Counted from the first letter of the stretch, positions 1 through 64,000 are shown. The stretch is DNA of 64,000 nucleotides from Saccostrea cucullata (GCF_032062105.1 NW_026939106.1:434001-498000); one strand, 5' to 3'. Notes: a model not told the origin generated them from the sequence alone. Numbers and translations: made by a program.

Positions 1-91
1 ACAAATATTGATGCTCATATTGACAGACTTGCATGGTTTTATCATTTTTAGGTGACTTACGTAGAAATGGTAAATGTATATATTTTTGCAG

Positions 92-3000
92 GTTTGTTAA
101 TGCCTTGACATACAATGGTATATTTCTGACGTCTGGTACCATGACCGGAAATAGATTCCTGAACTTTTTTATAAATGGCATAATAGAGATACCAAGCTTG
201 TTTGTTTGTATGTTCATGGCCAACAGGTAAGAGTAATGAAAGTGCTTTCTATTATACTTTTTTGTGTGAGTTGTAATTAGCAAAACTTTATTTTTGTACA
301 TTACAGGACAAGATATTTTTTTCCTATTTAGTCCTTTTATCTCGTCAACAAATATGTTGAAATTATCTTTTCAAAAAAGGATTTCCCAAACTACTTATAC
401 CTACCTAATAATTTTACCCAAAGTCGAAAGAGGGCTACAAATATTTACACTAGATGCTGTCAGAAGACAGTAATACCCGCATTAAGGTGTTTGCCTCTAA
501 ATACACACTCCTACATATTGGGCGGTTTTCCAAGGAAAAAGTCAAAATAATTCTATAATTTACACAGAACATGTACATGTATTCGTCAAATTGAGTATGA
601 AATTCTCAGTCCTGTGACCATGTGACCTATGACTCAGAACCTCTTAAAAATATGTATTTTACATGCTTAATTTATTATCAGTTTGAATTTAATTAATGAT
701 GTAAATTAGATTTTGATAAATGTTTTGCTCATAATAAGACCTTTTTAAATTTACTAAACCCCCCCCCCCTCGACACCACAAACACACGGCACGTACGTTT
801 TTTTTTTTTTTTGGAATAGGCTAGATGGAAAAGTTTTGTTAAAACATCGTTTGTTATGAATTAATTTAAAATTTGTTCTTGTACTACATGTATACATGTT
901 TACATGTACATGTAAACAACACCTTTTGGAAAATTTCTACATCACATTGGGTTGCTTCACCCATTATCATATTTTTAGATTAAGCAGCACTCGGACCACC
1001 TTGGCCGATTCCTACTTCATCTGATAAAGCGACGGAATCGACCAAGGTTTGCCGAATGGGATAGCATTAGCACATGCTGCAGTCTGGTGTGCATTGGATT
1101 AATTAATTTTGTGTTATAATTGGATTATATTTCATGAAGTTGACAGGACCTATGACAGTCGGAAAGTACAAGTTTAAGTATAGTGGGGTAAAATAAACCA
1201 AAATGCAAATGATTAGGTTAAAGTTCAAAAGGGTCAAAGATCATCGCATGCCACTGAAGACGAATTTCATATTGTGAAGTTATCTCCCGTTGTAGATGTA
1301 ACATTCAGTTACTGCCAATACGGGTGCAGATCCAGAATTTTTTTTTCGGGAAAGGGAGGGGGTTTACATCTCAGTCAAATAATTCCAGCCCAGAATTTCC
1401 TGACAAGCAGGAGAAAAAAATGAAAACAAATAAACAATATAAAAACAATGATAATGGGGTCGTGGGGTCAATGTTTTCTAAGTAAGGGGGGGGATGCCCA
1501 AAGTCATTTTTTATTTGCTTCAGTATATAGTCATTTAAATACTCAGTAACAAAGCAAATTCCAAGGGGGGGGGGGGGGGGATCCAATCTTCCTAGCCACC
1601 CCTTGTCCCTGAAATAACAATCAATCTTGTGACTCCAAAATAGTAGATTTTTTCCCATTTGACTAACTATACATATTTTGTTTCTTGTGTTTATATTATG
1701 TCTGTCTGTCTATTTGTCTGCAGAAATGTTAACCTTGCCCATAAATTTTAAGTGGGATAGGCTATACACATGGCTTCCACATTTCATAGGTTAATTCCTT
1801 GTGACAAGACTTTTTATTTGGGTACCATGAATTTTGACCTCTTGATCGCTTGACCTTGGATTTTTACACGTTTTTACAAGAAAAATACCAAACTTTAAAC
1901 TTGGCCTAAATTTTGATCAGTAGGTGCTAGGACTTTCATGCTTTACACGTGTATTCATTGTGAACTTTCAACAGGTATAAATATGTTTGACCTTGACCCT
2001 AGAGTTTGAACCACTTTTTAAAAATAATTAAACCTTGGCAATTAACTTTTGAACAGGAAGTACTAGGGATTACTTATTTCACATGTGTATTCCTTGTGAC
2101 AAGACTTTCTTCTGATACCAACAATTTGAACCCTTTGACCTTGACCTTTGAGTTTGACATATATTTGAGAAACTTCAACCTTCACCATAGGCTTCCATAC
2201 GGGGGCATCAGTGTTTCACAAACACATCTTGTCTTCATTATTATTTGGTGGTGTCTCTATATGAGGGAAAAATTCCCAAGAGAGATGTTTTCACAACAAA
2301 CAAACAAATTACTAAAGAAAATATAAAACATGAATATGTTGGTCATATGTCTGCATGAAAAAAAAAACAGCTTTTCAAATACTGTAACCATTGTAACTCT
2401 TTCAAAACACTCATTTGAGCTTTTCTGGTTTCCTTATCATATAACGCCTGTCGTCCATCTGTTTGTCTGAAAACTTTTTACATTTATAACTTCTGTAAAA
2501 CCACTGGGACAATTTTACCCAATTCACATAGAAATATGTACATTTGTATGTCAGTATGTCCATCTGTCTCAATAAATTTAACCTTGGTCATCACGGTCAT
2601 ATCTATTGAATGAGAAGAGACAAGGCATTCATATTAAACATATGTATATGTATTTACCTGTGAGAATGGCATGATTTTTTATATGTGACCTAGAAGTTTG
2701 ACCTACTTGCAAAAAAATTACATGGTTTTAAATTCAACATTTTGAAAGAGAAAAGTTAGGGCATTCATATTATACATGCATGTATATTATTACCTGTGAT
2801 AAGACCTTTCCAAATAAATCATGACTTTTGACTCTGTGACCTTGACCTTGAAGCCTTACCTACTTTTCAAAAATGTTGCATTTGCTTATAACTTTTGATT
2901 GAGAAGAGATATGACTTTCAAATTTGACATGTGTATTAATTACTCATAAGTCTTAGAATTCTAGATGTTTCCCAGCATGCAAATTGAATGCTTTTTACCC

Positions 3001-6000
3001 CTTGACGTTGATGTTTTACCTAATTTTCAAAATAATTAACTCTCCTAAAAGATGATTAGGCTTCTGAGTAAAATTAAGGAGGAGTTCAGGGAAGATAGGG
3101 CTTTTTGCATAAAAAATATCATTTTTCGACCCCCATTCGACCCTCCGGGGCAAAATCAAAATTCCAAAACCTTCCTGCCCATCTACATGACACCATCAAC
3201 CATCTCCCTAAAGGTGATTAGGCTACTGTGTAAAATGTAGGAGGAGTTCAGGGAAGACAGGGCTTTTTGCATAAAAACATTTTTCGACCCCCATTTGACC
3301 CCCCGGGGCAAAATCAAAATTCCAAAACCTTACTGCACATCTACATGAAACCACCAACCGTCTCCCAAAAGGTGATTGGGCTACTGTATAAAATGAAGGA
3401 GGAGTTCAGGGAAGACGGAGCTTTTTGCTTAAAAAACGTCATTTTTCGACCCCATTTGACCCCCGGGCCAAAATCAAAATTCCAAAACCTTACTGCACAT
3501 CTACATGACACCACCAACCATCTCCCAAAAGATGATTAGGCTACTGTGTAAAATGTAGGAGTTCAGGGAAGACGGGGCTTTTTGCATAAAAAACGTCATT
3601 TTTCGACCCTCTTTGATCCCCCCGGGGCAAAATCAAAATTCCGAAACCTTACTGCACATCTACATGACACCACCAACCATCTCCCAAAAGATGATTAGGC
3701 TACTGTGTAAAATGTACGAGGAGTTCAGGGAAGACGGGGCTTTTTGCATAAAAAATATCATTTTTCGACCCCCATTTGACCCCCCGGGGCAAAATCAAAA
3801 TTCCAAAACCTTACTGCACATCTACATGACACCACCAACCATCTCCCAAAAGATTATTAGGCTACTGTGTAAAATGTAGGAGTTCAGGGAAGAAAAGTGT
3901 GACAGACGGACGGACGGACATGAGTAACAACAATATACCCGAACTTTCTTTAGGTTTAATTAGAAGTTGTTTATGTTTAGGTATGGTCGAAAGAAAACGT
4001 GTATTGTGTTCCACGCCATTGCAGGAATCTCCCTTGTCCTATCCGCCATATTGTTGATATTGAAAGGTACTAGTATTCATTGCTGAAAATTCAACTGCAT
4101 CTTTATAAAAATGTAAACATTAATATTTTTCAAAATTATGGCTAGTGCAGCGAAGCTCGCGAGGCGAGCTCAATAGACTAACTTGTAAGAGCAGAGGAAA
4201 TTCGGAATGAAGTCTGTAAAAACGCCAAGCAAATTTTTTGTGTGAAACCTTCCCAGAATCCCTTTGCTACCAGGATTCCATGCGATAATGGCGAGTAAAT
4301 AACATAAAACATAAAAGGCTTTTGGGTTTTGTAGATTGAAATCTTAAAAGAAAGAAGAAAATACTCTACAATTACTTTTTCAAAAAATTCATTACAAGTT
4401 TCAACCACCTAGACTTTTTCAAAATGATGTCACAGCTAGTTGAGATGTCTCGTGCGACTTGATGTTTGAAATGGCTGATCAAAAATGTTTCAAATGTGTT
4501 GTTAGACCTGTCTGACATTTATAAAATGTACATTATAATACTCAACAAAGAAAGTTAAGGGTTTCTTCGTAAGCTTCGACGTGTTCCATGACGTCACAGC
4601 TAGTTGAGATGCCTCGTGCGACTTCATATTTGAAATGGCTGATCAAAAATGTTTCAAATGTGTTGTTGAGACAACTGTCTGACATTTATAAAATGTACAT
4701 TATAATACTCAACAAAGAAAGTTAAGGGTTTCTCCGTAAGCTTCGACGTGTTCCATGACGTCACAGCTAGTTGAGATGTCTCGTGCGACTTGATGTTTGA
4801 AATGGCTGATCAAAAATGTTTCAAATGTGTTGTTGAGACAAATGTCTGACATTTATAAAATGTGCATTATAATACTCAACAAAAAAAGTTAAGGGTTAAG
4901 TATAATATACCCCGGTAGTTAATTTGAGGAAATTTCAATTCTGAAATTTATTATGAATTGATGTGAATGTTTATCCATAACTACATGTGTTGTTTGCTAC
5001 ACTTCACTACTTTATCAGTCCACGTGTTCGAAGCCAAACGAAAAGTATCAACCCTAGTCAGCATTGCAGAGTAGAACTGGTAAGCATGTCTTTATGAAAT
5101 ACATGTACTGCCAATATTTCATGCTGACAATAAATAAGGACAATTTAACATCTTTTATACACAAATGAATTACAGGTGACACCTCAAAGAAGACGTTTGA
5201 CTGTACAGGAAGCCGGTAGGGCCATAGGGATGCTACAAACTGGAATGTCACAGGCTGCAGTGGTCGGATGTGGCAGAGATATCAGATTACAGGATCAGTC
5301 CAGGAAAGGCCTCGAAGTGGAAGACCACGATGTACGACGGCCCGACAGGACCGCCAACTTGTACTGCAGGCAAAGCGAAACCGATTTAACTCGGTTGTTG
5401 CTTTGAAAAGGGACTTTCACAACACACATGGAATAAACATCTCTACTTAAACATGCAGGAATAGGCTTCGTGAAGCTAATCTAAAAGCAAGACGACCTAC
5501 CACACGCCCAATTTTGACTGCAGATCACAGAGTAAGGAGACTGGAGTTTGAAAGAGACCATGCAAATTGGCAAATCCGCTACTTGAGATCGGTACTCTTT
5601 ACAGATGAATCTAAATTTTGTGCAGATCATAAATGATGGAAGGCGACGGGTGTGGAGAAAGAAGAATGAGCGTTTGAGTGACTGCTGTGTGGCTGAACAT
5701 GATCGCTTTGGTGGAGGTTCTGTTATGGTGTGGGGAGGCATTTCTATTCAGGGGTCCACGGAGTTGTACATCATCAGAAATGGAGCATTGACCGGTGTCA
5801 GATACAGAGATGAGATCCTTCAGCCAATTGTTAAAACATTTGCCGGGGCAATAGGAAGGGAATTCATTTTGATGGATGATAACGCCAGGCCACACAGAGC
5901 AAACATCGTAAACCAGTACCTTGAGGCAGAGACTATCGAGAGAATGGAGTGGCCTTCGAAGTCAGCAGACCTCTACCCTATTGAACATGTCTGAGATGTT

Positions 6001-9000
6001 CTTCAGAGGCAAATTCAGCAGCGGGACCCTGCCCCATGCAACACCAATGAACTTGAAGCTGCTCTGTTAGAGGAATGGGATCGGATACCTCAAAGGACCA
6101 CTCATTCGAAGTTTCCCCAGGCGTCGCAGGGCTGTTATTCAGGCAAGGGGAGGCCACACCAAGTATTGAGAGTTGTCAGGATAATTGTCAGTCTTTAATT
6201 AAACAAATTATGCAATTACTGTATATGAAAATTCACATTAAAACCCAGAAGTCTCTGTCGAGATTGAAGCTCTACTGGTACTTATAGTCAAGGAAGAGAA
6301 AAGTACTTAAGCAGTTGGGAATTAGAGCTTTACAACAGCAATAAACAGAATAATTATCCTTGATTAAGTCTCTTTATGATCTTAGTGTAGTCTATTTGTA
6401 TGCCACATTATAATATAATCAGACAAAAACTGTATTTGGAGTAGCATGTTGAGCGAATTTCACAGAAATTTCTATTTTTAGTAACCAAGGCAATAATGTT
6501 CTTCGAAGTCGAAAAACGATATATATATAGAATTATGTATCTTAGTGTTGTCTACTTGTGTGCCTAGTTATATTGAAATCAGACCAAAACTGTAGGAGGC
6601 GTAGCAGTTTGAAAGAATTTCAAAAAAAAAATCTATTTTGAGTAACCACGGCAACAACGTTCATCGAAATCATAAACCGATACACAGAATTATGTATCTT
6701 AGTGTAGTCTACTTGTGTGCCAAGTTATACTGAAATCAGACTAAAACTGTAGGAAGAGTAGCATTTTTAAAAGAATTTCACAGAAATTTCTATTTTTAGT
6801 AACCACGGCAACACCGTTCATTGAAATCAAAAACCGATATATAGAATTATGTATCTTAGTGTAGTCTACTTGTGTGCCAAGTTATATTGAAATCAGACGA
6901 AAACTGTAGGAGGAGTAGCATTTTGAAAAATTGTTTACTGACAGACAGACGGACGGACGCCGGGCGCATTACTATCGCATAAGCTCTTCTGGTCTCTGAC
7001 CAGTAGAGCTAATAAGGGTATCCATAATTGTTAATCTTGTTCTTCTGTCCAAGTGAACATTTACCATTACTTTTTTGTCAAATGTGTTATAACTTTACAG
7101 AGGAAATTATGTAATTTATTTTGATTAATTATACTTTTTCGACCTAGAAATTATAACCCTTTCATAACCCTTAACTTTTTTTGTTGAGTATATTATATAA
7201 ACTTCTTCCATGTGTGCAAAATAGATATTTTCTGATCAACTTTGCGTATCATCAGTTTGCACGGAGTTGGGGGGAATAAAGTATTTTTTTTTAGATTGTG
7301 TACGTGTCAATCGCATCATCTCGGGTCTTTCCGTCAGTGGTCGGAAAAACAACCTCGAATGTATTAACATCGCCGGATGTTAAAAATTTATACATTTCCT
7401 GTTTAGTCAAATGTAGGACAGACGGAGTTAGAAGTCTCTTCTATAGTATATTTTAGGTAATATCAAATGAATAAAGTTAAACTCCATATTCCACAGATAA
7501 AAGGTCTCCATGCATTTATTTCAAAGATCGTGAAAAAGGAGGGTTGTAATGGCGTCTACCACATACATTCGAGGTCGTTTTTCCGCTAGTCGGAAAGGCC
7601 CGAGAAGTTGCGATTGTGTACGTGTTTGTCCTTGAGCGGAAGTGACGTAACGACATGAAGCGACATTAATGTCTCGTTTTCACCCATAAAAATATATAAT
7701 TACATGTACTAGGAATCGATATTCAAAGAAAGTATATTACTAAGAATCGATATACAGCAAAAGTCGAGTATATATTCAACCATACGCTAAAGACTGATGT
7801 AATTGCAGTGATAACATTGATCTGCTTTACCTATTCATTTGTTTTAAAAGATTTTCATCTATAGTGTAGTATATTAACCGATATGAACTTAAATGATGTA
7901 CATCTTTAACTACACATTAAAATTCTTACAAAATAGTTTCCCAGTTACCAGGTAAATACTTTGATGCCCCCGTAATCGAAGAACTTGGGGGTATGTAGTT
8001 GTTGCCCTGTCCGTCTGCCTGTTTTTGTCCGAAAAAAGATTTAACCTTGCGCATAACTTTTGAGTGGATGGAGCTATGGTTTTCAAATTTTAGGTGTATT
8101 ACTTAATTTAGACTTGACCTTTCTTTGGGTACCACCAAGTTCGACCTCTCCACCTTGGAGCATAACACACTTCTACAAGAAATTAGCAATCTTTAACCTT
8201 GGCCATTGCTTTTGAATAGTTAGGCCCAAAATAAAATATTGTTTGTTTGCAGTTGCTTACCGACCCACTGAAAATGTTCCTGTCCCAAACTTTTTTCCAG
8301 CCACTTTGTAATATTAAATTTTTTCCCAATTTTTCAGGATATTGAAACTGTTTCATTTTCAATTTTTGTCTTTATCAATCCAGTATTTTATACCAAGAGT
8401 GGAGCATATTCGTGTATGGAAAAACTCTCTTTTATGTTATCTACCAAAAATCTGAAAACAATTTTTTTTTTCACCAAAAAAAAAAAAAAATTTTATTGCG
8501 TTTAATCGCAATAATTATTGCGTTTAAACGCAAAACATTGCGTTTAATCGCAATAATTATTGCGATTAAACAATGGCAACAAATTGCAATATTTTGCGTT
8601 TAAACGCAATAATTATTGCGATTAAACGCAATAATATTTTTGCGTTTAATCGCAATAATTATTCGTTTAATCGCAATATTTTTGTGCATTTAAACGCCAT
8701 AATCTTTGGTTTTAAAAGCAATCATTTCTATTGATCTTTGAAGAGTGTAATGGATCCTGGCTGATATGTAGTAACCTATGAGGAGAATGGTGTATTGTTA
8801 AGCTTTATAGATTCAGATTCTTCTGAACAAGCATTTTCTGAATGGTTAAATCAGTGGTATAGATTTAAGGAGAAAGAAGTGTCGGTCTGTAGAAACAAAG
8901 ACAACCTAAGTAAGATTGATTGATTGTATATTGTTTAACGTCCGTCTCGAGAATTTTTCACTCATATGGACATGTGGAGACGTCACCGTTTGCCGGTGAA

Positions 9001-12000
9001 GGGCTTCAAATTTAGACCTATACTCGGCACTCAGGGCCATTAAGCAGTAAGGGTTCTTTATCGTGCCAGTGCCTACCGTGACACGGGACCTTGCTCAATT
9101 GCTTACAAACACAAATGACATTTCTTATATTATTTTCTCTACGTTTAGTTTTTAAAACTATATAAACAATTTTTAAGGATTTTCGAAATAAAAGACCGGA
9201 AAATTAATAATGATTGAAAACTATCACTCCACGTTGCGGCCACAAAGTTTAAACCCTATACCTGTATAAAGGGCTTAAGGAAACAATTGATAAAATATTT
9301 AGACTTATGATGTATATGTACATGTACATGTTATGTATATGTATATTCACATCCTTTCCTTTGATCACATACAGTAAACACGAGAACACGAGAATTAATT
9401 AGCTGTGGTACCTAAGGAATTGATTAATGGCTGCGTTAAAAGCGCTGGGCTCTAATAGCTTTATGAAACTTGGTTGTTAGGATGCCATTGTTAAACTTAA
9501 AATCTCACAAACTGCAACATTTTCAAAAAGACACAAAACCAAACGGCTCTTCTTTAAAGAATCGGGCCATAGTATTTATCTTAATCTTGCATTTAAATAT
9601 AAACTAGATGCTGTCATGAGACTGTAATACCCGCAATAAGGCGTTTGCCTCTAAATACACACTCCTATATATTGGGCTTTCCAAGGAAAAAGTCAAAATA
9701 ATTCTATAATTTACACAGAACATGTATTCTTCAAATTGAGTATGAAAATCCCAGACCCTGTGACCCATGTGACCTATGACTCAGAACCTCTTATATGTAT
9801 TTTATATGCTTAATTCATTACCAGTCTGAAAAAACAGAATTTAGTTAATGATGTAAATTAGATTTTGATAAATGTTTTGCTCATAATAGGAGTCCCCCCG
9901 ACACCACAAACACACGACTCGTACGTTTTTTTTTTTTTTGAAATAGGCTAGATGGAAAAGTATATAGTTTTACCGTTCAGGGGCGTAGCCAGGGTACATT
10001 TGATGTGGACTCCTGGATAGGCTGGGGGTTTGGGGGTCGCCTTAAGGCCCCCAATGGGGGTGGTGAATTTTCGACGATTTCGATGTTCATGTTTGACCCT
10101 TCTGAAAATATTTTCTTACCCTTTTTCTGTTTGTTATGCAGCCACATTTAAGGTCTGTTCTTTCCTTGTATAAAAAGCGGATAGTCACTTAAAAATGAGA
10201 AAAGATCTGTCCAAAAGCGAACCCACTAAAATACGTATGGTAACATACGGTAGTTGGTTAAAGTGGTTGATTGGTTTAGACAGACCACGTAATTGACTGA
10301 TAGTCAGGCTTACATTAATATTAAAAATACATCTCTAAAGATTGAAAATAACAAAGACAGAAGAATTCTTTTCAACACATTTTCTTGCACATTACCTATG
10401 TATACATTGTATACATTTTAAGATGAATGTTCATAAATATTTAAAAATCTGGTATCTTAAACTTTTTGCAACAATTATAAAAACATGTAAAATATACTAC
10501 TGGTTTTAAGAAAGTGTTACGGATGCCTTATCAGGGGTGGATCCAGGAATTGAAGTTAGGGGGGTGCAAGATTTAGGCAGGGGGACTGGGGGCCGCCTTG
10601 AGGCCTGGTGGGGCCCAGGGGGCGAAGCCCCGGAAGCTCATGGATTCTAGAGGTTTTGTAGGGTAAAAATGAGGTCTACCAAGTACTGCGAGTAGACGTT
10701 TTAAACATTAATTTTCTCGACAAAACTATGTTTATGCTAACTTTGACAATTTTAGGGGTGCGCCCCCCTTAAATCCGCCACTGCTTATTATTATTTTTTT
10801 AAAGGTTAAACTGAATTTTACCAATTTTTCGATTTTTGATGTTCATATATAAAGATGAATAATGATTTTTGAAGTCTCCCATGAATCCGATATTACTGAG
10901 GTTAAAATTGGGAGGGGGGGGGGGTTATCGTTACAGAAGTTAAGCATTGCGGTTGGAAGGTAATTTCCATGAAGAGAAATTGAAATTATTGGCATTAAAT
11001 AAAATTATCGTTTCTTTTAAGGGAACCGACTGGGGTTTTATTGTGTGACATCTACAATAGAGAAACTCTTTAAGAATGTAATAATTTATTACACTTGAAA
11101 AAAAAATCAGCAATATTCGATAGTTAATCAAAATCTGGGAAAATCTTTTGATTTCAGGTAGGTGTATAATATCGTATTTTCCACCAAAACTGATTCTGTT
11201 GATTTTGATTTTCATTTATTTTTTTTTTATCGTTAATTCTAAATTGTCTCTAAGTTTTTTTTTTATTTTTAAAATTATTTACTAATATTTTGAAAAAAAA
11301 TGTGAGTACGCTTTCCAATATGTCGCCTGTCTCGTTCTCTTCTCCTTTCTTTTTTTTCTTTCTTTCCTGGTTCATACTTCATGTAAGAAGTCACGAAATG
11401 AGATGAAATGGGTTGGTGGGTGGGGCAATTGTCCAAGACAGTGCTTCTGGTAGAGTCAGCGGCATTTAGCGGCATTTCTCCAAGACAGACCTTCTGGTAG
11501 AGTCAGCGGCATTTGTCCAATACAGACCTTCTGTTAGAGTCAGCGGCATTTAGCGGCATTTGTCCAAGACAGACCTTCTGGTAGATCAGCGGCATTTAGC
11601 GGCATTTGTCCAAGACAGACCTTCTGGTAGAGTCAGCGGCATTTAGCGGCATTTGTCCAATACAGACCTTCTGGTAGAGTCAGCGGCATTTAGCGGCATT
11701 TGTCCAAGACAGTGCTTCTGGTAGAGTCAGCGGCATTTGTCCAAGACAGACCCTCTGGTAGAGTCAGCGGCATTTAGCGGCATTTGTCCAAGACAGACCC
11801 TCTGGTAGAGTCAGCGGCATTTAGCGGCATTTGTCCAACACAGACCCTCTGGTAGAGTCAGCGGCATTTAGCGGAATTTGTCCAAGACAGACCCTCTGGT
11901 AGAGTCAGCGGCATTTAGCGGCATTTGTCCAAGACAGACCCTCTGGTAGAGTCAGCGGCATTTAGCGGCATTTGTCCAAGACACACCCTCTGGTAGATTC

Positions 12001-15000
12001 AGCGGCATTTAGCGGCATTTGTCCAAGACACACCCTCTGGTAGATTCAGCGGCATTTAGCGGCATTTGTCCAACACAGACCCTCTGGTAGAGTCAGCGGC
12101 ATTTGTCCAACACAGACCCTCTGGTAGAGTCAGCGGCATTTAGCGGCATTTGTCCAATACAGACCCTCTGGTAGAGTCAGCGGCATTTAGCGGCATTTGT
12201 CCAAGACAGACCCTCTGGTAGAGTCAGCGGTATTTGTCCAAGACAGACCCTCTGGTAGAGTCAGCTGCATTTAGCGGCATTTGTCCAAGACAGACCCTCT
12301 GGTAGAGTCAGCGGCATTTAGCGGCATTTGTCCAAGACAGACCTTCTGTTCTTTTTCCATGGATTTACTGATATACAGTAATTAATGGAGAGATGGTTTA
12401 CAATTTTATGTATGAAAGATACTTAAATAGTATAATAATATTTGCTTTTCCTTAATGACAGGGACTTTCTCAATTAGTAATATGTATATATATATTTTTT
12501 CATTTGATTTGGTGGTATTTCCAGTATTATTAAAGAAATATTACCCCAGTAATTAAATATCAGTTTAAATTGTACAAAGAGCTCTTTGTACTTTGGTAGT
12601 ATATTTGAAATAATTCAATTAACAGCTTTATCTTGGTCAACACTAGCCATAAGTATCATGCTAATTATCAATTTGCAGTTAATGATATCTTGCAGTCAGA
12701 TACAGACAAAATTACCACCATTATAACAAAACAGAAGATGATTAGGGAAAAGGTGTCAAACATCTGGCTTCATGCATTTGATATTGCTCGATTATCTGAT
12801 TATTACTTATAAATTAAAAGTACAACATGTATAACATATTAATTATTAAGTTATATTTATGAAAATATGTCAAATAAAATACAAATGTACTAAATAAAGA
12901 AAATAGTGTAATTACTCCATAAATTACAGTAACAGAAGAAGCTTTACTTTGAGAATGCTTCAATATTATCTCATTATAAGTAGGTGTGTCTTAATTTATT
13001 CAACAAATAAACTCTCTGAACAATAAATAAAATCTACAAAACTATTGGTCAATCAGTGTAATTTTATCTACAACAATACCCAAATAAAAGTCGTGATAAA
13101 GGTTCAATTATCTCTTACTTCACATCATCGCCAATCTTCTTCAACCAATGACCCTTGTTTAAAATTTCTACGTATTACAGCAATTACTGTCTTTTCAGTC
13201 AACACTATCATGTACAACTGTCAACTTTGCAGGATTTAAAACGAAAGTAGAATGGTAGATGAATACCGATCTCGATGAGAATTAAGACAAAGAAAAAAAT
13301 CGAGGCAGGGTATAAATTCTAGGTGGGCAGGGATGAGAATCTAGAAATATATTTATTATGGCCAATATTCAGTAAAAGATATAAAATTCAGATAGGTTAA
13401 AATTCTGTAATCATGCAGTTTATTCCGTAAAAGATATAAAATGCAGCTTATTCCGTAAAAAAAGATAAGTATGCAGCTAATAGTCCGTTTTCCAATACCC
13501 AACTCCGGCGTTGGTTTCCTCTTTTACATTACCCGCGATCACGTGACACCAGACATTCCTTCGTTGTTTACAAATGGCGAGTAGTTGCTTCGCTTTGTTG
13601 AAGGTAACTGATTTGCAGAAATATTTATCAGATCGTGGCATTACTGCTACAAATTTACGGAGGAATAATCTTATTGAACTTTGTGAAGCTGTTAAGTCAC
13701 TCGATTTATCAATTGATCCTGATTTTACATGCAATACTACACTTGATCTAAAGAAAAAGTTGGTACAACTACCCATTTCAGATCCATTCCTTGACAACGA
13801 CTTCACGCCCGATTTCTCAGAGATTCCATCCAATTTCACTTTATATGACATATTTAATTATCTTTTACACAAAACATCAGACTATGATAAAAAGAAGTTA
13901 AGAGCCTACAAATCGTGTGAGGATTATAGATTATTTATAGACGGCCACGTAGAGAGTCTGACATTCAACAAGTGTGGAGATGCTGAGGTCTGTTTGTTTC
14001 GAGCGAAAGTTAAACCTACTCAAAAAGAGACTACATATATGAGTACAAAGTTTTACCAACTATGGTTCTCTATCAAGAAAGCAACTGGAGAAGTCGCTTC
14101 AGCCTACTGTACATGTATTGGGGGGTTAGTATGTTTTAAAGAATGTGTATTTAAGCTTGTTAAGTAAGTCAGCTGATTGCATATTGTTACATTTGAAATA
14201 AGTAATTTCAGTTCAAAAAGGAATATGTGATGAATGTTCTTTTTATGATTTTAGAATGGATGGTGCTTGCAGACATGTTTCTGCTGCTCTGTATGAGCTT
14301 GAAGACTTTGAAATGAAGTCGGTGACAGATGGGGAAAACAAATGGATGAAAAGACCCAGAAGCCACGACTGTCCAGTGCCTGTTAAAAGGCTAAGGATTG
14401 TAAAAGCAAAGTAAATATTAATACAAGTTGTTTTTGTTTTAAAAAATTCATTACATGTTCTTGTTTTTATTTTTCATTTCTATTTTACTTTTTTGTTTAT
14501 ATTTTCTCTTTGTAGTTGAGGTTTAATTTTGAATAATTCAAGAGTGTTGACTGTTACCTGTGTTGTTGAAACTGAGAAGTCAGTGAGCCGTTGCTCACTA
14601 GTAAGTAAATCTAAATTAAACATGCATTTCTTATGTTTTTCTATGTATTTATTATAATATTTATAGAACACAAGGGTAGTTTGAAATCTGACTCAAGTAA
14701 TATTTTGCTTTGTGAAAAATCTTTCATGATTTTCTTTCATTTAACAGATTTTCCGTTTTGAACGAAGAGAAAGAAAATTTGCTGGATCTGTATGATCCTA
14801 GATCAACTGAAGATCGCAACAAGGAGATCAACATAGCTAATTTTGCCAAGAATTTAACACAGGTATTATTACATCAATTATGAATGAGTTGTTAAAACAT
14901 TTTTATGTATGATATTGTACATTTTATCATTCACTAAGGAATCTGTTGTATTTAGTTGCAAGCAGATACACAGGCACTAGACATTTTAGAGGATGGCAGT

Positions 15001-18000
15001 ATTAATCCAACAGCTGAATCAAAAGATACGGATATGTCATGCCTTGCCAATTCAGTGAAAGAACAGTTAAAGAATATTTCTAGTAAGAAATTAATATATT
15101 GTAAGAAATTAATATACGTATAACATGAATTTGCATTTTCATCCCAGCATGATTAATATTTCTTATTCATAAAATTGGTTATACCAGCTGTAATTTAAAA
15201 GTCTGTTTATAGTTGTTAGGATGTAATATAAGAAATTCAAAGTGAGATATTTTTGTTTTGATGTGTAAATTTTAAAAGGAAGTAATGTATTACTCAAAGC
15301 TTTTTTTCACATATCACCTATTTTATAATATCAACAAAATACATTTCATGTTTTTGTGCATTTCTATTATGATCTTTGAATTGTTACAAAATTTCAAAAA
15401 GTTTCTACATCCAATTTGATTTTTTGCATCAACTTTTGTATCATACATGCATGTATTTTTACTGGATTTTAGTGTCTGACCACGGAACTCCAACTGTATC
15501 CCAGTTTCGAGAAAGTTTTGGACAGTTGCACCAGAAATTATCATGGATATTGAGCAGAGCACTAGAGGTCAAACTGAAAATCCAGCATGGACGGCTATGA
15601 GATATGGAATGCTTACAGCTTCTAATTTTCGTAAAATTTGCCAAGCAGTAGACAAGGGTCACTGCCCACCGTCACTTCTAAAATCAATCATGTTGAAATA
15701 CAACACAAGCATTTCTGTGCCTTCTATAAATTGGGGGTTAAAAAAAGAGAAAGTGGCTCGTGAGCTTTACACAAGGGCAAGTAGGTGTTTTCACAAGAGA
15801 GTGTGCGTCGAGGAAAAGGGTCTGTATGTCATGAGTGATTACCCTTTTATTGGTTGTAGTGTAGATGGAATTCTTTCTTGCCAGTGTCATGGAAAAAGAA
15901 TTTTTGAGATAAAATGCCCATTTTCATTAAAACATATGCATCCTAAAGAGGTTGCTGTTCAGAAAGGCTGTTCAGTTGTTGATAACATGTCTTTTGTCAC
16001 CGAGAAATCTGAATATTATCATCAGATGCAAGGTCAGATGGGTATTTATGGTATTCCACACTGTGATCTTGTCATTTATACAGAAAAAGGTATCCATGTT
16101 TCACAACTTCCATTTCATGAAGCATTTTTCAGAGATATGATAATGAAAATGAATGTTTTTTTTGATCGTTATTTATTTCAACAGTTGTTGACTGATGTAT
16201 CAAATATGGAATGAAAATTAAAATGAACATGATGAACTGTACTTTTTTTCACAGTTCCAGTAAAAAACACATGAGTATTAGTATATAGTTCTATACATTG
16301 TCTTGACCATAATTAGAAAACAACTGCCACAGCATATGATATCATTGATATGCCCTTCAAATACAATATATAAAGTTAACATTGCAAAAGAAAAAAAAAC
16401 AACTTTAACACAAATTTCTTATTTTTTCCATTCCTTATACTCAATGTGTATATCATGTGTTATTAGTAAGAACAAATAATTCATTACATCTTGATCGCTT
16501 GTGATAGTACAGTTTTAAAAAAATCCATGTGCATCTTTGTTCATTGTACATTTCATGAATCAATTGATAACAATGCTGAAGCTTAATAAAATGTCAGATA
16601 ACTAGTTATTATGTTTATTCTTTAGACTATTGAATTATTATTTTAGTGAGACACAGCACTATGCAATTTGTTAAAGAAATATAAAAAATAAAAAATACAT
16701 TATGCAACATCACATAAGTTATAATTACTTTACACCAAATTTATTTGAAATCTGTGGTAAGCCAGCAATAACTATTTAATAATCTGAAACAAACGATCAA
16801 CTGTAATAAAAGAGGCTAGATTTTCTCTGCTAAATATTCCCAGCACTTATCTGGCATACATTTCATATATGCTACATTATTTCACTAGCTGGTGGTCTAA
16901 ATTGCATAAAGCTGCACACAAGCATACTATCTGATCAATGATGGGCTTTAATTTAAGGGGTATAACACCCTGCAAAATGTTGAAACATTTAAGTCGACCA
17001 ATTGCCCTCTCTACATGTATTCTTGCCCTAGCTATGCGTCTTGTTTTTGTTACAGCTAAACCCGATAGTTGTCTGTTAAAAGCAAAGGGGGGAATGTTTA
17101 GCGTAGCTCCTTTTAGAGCCAGGTTTCCTCTTATCAAAAAGCCTTGATCTGCCATTATGTCATCCCCTCTTTCTATACATTCTAAAAATCCAGATTCTTC
17201 AACTATCCGTTTATCAGAGATGCTGCCAGTGAATAAACTAGACAAAAAGCAGATTGATCCTGTTGGGGTAATTGCAATTAATGACTTTAGAGTATTGTGG
17301 TGCTTATAAGATGACCAAGTAATTCTCTGTGAGGAAGGTAGACTGGGTTTTTGAATAAAAAACTCTGTGCAATCAATAATACACCTTGTGCTGGGGAAAT
17401 ATTTAAAACAACTTGGTAATTTTTGTGCAATTTGATTTCTAGTTGGCCATGAAATTAGAAATTTAAGTTCCAATGCAAGAAAAGTTGTCCATGTGAAAAA
17501 AATTTTACTGACAGTTCCAGCCTGTACACCAAAGATAGCACCCAACGTTTTTGTATCTATCCCTCTTCTGAGGCGCATCAGGGTCATCACCATTTCTTCT
17601 CGAATAGATAATAGTCTCTTTGACCCTCTCCTTTTCATCTAAAAATGTAGTATAGTTCTTGAAGAGTTCTATAAATGTCACTAACAATAAATACTAAATT
17701 TTAATTTAAGTTTAAAACTTAAACCTATTTTTCTATACACAATTTGAAAATTTTGAATATTATAAATTTATGTAAATACTTGAAAATCCTATGAAATGTG
17801 GATGATCAAATAAGGCAAGAATGTACAATTATATAATCCCTAGGAGTTAATATATTATCTTAATAAGAAGCAATAATACCTCATTATTTTCCAAGTTAGT
17901 TTCCTTTCCCCTCCAGTATGAAAGTCTGGCAGCTTTGTCTTTGAGCAAATTGAGCAACAGAAAGAAAATTCCAAGAGAAAGCCCTGTTATAATATTCATG

Positions 18001-21000
18001 GACATAAATTATTGTGAAAATTATATATCAAGAAAATACCGTACTAATTTATGCAAGCATCATAACAGTGTAGACAGCTTGATGCTAAATGAATAGTCTA
18101 AGATTTATTGAATTAAAATTAATTAAAAATAGATTTTGACATACCAGTGTAGAATTTACAGGATGCATCATTCTTCAGGACATCATTCATGACATGGCTT
18201 CTTCTCATACTGCCTTTGTCCTTCAGATGAATATCATCATATGCTGATAAATCTTCTAATGTAACATCAGTCTGACACTGTATACTGGTAGTGGAAACAG
18301 CTGTGGTGTTGGCTTTTGAGCAATATGAATGGTCAACTTAAAAAAAGAAAAATAAATTGGCCATTTTGAAGCAAGTAAATTTTGCCACCAGATTAAAACC
18401 AACCCTCAATCCCCCCCCCCCCCAAAAAAAAAAATATAGATCATTAATGTGATACCTTTGGGGATGTCATCCTTTCCTTCTATTACAGGCAACACTTCCA
18501 CATCTTCATTATGTATTTGTAGTACATCACAGTCATCACCACTTTGAATTCCTTCAACTTCTGAAGACATTTCTTCATGGGCACCCACATCCCAGCAAAA
18601 TACCTCTGATTAAAAAATGTTATTTTCTAGATGAATTATTAATTAAACCAAAATACATAACAGAAAAATTATTACTCAACAATACAACAGATCAATTTTA
18701 ATACTAGTATATAATGAGTGATATTCATTTGAACTTGCCACAAAGGTGATTTATAGATCATGTACCATTTTTTATTTTATTTTCCTGTGGTCCATTTCCG
18801 TTGTCAGTGTCAACTCTGGACAACACTCGTCTCTTTTTCCTGTATGCTCTCTCTATATCAAACGAAGTGCCTGATGCTGGCAACGGGTCTGGGTGCTCTT
18901 CAGTAGGCCTTCCAGATACAAAATGCTTGGAGCATATATAAGTGGACTTGTTTACATTAGCTACGGAGAAGTTTTTTCCTACCACACAGTTTCACCCACC
19001 TCTGGCATTTATCTGCCTGGGAAAACGGTTTTGGAAAAGGAATCCACGTTACTCCACTCATGTGCTGTCTTTCTGAATACCGTGAATCACTCTTACAGGT
19101 TCCCCAACAACAATGTTTAACCATACTGGCACTTTACGCAAACTATAGCTGTATCAGGTCAAATAAGCCGCGCGTCGTAATGTCTGGTATCGCTTAAAGC
19201 ATTGATAATTATGACGTCAGGGCTCCTTATATCATGTATAATTGGAAAATCGACTATTCCATAAAAGATATAAAACTGGGATAGGTTAACATTTTGTACT
19301 CATGCAGCTTATTCCGTAAAAGATGTAAAATACAGCTCATTCCGTAAAAAAAGATAAAAAATGCAGCTTATTCCATAAAAGATATAAAACTGGGATAGGT
19401 TAGCAATTTGTAATTATGCAGCTTATTCCGTAAAAGATTTTTAAAAATGCAGCTTATTCCGTAAAAGATATTAAAATGGGATACATTTTATTATCATGCA
19501 GCTTATTCCGTAAAAGATTTAAAATGCAGCTTATTCCGTGAAAGATATAAAACTGGATTAAGTGAACATTTTAAAATCTAACAGCTTATTCCATAAAAGA
19601 TATAAAATGCAGCTTATTCCGTGAAAGATATAAAACTGGGATAGGTTAATGTTTTTTAAATCATGCAGTTTATTTCGTAAAAGATATAAAACTGGGATAG
19701 GTTAGCAATTTGTAATCATGCAGCTTATTCCGTAAAAGATTTTTTAAAAAATGCAGCTTATTCCGTAAAAGATATAAAACTGGGATAGGTTAACATTTTG
19801 TACTAATTGTAGGCCTACAAATAATGTTTTGTACTTTGGTAGTATCTTTAAAAATAATAAAATTAACAGCTTTATCTTGGTCAGCACTAGCCATAAGCAT
19901 CATGCTGATTAGCAATTTACAGTTATTGATATCTTGCAGTAAGATACAGACAAAATTACCACTTATAACAAAACAGAAGATGATTAGGGAAAAGGTGTCA
20001 AACATCTGGCTTCATGCATTTAATATTGCTCGATTATCTAATTATTATTAATAAATTAGAAGTACCCCATGTATAACATATTAATTATTAAGTTATACTT
20101 ATAAAAAGTTGCAAAATAAAATACCAATTAAAGAAAATAATGTGTTTACTCCATCAATTACAGCAACATGCAGAAGAAGCTTTACTTTAGAATTATAAGT
20201 AGCCTTGTTTAATTTTTTCAACAAATATGAAGATCTGTCTTGGAAAAATGCTGCTGACTTTATCAGAACGTCTGTGTTGAACAAATGCCGCTGACTCTAC
20301 CAGAGGGGTCTGTCTTGGACAAATGCCGCTAAATGCCGCTGACTCTACCAGAGGGTCTCTCTTGGACAAATGCCGCAGACTCTACCAGAAGGTCTGTCTT
20401 GGACAAATGCTGCTAAATGCCGCTGACTCTACCAGAAGGTCTGTCTTGGACAAATGCCGCTAAATGCCGCTGACTCTGCCAGAAGGTCTCTCTTGGACAA
20501 ATGCCGCTAAATGCCGCTGACTCTGCCAGAGGGTGTGTCTTGGACAAATGCCGCTAAATGCCGCTGACTCTACCAGAGAGTCTGTCTTGGACAAATGCCG
20601 CTAAATGCCGCCGACTCTACCAGAGGGTCTGTCTTGGTAAAAATGCCGCTAAATGCCGCTGACTCTACCAGAGGGTCTCTCTTGGACAAATGCCGCTAAA
20701 TGCCGCTGACTCTATCAGAGGGTCTGTCTTGGACAAATGCCGCTAAATGCCGCTGACTCTACCAGAGGGTGTGTGTTTGACAAATGCCGCTAAATGCCGC
20801 TGACTCTACCAGAGGGTGTGTGTTTGACAAATGCCGCTAAATGCCGCTGACTCTACCAGAGGGTCTGTCTTGGACAAATGCCGCTAAATGCCGCTGACTC
20901 TACCAGAGGGTCTGTCTTGGACAAATGCCGCTAAATGCCGCTGACTCTACCAGAGGGTCTGTCTTGGACAAATGCCGCTAAATGCCGCTGACTCTACCAG

Positions 21001-24000
21001 AGGGTCTGTGTTGGACAAATGCCGCTAAATGCCGCTGACTCTGCCAGAAGGTCTCTCTTGGACAAATGCCGCTAAATGCCGCTGACTCTGCCAGAGGGTG
21101 TGTCTTGGACAAATGCCGCTAAATGCCGCTGACTCTGCCAGAGGGTGTGTCTTGGACAAATGCCGCTAAATGCCGCTGACTCTACCAGAAGGTCTGTGTT
21201 GGACAAATGCCGCTAAATGCCGCTGACTCTACCAGAGGGTCTGTGCTGGCCAAATGCCGCTAAATGCTGCTGACTCTACCAGAGGGTCTGTCTTGGACAA
21301 ATGCCGCTGACTCTACCAGAGAGTCTGTCTTGGACAAATGCCGCTAAATGCCGCTGACTCTACCAGAGGGTCTGTCTTGGACAAATGCTGCTAAATGCCG
21401 CTGACTCTACCAGAGGGTCTGTCTTGAACAAATGCCGCTAAATGCCGCTGACTCTGCCAGAGGGTGTGTCTTGGACAAATGCCGCTAAATGCCGCTGACT
21501 CTACCAGAGGGTCTCTCTTGGACAAATGCCGCTAAATGCCGCTGACTCTACCAGAGGGTGTGTGTTGGACAAATGCCGCTAAATGCCGCTGACTCTACCA
21601 GAGGGTCTGTGCTGGCCAAATGCCGCTAAATGCTGCTGACTCTACCAGAGGGTCTGTCTTGGACAAATGCAGCTAAATGCCGCTGACTCTACCAGAGGGT
21701 CTGTCTTGGACAAATGCTGCTAAATGCCGCTGACTCTACCAGAGGGTCTGTCTTGGACAAATGCCGCTAAATGCCGCTGACTCTACCAGAGGGTCTGTGT
21801 TGTACAAATGCCGCTAAATGCCGCTGACTCTGCCAGAAGGTCTCTCTTGGACAAATGCCGCTGACTCTGCCAGAGGGTGTGTCTTGGACAAATGCCGCTA
21901 AATGCCGCTGACTCTGCCAGAGGGTCTGTCTTGTAGAAATGCCGCTAAATGCCGCTGACTCTACCAGAAGGTCTGTGTTGGACAAATGCCGCTAAATGCC
22001 GCTGACTCTACCAGAGGGTCTGTGCTGGCCAAATGCCGCTAAATGCTGCTGACTCTACCAGAGGGTCTGTCTTGGACAAATGCAGCTAAATGCCGCTGAC
22101 TCTACCAGAGGGTCTGTCTTGGATAATTGCTGCTAAATGCCGCTGACTCTACCAGAGGGTCTGTCTTGGACAAATGCCGCTAAATGCCGCTGACTCTACC
22201 AGAGGGTCTGTGTTGTACAAATGCCGCTAAATGCCGCTGACTCTGCCAGAAGGTCTCTCTTGGACAAATGCCGCTGACTCTGCCAGAGGGTGTGTCTTGG
22301 ACAAATGCCGCTAAATGCCGCTGACTCTGCCAGAGGGTCTGTCTTGTAGAAATGCCGCTAAATGCCGCTGACTCTACCAGAAGGTCTGTGTTGGACAAAT
22401 GCCGCTAAATGCCGCTGACTCTACCAGAGGGTCTGTGCTGGCCAAATGCCGCTAAATGCTGCTGACTCTACCAGAGGGTCTGTCTTGGACAAATGCCGCT
22501 AAATGCCGCTGACTCTACCAGAGGGCCTGTGCTGGACAAATGCTGCTAAATGCCGCTGACTCTACCAGAGGGTCTGTCTTGGACAAATGCCGCTAAATGC
22601 CGCTGACTCTACCAGAGGGTCTGTCTTGGACAAATGCCGCTAAATGCCGCTGACTCTACCAGAGGGCCTGTGCTGGACAAAGCCGCTGAGTTTATCAGAG
22701 AGTCTGCCTTGGACAAATGCTGCTAAATGCAGCTGACTCTACCAGTGAGTCTGTGCTGGACAAATGTGATGGTATGATGTTGTTTGCCATGATTTTCGTG
22801 ACAACTTACATGAAGGAATAGCCTTCTTTCCTATTTTTTTTTTTTTTTTTTGTAGAAAATGATGTGGACGTTTTTGCGTATAAAAGTACGCCTGGCTAAG
22901 CGCATGCCGTTTGTTATGAATAAATTTAAAATATGTTCTTGTATTATACATGTTTACATGTTATGTAAACACCTTTTGGAAAATTTCTACATCACATTGG
23001 GTTGCGTCACCCATTATCATATTTTTAGATTAAGCATCACTCGGCACACCTCGGACGATTCCCACTTCATCTGATAAGATGATTTTCCCGAAGGGATTAT
23101 AAGCACATGGTTTGGTGTGTATTGAAATAATTGATTTTGTGTTTTAATTGGATAATATATCATGAAGTTGACAGAATCTAAGACAGTCGGTAAGTACAAA
23201 TTTAGGTATAGATAGGAGTAAAATAAACCGCAGATAAGGTTAAAGTTCAAAAGGGGTCAAAGATCATCGCATACCACAGTGGACGAATATTTCACATTGT
23301 GAAGTTATCTCCCGTTGTTGATGTGACATTTAGCTACTGGAGTAGATCCAGATTTTTTTTCGGGCGGGGGGGGGGGGTGTCACACCTCGGTCAAAAAAAT
23401 TCCTGACAAGCAAAGAAAAAAAATAACTTAAAAGAAATCAACAAAATAAAAACATTGATAGTGGAGTCGTGGGGTCAATGTTTTCTAGGGGGAGGATGTC
23501 CAAAGTCATTTTTTATTTGCTTCAGTATATGTACAGTCTAATTCAAATAACAATTCAAATTCCAAAGGAGGGGGGTTACAATCTCCCTAGCCACTCCCTG
23601 TCTCTGAAATTACAATAGAACTTGTGACTCCAAAATAGTAGATTTTTTTTCCATTTGACTATAAATATATACATATTTTATTTCTTGTATTTATATTATG
23701 TCTGTCTGTTTGTCCGCAGAAACTTTAACCTTGCCCATAAGTTAAGCTTTAAGTGGGATGGGCTATACACATGGCTTCCACATTTCATAGATTAATTCCT
23801 TGTGACAAGACCTTTTATTTGGGTGCCACCAATTTTGACCTCTTGACCTTGACCTTGGATTTTTACCCATTTTTATCAAACTCTAAACTTGGCCTTATTT
23901 GGGTGCCACCAATTTTGACCTCTTGACCTTGACCTTGGATTTTTACCCATTTTTATCAAACTCTAAACTTGGCCTAAGTTTTGATCAGTAGGTGCTAGAG

Positions 24001-27000
24001 CTTTTATGCTTAATATGTGTATTCATTGTGAACTTTCAACAGGTATAAATATGTTTGACCTTGACCATAGAGTTTGACCCACTTAAAAAAATATTAACCT
24101 TGGCTATTAACTTTTGAACAGGAAGTACTAGGTATTTCTTATTTCACATGTGTATTCCTGAGAGAGGTGTTTTCACAATAAACAAACAAATTACTAAAAA
24201 AAAATAATAAAACATGAACATGTTGGTCATATTTCTTGTTCTCCCTTGAATCAGAAATGATGATATAAATATTTTAAAAATAATTATTATAACAGTTGAA
24301 AAGGTTGTGCATCTGAAAATTGAGTAAGTTCTGTGGTTGAACTAGCTCTGATATGTTTAATAGCTTTATTTTGCTGCTCAAAACACCTTGATTGACTATA
24401 TTCAATCATACTGTTTTCTGAAATGTTCAATTTTTTCAACAATGGATACATGTCATACATTTTCAGCTTTTCAAAACATTGCATGAAAAAAACTTTTCAA
24501 AAACTGTAACCATGATAACCCTTTCAAAATACTCATCTGAGCTTTTCTTGTTTCCTTTTGACATTATGTCTGTTGTCCATATCTGTTTTTCTGGAAAGTT
24601 TTTACATTTTTAACTTCTTCTCTTGAACCACTGGGTCAATTTTAACCAATTCACATAGAAATATGTACATTTCTATGTCAGTCTGTTCATTAGTCTCAAT
24701 AAATTTAACTTGGTCATCACGGTCATATCTATTGAATGAGAAGAGACAAGGCATTCATATTGAACATATGTATTTGTATTTACCTGTGACAATGGCATGA
24801 TTATTTTTTTACATTGACCTTGAAGTTTGACCTACTTGCAAAAAAATTACATGTTTTAAATTCATCATTTTGAAAGAGAAAAGTTAGGGCATTCATAATA
24901 TACGTGCATGCATATCATTACCTGTGATAAGACCTTTCCAAATAAATCGTGACTTTTGACTCTGTGACCTTGAAGCTTAACCTACTTTTCAAAAATGTAG
25001 CATTTGCTTATAACTTTTGATTGAGAAGAGATATGACTTTCACATATGATATGACATGTACATTAATTACTCATAAGAATTCAAGATGTTTCCCAGCATG
25101 CGATGATGTTTTACCCCTTTATGTTTCACCTAATTTTCAAAATATTTAACTCTCCTGAAAGATGATAATGCTGATGTGTAAAATGTACATGTAGGAGGAG
25201 TTCAGGGAAGAGGGGACTTTTTGCATAAAAAACATCACTTTTCGACCCCTATTTGACCCCCCGGGGCAATATCAAAATTCCGAAACCTTACTGCACATCT
25301 ACATAACACCACCAAATCTCTCCCAAAAGATGATTGGGCTACTATGTAAAATGTAGGAGGAGTTCAGGGAAGACGGGGCTTTTTGTACCAAAAAACGTCA
25401 TTTTTTGACCCCCATTTGACCCCCCGGGGCAAAATGAAAATTCCGAAACCTTACTGCACATCTACATGACACTACCAACCATCTCACAAAAGATGAATAG
25501 GCTACTATGTAAAATGTAGGAGGAGATCAGGGAAGACGGGGCTTTTTGCATAAAAAACGTCATTTTTCCACCCCCATTTGAACCTCCAGGGCAAAATCAA
25601 AATTCCGAAACCTTACTACACATCTACATGACACCACCAACCATCTCCCAAAAGATGATTAGGCTACTATGTAAAATGTAGGAGGAGTTCAGTGAAGACG
25701 GGGCTTTTTGTACAAAAAACGTCATTTTTTGACCTCCATTTGACCCCCCGGGGCAAAATCAAAATTCCGAAACCTTACTGCACATCTACATGACACCACC
25801 AACCATCTCCCAAAAGATGATAAGGCTACTATGTAAAATGTAGGAGGAGTTCAGGGAAGACGGGGCTTTTTGTACAAAAAACATAATTTTTCGACCCCCA
25901 TTTGACCCCCCGGGGCAAAATCAAAATTCCAAAACCTTACTGCACATCTACATGACACCATCAACTGTCTCCCAAAAGATGAATAGGCTACTATGTAAAA
26001 TGTAGGAGGAGTTCAGGGAAGACGGGGATTTTTGCATAAAAAACGTCATTTTTCGACCCCCATTTGACCCCCCAGGGCAAAATCAAAATTCCAAAACCTT
26101 ACTGCACATCTACATGACACCACCAATCATCTCCCAAAAGATGAATAGGCTACTATGTAAAGTGTAGGAGGAGTTCAGGGAAGAAAAGTGTGACAGACGG
26201 ACGGACGGACGGACATGAGTAACAACAATATACCTGAACTTTCTTTAGAAAGTGCGGGTATAAAAATTATTGCCATTAAATGCAAAAAATTATTGCAATT
26301 AAACGCAAAAAAATATTGCGATTAAACGCAAAAATCATTGCGATTAAACGCAGTATTATTGCGATTAAACGCAAAAAAATATTGCGATTAAACGCAAAAA
26401 TATTATTGCGTTTAAACGCAAAAAGTGTTGCGTTTAATTGCAAAAGTATTGCATTTAATTGTGATTAATGATTGCGATTAAACACAAAGTACTTTGCGTT
26501 TGAACGCAATGATTATTACGATTAATCGCAATGTTTTGTGTTTAATCGCAATAATTATTGCGATTAAACGCAATAAAAATATTTCTCTCTCTGAACTGGC
26601 CTCAACAGGATTCCGTACCTACCTAACTACCCAGTCTAAAATTTATAGGTCGGAAACTGCAAACAAAGAATTTTTTAAGCTTGGCCTTAGCACTAGGAAG
26701 GCAACATTTATGAACTTGACCTTTTACTTACTTTTTTTAAAACCTTTGTCATAACTTTTTAACAGCTGGTACTAGGACTTTCATATCTCATGGATCCATT
26801 GCTTATAACAAGGTCTGTCTTTGGATACCAATAAGTATGACCTTTTTACCTTGACCTTTGTATTTGAGAAAGTTCCACAATCGCCATATTAAGCTACCAT
26901 ACGGTGGCATCAGTGTTTCGCAAACACATATACTGTTTAACATATTATTATTTTCATATTTATTTTTGTTTAGATAGATCGTCACTTGTAGATGGCTTTT

Positions 27001-30000
27001 CAGCATTTTTTAACTTCATGGGAAAATTTGGAATCAGTGGATCCTTTGCAACCATTTTCTTGTACACTCCCGAAATTTATCCAACTAACTTAAGGTATAT
27101 GTTTATCCTAAACATGATTATTTCAGAATTTATATTGAATTTTCTGATTTTCACAGGGTAAGAAGCACGAAGAGAATGCCTCATATGGCAAGTCAAACGT
27201 TGCAATATTCGATCTTTTCCATTTGTATGGTAAAATTTTCCATTTGTATAATTTTTATTTGTATTCTGTAATTTTCCATTTGTATTGTATAATTTTTAAT
27301 TTTCCATTTGTATTGTATAATTTTTCATTTGTATTGTATAATTTTCATTTGCATTGTATAATTTTTCATTTGTATTCTATAATTTTTCATTTGTATTCTA
27401 TAATTTTTCATTTGCATTGTATAATTTTTCATTTGCATTGTATAATTTTTCATTTGTATTCTATAATTTTTCATTTGCATTGGATAATTTTTCATTTGCA
27501 TTGTATATTTTTCATTTATATTGTAAAAAAATCATTTGTATTGTATAATTTTTCATTTGTATTCTATATTTTCCATTTGTATTGTATAATTTTTCATTTG
27601 TATTGTATCCGAGTGATTGTTTATTTTGGTTTGTTACGAAGGATTTCATTGGTTTAATCTAATCTTATATCGGATTTGGTTATACTCAAGATGTTCTGGG
27701 AAGTTTACACGTGTTATCCAGTCTGAACATAGACTGGCTTGCCTGTTTGATCCTCGATAAACAGACAGGTGACCAGTAATGTAAAGGGCCTTGCTCATAG
27801 GCTATCAATTATAACAGCCGATGTCTCTGCACTCTGTCGCATAGGCGTCAGAACCGGCTGCATTTTATTTCCGGAATTTTTTGTAATTATAAACTTTTCA
27901 TTTCCGACATTTTTTATTTTTCATTTCCGACATATTTCAAATACAAATGTAGTACTTTTAGTAACAGATCTGAAGACCTTAATTATGAGAAATCTAAAGA
28001 AAAAAATCATAAATAAATCATTGAAATCCAATATATGAGTTTTGTAAACCTATCAATGACTTGGACGTAAATGTGGTGCTGTCACTGACATTTAATTCAA
28101 TGCACATTAAGTGTGGTGAAAAAGTTTTATGCTCATTGAACTCTTTTACCTAGACTTAGCGCTAGATGTATGCATATATATGTGTAGATGTTTTTATTTT
28201 AATTTTTATCAATATTTTGTAAAAAATACTTTTAAAATTCCATTTTCACTTACTTAGAAAACCTTGAACTGCCGCACAGGTAAATTCCAGAAATGAAAAC
28301 AAACTAATGTCGGAAATGGAAACAAAAAATGTCGGAAATGAAATAAAAAAATGTCGGAAATGCTATGCATATTTCCGGAAATGAAATGCAACGTCGGAAC
28401 CGCGGGGGGGGGGGGGGATAGCGGGGGGAGGGTGCTTAGCCCCCCACTTTTTTTTTGCAAAAGTAGACATTATATAGGCATTGAAAATTGGGATTTAACT
28501 TTTTTTGGTTGGGTTAGCCCCCCCCCCTTTCTATTAGCCCCCCTTTCAATTTGCTTTCGACGCCCATACTGTGATCTGTTTTTGTTTCCCCGAGACGGAA
28601 ACCAAAACATATCACAGCATAGGCGTCGAAAGCAAATTGAACGTAGGGGGAGGGCTAATCAAGAAGGGGGCTAAACCAACCAAGAAAAGGTAAAAAGGCA
28701 CTCTCATAGGCGTCGGAACAAGGGGGAGGGGGCGTAACAAACCATACAATGCAAATGAAATATTATAAAATACAAATGGAAAATATAGAATACAAATAAA
28801 AAATTATACAATACAAATGATTTTTTTACAATATAAATGAAAAATTATACAATGCAAATGAAAATTATACAATGCAAATGGAAAATATAGAATACAAATG
28901 AAAAATCATACAATACAAATGAAAAATTATAGAATACAAATGGAAAATTATAAAATACAAATGGAAAATTAAAGAATACAAATAAAAATTATACAGTACA
29001 AATGAAAAGTTATACAATACAAATGGAAAATTATACAATACAATTGCAAAATTATAGAATACAAATGAAAAATTATAGAATACAAATGAAAAAATTGACA
29101 ATACAAGTAGAAAATTATACAATACAAATGGAAAATTATACAATACAAATAAAAATTACACAATACAAATGGAAAATTATACAATACAAATAAAAGTTAC
29201 ACAATATAAATGGAAAATTTTACAATACAAATGGAAAAGATCGAATATTGCAACCTTTGACTTGCCATAGCCTCATAGCAAGTCATATTATTATATTCGA
29301 CTGATGAAAAAGAATTGACCTATTGGGTAAACTGTGTAAAGCTAATCAACACATTAAGTATCATACTTAAACAGTTTTAAAAAGGTTTGACTTTGTGATG
29401 GCATAAATACTTTATTTATTTTTCGATGGAAAAAGTCATCTTCTTCTCATGAGAATGCAAGTTTTTTTTTAGATTTGTATTAGAATGACGCTTTGCTTAC
29501 GGAGAGTAATATCAATATAAAGTGTTTCTGCAATCGAGTTTTTCGTGTCCGCTTAGCGCAGTAATAGTTGGTAAAGTACAAGTACATAAAGAATCAAAAG
29601 CTTTGCTAATGGTTGACCAACTTTTAACCAAAATTGAAAAAGAAGTTTGGCATCAACGCAAGTTTAGAATAGATTTCAGGATATATGTTACGTCGTTATC
29701 CAATATCATTGATCTCTGTCATTGAGTTCAGACACAGGCCACATTCATTTTATTAGAGGAAATGCAACCGAGTTGTTTAATGTAATACTAGCATGTTGTA
29801 AATTTCAAATTTACTAGCAGAGGTAAGAAAATTATCGTCAAAATTTTGCATTTACCTCCCAATAGTAAATCTTGTAAATTCAAAATTTACAACATAAAAC
29901 CAGTCAATACCTGTTCTGTTTAGATCTGCTGGATATGGCATGGCGTCTGCCTCAGCCAGGATTGGCGGGATGCTGTCCCCATTCACCACAATGTTTGTAA

Positions 30001-30243
30001 GTTATTGTCGAGTTGTGACTATTATCATCATTTTCAGACCTGAATCTCTGAATGAGAAAGATTTTTTTCTTCTTTCAGGCAGCGTGGATCGAATGGGGTC
30101 CAGGAGTTGTGTTTGGAAGTCTCTCCATTGTTGTTTGTGTTCTGTTTCTATGGTTACCGGAGACCAGTGGTCGAGAGTTGCCTACAAATTTAGATGATCT
30201 TACAGATTTCTATGTTATTAAGGTTAAACAACCCAAGAAGTAA
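92..30243 (+). CDS. SLC22-family organic cation/anion transporter (MFS), 3' part; exons 92-226, 3981-4066, 26974-27094, 29924-29996, 30079-30243 (gene starts upstream of the window)
   Basis: Phase-consistent AG/GT-bounded exons translate to FVNALTYNGIFLTSGTMTGNRFLNFFINGIIEIPS..NR|YGRKKT..|..MGKFGISGSFATIFLYTPEIYPTNLR|SAGYGMASASARIGGMLSPF..|..LWLPETSGRELP. These carry the SLC22 motifs RxGR[RK], E[LI]YPTxxR, ARIG and LPET. Confidence 0.9.
449..3950 (-). mobile_element. Non-autonomous Helentron (DINE-1/HINE-like), copy A1, with internal ~160-bp tandem repeats
   Basis: On the minus strand the 5' part has a GTCC microsatellite (3901-3919). The 3' end has subTIR GCGGGTAT plus a CTGTC-ttct-GACAG stem-loop and CTAGT (449-480). 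It is colinear with copy A2 (9601-9977 + 22907-26262). Confidence 0.75.
3051..3893. repeat. ~160-bp tandem repeat, about 5 copies plus a partial, inside Helentron A1
   Basis: The unit GATGATTAGGCTACTGTGTAAAATGTAGGAGGAGTTCAGGGAAGAC...CCAACCATCTCCCAAAA recurs at ~3051, 3212, 3371, 3531, 3690 and 3851. Confidence 0.95.
4426..4897. repeat. 167-bp tandem triplication that includes the Tc1 left TIR
   Basis: TACTCAACAAA(G/A)AAAGTTAAGGGTT occurs at 4539, 4706 and 4873, each time preceded by the same flank sequence. Confidence 0.9.
5176..6169 (+). pseudogene. Tc1-family transposase pseudogene
   Basis: Motifs RSGRPR, LFTDESKF, GGGSVMVWGGIS, DDNARPH and SADLYPIE are present, with 34 residues between the second D and the E. 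It carries several frameshifts and in-frame stops (e.g. 5448-5450, 5992-5994). Confidence 0.92.
6241..7015 (-). mobile_element. Non-autonomous Helentron inserted in the Tc1 element, with ~157-bp internal tandem repeats
   Basis: SubTIR pair AGCTCTACTGGT (6268-6279) / ACCAGTAGAGCT (7000-7011), a GAC(A/G) microsatellite at ~6940-6959, and a terminal stem-loop near 6252-6263. The repeat unit recurs at 6379, 6539, 6696 and 6853. Confidence 0.8.
7308..7616. mobile_element. Mutator-like MITE (309 bp)
   Basis: ~55-bp imperfect TIRs (CAATCGCA..CTCGGG.CTTTCCG / CGGAAAGGCCCGAG..TGCGATTG) and a perfect 9-bp TSD TGTACGTGT at 7299-7307 and 7617-7625. Confidence 0.85.
8915..9091 (-). mobile_element. SINE, 5'-truncated (3' body plus (AATC)n tail)
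   Basis: GATTGATTGATTG tail; the body matches the fuller SINEs at 48541-48835 and 51092-51459. Confidence 0.75.
10532..10783. mobile_element. 252-bp MITE with 5-bp TSD
   Basis: Termini CAGGGGTGGATCCAGG / TTAAATCCGCCACTG; TSD CTTAT at 10527-10531 and 10784-10788. Confidence 0.85.
11425..12348 (+). repeat. 47-bp tandem array (about 20 units), left arm
   Basis: Unit GGCATTTAGCGGCATTTGTCCAAGACAGACCCTCTGGTAGAGTCAGC; 37-bp variants lack one 10-bp subrepeat. Confidence 0.97.
13574..16214 (+). CDS. Transposon nuclease: SAP-like + SWIM zinc finger + YqaJ/lambda-exonuclease-like PD-(D/E)xK domain; exons 13574-14124, 14255-14410, 14748-14862, 14956-15082, 15505(or 15473)-16214
   Basis: SAP-like LKVTDLQKYLSDRGI..LIELC; SWIM CTCIGG|MDGACRH across the exon 1/2 junction; YqaJ motifs TRGQ..W...R...LTASNF, WG..KE, GCSVDG, EIKCP and YYHQMQGQM. 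Introns are GT-AG; the last acceptor is uncertain. Confidence 0.88.
16877..19124 (-). CDS. ISL2EU/Harbinger-type transposase (THAP + HTH + DDE_Tnp_4), ~521 aa, one apparent frameshift; exons 19124-18766, 18605-18456, 18336-18145, 17983-17880, 17638-16877
   Basis: THAP MVKHCCWGTC..FPKP..RWVKLC..YICSKHF; catalytic motifs IIDCTE, MADQGF and HVERAIG; also SSYKHHNTLK and GSISD. Exon phases are consistent. There is one extra base in the T6 run at 18972-18977. Confidence 0.9.
20280..22765 (-). repeat. 47-bp tandem array (about 53 units), right arm, inverted relative to 11425-12348
   Basis: Unit GACAAATGCCGCTAAATGCCGCTGACTCTACCAGAGGGTCTGTCTTG is the reverse complement of the left-arm unit. Confidence 0.97.
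27184..29269. mobile_element. Foldback-like element with modular 21-bp inverted arms and 6-bp TSD
   Basis: TIR TATGGCAAGTCAAA(C/G)GTTGCAATATTCGATCTTTTCCATTTG. Arrays of CATTTGTATTGTATAATTTTT at 27220-27608 and inverted at 28745-29238. TSD GCCTCA at 27178-27183 and 29270-29275. Confidence 0.9.
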
Positions 30244-30276
30244 ATAAATTAAAGATTTTTTTTCTTGGGAAAAATA

Positions 30277-30433
30277 TTTTTAGCTCACCTCGAAGGCTCA
30301 AGTTGATCAAAATTTGTCCGTCGTCTGTCGTTGTCGTCGTCGTCGTTGTTGTCGTTGTTGTCGTCAACTTTTCACATTTTCATCTTCTTCTCAAGAACCA
30401 CTGGGCCGATTTCAACCAAACTTGGCACAAAGT

Positions 30434-30481
<48 letters not shown>

Positions 30482-30533
30482 TTTTTCCAAGGGCAGATAA
30501 TCATAAATTTGTTAAAAATTAATGGCATTTTTA

Positions 30534-30564
<31 letters not shown>

Positions 30565-30700
30565 GGAAAGATGAAACTCATGTGAAAGCATCCTCAGGTA
30601 GTGTAGATTCAAGTTTGTTCAAATCATGACCCCCGGGGCAAGGGTGGGGCCAAAATGGCCAACCCAAGTTTTACATATGAATATATAGGAAAAATCTTTA

Positions 30701-30731
<31 letters not shown>

Positions 30732-31029
30732 GGAATGATGAAACTCATGTGGAATCATCCTCAGGTAGTGTAGATTCAAGTTTGTTCAAATCATGACCCC
30801 CGGGGCAAGGGTGGGGCCAAAATGGCCGACCCTAGTTTTACATAGGAATTTATAGGAAAATTTTTTTAAAATCTTCTTCTCAAGAACCACTAGGACAGGA
30901 AAGATGAAACTCATGTGGAATCATCCTCAGGTAAAGTAGATTCAAGTTCGTTCAAAGCATGACCCCTGGGGCAAGGATGGGGCCAAAATGGCTGACCCAA
31001 GTTTTGCATATGAATATATAAGAAAAATC

Positions 31030-31063
<34 letters not shown>

Positions 31064-31760
31064 GGAAAGATGAAACTCATGTGGAATCATCCTCAGGTAG
31101 TGTAGATTCAAGTTTGTTCAAATCATGACCCCCGGGGCAAGGGTGGCCAAAATGGCCAACCCAAGTGTTACATAGGAATATATAGGAAATATCTTTAAAA
31201 ATCCTTCTGAATATCCACTGGGCCAGGAAAGATGAAACTCATGTGGAATCATCCTCAGGTAGTGTAGATTCAAGTTTGTTCAAAACATGACCCCCGTGGC
31301 TAGGGTGGGGCCAAAATGTCCAACCCAAGTTTTACATGGGGATATATAGGGAAACCTTTTAAATTTATCTTCTTTTCAAGTACTTCAAAGCTATGATTAG
31401 TGATATTTATATGGAATCATCCTCAGGTAGTGTAGATTCTAGTTTGTTCAAATGATGAATGATGTTTTTGGGCCTCTTGTTTCCAGTTTTACGATAAGTT
31501 CTCATGCCTAGGATTTTTTTTGTATACTTGAAACAGGAATATCCTTCATTACCTCGTGGAAAAGAAAAGGGGGAAACAGTACTACCTTGTCTTACAATTG
31601 AAAATATGTACACATAAACAAAGAGTAGTCAGTAGGGGAACATCAGATTTAAAATATAGAATATAATTTATATGCTACAAAAAAGACGGACGAGGAGGTA
31701 AAAGCACGACATACAATTTCTTGTAACCGATCAAAAACTGTAGAATAACCAAGGTGAGCA
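30277..31760 (+). mobile_element. Helentron carrying ~166-bp satellite monomers (Cg170/HindIII-like)
   Basis: 5' TTTTTAGCTCACC, a GTC microsatellite, and a unit recurring at ~30551, 30718, 30884, 31050 and 31212; AGGTGAGC subTIR near 31752. The monomer length equals that of the oyster 166-bp satellite; the family assignment is from memory, not a search. Confidence 0.75.
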
Positions 31761-34700
31761 CCTGGAAATAAATTCCAAACAGATACTAAATGTTCCCTAC
31801 TTAAGTATCTTTTAAAACATATCTTTGTGTGTAAACGTGTATTTTTTATCCCCACGCATAAGAGTTGGAGGGGATATAGAAACGTAATCGTGTGTGAATG
31901 TTTGTTTGTGGTACATGTACAGTGTATGTCCTGTGCGAAACGGAAGTGTCATCATTTGCATCGAGATTGATGTCTAATCGAATGTAGCCTTGATTCACAG
32001 ATCTGCTCTTTGCAAATGGATGCCTATCTACATGTATATGGTGCCCCTGTTAAAATTTCAGCCTTATCCCTAAGACAGTCGTACGAATCTGACTCCTAGA
32101 AATGTAGTATTAACTTCTTCTTTATGCAGTAGTAACTTATTCTTTATCTTTAATCTCTAAGGTTGTTGAGGCATAACAGAATATTTGAAGTTCATTCGAA
32201 CATAAATATTGCTATCTGAGAAAGAAAATATGAAAAGACCAAAGAATTGACTGAACAATCAGACGCTTTAACATTGGTCAGCAGCTCAGTTACAATCAAG
32301 AGTTTGCATGATGCCTAAATAATTCACAAAGTTATCTACTCCATCATTACAATAAATCAATATATACAGTTAGTGCAATCAGAGATACTGCAAATGAGCT
32401 CATAAATGATACCCCGTCGAATAAACGTATTATAACGATATTATTAGCCTGAATAAGGTCATATCGTCACGCACTGTCATATAATTATTCATAATATAAC
32501 GTAAATTGTCACCGACGACAAAATATCGAGTGTGAAGGTAACCAACTTCGTCCGTCTAGTTAAAAATAGTACCATTATTAATATAAAAGTACTATAAGAC
32601 TGAACTTTGTACCAACTAATACTGCTACTTTGATGTAAATTCAAGTTTTATCGTCGCACAAAAGCTTACGGTCCTCACAATTCACAAAATCAAAAGCAAC
32701 ATTCTTTCCCAAATTTATTTGGTTCACTTGAAAATGATATTGTGAACAAGATCGATGGGAATTTGTATTCATTAAGCTTGACTGGCTGAATTGTCAAGAA
32801 GACATCAAAAAACTAAGACATTAGATATGACGTCACTTCCGATATACATGTATTTTTGTCCTGAATATCGCGCGTTATAGAGCTTCGTTTATAAAGACTT
32901 TCATTATCTTTGAGACATTATTATTTCCGTCATTCGTTTAATACATGATTTAATAAAATTCACGAATCAAACAAAAGACCTACGCACATGTATTCATATT
33001 AGAAAATCCCCCTTTCATCCTTAAGTTTTGACCTTATCTTGAATTACGCACCTCCCTGGTAATATTCCTTAGTCGTGTCCAGTTTGTGAGAATTCACTTA
33101 TCAGCATCAAATGTTAAAGCAAATCTCAGATGTTTTCGCAGATTGTTACTTATGAATGCTTATCAAGATTTACAGGTAATCTAACCAAACAATCGTATGG
33201 TCGCTCTAAGAAGTGCATCAAACATCGGTTATAATTAATACAGGCCGCAAGGTTGACGCTCCAATATAGTGATAAATGCGAGATTTCGCGAGAACGCTTC
33301 ACATCAAAGAAGTTAATTTATCTTCGAGACCAATTCATATACATCGAACTTTTTTTTCTTTATTTAAAAAAAAATAATAAGAGACAGAGGACAAATATTC
33401 TGAATCAGACAGTTCAAGGATCGTTGTGTGCAGGATCATTCGGATATTCCTGAATTATACAGGTAAATCAAATTCAGATATTGGGGCAATTGGAAGAAAT
33501 AGCTTGTTTAATGATTTAGTCTTGAAATTATTGGCACTTAGAATTTTAGAATCATTATTCACCTACTTGAATTATATAACCGAGGTCAATTGCAGCATTG
33601 TCATTGGATTCCAAGAGCCCCGTGGTTAATCTGGAATATTAATGCAAATCCACCTCATTATTTTGCGGATATGATTGCCATTAACATTAGAAGAGTGTGT
33701 GGTTGGTGTACCAAGCATTGTCATCGGATTTCTGTCTGCGCTCTCTTTCATTATCAATCAAAGTCTGTAGAAACTGGGTAGATGGTGTAGGGGGAACAAG
33801 AGAAAAGAGATCGTCCCGTTTCCTGATTTTCCAATCGATAGATATACAAGTAGGGTAAAACTGAGTTTGTCCAAATGTTTTCAAATAAAATTCAATGACA
33901 TTCCCATCCATGCCTTCCGGCAACCGAGACTTTTCAAATACGAATCTATTAAACCAGTAAATGGAAGGATGGAATCGCGGATGTTATAGATTCAAAGCAA
34001 GATGCCATTTCTGTAGGTTTATAATTACTCTTTGATAAAGTGCAGAATTGATGAAAAAGCTTTCTAATGCTAGCTATTTCTACGTCCTACAACAACACAC
34101 CTTTTTATTTTACGATTACGACCCGATTCGGAGGAAAATAGATATCAAAACAACTGTCATATCTGTAACTTTTAATGGTGAAAAATATGAAGAAAAAAAA
34201 ATCATGTCTTTTTCGTGCGCATATTGATTTCCCGCGGATGTGGGCTGTCAATTTCATCTCTATAATATATGCTGAGATGAACTGTGAATCAAGAAATGAG
34301 CCATGCGTATATTTTTATGACTTCTTGATCACAATAAAATCTGATGGATTAAGTATTTTTCATCCGAAGTCAAACCCTGTACATGTGTAATATAGATTTA
34401 CTTCTAGTAGTGGTTAGATTGCAATTTGGATAGGAAGGTTTTCTAAGCTCTGATCTCGAAGGTATGTATATTACTTTGCATTATAGTTTTTTAAGGTGGC
34501 AATTACATAAGAACACAGTTTTACTTAATTAAAAACTTCACCTTTGTTAAGTTTTAATTACAGCTATGTTTGCTTTCGGACGGTTCAATGACATTGAGAT
34601 ATTGGTTATAACACGTACATCAGTGTACGAACATATTGCAGTTGAATAGAACCACTGTCAATAAAACATGCATCTTGGGGGTTCTTTTAAAGGAAGCGAC

Positions 34701-36649
34701 GCAAGAGTATATATGCCTGGGTTTTTTTTCCACATGTCATAGGAATCGTTTTTACGCACCCCGCATCCCTGTAAAGACTGTGATTTACATATGAAATTTA
34801 GAGATAACGAACAGTATTCAAGTCCATTCAAATAATACAAATAAAACACGGACCTCTTTAACATCGGAGGTGAGATCAGGTGCCAGAGAGAAGTGAACAT
34901 ACCATACCGCTTTATATGTGCAGAGATGTACCAGAACTCTAAATCAAGATCATCTACGTTAATCGACGTTTACAGTAGTTTTTATAGATTTTGTTTTGCT
35001 CTGACTTTGCCATTTATTGATATCAGTCCAATAATGATCTAGCTTGTATTAGTTCTGAAAAAAAAAATAGACGCGTGTATCATTTGTTTATTTACTATAA
35101 TTCACTTCTGCCAAATTGAAATTTTGATTGCAGTCAATGCTTGTAATAAAGTTTTTTTTTTATCTAAATCTAAAAAAACTACATATAAAATCATTGTTAC
35201 AGCTAGAACATCTTTAAATTGAGTGAAGTTGATTTTTACGGGGTAGGGGAGAAAAAAAAATAGGTAAATCTCTCATAATCACTACATAGTTATCAAGAAA
35301 TAAACATGTATGTGAATCAAAAGCAAAATAAGGAATTGAAAATAATTTAAAGAAGTGACATTATTAGTACAATACCGATTTGTAATAAAATCTTATTATT
35401 GCCTCGTCCGTACCTTGACTTATAACACTGAACAAGATTCTGTTTTGAAAAAAACCCAGTAATTTTATTGGTTAAGAAATACCGGTATTTTACAAAGCAA
35501 AATATATCTCTTGATAAAATATTTGTTCTCTTACATATATTTTTTCTTTCTCTTTCTTTTTCAAAAAGGAGCAGCATCTATTGCTAATATATATTTCTTG
35601 AACTTTGTCCAACTTTTTTTGGTCCCGTTTTCGAAGATTCGGGAGTTTATTACGTTTGCCCTGTTCGTCCGTCTGTCTGTCCACAACAATTTTAACCTTA
35701 ACCATAACTTTTAAGTGAGTGAGGCTTTGACTTTCAATGTATATTCCTTGTGACAAGACCTTTCAATGGCTAGGACTTTCACATTTTACAGATGTATTTT
35801 TGTGACAAGACCTTGCTTGGGATATCAGCAATATTGACCTTGGAGTTTGACTTCAACCCTCACTATAAGCTGCAATAAGGGGGTATCAGTGTTTCAAAAA
35901 ACATTTTGTTCTCTCCAAAGACGCCGAGGGTCCTTAAAATATTAGCCCCCAAAATACTAAAGATTAAGAAATGTATTCCTATTGTCATAAACTTTTTTTA
36001 TGGTAAAGGGAAAAACCCCTTCATGTTCAAGCTATAATATTTTTATGTAATTTCCTATATATTAGATATTCTTCAAATAAAATGGCCATGCTCACGCATC
36101 CGAGTAATTATCTAAATGACATTTTACAGTTCGTGGTGGAAATAAATTCGTCATCATACATCATCGAAAATTAATCCTCACGAAAATTATTGATTTTACA
36201 GTACATTTAGTTATCTTTCCATATAACGGTACTTTGAAGGAGAAAAGTCTATTTGTAAAACGAGAAATCTCCCTTTCGAGAATAAAGATCGGTGTCAAAA
36301 AGTGATCATATCTGTTATAATTAACGGAAAGATCTATCTCTTTCTGGCGCTCGATTCATTTTCATCAAAAATGAAAACGAGGTTACCACGCATGACAAGA
36401 GGACATCAAAAAGTAATCTGCTTATGATATTCGACATAAACCAAATAAGATGTCGCTTTTTTATGAAAGGAGCTTAATCATAAACCAGTGATGTTGTAAC
36501 AAAATACGGGTCTATTATACCATGTGCTGCTCAGGTTTTATTCTAGCATGCGCAGTATCGCCATTTACTTCGTTATGTACAGAGTGAATTTACTCGCTCG
36601 TCCTGAAATGAAGTGATCTGTTTTATTGCATGGATCTCTGTATTATCAG

Positions 36650-39600
36650 AATGTAAATGCAGATAACGATCGAGGCTTATCTGGGTACAGTGTGATAAAT
36701 GCAGTAAAAAGTACACGGAAAAAATATGTTAATTTAATCTGCTGCAGAGGCTTCTATTTTCTTCAACATGCAGTCTCTGTAAATGAAGAATCAATTTTCG
36801 TGATTGGGAGTGCAAGAAGAGAAGCAAAGTTGCATTCTAGCTTGTATACTAGTATTACCAAAGCAATTAGCATCAAGTGAGGGTTGTTCTACGCAAGCAA
36901 AATCTTTTTTGTTTTGTTTTATTTTTAAAAATCCTTTCTTGTTTTCAGGAATAGGTTTAGTCAAAACGAAAACGTAAGTAAAACTTACATCCTTGTGGCA
37001 TGTGCGTTTTCTTAGGAAGAGAATATTTTTCACAAAAACTATAATTATTTTGCTTAAAAAAGACTTTTTATGAATATTTCTGTATTGTCAAAAATGATAT
37101 CTCAAAAAAAATCAAAAAAAATCAAAAAAAAAAAAAAAAATTGGAAAAAAAATGAATCAAGGAGAAATTTGCTTATGTTTTGAAGATTTCTATTTTGGTG
37201 AGAGATATTTAATTGAACAAGGTATCTTTCAGAGGGATCAACTCTTTTTGTGTGTGTGTGTGAGGGTGTTTGTGTGTATTAATAGAGAAGCATATATATC
37301 TTTAACATAAATTCACTATTCAATGAGATTTTTTGCTGTTAAACGAGATATCTCTCTTAGACAGTTAAAATAAATTTCCTCCAAGAAAGAAATATCGACA
37401 TTGATACACATGTACCCTTTTAGATTTATTCAAGGATATCTCAATATATAAAAGTGCTTTCGGTTTAGATAGAAGCTAGGTCGACTTGCCATTCATGTAC
37501 GTGTACATGTAGAAAAAAAGTACACCTGCACATAAAAGCATTTAACTTTCAATCTTTGCTAAAAGTCAGTAGTTAGGTTGTATGGTTAATATTCACAAGG
37601 TATCCATATTGTTTAAGTTCATTTTCAGTCATAGTTCTTAAGGATCTTTTTCTTAAGATCTTCATATACGAAGCTTTATTACATTTTTAATGAAATACTG
37701 TAATTTATATCAAACATGGATTCTACTCATATCCATTAGATACAACTACATGTACTTGGATAAAAATCCGCGGGTATGCTTTATTCATATCTAATTTCGG
37801 TTTTGACTCAATCCCTCGCTTCAAGATGAAATTTTATCAAAAACGTTTACGCAAATGAAATGTGTTTCACGGATGCCCAGTGTAGCAAAATTTAAAGATT
37901 TTTTTAATGCATGTCAAAGTCAAATGATTAGAAATGGTGTTACCTAAAGAAATGAATAAACTGTGGGGTACGAACCGTTTAAGTGTTGGTTAAAGTTTTT
38001 TTTTTTTTTTCAAAAATGGTAAAACTTCAATATAAAAAAAAAGAAAAAATAATGGGTCCTAGGGGAAAGTTTTGTCATAAAAAATTAACTTGTGGATTAT
38101 AAAATCCCTAGCACCAACTGTTTAAAAGATAACGGTTGTCAAGGTAAATTCTTTTCAAACGTAGGTCAAATTCTAAGGTCAAGAACAAAAGGTAAAAAAT
38201 TGTTGGTATTCAAAGAAAGGGCACATAATAAGGCATTCCCCTGTGAAAATACGAAAGCCCCTACTGGTACTAAATGATCAAGAGTTATGGCCAATTAAGG
38301 TTTAAAGAAAAAGCTTTTCAAAGCGAAACTCTCGGGTTAACGTTAAAATGAAAATAAACATATTTAAGGAAAGGTGTTGTCACAATGAATAATTATATCT
38401 GTGATGTATGAAAGCTCTAGCTCCAACTGTTAAAAGGTTATGGCCAATGTTAAAGCATTGTAAATGCTTGTAAAATGTAAATGCAGATAACGATCGAGGT
38501 TTATCTGGGTAGAGTGTGATAAATGCAATAAAAAGTACACGGAAAGAATATGTTAATTTAATCTGCAGTGGCTTGGATTTCCTTAAACATGGAGTCTCAT
38601 CAGAAGAGGAATCAATTTTTCCTGATTGAGAGTGCAAGAAGAGAAGCAAAGTTGAAATCCTAGCTTGTTTTTTACCAAAGCAATTAGCATCAAGTGAGGA
38701 TTGTTCTACGCAAACAAAATCTGTTTTGTTTTATTTTATTTTTTTAAACCCATTTATCAAATTCAGGAATATGTTTAGTCAAAACGAAAGTATTGTTGTG
38801 GTAAAACTAAAATCCTGGTGCCAATAAACAGAATATATTTTTTACCAAAACTTAAACTGTTTTGCAAAAAATCTTATATGACTTCACAAACTAGTTTTTA
38901 TGGATAATGTGGTATTATCCAAAATAATATCTCTAAGACTCTTAACAAGTTAACACGAATCAAAGAGATATTTGTTTGTGTTTTAAAGATTTCTCTCTTT
39001 TGGTGAGAGAAATTTTATTGAACAAGACAATGATAACCTTTCTTCTTTTGTTGTACATTGAGATACATATATCTCTTTAACAAATTTACTATGCTGTGAG
39101 TTTTTTTTCTGTTAAACTAGATACCTCTCATAGACAGATAAATTGAATTTCCTGCAAAAAATATCAACATTGATATACATGTATCTTTTTAGATCTATTA
39201 AAAGTACTGTATCAAAGGATATTTCAATATATAAAAGTGATAGCTTGCTTTCAGTTTAGATAGAAGTTAGGTCTACTTGCCATTCATGCACATGTAGAAA
39301 AGAAAGTACGTAAAAGTATTTTTCTTTCAACCTTTGCACAGAGGTCAATAGATGGTCATAACGGTTAATATTCACAAGGTATCCATATTATAAATCAAGC
39401 AATTCATTTTTAGTTTAAGTTCTTTAAGGATATTTATCTTAAGGTCATCAAATACGAAGCTTTATTACATTTTTCAATGAAATACTGTAATGTATCGCAA
39501 CCTTGGATTCTACTCATATCCATTAGATAAACGTACTTGATCCACGCGTATTCTTAATTAATAGCACACTTCCAGTTTTGATACAATCCCTCGCTTCGAG

Positions 39601-40110
39601 ATGAAATTTTATCAAAAAACTCTTATGTGAATGAAATGTGTTTCTGATACACGGATGCCCTCGTGTAGCAAAATTTAATATTTCTCTTATGAAAGCGAGA
39701 GATAAGAAATGTTGATACCAATAAAATGAATTAATTGTGAAGTACAAACCGTTTTTAAGAGTTGGTCAAGGTTAATTTTTTAAAAAGTGGTTAAAACTAC
39801 AAGATCAAAATTAATGGAACCTAGGGGAAAGTCTTGTCACAAAAAATTAACTTGTGGAATATAAAGGCCTTTAGCACCAACTGTTTAAAAGATGACGGTT
39901 GTCAGGGTAAATTCTTTTCAAAAGTAGGTCATATTCTAAGATCAAGATCAAAAGGTAAAATTGTTGGTATTCAAAGAAAAGGCATATAACAAGGCATTCT
40001 TTTGTGAAATACGAAAGCTCTTTCTAGCATTAAATGATCAAGAGTTATGGACAAGGTTAAAAAAGGTTTTAAATGTGGCTCAAACTCTAGGGTCAAGATT
40101 AAAATGAAAA
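36650..40110 (+). repeat. Diverged ~1.8-kb tandem duplication (36650-38350 vs 38474-40110)
   Basis: AATGTAAATGCAGATAACGATCGAGG.TTATCTGGGTA at 36650 and 38474. Colinear anchors follow, e.g. CCAAAGCAATTAGCATCAAGTGAGG, CAATCCCTCGCTTC and CCTAGGGGAAAGT. Confidence 0.88.
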
Positions 40111-40309
40111 TATTCATACAGTGTACATAAGGAAAGGTCTTGTCACAATAAATAATTATATCTGTGAAGTATAAAAGCTCTATCTCCAACTTTTGAAAGG
40201 TCATGACCAATGTTAAAGTTTGGTAAATTTTTGTGAATCAAACTCCAATTTCAAGAAGTAATGTATATATGTTGGTAACCAAAGAAAGGTCTTGAAACCA
40301 TGGCTATGC

Positions 40310-40672
40310 CGTTCATGAGAAGATTTTTGGAAGATTTTTCCTCCATAATCCTTTGTAAAACTTTGAACATCCATTGTGGCCCCATCCTACCCCCGTGGGA
40401 TCATGATTTGAACAAAGCTGAATTTACAATACCTGAGGATGTTTCCACAAAAGTTTCATCTTTCCAGCTTCTTGAGAAGATGCCATTATTTTTTTTCACT
40501 AATTCCTAGTTATCTCCCTTTGAAATAGGGCGTGGTTCTTCATTTGAATAAATTTGAATCCCCTTTACCCAAGGATACTTTCAGGCAAGTTTGGTTGAAA
40601 TTGGCACAGTGGTTCTTGGGAAGAAGATGAAATTGTGAAAAGTTTACAACGACGACGACAGACAATGGACAC

Positions 40673-40718
<46 letters not shown>
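40310..40718 (-). mobile_element. Partial Helentron of the same family as 30277-31760
   Basis: GAAAAGCTCACTTGAGCCTTCGGCTCAGGTGAGCTA terminus, a GACGAC microsatellite and a satellite-like body. Confidence 0.7.
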
Positions 40719-43700
40719 GAAATCCTGTCCGACTAGTGAAATAAGTTAAAACCAACTGCAAAACATTGAATATCCTCTGTGAATTATTTATTGTATTAGT
40801 AATAATGCACTGAATGCACCAGCAAACAAAATGCAAACATATGCATACATGTATTCCTATTCAGTTGTATTTTTGATGCGTAATTTTTGTTTTTTATTCT
40901 GTATTACCATATTCGATGAGATGCAAATTTTACTTGTAAATACTGTAATAGGCGGAAATGTCGTGGGAATTATCACTCTCTGCTTTTGTTATTGAACTGT
41001 CTTCAAGACTAAGCAGGAGTACTATAGTTATGACGTTCCCTTATTCTTAAGAGTGTGTGTTTTTGTCCAATGCAAGACATCTGAGAAATTAAGCTGTATC
41101 TTCAATTTTGGAAACCACAAAACCTTTTTTGGGATATACCCAACATATTTGACCTCTTTGATGTCTTATCACAAGGAATACACATTTGAAATATTTGAGC
41201 AATAGATCCAACCAATCAAGTTATTGGCAATTTCAAAGTTTTTTGCGGACAGACAAACAGATAAACAGACAGACAACCAGGCATGTGGACGGACGGAGCA
41301 AAAACTCTATGCCCCGAATTTATGATTAAGGGGACATAAAAATTCCACCTCCATCGACGATAAACAAGGAATGATGGTAATTTTATGGTCATAGGAATAG
41401 GAATATCCTTTATTTTTAAGGAGGTCAAAAATTTAATAAATTCCAGATTTAACTTATTTTTTTTTGGTATATTTAGCTGTCAACTATCATTTGGCAAAGA
41501 AAAAATTCGTTTTAAAATTTTATCATTTTGTATATCTTTATATGGAGCTCTCCTTTTAAAGGAGATTGAAATAGTCTAAAAATGGCTGCCACCCCCTAGC
41601 CTCGTTAATACCTAACAACGTGTAATCTGGTCCTGAAAGAAGTTACAACATGTAATAAATTTAAATTTTCATTCTTTATTTGTCTACTATTCATTTCAAC
41701 CGAAAGTAATAAAGTACATTTTTAGAGAACTAAGATAAAATGTATAAGAAATGAGAGTCCGATTTTTTGCTGGCCATTGTCTTACGTCACCACAAAAAAT
41801 GATGATAAGATACACAGTATACACAATAATTGGTCTTCAATCCGATACCCTGTTAGAACGAGAAAGTAATGACATTACGTGGGGGAGATTAATGAGGCGA
41901 TCTGGTGGGCCTAATGACCGTCTTCTGTCTTACCTTCTCCAATCTTTCGACCTACGCATTTTGGCATTAAGGAATCATTTTTAGTCTTAATTTTGGTTTC
42001 ACTATTTTTAAAAGAATATTCAATTTTATATACGTATTCTGAATATGATAAATTAACAGAGATTTATCCCTTTTTAAGCTGTTTTATAGAGTTTGGTACA
42101 AAATTTACTTTTTTTTTTCATTTTTGCGATTTTTAATTTTTGTTAAATTTTCAATTCAGATCGCAGGCTACGAAGCTCATCTTTGATAATTTGGATACAC
42201 AGATATCAAAAAATAAATCAAAACTGGCATATTCCAATGTATACTAATCATAACACATGACGTACTTTACACTTTGATCTATATATTTCATTCTGGTAGT
42301 ACTTTAGATGACTAATATTTTTAAAAATTCATTTAAACCCAAAACTCAAACGGTTTTAGAAAAGATTTTAATAAGTATAATAATGGTCATACGGAATTCA
42401 ACAGATTGAAATGTTACTTTGAAAGAGGGCATCTATTTTCACTTAGAACAGAAATTTACGGTGATTGTTATGTGGGCAGACATTAACTATATAACACTAA
42501 ACCAGATTATTAGATTGTCATAAAATAATCTCTTGTATTTCATGTCCTAGTTATTACATATTTAACTCGAGAAGAAAGGCAACTGCTCTTTAAAATCAGC
42601 CTGAGGTTTTTGGGATAAAAAGTTCTAACATTATCATTTTAAAGACAAAACAAAGTTTCGTAACACTGACTAATAATTGATAATGATAACAAAGATTTTT
42701 TTAAAGTAGTTGGGTGGGAGGGAACTTAATTTAATTACACTGGGCCAACAGGAATCTTGTCCACACCTGACATATTTTTCACTAAAGTTCAAACTGCATG
42801 GAAAAATGAATCAAAGATTAATATATATGTAGATTGAAAATAGACCGACGTGTGACTTGTGCAATTTAAAATCTCAATGCTACATAATTATATGTATACA
42901 ATGTACTAAAAATAACTGAATAATTTTTCTATTAAAAAGTGGGTGGTTCTCATTCTCTCTCATGAAATTTGGCAAAAAGTCTACGTAATTGTGATCAAAA
43001 TATATTTTTTGAGACATAAGTGACATGCATGTATCTGTAAATCATTTTTTTTAAAATTTGAAGTCGTACAAAAAAGCATTCAAAAGAAACATTGAAAAGG
43101 GGTTATAGGTAAGACCCCCCCCTTTTTTTTCCCACTCATTCTCACCTAATGATTCTAAAATATGCCTACCTATTTATCTTGTTGCAACTCGACATAACTG
43201 ACACTAATACATGTACATAATTAAAAATCAGACTTTCACTTACATCAGGACGCCCCGACATTTGAATTTGCGAATTTTGTTATTGTGAAGGTATCCAGGC
43301 AAAGAGCGGGGGAGGGGGGAGGAGGTCCGACAGCCCACAACTTTTAAGTCGCATACTAAACGAAGATCTATTTTCCTCGATCAACCGTGACATAATTTGA
43401 AGAGTATGTTGCAGGTCGAGTGTGACACTTGATACGATTTCAATTTCTATTTCAAGAAAAACCCTCCCCAGAGTTTAAATATCGGCGTAGTGATAAATGA
43501 CTTGCATAATGCAGCAACAACTCGCGGTTAAGCGTTTGAAACTCGAAACATTTAATTTTTTAAAAGTAAATCTGGAAATTCTTTCAGCTCTTAGTGTGTA
43601 ATGATTCGAAGCTCCAAAAGATCGTAAAGAATTTAATGTTTTTAATTAAATTATTTCGGAAGCTGTCGGCAGAAGAGGACCTAGTATTTTGTCGTCATGC

Positions 43701-46700
43701 TGTCGTCTTAATTACTTTGATCTTCTATTCCTGTCAAATTTAGTGGATCTTATTTCATTACAAAATACGAAAATTGTCAATTAGTGCACACCAAAACCAA
43801 TGTTTTACAGTATTTGAGAGCTACAAAGCGGATTTAATGGCTAAATTTTGAATTAATGTTTGGAATTTACGTCGAAGTTTGCACTCAATTACTTTATTTT
43901 ATTTACCTTTTTGGTGAAGGTAAGTAAATGTCAATTTCAATAGCTTTTCTTCCGGGATTGCTTAGAAATCATCTCGACATAATATTGTAGATTTTATAAT
44001 GTATACTGGCAAAAATTGTTTGAGAAAAATTTAATTGCACTTTTAACATCGTGATCTCGAACACCCAAATCTCGAACACTGGCAGGAATTTGTCAACTGA
44101 AAGTGATTTGGCAGTCCCAAATTTCGTTTCACCTCCTTATCTCGAATCCCCGGATGTCTCAAAGTTTCCCTCAGTCCCGTAGAGTGTAGTGTGAGATGGC
44201 CAGGTTTGACTGTTCAGTGTAGTTCACTTCCTTAGCACCATCAGTTCATTTTGCAACGAAACATGGTATTCTCTCCGAGAAGGATTCAAACTTTTGTGGA
44301 GATTTCTCTCTCGTTGAGGGTAAGCGTTATGTGCTGGGGGCTGTGTTTGTGTGTGTGTGTGTGTGTGGTGGGGGGGGTTACAGTAATGTGATAAAAATTT
44401 CGAGAATTTACAATACAGTCATTGCAAAAGTTATAATAAAGGTTAGTTAAAAGATAAAGCCAAATTGTTTTGACTTTCTTCTCTGTTGAGAGAAACTGGT
44501 GCGTGTTTGTAGATTCTGATTTTATAAGCATAGCAGCTTTTTTGGCACATTAAAAAAATATTACATTGTAGCCCATAAACTTCTTAGTGAAGGGAGGGGG
44601 GGGGACACATCATGACATAGATTTGAAAATTCCACAAAAATTTATCAAATTATTTTTGGGCCCTCGTAAGCGAAGATTTGGGGTTATACTGTATAGTTTT
44701 GTCCTGTCCATCTGTTTGTTCGCAAAAACCTTTCCTTGCCCATATAATATGATTGGTGAGAGTTATAACTTCCATATTTTAAATGTGTATTTCTTATGAC
44801 AAGTCTTTACTTTTGGTACCAACAAATTAGACCTCTTAATCCTTCCCTTGCAGTTTGGCCCACTTTTGCAAAAAATTACCTTACCTTAACCTTGGCTGTA
44901 ACTTATTTCTTTTGGATACCACAGATTTTTAACCTTTTAACTGTAACCTTAGAGTTGACCTACCTTTAATAGACTTTAACCTTGAACATAACCGTTGGAC
45001 ATTTGTGCTAAGGCTTCTACATTTCACAAGTTTTTTTTCTTATGACAAGGCCTTTTCATTGGTACCATTATTTTTTACCTTAACCTCGGAGTTTGACCCA
45101 CTTTTATAAAACTCAAACCTTGGCCATAACTTTTGAACGGTAGGTGCTTGGTCTTCATATTTCACAGTCATGTATATTCATTGAGACAAGTCCTTTCTTT
45201 GGGTAACAACTTTTTTTATCTCTTGACCTTGAAGTTTGACTTGCAACTGCCATATGGAGAAATGTTTCAAGGGAAGAAAAAAAATATTTTGACGAAGAGC
45301 GGTTCGAGATCCAGCTTAGGGGTCGAAATGAAGATTCAAATTATTTCTCGACATCGACGGGACAGTCGGAAAATGTCGAGATATCCGAGGAAGAGATATC
45401 AGAGTTTCGATGTCCTTAATTTTACTGCATAGCAAAACCATAGACTTAAACTGAACAGACGTATAACTACAGGTACCTACATGTCTTCAATTAGACTGTA
45501 GCTTATTTGTTTAAGCTATTCCTCTATATTTATTAGAAAATTTGAGAAGTTTTTCACAAATGTTATTTATGAAATGCTTTCTTTTTTTATCGAAATCTTA
45601 TGATTTTACTAAAAACCGTTCTCCATCCAGCATTCGATCCGCGTGCCACTAGCTCTGTCAGAACAGGAAACGAAATGCGCTCTATAAACTCCAAACTGCA
45701 ACGGTTCGACTTGACATACGGAAAAAAATTAATGCGTATATTTTTTTTTTAAATTATTTCACTTCACTTCTTTTTTATTTCATAACCATTCATAATTAAT
45801 ATTCATTTCATTTTCAAACCAAAATTAAATTGGAATTGCGCATTTAACAAACTTCATGATGTTACATATGCATCCATATTACGACGGATGCAATAGTCGT
45901 TGTTAGATTTGATTGATCTAAATTCATTTTTACAATTTATAAGTTAAATTGAATTCATTGTGTATATTGTTCCTTGTTATTTAGTTCCTGTTTTTTATAA
46001 AATGTTTAATTCGATATAAATATCGAAGATTTATCAATGATATTACCCAAGCTATACATTAAACAATTAACGTATTAGAGACGCCGAGGGGGCTTGGGTT
46101 TCCTCTACAAACGGGCAGTATGTAGTCAAAACATAGGTGTGAAAGGTGTGAATTTCTGACGACGTCGAGATACACGGAGTCGTCCGTGCGTGACGAGCGA
46201 CCAGCTGACAAACAATTTGGTTAAGTAGAGTAGAAAATTGCCCCGATGTCGACATATACCAGGTAAATTTTGCTCTTGGGACTGTGAAATACGTCGAGAT
46301 AAGCGGGGTAGTCGACATTACCGAGGTCGACATATCAGAGTTTTTGCAAATCATTTATATAGTAAATAATGCCGGGACCGCGGACGGACGTCGACATATC
46401 CCAGGTTGTCGACATATCCGATGTCGAGATACCGAAGTTTACCTGTAGTTGATACGGTGTATAGTTTTGATTACATTGAAGGCTTTTGTACACGATTCTA
46501 TTAATGCTGTGTTTTTACATTGTTAGATCTTTCTACAATCTTTTACTTATTTTCCAAAGTATTATTTTTCAATTATCAAAATATTCCCGAAGGCAATATT
46601 AAAATTCAGTTTAAACGAATTTCAATTTCCCTTTATTTTTCTCACGGGAGAAAAAAATTAATGGTTATTTTTGTTACGACGCTGTATTAAGACTATATAA

Positions 46701-47689
46701 TAAATGTTCCTCTGATAGTAAACTAATTTAAGGCTTCATATTCGATTTGCTTCTAAACACACTATTAAAAATGTCACGTTTCAATACATCTCAAAATGTC
46801 GCCAAATGTTAATTTGATTTTATAAAACCGACACAATCAGTTTCATCAGTGAAGGCTAGCTCACGACAAGGAGCAAGATTCAATTGATACAGACATTAAA
46901 ATTTTATAAGCAACAATGGGGAAATCTAAAGCTTTGTTGACCGTGTTAATGCTGAGTTGAAATCTCTGCCAGTTGCATGCAATTAATTCTCGAATGGCGA
47001 TGAAACTGTCTTTTTTCCTTTTGTCGACTTAAAAACGATTCCACTTTGGAAACAATGCATGATTGAAATCCACGAACATAAATATATCATATTTGACCCA
47101 GAGTGCAAAGTCATAGGGATTCCATTTTATATTCAAGAAACTTAATAGCCCTAGATTCCTTTTATTTTCAAGTGATATTTACGAATGTGTATGTCCCTTA
47201 GGAGACTTCTCATATTTACAGAAAGGAAAATGTCACCTCCGATGTCGAACGAGGCTAGCGCAGAAACCAAGTAGAAAGAATGCGCCTAACGTGCTTTGAC
47301 TGCATTTTCTAATCGATCAAAAGGAGTTGTGTGACTTTTACTTCTGACATGAGTCAATACGGAAGAAATATCATCTATCTTTAAAAAGTATAGATATCTA
47401 AACCGAGATGGTTTGGGGCATATCATAAAATGGTCACCAACTTTCAACTACCCGATTACAATATCCCTTACCATTTCAGAATTTCAGAATTTTACAATAT
47501 CCCTGAAAACAAATCATCTTTCCAATAATAAAATAAAATACAGTGACAGTTTCAGATATTAGGTTTCTGGGATATCGAATTGCCATCACATTTTACATTA
47601 CCCTTTATATTTCTATTTAGTATAACCAAGGAAAAAATATAGTATTTTTTCCAGATGAAACAAAGTATATCTTGTAATCTACATGAAAT

Positions 47690-48425
47690 ATGAACAGAAC
47701 GAACAGTAAGCAAGCTCAAAAATTGAAACAATAAAAATCAGGAGCAAAGCAAACACAAAATTATACATAAGAGGTGCGATCAGGTGTCATGGAGATGTAA
47801 GCATCCTCTTCCGGTAACACCCGCCGTGTGCTCGTTGTCATGGACGGACTCTTGAAGAAGTCCACGAACAATTCAGTGTGTAAAAAATATTCTGACAATC
47901 TGTATGAAAAACGTCAGTCAGCTTTCGACATAATACCAAATTTTATTTGCTGACAATTCATTGTATCACAAGAGACTTTGCGAAAATACCGTAAATCTGG
48001 AAATTTTTGCTGTAGATAAATTTTTAGCAAATTTGCGAGTTCATTGCATTCGCAAAAATATTTTTCTTAAAAATAAATTACCAATAAGAAAATGTAAACA
48101 AATCAGAGGTGATTCGCAAAATTTTGAAAAGTGAAAATTAATCAACACCATTTTGACCCGAATTCGCAAAATAAAAAAATTTCCAGATTTACGGTAATGT
48201 TGATTTTAAAGGAGACTGATGATATCCTTGTTTCATCAACTTGTTGATTAATAGCCTGTCTCATTTGAGATTTTTTTTTTCATACGTAGAGCATGCTCTT
48301 GCGTATCGAATCAACTGGGAGACATACAATTGCACACTCTATGTACAGATGAAAAGGGTGTATTGTTAGATGTACATAAATAAGGGAAATTGTTACTAGA
48401 AAAATTAATGTCATCACGTTTATCA
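47690..48425 (-). mobile_element. Degenerate retroelement remnant, probably Penelope-like (RT C-terminal part plus terminal sequence)
   Basis: Minus strand 48280-48425 reads with frameshifts as YDKRDD.NF...NFPYLC..N......Y.SQLIRYARACSTY. The GAGGTGCGATCAGGTG..GTAAGCATCC motif at 47771 recurs at ~34867 and ~55679. Confidence 0.55.
47989..48194. mobile_element. 206-bp Tc1/mariner-type MITE
   Basis: TIR CCGTAAATCTGGAAATTTTT / AAAAATTTCCAGATTTACGG with a TA TSD on both sides. Confidence 0.85.
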
Positions 48426-48540
48426 TAAAGTTTTTGTTAGATTGCCATCAACATATATTTAATAAATATGAAACAGATGTATTAGACACTGTTTTATCTT
48501 TTATTTCGAGTTCAAGGGGAAATAATGAACAACGCAGGGA

Positions 48541-48835
48541 TGATTGATTGATTCAATTTGATTGTATTTTTCTTAAACGTCCCTCTCGAAAAGTTTTCAC
48601 TCATATGGAGACGTCACCACTTGCCGATGGAGAGCTACAAAGTTTGTCCTAAACTCGGCACTAACGGCCATTGAGCAATGAGGGATTTTTTCGTGCGACA
48701 ATGGACTTCGGTTTATATAGTCTCATATGAAGAACAATCTCCATGTCCCACAGTGGGATTCGAACCCGCGACGTAAGGATCAGCTCCTTACTACCCGCCT
48801 CTATAACAGACACTCTAACCACTGCGCCACGCGGA
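48541..48835 (-). mobile_element. tRNA-derived SINE
   Basis: Minus-strand head GTGGCGCAGTGGTTAG (A box) and GGGTTCGAATCCC (B box), a shared body, and an (AATC)n tail. Confidence 0.8.
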
Positions 48836-49423
48836 AGCAGGGATGATAAAACGTCGACATATCTAAATGTTGATGTCTAAGCTTTATATGTGAATTTTGA
48901 GTCATCCTATATTAGTAGTTATCTTAAATATACTTTAAAAATTCTTTGATATAACTCTTGACAACAGTTGTCACTTTCCTACGACAGCCCTCAGCGGAGT
49001 CTTTCTGACTATGTCAGTTTCCTACTTGTTTTCAGTAAACCTCCGTACGATGTTTTAACTTTATCTCAGTGCTTCATGATATCTATACTCTGTATAACAA
49101 CCCAACACGCCTACTGCAGCTATTACTTTCTCTGTGTGGGTCTAATTTCATAACAAAAGTCATAATCTAAACTTTTCAAATCCTTTTCCTCCATTAATTC
49201 GTATTTCTTTTCTCTCTTTTTCTGGATTAAATACATGGTATTGATCGCCTACAGGTAATAGTTATGCTGTCATCTGCCTAGGGTATGGCTTGTATTTTTA
49301 TTTAAACAATGATTTACTGCTAAGAAGTCCCATTCGCCGTTATATAAAATAAAAACTTTAACCATTTTTCTTCTGTCTTTTGCAGCGCACCTTAATAAAG
49401 ACACCTTATCATGTGATCTAACG

Positions 49424-52400
49424 ATGGAGTCCGTGATTGACATCAAAGACTGGTTGCTGACCAAATGCAAAACAAACTCGACAACGTCCAGTAAGAACAA
49501 CAGAGACTGCGGCAGCAACATAGGTGGCGCCATCACACCGGATACGATTCCAGAGTTTGTGATTCCTAAATCAAATGGAGGCTCCAGAAGAGGAAGTTAC
49601 GACATTGATAATTTCGACAGCGAGCACCTCTTTTCTGTCTCGCGCAGAAGCAGTATTTGTTCCACTAAAACGAGTCCCGGAATTTCACCCAGTGCCTCGG
49701 CAGTGGTTTTGGAGACACGGTATGCCTCGTCGGCTCCTGGATCTCCGAGACATGAAATAAAAGATATAGTTTCAAGACACAAAACATCCAAGTCTATGAA
49801 CTGCATTGGGGATACCAACTCTGATCCATTGTCAGTGGCGGCCATGTCACTTCATCACTTCCGTTCAAAAACTACGTATGGATTTAGTACATTATCACAA
49901 ACTCCACACACTAGAAGAAAAGAGTCCCTTTTTCACATTCAAGGAAATGGTCTATCGTCACGTGATTCTCAGCGTCTGAGGTCACTTGAGGCCCTCTCGA
50001 TTAGAGGCCGACCAGACATGATGGACGACGTCATCAGGTTTTCCGACCCAGACATTTCCACGAGGAAGCACACTCCTTCCGTTATAGTTACCCCTTCCGC
50101 TTCGCAAATAAGTTCTTCAGAGATGTTGTCCCCCGAACGTCAGCCAAACCATCTCCTCGCCGCATCGCGCTTGTTTATAAAAAATGGAAATATTGCCAAT
50201 AGAAACTTGAGGAAAGGTAATTTGTACTACAGACGCCGATCCTCTTTATTAGGTCTCGATACAGACGAATCAAATACCTCTTCTCAAGATTCTCTTGTCG
50301 AAGTCAGCCAACCAAAAAAATCTAGTAAAAGAAACGAAAAGGATGTTGTCGCACTGAAACGACACTCTTCCCCGCAGCTAAGGGAGTCTGGACTCGTCGA
50401 GGCATGTGAGCCGCATAGGTCAAAATCGTGCGCCCTAATAAATAGTTCCAATTCAAAACATACAACCAAACATGGAGAACTTAAGTTTGCCTTCCAGTAC
50501 CTAGCCGCAACTAAACAACTGAAATTAACACTGATCAAAGCAGAATGTCTCGGTGGTTCCGACAAAACGGACTCAAATTTGAACCCTTACGCAAAAGTTT
50601 ATCTTATGCCTGGAAAACTTCAAAAACAGGTGTCTGAATTGTTTAAACATACACGAAAACCAGTATTTGACAAAAGTTTCTTTTTTCAAGGACTGTCATT
50701 AAAACAGCTACATGCCATGACACTGAGAATTAAAATTTTTCACAAATCGCATAACCTACGACCGCCAGAGCTGGTCGGAAGAACCGACCTGGAGTTGGAA
50801 AATTACGACCTCATGACAGAAAACCGGATGTGGAAAGACCTGGATACAGTTTGTGAAAGCGAGGTAATCTGATTTTCTAGACATCAACATTAATTAAGGT
50901 CTGATTTTTCAAGACATTGACTTAGTCGAAATGAAAAATGAAATCTATCATTGTGTTCATCCGACGTCCGATTGTTCATACCATACTTATATATATCATA
51001 TAGTATTCTCTTTGGCAAAGCCTTTCCACTAAGAGAATAATATCTATGGATAAATGATTTTACTTTTTATCCCCTTTTTCTTATTGGCTTTACCGTCTAT
51101 AGTAGCTCAGTCGATAGGGCGCTAGCTCGCTCCGTGATCGGAAGTTTGCGAGTTTGAATCTCAGCCGCTAACCTACATGTAAGTCGATTAAAAATTAGTT
51201 GGTAGCAACTGTTCCGTCGCCATGCGCTCGGCACTTCGAAGTGAAACTTACGGGTCCTTCGGATGAGACCTTAAAAAACCAAGGTCCCGTGTCAAAACAG
51301 GCGTTGGCATGATAGAGATCCATCACTGCTCAATGGCCCTGAATGCCAGTAAAGGTCAACATTTGAAGCCCTTCACCAGTTAATATATGTTGATATCTCT
51401 CTATGAGTAAAAAATTTCTCGAACTGGACGTAAAACAACATACAATATAATCAATCAATCTTCACGGCTGAGGTAAAGGTCATAGAAATCCTCGGTATGT
51501 AACCGGAAGTAAATGTCTCCCACAATTTAGGTGAAAAATCGAAATCTTGCAATGTCTTCTTTGACCTTTATAAAAATATCAAGGTTGTAACGCTTATGAA
51601 ATGCTAAAAAATATTGGGATTTCCGTTATGGCTTCGATCTGTCCCGTCAGATTTTGCCGAAGTGACCTTAGATCTGGGTAATGACACTTCTATAACCTTA
51701 GGCAATCATTGTATTGGATTATGGTCTTTGCAAACGGAAGAAATACATGGCAATGGCAGTGATTAAACACCAATACTAGTACACAATAAAACAGGGTAGT
51801 CTTTTATTAATACTCGATTACCCCTTAAATAATATCCACCAGATATACGTCTATATTCATGTACATTATTAAAGAAACTGACGTAGAAATACACCTGTTT
51901 GTCAATACATGTAATTTGTACTTCTCAAACAAGTGATGTGAGCAATCGTATTTGTCTATGAAGGCAATAAAAAAGGGTTTTTTTATAGTATTGAAATAAA
52001 TAATAAGGCCGAGGTTGTAAAAAGTCCATGTATGCCTGTCTGAATGTTTGTCTTCAGATATAATTCAATTTTTAATTCATCCCATTGAATCGAAAGTATA
52101 AAAGCAATGGCATGTGTCTTTTTTTTTTCTCTAGAAACGTGCACTTTTGCCCAGTGACCTCAACTTGGGATTATGACCTTGAGTGACTTTCAGTTCAAAG
52201 ACAGCCCCATGTACATCAATAAATTTATTTCAATTTGTTTATCACAGTAACCTTGACCTTTGACCAGTTAAAGATTTCGAATTTTTAATATGGCCAAGAC
52301 ATAATTTTAACATTTCTTTGACATTTCTTTGACATTTCTTGCTTTAATCGGTGTAACATACTCGCATCTGAGTTTACTTTAGCTAAAGGCACTATACACT

Positions 52401-55400
52401 TATACACTGGTTGTGAGTGGCATAGCTCTTTTATCAAACCCGCTACAGGGAATGGTCCCTGTCAAGGGTTTGATAATAGAGCTATCCCACTCGCAAACAG
52501 TGGATAAGCGTTTTATTACACTGATGTATTATAAAATATCGTCTTCATCTGTTCATAGGAAACAAGACAATGTCGCCTTCAGTGGGATTAAAAAGACAAA
52601 TTTAATTTGGCATAGTTGCCTGTCCGTCTGTCTGTAGCTTACGAAATTGATTTTTCTTTGGATTGCTCTTACTAAACCAGGAAATCCCCGATAAAACATA
52701 TGCAAGTACGAATTTAAGTGTATAATAAATATGTACAAATCACTCGACACGTTAAGGAAATCACATGAGGATAGTCACCAAAAGTAAACCATAAGATACT
52801 TCCTATCATTGTACATAGGATTACTATGAAGGATTGATGTAATTTGGCCGGTAAATTGGTCATTAACAATTCGGTTGAGCTTTAAGGAACCCTCCATTTC
52901 CATTAAGAAAAAATCCTGTAATTCCCAAACCGTTGCCTTCGATGTAACATATTAGATTAAATTGAAAGGAAAGTGGGTTTTTTTTTTATATACGAGCTTA
53001 TGCTCTCATCTGAAAATGTAAGTCGGGTCCGCAATTACTGAGTGATCCAAAAAATTAATAAATGACTCAGGAAAAGTTCAAAGGAGAGCTGTAAATCACT
53101 ATATAAGATCAACGTGAATTCTATTCTAATTGTTTTTTTTTAAAGAAATCAATATCTTCTCAAAGGCTATAGATAACAGAACAATTAGGTCAATGGGGCT
53201 CTAAGACTAAAACTCAATGATAAAACACTCTGCCAAAAGCGGAACAGTTAGTTAATTTGTCGATGACGAAACATTTCAGAACTTTGAAGAGATTTAAAAA
53301 ATCTTGAATTGGCGAAGAAGTTCAAATTTTATCTTTTTCTTAACTTTCAGGAAAAATTTGGTTTCAAGGCATATAACTTTTTTCTTAGTTGAAATTTTTA
53401 TGCTCGAAAGATTTTTACTTTATTTCAATTTTAAAATCGTCCAACAAATTACCATTGTTTGAGGAGGGCCTAAAAAATGGTCCAGTTTATTTTATTTTGG
53501 TTACATTTTTCCTCTTTTCGTTATCTTAGATGATTGGTTGTTAGTTTGTTACAGTAAACGGCAAATGATCATATGGTTCAATAGTGATATTATATCATCA
53601 TTATTTATTTTTGAAAAGTGGTGAAACAATTTAGTTAGAAATTTTAATATGCCTAATTCATTGAAGTACATCATGTTTGTTTTTAAAACTTCATATACCT
53701 TTTTTTTAATTTGCAGGTTTCATCTATTCATGTTATGTGTTGGATGAAATTTAAATAGCTAGGAGAATTTGTAACTACAAAATTTTATCAAATTTCAAGT
53801 GAAAATATCTTAATCAGGTATTGTAAGTGGTTAAAATGTGACATCAAAAGTCATTTGGCAAGAAGTGGTGACCAAATAAGGAGGGAAATATTCATTTTCA
53901 AAATTTTCACATTTGTATTTTGAAAACTTCAGAAAGTAATTAAAATAGTTCATCATGTAAATTGGTTTCAATTTTCTTTAGTTTAAAGTGGGACATTCTT
54001 ACATTCTCGTTGCAGGCAAAAGAAATTGGCTATGTGTGACAGTCTCATTACCTGCAGCTAGAGTTGGTCTTTATTCGTACTAAATGTCATTTTCGTGTTG
54101 AGTCTCAATTTGAAGCTTTGATTTTAATGATTTTTACCGGTATTTCTAAAGAACAATTGTAATTCGGCGACTAAGCAAAACCAATTATTATAAAAAGCAG
54201 ATTTAATTTTACGTAATCGACTTATGGATGGGGGGGGGGGGGGTTGATATTCTCTAATAGCACCTAAATGTATACGTATGCATTGTTGAATAATGTGTAC
54301 GTAGAATTTGAAATAGTAATAGTTAGAATACAGGCAACTACAAAGATTCTCCTTATATTCTGGATTCGCCAAACTTCTTGCATGAAACAGAATCGGGTTT
54401 CAATTAAGACGTTTTGGCTCGCGTAGAGCAGATGGATTTTCTCACTAGCGAGAACTGTTATTAAGAACAGGATATAGTTAAATGAACTCCCCAAAACTCC
54501 ATAAAAATTGCGTTTAGAAAGACAGAATCAAGTTCCAAATTAGGCTTTCTGGTTCGCTTAGAGCAGGTGAATGCATTAATTGTTATATATACGGGATTAA
54601 GTTGAACGAACTCCTCATATTTAAGATTATATTGTCTCCAGAAAGACACTCAATAAATCATTTAGTATACTATCTTACTATAGCAACAATGCTGCAGATT
54701 TCCCGTATGGGTGATAAGTCTTAATGGAATTCTTTAATGTATAGACTGACGTGAATTTGAACGAGGAATAGTAACGGAAGACAAAACAAATTTAGTTCCG
54801 TCAGTTGTTGAGTCAAGGTGACCAATGGCAGCAACCAGCTGTATATCCACATTAATCTAGAAACAAAAGAAACGAGCGATACTGACGTGTAAATTTCATA
54901 AATACATAAATTTTGTGATAAATATTTCATTCTCTTTTGTTTGCCCTGGGTGGGTGGGGGATATACCGGTATTCCGAGGACCTACTTACTAGTACTAGAC
55001 ATCATCTGCAAAATGGCAAACTTGTCAGTGCATGCTGCACGTTTTTATTTTCAGTTTAAAGAATAAGGTAACCAACAAAATAATTAAATAAAACAACAAA
55101 TAAAAACACAAGTTTTTTCGTTACTTCATTCTTGCAATATCGAATCGAAACGTACTTAGTAATCATTTTGAAACTGATCGCATGTCATACGATTATCTTG
55201 CCGATCAGTATTGTTTAGAGAGGATAAAATTGCAATAGTTTCCAGGCATAGAGACACATCTACATGTATCTCAGACAGGTCATTAAGTAATTAACCAAAA
55301 AATCCCTGAAAAAAGGACACATGCCCTTTACAGACAATTATACTCTCTTATTATACAACCTTAGTACCTATTTGCAGTTCATGTTTCAAATGAAGGATAT

Positions 55401-56856
55401 GCCACTGGTTTAAATATGTGATTTTATTGCGATGCATCAAAACGTAACAAAGAACTTCATTAATTGATTTGTTCAAAATGAAAAAAAAAAAGGTAACGAA
55501 CTGTGATCGATGTCAAAAAACTACAAGCAATACAAATCTCATCGTCGGATACCCACGGGTGATCTTCACGTCATGAGTAAAAGACGAGATCACCCGTGGG
55601 TATCCGACGACGTACAAATCTGTAAACCGAGCATAAAAAGTCCCCCCCCCCTAACCCCCCCCTCCCCCGCAAATTTCAGAGGTGACATCAAGTGCCTCGA
55701 CGGAAAGAGCACATCCTCCGTTGACCTGTAACACCGGCCGCAAGACTGTGCATTGATCAAAAAGACGGAGTATGAAAATGTTTTTAAACCAATGAAAACT
55801 TGGTGTTTTACTGTACTTGATTAAATAAAAAAATTACTCAATAATGTATAACTCATTGTACTTTATTTCTCCTGTAGGACCTGGGTGCCCTTGAAGTCAG
55901 TATGCGGTTCGAACCAAGAGAAGGCTGTCTTGTAATAGGAGTGTGTAGAGGAATAGGACTACCAGAACATCAAATCAAAGGCCCTCCAGGTGAGGGCAAA
56001 TTGGGACGGGGATGGTCATTAATGTGTTACAGCTGTCTCCTATGTGGTATAAAATGCATACAGATATTGAAATGAACATACATGTATATCTTCAGCTATA
56101 ATGTAGTTTTATTTTCTGGAGAAAAGGGGTTCCTATACACTGCCCATTAAAAAATACTAACGACCCATTAATGAATGGGGACACGAAAGGGAAACACTTT
56201 CACGTACATGTATTTTTCAAAATTCTTCTTTAGTGTTATTTCAACGAGATAGATTAAGGGTCTAGTTTCGTGAAAGCGATTGGGGGGCTATATATGAATT
56301 TTCTATCAATAAATGGCCTCTCAAATAATGGAAAGAGAAACCACACAAAATGGTTTCTGCAATTTGCAAGTAAGAAATGATGAATGGTGAAATTTGATTG
56401 TCATTAATATGTTTCTGTATAGGCGTCCTGAGCTTAATTATGTTCAAAGAACAAGAAATCGAGTTCGTTAACAAAAACTGAACTAATTTTAAAAAAATCA
56501 CTTCTTTTTGTCTAGACCCCTACGTCAAAATAGAGGTCATCCAGCCAGGAAAATCAGCCTTGAAAAGAGTTACCAAGACCAAGAAGAGCACCAGAGACCC
56601 AGTTTTCAACGAAAATTACAATTTCCCGGTGTCTTTTAAAATGGACGACATCAGTTACACCTACGTCACTCTGACCGTCTACAGTCACGAACGAATTAAG
56701 AGTGACGAGATCATCGGTCAGGTTGGACTCGGATTTGTAGCAACTCAAGATTCTGAAATCAAACATTGGCGGGAAATGATGCAAAACCCCGGTCGGGAGA
56801 TTTCTGAAATTCACAATCTGCTGGATCTAGACGACGACCAAAAGCTAAAATTATAG
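49424..56856 (+). CDS. C2CD4 (C2 calcium-dependent domain-containing 4C)-like protein with two C2 domains, ~630 aa; exons 49424-50863, 55878-55989, 56516-56856
   Basis: C2CD4-family motifs ITPDTIPEFVIP and DPLSVAAMSL..KTTYGFSTLSQTPHTRRKESLF. C2A reads GELKFAFQY..NPYAKVYLMP..KPVFDKSFFF; C2B reads LGALEVSMRF..PDPYVKIEV..DPVFNENYNF. Introns are phase-consistent GT-AG. Confidence 0.85.
51092..51459 (+). mobile_element. tRNA-derived SINE in the C2CD4-like gene intron
   Basis: TAGCTCAGTCGATAG (A box), GAGTTTGAATCTC (degenerate B box), body shared with 8915-9091, and an AATCAATCAATC tail. Confidence 0.75.
55540..55612. mobile_element. 73-bp Mutator-like mini-MITE
   Basis: Perfect 24-bp stem (55542-55565 / 55587-55610) and 9-bp TSD TACAAATCT at 55531-55539 and 55613-55621. 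Confidence 0.85.
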
Positions 56857-57598
56857 CACCATCCATAAAAAATACGATGTTTTGATGTTTTTTTTTTCAA
56901 ACTCGATAAAGTGAAAGAGAAATATTACCATGGGGCAAGGAACATCCCCCCTACCGGTTTTTCAGTGTTAAATCAGTAAACTATTTTTAAAAAGTTGGCT
57001 CTTTTTGGCAAATGGGCCTCATTTTTGAAAAAAAAATAAGATTGATTTCTGTGCAAACCAAGAAGATTTCTATCTGATTACGATTCTGAAAATATTTCAT
57101 AGGGGGAAATGGACTAATACTAGATTGGAAATGGAAGTCCTCCACAAAATTCATTGATCCGCCTTTGACACCAACCAATATTGAACATCTTTCTTGCATT
57201 TACGTTTAAACTAGGGTAATCCTGTGATTTGGAGCAGTGATAAAAATTGGGGTACATATTGAATTTTACAAGGTTATCAACAGTGTTATTTAAGATATGC
57301 AAGGTGCTCGTCTGATAACGTTTTATACACAGACGACACAGTTTTGTTTACTAGGGATTGAACAAATGGTTTTGATAAAAGATATTTTCCCTTGCTTTAT
57401 GTTATGTTTATGAACTTTAACATGCTTCTTTTTTTGAATCTTAACCTATTTTTTAAAAGTTAAACAAATAAAAGTACAACGCAGTTTGAAATACTTTTAT
57501 CTCTATAATACACTCAGTTACCCATCACGTGATATCGAAGAAAAAAACACCCAAAGATAGTCAGTTTTTGTGATAGCAAGCTGTTTTAATCTAAAAAG

Positions 57599-58294
57599 AT
57601 GGAATATTTGCCAATAACCTACAGCCCTCCTGGACCCGAGACCCCGCACAATCCCACACCGATCAGGGATTTATTGAAATCATTGCTACACGAAGAACTG
57701 GAAAGTCACAAACAAACGAAACAGAAACCCATAAAATGGAGCAAATCATTCCAACTCCATCACCACTTCCACCCAGGTGAGGTTAAAGTCTTTATTAAGG
57801 ATGGTATCTTACGGGTTCATGCGAAACACGTACGAGGAGATGACGACGAAAACTTTGACATTCGAGAATCCAAGCGTTGTGTTGTTGTCCCTAGTGACGT
57901 CAACCGTAGTCAACTCCATTGTTATAGCCATGGTCACCAGGTGATCGTTGAAGCCCCCTTAATATCTAAAGATGAAAAGAATGAAGAGGAAGGGGAACAA
58001 GTTAAGGTGGAGGAGGCAGACGAGATTCCCGATGAGAACGAGACTTCCTGTTTCCGACAAGACATAGATCTGTCCGTCTTTAAAAGTGATCACATCACCG
58101 TACGGCGTCGAGAAAATGACGTCACTATCAGAGCTGACCACTGCCAGGATGAGGACGGGGTTAAGGTGTCGCGATCTTTCCATCGTGAATTCAAAATTCC
58201 CCCAAACGCTGATGCAGAGAAATTGTGTTGTTATCGAACCAAGAAGGGAAGCTTGGTTTTTAAAGCTCCACTCAACGCTGAAAACGATGGATGA
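57599..58294 (+). CDS. Small heat-shock protein with two alpha-crystallin domains (p40/major-egg-antigen-like), 231 aa, intronless CDS
   Basis: ACD1 FHPGEVKVFIKDGILRVHAKH..VVVPSDV..VIVEAP, an acidic linker, then ACD2 FKSDHITVR..VTIRADH..VSRSFHREFKIPPNAD..GSLVFKAP. Confidence 0.88.
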   Translation: MEYLPITYSPPGPETPHNPTPIRDLLKSLLHEELESHKQTKQKPIKWSKSFQLHHHFHPGEVKVFIKDGILRVHAKHVRGDDDENFDIRESKRCVVVPSDVNRSQLHCYSHGHQVIVEAPLISKDEKNEEEGEQVKVEEADEIPDENETSCFRQDIDLSVFKSDHITVRRRENDVTIRADHCQDEDGVKVSRSFHREFKIPPNADAEKLCCYRTKKGSLVFKAPLNAENDG

Positions 58295-58548
58295 TATGTT
58301 TGTGTTTATTCATAAAATGCTGAATACGATGCAACTTTTAATATAAGGAGGGTTTTTTACAATGAAGAAAATACAAACTTTGAACTCATCAAAGAGACTA
58401 AAAAAGACGAGTGACTAATGCTTGCAAAAGAAACATCTGGAAGTGCATGTTAAATATTGGTTGAAACTTCGAAAATAAACGAAACAAATTTATTTATCAA
58501 AAGTCTTTGATGAGTTTGTAGTTTTACTGGTTCAAAGTCATATTAAGG

Positions 58549-58943
58549 AAGCTCTAAACACTGTACACTAAAGAGTTCCACTATTAGGGTAATTTTTTTA
58601 TGCACTTAGAGTGATCTGCCCTTAGAAGTAGGATTGAAAAAAATGTTATTTTCAGCCAATTTCACGATCTGTATTAGATTAAAATATTTTCAGTATTATA
58701 TAATACCAAGAATAAATAATTAAACATAATTAATCAGTATTTTCATTAATTTTCCCAAGGTAAGTAAACAGCAGTGATTTCTGTTCACAAGTAGTCCAAT
58801 GTCTTTGAACATTATTCTTGCATAAATGAGACAGGTACCCTATGTTATACATGTATTGAATAGAAAAGTCTCAATATGCACACCTTTATGTGATATACTT
58901 TTCTTCAAATCCAAAAAGCAGGTTTTGTTAGTGTTTAGAGCTT
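58549..58943. mobile_element. Degenerate MITE
   Basis: 14-bp inverted repeat AAGCTCTAAACACT / AGTGTTTAGAGCTT. The left side is preceded by TTAAGG; the right flank is degraded. Confidence 0.4.
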
Positions 58944-59299
58944 ATACTGTAATATTTCCAATTTTTTTTTTTTTTTTTTTTTTGTGATAACTTTGAAAGT
59001 TAGAAGAGTTTATTTCTGGATAAATCTACTGGAATGCAAATTAGGCAAATCGATAGGTCAGGGGCTAAAGGAGGCCAAATATGCATGTGAATCTGAATCT
59101 CCTGCGCGTCTCTTTTTGTGCCTAATGCTAAGGAGGCCAAATACGAGTATGCATAAAAATCTCCTGCGGCTGTCTTTGTATTAAAAGTGGGTGAGGACTA
59201 TTGAAATTGGCATGGGTGTCCTCGTGTAATTTAAATCTATTAATCTACATTTTTAAAATCTAAATATACAATTTTATTTCACAATGAAATAGAAATATA

Positions 59300-59463
59300 A
59301 GGAATCGCTGTCAAGTTAGTACAGTATGCCAGGGACATCAACGATAGTGGGAAACATTGGATAATTTATCCATACGGGGCTTCGCCCGTTAGGCAAAGTA
59401 TCCCATGTTTCCCGCTATATCGTTGATGTCCTGGCAAACTATACTAACTAGACAGTGATTCCT
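59300..59463. repeat. ~165-bp imperfect palindrome (MITE-like)
   Basis: AGGAATCGCTGTC.AGTTAGTA.AGT.TGCCAGG.ACATCAACGATA.. pairs with ..TATCGTTGATGTCCTGGCAAACTATACTAACTAGACAGTGATTCCT. Confidence 0.8.
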
Positions 59464-59838
59464 GTGTTCCATCTTGTTTAATGATCTTTCTAGAAATCGA
59501 ACAAAACTGGCACAGCTATTTACCGACAAACAGACAGACCTATACCGTAAGTTACATTAGTATTGATATGCCTTCCAGTTTCTGAACAGTAGACCCAAAG
59601 ATGAATGTGTGGTAACTGGTAAGACAATTGGAACATTAGTTATAACTAAAGTATGTAAATAAATAGACTTTTATATTGAAGATTCTATAATTTATTTTTT
59701 CCTGAGAAACAAATTAAAACAATTTCACTTTTAAAATGTCATGTGATAGAAATTAAATTCACAACAGAGTTCATAAGTAAATGACAAAAATATATTGTTG
59801 ACGTACATGTTATTATCACTTTTTATCACAGTCTGTGT

Positions 59839-62800
59839 TTACTTGGTTTTATGTAGAGAGGCACTGCCACTTTTTATTTTATCAACTCTGTCCTGTCCAA
59901 GCACTTTAGCAATTCTATAAAGGAAATCAAAACTATAAAATAAAATAAAAAAAGATTTTAATTTGTGTTAATACTAAAATCAGTCAAATAAAAAAAGAAA
60001 ATTCATTAAGGAGAAGCTTTACTATAAACAAAAATACTCATGAAAAAGAGATAAAAAGAGACACAAAACAATTACAAAAGTTCTTCAGGTTTTAAATCGA
60101 AAGAGGCATAAGAATTTGAGGAGTGCGAGCATTTTCACCAATGATCAAGTTAGGTTGTTTCTAGCTTCATCCCTCTTCTCAAGGGACTAGAATTTTCAAT
60201 TAAATTAATATATCATTCTTTTTTTAAACCAATCATATAGTTTTTCTGCTCTATCACTAAACAAGAACATTTTCAAACATTTTTCATTACAACCAACCTA
60301 GCCTTGAACCTTTCATTCATTGGACAAAAGGATGTAGGAGAAAAAATTCTCATGATAAGGTTACAGTCCATATAAATGTCATGACAAAAGGACTTTTAAG
60401 GTTTCATTCATTTTATGTCATATGATCGACTTCCATAACTTTAGGTCTTGGAGCTTTTGATATGGTTCCAGAGAAGGTAAGTTATAAATTCAGAACAGAT
60501 GTACCAAAATAAACTAACACTGATTTAGAGGCTTCAAGGAAAACACTGAATAAAATGTTCAACAGTGATTGGTGACTGTGCACCTTATATATACATGCAG
60601 TAAAGCTTGATTTTTTAGAATTCCTTTATAATAAAAATCTTGGTTTAATATAAGGGATATTTACCTTTAAACCACCTAAATGACTTGGCAATGTGTTCCT
60701 TATATGTTTACAAAGAACCCCTATTTTAAAAAAGTAAATTTGAAATCCGCATGATTATTTTACTACCAATTTATACTCTTTTGTCCATATGCAGATAATT
60801 CGGCAGTAGGAGATTTTTTTATGACATGATATATTACAAATATTATACTTCTGATGAAAACTACACTATAAAAGATCAATTATGCATCCTTCTAACCTTT
60901 TGGCTGTTGATGGAAGGAACTGGAAGAGATACACATAAAATAGTTCAGGGTGAGGTGAGATCCACACCTCGTCCAGTCTGTTTGCCATGGCGACGGCCAT
61001 CAGTGTGGCACACCTCTCAGAACTCATCCTCTTCTCCCGGGGATCCATAGTGACTCCCAGGGACTGGAAAAAAGAAGAAAAAGTGTCTGATTCAGTCAGG
61101 GTGTTAAAAATGCACCCCCAGTAGATGTGGAGCATAGTCCATAGTCCATAAGTTACAACCCACTCTGACTATACTTTGGTGTATTAAAGTTCACTTGCCT
61201 GAAATACACAGTTTATTTACATGTATGTAAAATGTTCACCTGGGGCTTTACAGGAATCTCTTTTTTGCAATACAATGAATATTTTTAGCTATAGCTAGTT
61301 GATATATAAATTATAACATTTTCACATTTTTTATAATCTTCATCTGGTATATCAAACAGAATATCTCTAATACCAAAGGCATGTCAAAGTGATTTGAAAG
61401 TCCTTTAAACCACATATTTCTTTTTGAGGTGTATTCCCCTCTAGAATAAGAATATGAGGTATATTTACTGTATCTATTTTATCTGTAAAAGCGTGAACCA
61501 GGGCTTCTGAGAACACAGGTCCTGGACATACAGAGGTTACATTTATATTGTAGGGGTACATCTCGGTCCTCAGGGCATCCAGCCAGCCCTAAAACACAGA
61601 AACTAAATACAGTATGAAATAGACATGGAAACTAAAATCTCAAATTGTTTGCTCTTGTCTTTTCACAAAAAAGTCACACTTGGCTTGTGAAGATGCTAAA
61701 AACTCTTAGATAAATCAAACACCAAGAAACTTTGAATTGTGCATATAAGACAGGAGATGGGAAGTTGTGAAATATTGCTAAGATTACAATGCTGTTACTT
61801 TACCTGAAGTGCATGTTTAGAACAGGCATAGGATCCCAAACCAGGTGATCCTGTAATTGACAAGAAAATATTGAATTACTGTTGCACAGCGATGTGTGTT
61901 GAACAAAAAAATTACCAATTTATAATCTTAAGAATCAATACATATTGGATTTTTGAATCTTTTCAATCATAAAGAGTCTCATTAATCATTTAATACATAG
62001 ATTTTAGGAGACCTGGATATCTAAAGTTTTAAATTCATATCTTCATACTGTCATTACAAAAACCATTTTTAAGTACATAGTCCATATGATTTTACCAATT
62101 TTTCCTGCTATGCTACTTGTAAAAACAACATGTCCAGCTATTCTCTCCATGAAGTGTGGAAGGACAGCTTTGGTCAGTGATATGGGACTGAGTGTATTAA
62201 TCTCGAAAACTTGTCTGTCCACTTCGACTGGGCATCGCTCAATCAGGGACCTCTGGGATCGACCAGCATTGTTCACCAATATGTCAATCTACCACAAAAT
62301 ATTTTCAAGTGTATCACGAGGGCACATGATCTACCCATCAGAAAAGAAGGCCATCATAAATTGTATGTGCTTTGACTATGTATAACCATAAAATTTAAAA
62401 GTGAGGTCGGAGTGACCTATTTTGGGGTTGTGACTTATCTTGACCCCAAAATGCATCAACTAACAAAGTTTAATGATTACATATTAAGATTTGAGACAAG
62501 ATTTGACTATATATAACTAAACAATTCCAAAATGAGGTCACTGCAACCTACTTCTGACTTGTGTCACACTTTTTCCCAAAATTCAACAGTTCAACTGAGT
62601 TTTTTTACTAAGGTGAGATAAAGCTATTCTGACCCATCAACTTTTTATGGCTGATGAGTATGGGACATGATAAGGCATTGATATCAAGTGATGTTTTACC
62701 TTCTTAAAATATTTCAAAACTGTTTCTACTGCATCAGAATGAGACTTTAGATCAAGCAAATCCAGTGGGAGGACCAGTATATTTTCTTTCTTCAAGTATC

Positions 62801-64000
62801 CACGATCTGTGCATGAAAAAAAGTCGGATACAATTTTTCTTGTATTCTGATTGACTCATTTCAGTCGTTTACAATGTACTGTATGACTTGTTTCAGTTAC
62901 GGTACTTATGATTTTCTGTATACCTATCATGTTCTGTTTGACTTTTTATAAAGTAACCTATGATGTTCTATTTGACTTAATTGTGATAGTTACATGTACT
63001 TCTGATGTTCAGTTTGCATTCTTTAAGTTACCTATGATGTTTTGTTCATCTTATTTTAGTACTTATGACTTATTTTAGTTACCTACCCCAGTATAATGTT
63101 TTACCTGACCTGTTTTGATTATACCTATAATGTTCTGCTTGACCTGTTTTAGTTACCTATGATGTTCTACTTGACCTGTTTTAGTTACCAATAATGTTCT
63201 ACCTGACCTGTTTTAGTTACCAATAATGTTCTACTTGACTTGTATTAGTTACCTATGATATCTACTTGACCTGTTTTAGTTACCAATTATGTTCTACCTG
63301 ACCTATTTTGATTACCTCCAATGTTCTGCTTGACCTGTTTTAGTTACCAAAAAAGTTCTATCTGACCTGTTTTAGTTACCTATGTTGTTCTGCTTGACCT
63401 GTTTTGATTACCTATAATGTTCTGCTTGACCTGTTTTGATAATACCTATGATGTTTTACTTGACCTGTTTTAGCTTGACCTGTTTTAGTTACCTAAAATG
63501 TTCTGCTTGACCTGTGTTAGTTACCTAAAATGTTCTGCTTGACCTGTTTTAGCTACCTAAGATGTTCTGCTTGACCTGTTTTAGTTACCTAAAATGTTCT
63601 GCTTGACCTGTGTTAGTTACCTAAAATGTTCTGCTTGACCTGTTTTGATTACCTATAATGTTCTGCTTGACCTGTTTTGATTACCTATGATGTTCTACTT
63701 GACCTGTTTTAGTTACCTGTGATGTTCTACTTGACCTGTTTTAGTTACCTATAATGTTCTGCTTGACCTGTTTTGATAATACCTATGATGTTTTACTTGA
63801 CCTGTTTTGATTACCTATGATGCTCTACCTGTTTTAGTTACCTATGATGCTCTACCTGTTTTAGTTACCTATGATGCTCTACCTGTTTTAGTTACCTATG
63901 ATGCTCTACCTGTTTTAGTATTCATTACCTATGATGTTCTGCTTGACCTGCTGTAACCTTTCCTCTCTCCTGGCAGACAGCACCAGACTACAACCATCAG
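59839..64000 (-). CDS. DHRS7: Dehydrogenase/reductase SDR family member 7, 3' part; exons 64000-63929 (partial), 62806-62700, 62288-62096, 61850-61804, 61588-61469, 61063-60897, 59914-59839
   Basis: [58 protein letters not shown] (YxxxK), VCPGPV and [26 protein letters not shown]. All junctions are GT-AG and phase-consistent. Confidence 0.9.
62910..63920. repeat. 32-bp minisatellite (~30 units, 27-bp variants) in a DHRS7 intron
   Basis: Unit GTTACCTATGATGTTCTGCTTGACCTGTTTTA, most degenerate toward 62910. Confidence 0.95.

What the first reader, a model, noticed from the sequence alone, without database searches (positions are those of the whole stretch)
13482..19255. Near-intact two-gene ISL2EU transposon pairing a THAP-DDE transposase with a SAP-SWIM-YqaJ nuclease
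Seen: TIRs, an AT TSD and two convergent 5-exon genes. Both catalytic sets are retained (transposase D/D/E; nuclease D..ExK plus QxQxQ). Known: ISL2EU elements carry a YqaJ/lambda-exonuclease-like gene where Harbinger carries a Myb/SANT gene. To my knowledge the function of that nuclease is not established. Inference: the SAP (DNA binding) + SWIM + exonuclease protein may process donor or target ends, or promote recombinational repair, acting as a two-component transposition system. This copy looks young enough to reconstruct. The family is described; the mechanism is the open question.
Basis: partly seen in the sequence, partly recalled or inferred. Interest (0 to 1): 0.78.

Follow-up and report, generated by a model that had tools for sequence, protein, structure and literature searches.

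The report
Decayed two-gene ISL2EU transposon copy
This is one slightly broken copy of an already described kind of jumping gene (ISL2EU) that carries a transposase plus a phage-type DNA exonuclease. The exonuclease is clearly kept by selection, but its job in jumping is still untested.

Summary
Window 13482-19255 is a 5,774-bp ISL2EU DNA transposon with 15-nt inverted ends (13/15 match) and an AT duplication. It carries two convergent five-exon genes, and spliced RNA contigs confirm their introns.

- **Genes.** One gene encodes a THAP + HTH_Tnp_4 + DDE_Tnp_4 transposase (521 aa in a sibling copy). The other encodes a SAP / SWIM-type zinc finger / YqaJ nuclease (563 aa).
- **Damage.** This copy is not intact. 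A missing C after 15525 shifts the nuclease frame before its YqaJ domain. An extra base in the A-run 18967-18972 shifts the transposase frame at codon about 51. None of the three young copies (97-99% alike) has both genes open.
- **Nuclease.** It has a lambda-exonuclease fold and keeps the catalytic D/E/K and the 5'-phosphate-binding Arg.
- **Selection.** It evolves under purifying selection as strong as the transposase (dN/dS 0.2-0.36). It has co-diverged with the transposase across nine lineages in this genome.
- **Deletion subfamily.** An older subfamily lacking 1.7 kb of the nuclease gene still spread to at least five sites.
- **Sister family.** A sister family has at least 18 near-identical copies; 14 loci show both frames open.

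The family and its two-gene layout are published, and the scan has already flagged other ISL2EU elements in this genome. The mechanism remains an inference.

The parts
13480..13481 (.). left copy of the 2-bp target-site duplication (AT)
   Evidence: the joined empty form 13479->19256 skips 5,776 bases
13482..13496 (+). left terminal inverted repeat, AGTCCGTTTTCCAAT
   Evidence: identical in L002, L003 and the older copies L033-L035
13574..14124 (+). nuclease exon 1: start codon, SAP-like helix pair (aa about 6-40), beta-rich region, and the first half of the SWIM-type finger (C179, C181)
   Evidence: 49% identical to full-length homolog P0132 aa 4-182. Pfam SAP scores only 12 bits here but 25-41 bits in relatives. 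RNA joint 14123/4->14254/5.
14255..14410 (+). nuclease exon 2: second half of the SWIM-type finger (C189, H191) and the conserved W motif
   Evidence: RNA joint
14503..14600 (+). 98-nt segment included in one RNA contig between exons 2 and 3; it has stop codons in all frames, so it is probably an unproductive or alternative isoform
14748..14862 (+). nuclease exon 3 (poorly conserved linker)
   Evidence: RNA joints 14600->14748 and 14860/2->14954/6; phases fit
14956..15082 (+). nuclease exon 4 (linker)
   Evidence: RNA joints
15473..16214 (+). nuclease exon 5: YqaJ / lambda-exonuclease domain (R20, D108, E122, K124, Q161, Q163 of ORF 15543-16211) and the stop codon
   Evidence: Pfam YqaJ 7e-24. 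Joint 15082->15473 in the RNA contig and in one raw read. AF2 pLDDT 97; Foldseek top hits are LHK-Exo and lambda exonuclease. Residue alignment.
15525..15526 (+). site of a 1-nt deletion specific to this copy; it shifts the nuclease frame and gives a stop at codon 359 of 563, before the YqaJ domain
   Evidence: A C is present here in L002, L003 and in the contigs of runs X1 and X6
16877..17638 (-). transposase exon 5: HTH_Tnp_4 + DDE_Tnp_4 catalytic core (D89, D164, E210) and the stop codon
   Evidence: Pfam 2.6e-45 and 2.8e-12; invariant residues; RNA joint 17638->17880
17880..17983 (-). transposase exon 4
   Evidence: RNA joints; model open in L002
18145..18336 (-). transposase exon 3 (192 nt), missed by ORF inspection and found from RNA
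   Evidence: joints 17982/3->18144/5 and 18336->18456; in frame and open in L002
18456..18605 (-). transposase exon 2 (acidic linker)
   Evidence: RNA joints
18766..19124 (-). transposase exon 1: THAP zinc finger, split into two frames in this copy
   Evidence: Pfam THAP 38.4 bits on the unbroken exon of L002; 19 and 14 bits on the two window pieces
18967..18972 (-). run of six A (minus strand) that has five A in every other copy and contig; the +1 frameshift gives a stop at codon 56 of 521
19241..19255 (-). right terminal inverted repeat, AGTCGATTTTCCAAT on the minus strand
19256..19257 (.). right copy of the AT target-site duplication

Best explanation
**What it is (confidence above 0.95).** This is a member of the ISL2EU group (PHIS superfamily) of cut-and-paste DNA transposons. 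It inserted at an AT inside a 28-nt satellite. This copy is dead as assembled: one 1-nt indel in each gene stops the nuclease at codon 359 and the transposase at codon 56.

**How the family works.** The first step follows from known DDE chemistry. The rest is inferred, at about 0.4 probability.
- The THAP-HTH-DDE transposase binds the ends, cuts the element out and pastes it at AT sites.
- The second protein is a lambda-exonuclease-type 5'->3' exonuclease tethered to DNA or chromatin by its SAP and SWIM-type (in some families also PHD) modules.
- It loads on the 5'-phosphorylated double-strand ends that DDE cleavage creates and resects them.
- Resection steers the broken donor site, and perhaps the gapped insertion site, into homology-directed repair. 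The element is then copied back from the sister chromatid, so copy number rises.
- The protein acts in trans, so nuclease-deleted copies can still move.
For: **Identity**
- TIRs, AT duplication and a restored empty site.
- Pfam DDE_Tnp_4 2.6e-45, HTH_Tnp_4 2.8e-12 and YqaJ 7e-24; THAP 38 bits in the sibling copy.
- Published definition of ISL2EU.

**Frameshifts**
-.

**Exonuclease reading**
- AF2 model with pLDDT 97. Its best structural matches are LHK-Exo and lambda exonuclease, TM 0.65-0.75.
- A profile of 121 relatives hits LHK-Exo at 3.7e-26 and lambda exonuclease at 3e-18. Lambda D119/E129/K131 and R28 align to invariant or near-invariant D108/E122/K124 and R20.

**The gene matters to the element**
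- dN/dS is 0.36 against the 89% copy and 0.23-0.29 against the 80% copies, equal to the transposase at 0.20-0.35.
- Exons are better conserved than introns.
- By my hand pairing of the two capped hit lists, roughly 38 of the top 50 YqaJ loci in this genome lie within about 1.5 kb of an ISL2EU DDE gene, mostly tail to tail.
- Nuclease and transposase distances correlate over nine lineages (Mantel r 0.62, p 0.001).
- 14 loci of a 97-100% identical sister family keep both frames open.
- The genes are transcribed and spliced.

**Acts in trans**
- At least five independent insertions share one 1.7-kb deletion in the nuclease gene.
Against: - There is no biochemical or genetic test of any ISL2EU nuclease in the literature I could search.
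- The element encodes no annealing partner such as Red-beta or RecT.
- The homotrimer prediction gave no answer, so a toroidal processive form is unshown.
- Spread of the nuclease-deleted subfamily is equally compatible with the nuclease being dispensable.
- Related Spy elements transpose with a single protein (abstract of PMC11304231), so the DDE enzyme probably needs no nuclease for cleavage.
- dN/dS was estimated with a simple counting method on repeat copies that may carry CpG decay.
- The two window-specific indels could be assembly errors. The read contigs come from other or collapsed copies and cannot settle this.
Confidence: 0.5

Rival explanations
1. **Heteromeric transposase, Tn7-like.** The DDE protein cuts only the 3' ends. 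The PD-(D/E)XK nuclease cuts the 5' strands at the element ends, as TnsA does for TnsB, so both proteins are obligatory subunits of one transpososome.
For: YqaJ belongs to the same PD-(D/E)XK superfamily as TnsA (established knowledge). Linkage and co-divergence of the two genes are strict. The nuclease is under selection as strong as the transposase.
Against: The nearest sequence and structure relatives are end-dependent exonucleases, and the residue aligned to lambda R28 is retained. Related PHIS transposases work without any nuclease: Spy with one protein (abstract), and Harbinger with a DNA-binding partner. No interaction between the two proteins was tested here.
Confidence: 0.15
2. **Accessory protein not involved in DNA breakage and joining.** For example, it might counteract host silencing or competing DNA, or target the element to particular chromatin through SAP, SWIM or PHD. 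The nuclease would act on something other than transposition intermediates.
For: N- and C-terminal modules vary between families: SAP, SWIM, and PHD in about 10% of relatives. PHD fingers of the ING type match at 1e-13, hinting at histone-tail reading. Nuclease-deleted copies spread.
Against: Catalytic and end-binding residues are invariant across 121 relatives, so nuclease chemistry is what selection keeps. No data point to any other substrate.
Confidence: 0.2
3. **The copy is really intact.** The two frameshifts are assembly errors, or the nuclease one is bypassed by a cryptic acceptor, so this copy is a functional autonomous element.
For: The transposase indel lies in a homopolymer (A6 against A5). 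An AG at 15524-15525 used as acceptor would give an open 545-aa nuclease frame in the window copy.
Against: The nuclease indel is not in a homopolymer. RNA supports the acceptor at 15473, not 15526. The three young copies differ by 1.4-3% and each carries its own indels, as expected for decaying copies.
Confidence: 0.1

Closest known systems
ISL2EU group of the PHIS (PIF/Harbinger-ISL2EU-Spy) superfamily, as described in PMC4482050, PMC4122938 and PMC9179366
   Same: It shares the 2-bp AT duplication, short TIRs, a THAP + HTH + DDE transposase, a second gene with a YqaJ exonuclease domain, and an animal host.
   Different: Its TIR starts AG rather than the 'usual' GG. Both genes carry four introns, whereas sister families in this genome are intronless. 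The three papers never use the term SWIM, and SAP (searched in only one of them) did not occur; here SAP and a SWIM-type finger precede YqaJ in this and many sister families.
PIF/Harbinger transposons
   Same: They have a related DDE_Tnp_4 transposase and a two-gene organisation in which both products are thought to be needed.
   Different: Harbinger makes a 3-bp duplication, and its second protein is a Myb/SANT or MADF DNA binder without enzymatic activity. Here the transposase carries its own THAP finger and the partner is a nuclease.
Lambda exonuclease and LHK-Exo (PDB 1avq, 3sm4, 3syy)
   Same: They share the fold (TM 0.65-0.75), the catalytic Asp/Glu/Lys, the Arg aligned to lambda R28 and the QxQ helix.
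   Different: Sequence identity is only about 20%. The transposon protein has about 340 extra N-terminal residues (SAP, SWIM-type finger, linker). No Red-beta-like partner is encoded. Trimer formation is unshown.
Tn7 TnsA/TnsB
   Same: It is also a transposon that pairs a DDE enzyme with a PD-(D/E)XK nuclease.
   Different: TnsA is a restriction-endonuclease-like 5'-end cutter. The ISL2EU protein resembles end-dependent exonucleases instead. The resemblance is by analogy only and was not tested.
Herpesvirus alkaline nucleases (KSHV SOX, EBV BGLF5) and mimivirus R354
   Same: They share the YqaJ / Viral_alk_exo core (Pfam 1e-11; Foldseek 1e-6 to 1e-5).
   Different: They are much larger viral proteins with extra domains and roles in genome processing or host shut-off.

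Membership tests
ISL2EU (PHIS superfamily) | DDE transposase of the IS5 / PIF type (DDE_Tnp_4) with HTH_Tnp_4 | tested here: met
   154 bits and 46.5 bits, both above the Pfam cut-offs. D89/D164/E210 are conserved among 10 paralogs.
ISL2EU (PHIS superfamily) | THAP zinc finger at the transposase N-terminus | tested here: met
   38.4 bits (cut-off 23.9) on the unbroken exon of sibling L002. In the window the domain is split by the +1 frameshift into pieces scoring 19 and 14 bits.
ISL2EU (PHIS superfamily) | second gene encoding a YqaJ exonuclease-domain protein | tested here: met
   85 bits (cut-off 22).
ISL2EU (PHIS superfamily) | 2-bp target-site duplication, typically AT | tested here: met
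   AT on both sides in three full-length copies with unrelated flanks, and AT at the left end (the only end checked) of three older copies. The restored repeat unit and the joined form skipping 5,776 bases agree.
ISL2EU (PHIS superfamily) | transposase falls in the ISL2EU clade, not the PIF/Harbinger or Spy clades, in a tree with reference sequences | not tested
YqaJ / lambda-exonuclease family | PD-(D/E)XK catalytic Asp...Glu-x-Lys | tested here: met
   D108 is near-invariant and E122 and K124 are invariant in 121 sequences. They align to lambda D119/E129/K131.
YqaJ / lambda-exonuclease family | Arg that binds the terminal 5'-phosphate (lambda R28, from memory) | tested here: met
   R20 is near-invariant and aligns to R28 in the profile alignment to 6m9k/1avq.
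YqaJ / lambda-exonuclease family | lambda-exonuclease fold | tested here: met
   AF2 pLDDT 97; Foldseek hits 3syy, 3sm4 and 1avq at E 4e-10 to 5e-8, TM 0.65-0.75.
YqaJ / lambda-exonuclease family | toroidal homotrimer | tested here: inconclusive
   The three-copy complex prediction returned 'no answer'.
YqaJ / lambda-exonuclease family | 5'->3' exonuclease activity on duplex ends | not testable with these tools
   Needs purified protein.
SWIM zinc finger (PF04434) | CxCxnCxH signature in a beta-beta-alpha unit, with a profile score above the gathering cut-off | tested here: inconclusive
   CxCx7CxH with a conserved Gly is invariant in 16 relatives. It is present in the window across the exon 1/2 junction, and the paralog model shows a beta-hairpin followed by a helix. 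Pfam SWIM reaches only 15-19 bits against a cut-off of 19.6 in four relatives. ZSWIM8 matches at E 0.04 by profile and 0.055 by Foldseek. The window's own finger could not be profile-tested because it is split by an intron.
SAP domain (PF02037) | profile score above the gathering cut-off (23.9 bits) | tested here: inconclusive
   The window exon 1 scores 12.2 bits and its 49%-identical homolog P0132 scores 20.7. Aligned relatives pass the cut-off: P0109 41.3, P0060 28.6, L041 29.4, L042 25.0 and L044 32.2 bits.

The most novel reading that the evidence does not exclude
The SAP / SWIM / lambda-exonuclease protein may be a transposon-encoded end-resection factor. It would turn an ordinary cut-and-paste reaction into a net-replicative one by forcing homology-directed refilling of the donor gap. 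Alternatively, it may be an obligatory second catalytic subunit. Either would be the first eukaryotic DNA transposon shown to bring its own recombination or repair nuclease. This genome offers natural open copies of both genes to test it.
Probability: 0.3. Interest if true: 0.7.

Novelty: new member of a known kind. Interest (0 to 1): 0.3.

Why it matters
The element itself is ordinary: a decaying copy of a published transposon group in a genome that holds dozens of such families. Three things are useful.

- **Firmer ground for the open question.** What the ISL2EU exonuclease does (stated as unknown in PMC4482050) now has more to build on. The protein has a lambda-exonuclease fold with the Arg aligned to the 5'-phosphate-binding residue intact. 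It is under selection as strong as the transposase and has co-diverged with it.
- **Consistent architecture.** The protein carries SAP plus a SWIM-type finger, a combination the open-access descriptions do not mention.
- **Test material.** The same genome holds a near-identical multi-copy sister family with both genes open, and a subfamily that spread without the nuclease. Together these are natural material for a direct test with and without the nuclease.

Tried and rejected
1. **First nuclease model.** It used an acceptor at 15526 and gave an open 545-aa frame in the window. I rejected it because the RNA contig and a raw read place the acceptor at 15473. With that acceptor the window copy is frameshifted.
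2. **First transposase model.** It had four exons. I rejected it because RNA shows a fifth exon, 18145-18336.
3. **Homotrimer prediction** of the YqaJ domain: 'no answer'. It counts neither for nor against.
4. **Foldseek of a full-length paralog model** to confirm SWIM. Only a weak ZSWIM8 match appeared (rank 41, E 0.055).
5. **Are the window-specific indels real?** Read laying could not decide. The contigs carry variants of other or collapsed copies, and contigs drop rare variants.
6. **Is the nuclease-deleted subfamily a functional mini-gene?** No. All copies are riddled with stops and frameshifts.
All searches were exon by exon by reference, so SWIM (which spans the exon 1/2 junction) could not be profile-tested on the window's own protein. 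Joined reading frames were only counted for length and stops inside scripts.
8. **The large word-index protein search** was not used, because Pfam and the representative search already settled the families.
9. **Organism.** I did not verify it. Another agent's note calls it an oyster.


Full report
**1. What is at 13482-19255**

The two ends are 15-nt inverted repeats, AGTCCGTTTTCCAAT and AGTCGATTTTCCAAT, matching at 13 of 15 positions. Each is abutted by AT.

The whole 5,774-bp stretch recurs twice more in the same 1.17-Gb assembly. L002 on contig C15098 is 98.6% identical and L003 on C13272 is 96.9% identical. A 5'-truncated copy, L038/L004, is 89% identical. The three full-length copies have unrelated flanks and the same ends, and each has AT on both sides.

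The window copy landed in a 28-nt tandem array. Joining the left flank (ending ...gcagcta), one AT and the right flank (starting tccataaaagat...) rebuilds one repeat unit at exactly the right length. A DNA run holds that joined form as a high-depth contig, 13479->19256, skipping 5,776 = 5,774 + 2 bases. Ends, duplication size and mobility are therefore shown, not just plausible.

**2. Genes**

Pfam, exon by exon, gives these scores:

| ORF | Family | E-value |
|---|---|---|
| 15543-16211(+) | YqaJ | 7e-24 |
| 15543-16211(+) | Viral_alk_exo | 1e-11 |
| 16880-17638(-) | DDE_Tnp_4 | 2.6e-45 |
| 16880-17638(-) | HTH_Tnp_4 | 2.8e-12 |

THAP appears as two weak pieces in different frames.

My first splice models, built from GT/AG logic, were partly wrong. 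Laying public reads corrected them. Contigs of run X6 carry the intron-less joints, and the DNA run X1 carries none of them. X6's record only guesses RNA; I treat it as RNA on that evidence.
- Nuclease joints: 14123/4->14254/5, 14860/2->14954/6 and 15082->15473. The last is also seen in one raw oligo-dT read.
- Nuclease intron 2 (14411-14747) has no direct joint. X6 skips 14410->14503 and 14600->14748, so its contig keeps the segment 14503-14600.
- Transposase joints: 17638->17880, 17982/3->18144/5, 18336->18456 and 18605->18766.

The resulting models are:
- **Nuclease (+):** 13574-14124, 14255-14410, 14748-14862, 14956-15082, 15473-16214. This is 563 aa in sibling copies.
- **Transposase (-):** 19124-18766, 18605-18456, 18336-18145, 17983-17880, 17638-16877. 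This is 521 aa.

The RNA contig also includes a 98-nt piece, 14503-14600, with stops in all frames. It is probably an unproductive isoform.

Expression is low: 20 reads in about 12.8 million. The expressed copy matches none of the three assembled copies exactly.

**3. State of this copy**

Relative to L002, L003 and all read contigs, the window copy has two private 1-nt indels.
- It lacks a C after 15525. This is not in a homopolymer. It stops the nuclease at codon 359 of 563, upstream of the YqaJ domain.
- It has six instead of five A in the run 18967-18972. This stops the transposase at codon 56 of 521, inside THAP.

The siblings are damaged too. L002 has an open transposase but a +1 near the nuclease C-terminus, giving a stop at codon 548. 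L003 is broken in both genes. No assembled copy of this family is fully open.

The catalytic residues themselves are all still encoded in the window.
- Transposase: D89/D164/E210.
- Nuclease: D108/E122/K124, with Q161 and Q163.

On the unbroken L002 exon, THAP scores 38.4 bits.

**4. The nuclease protein**

*Relatives.* A search of 1.84 billion representatives with the YqaJ exon found 6,657 relatives. Among the best 150 are full-length proteins of 535-725 aa that also align to exons 1 and 2. P0132 is 49% identical over exon 1, and the exon 1/2 junction falls exactly where predicted.

*N-terminal modules.* Intronless nuclease genes of sister families in this genome, together with these proteins, share one layout.
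- An N-terminal SAP domain, scoring 25-41 bits and above the cut-off in five of them. The window's own exon scores only 12 bits.
- A beta-rich region ending in an invariant C-x-C-x2-G-x4-C-x-H.
- A conserved CTS..C.W motif.
- A variable linker, then YqaJ, and sometimes a C-terminal PHD finger.

*SWIM.* The finger has the SWIM signature, and a paralog model shows a hairpin-plus-helix shape. The profile evidence stays below threshold. Pfam scores 15-19 bits against a cut-off of 19.6, and ZSWIM8 matches at E about 0.04-0.055. I call it 'SWIM-type, probable'.

*YqaJ domain.* It folds with pLDDT 97. Its best structural matches are LHK-Exo and lambda exonuclease, TM 0.65-0.75. In the profile alignment, lambda D119, E129, K131 and R28 match conserved D108, E122, K124 and R20. 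That R28 binds the 5'-phosphate is my recollection. These are the marks of an end-dependent 5'->3' exonuclease, not of a site-specific endonuclease.

*Oligomer.* A trimer prediction gave no answer.

**5. Is the nuclease kept by selection, and is it needed?**

Exons of both genes are better conserved than introns and the intergenic spacer. Against the 89% copy, exons are 93-97% identical and the rest 85-93%.

Nei-Gojobori dN/dS values are below.

| Comparison | Nuclease dN/dS | Transposase dN/dS |
|---|---|---|
| Window vs the 89% copy | 0.36 (P = 0.001 against neutrality) | 0.20 |
| Window vs three ~80% copies | 0.23-0.29 (P 1e-8 to 1e-10) | 0.30-0.35 |

The nuclease is therefore as constrained as the transposase.

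Across the genome, each gene has at least 150 scored loci (650 and 1,198 candidates). By my hand pairing of the two capped lists, roughly 38 of the top 50 YqaJ loci lie within about 1.5 kb of an ISL2EU DDE gene, mostly tail to tail. A few families are in tandem. Over nine lineages, nuclease and transposase distances correlate (Mantel r 0.62, p 0.001), so the pair has been inherited together for a long time.

Two observations pull in different directions.
- Older copies of this very family (L031/L032, L033, L034, L035, L037) are 82-93% alike. They share one junction that removes about 1.7 kb, window ~13971-15671: the SWIM finger, exons 2-4 and the start of the YqaJ domain. Their flanks are independent, and all are now decayed. 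So a derivative with a transposase gene but no nuclease gene spread to at least five sites. The nuclease is either supplied in trans or dispensable.
- A sister family (L041 type) has at least 18 full-length copies at 97-100% identity. Fourteen loci have both frames open (about 604-aa and, in most, about 513-aa open frames). The youngest burst seen here keeps the nuclease.

**6. Mechanism**

*Shown:* a cut-and-paste element with an AT duplication; a DDE_Tnp_4 transposase with its own THAP and HTH modules; and a conserved, transcribed, spliced second gene with an exonuclease fold.

*Inferred, at about 0.4:* DDE cleavage leaves 5'-phosphorylated duplex ends. A lambda-exonuclease-like enzyme, held on DNA or chromatin by SAP, SWIM or PHD modules, would resect them. 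Resection would favour homology-directed repair of the donor gap from the sister chromatid, which restores the element and yields net copy gain. It might also tidy the gapped insertion site.

*Rivals:*
- A Tn7 TnsA-like second-strand cutter (0.15). The exonuclease-type features disfavour it. So does the fact that related Spy and Harbinger transposases need no nuclease.
- An accessory role outside breakage and joining (0.2).
- This copy is really intact and the indels are errors (0.1).

**7. Comparison and novelty**

Every published defining feature of ISL2EU that I could test is met. Only clade placement with Repbase references was not possible.

[quoted passage not shown] They state that its function is unknown, and they do not mention SAP or SWIM. 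I found no later functional work.

The scan has already flagged other ISL2EU elements in this same genome (s1-729481, s1-701035, s1-732177, s1-716844). One follow-up calls the host an oyster, which I did not verify. PMC4122938 mentions oyster ISL2EU entries in Repbase.

**Verdict:** this is a new, decayed member of a known kind. Interest is modest. The value lies in the supporting evidence on the nuclease and in the natural test material the genome offers.

Noticed in passing
window 13413-13478 and 19255-19793: A 28-nt tandem array (unit ATGCAGCTTATTCCGTAAAAGATATAAA, with 55-140-nt higher-order periods) surrounds the element. Word depth in DNA run X1 is about 9,000-11,000 at its flanks against about 150 inside the element, so it is a high-copy satellite.
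   Followed up: partly
window 12000-12348 and 20283-21000+: 47-nt tandem arrays in opposite orientation flank the satellite and the transposon, giving a foldback-like outer structure. This has already been reported separately in the scan (s1-701149, s1-701096).
   Followed up: no
L041 (G000:C6734:230-5201) and at least 17 other loci listed: A sister ISL2EU family has at least 18 full-length copies at 97-100% identity. It has an intronless nuclease frame (580 aa from the first Met; about 604 aa as the open frame reported) with SAP-SWIM-YqaJ, and a 513-aa THAP-HTH-DDE gene. The TIR starts GG and is preceded by AT. It looks recently active.
   Followed up: partly
L041 695-800: A 106-nt palindromic unit (51-nt arms, 92% complementary) sits in the 5' part of every copy of that sister family. 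It also occurs alone at many other loci at about 90% identity, so it looks like a nested MITE.
   Followed up: no
L044 (G000:C6883) and G000:C14853:488749-491296: Some ISL2EU families have the nuclease and transposase genes on the same strand (tandem) instead of tail to tail. Their nuclease ends in a PHD finger; ING-type PHD matches reach 1e-13 with the family profile.
   Followed up: partly
window 14503-14600: A 98-nt segment is retained between nuclease exons 2 and 3 in an RNA contig. The reported upstream joint is GT..AT, and the segment has stops in all frames. If translated, it would give a SAP+SWIM-only protein.
   Followed up: partly
run X11: A seawater metagenome run holds about a third of the element's sampled words. 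This presumably reflects environmental DNA of the host animal.
   Followed up: no
L036 (G000:C3965:88751-96637): Another old copy has a different internal deletion (element 410->2321) and several kilobases of inserted foreign sequence between the nuclease remnant and the transposase gene.
   Followed up: no
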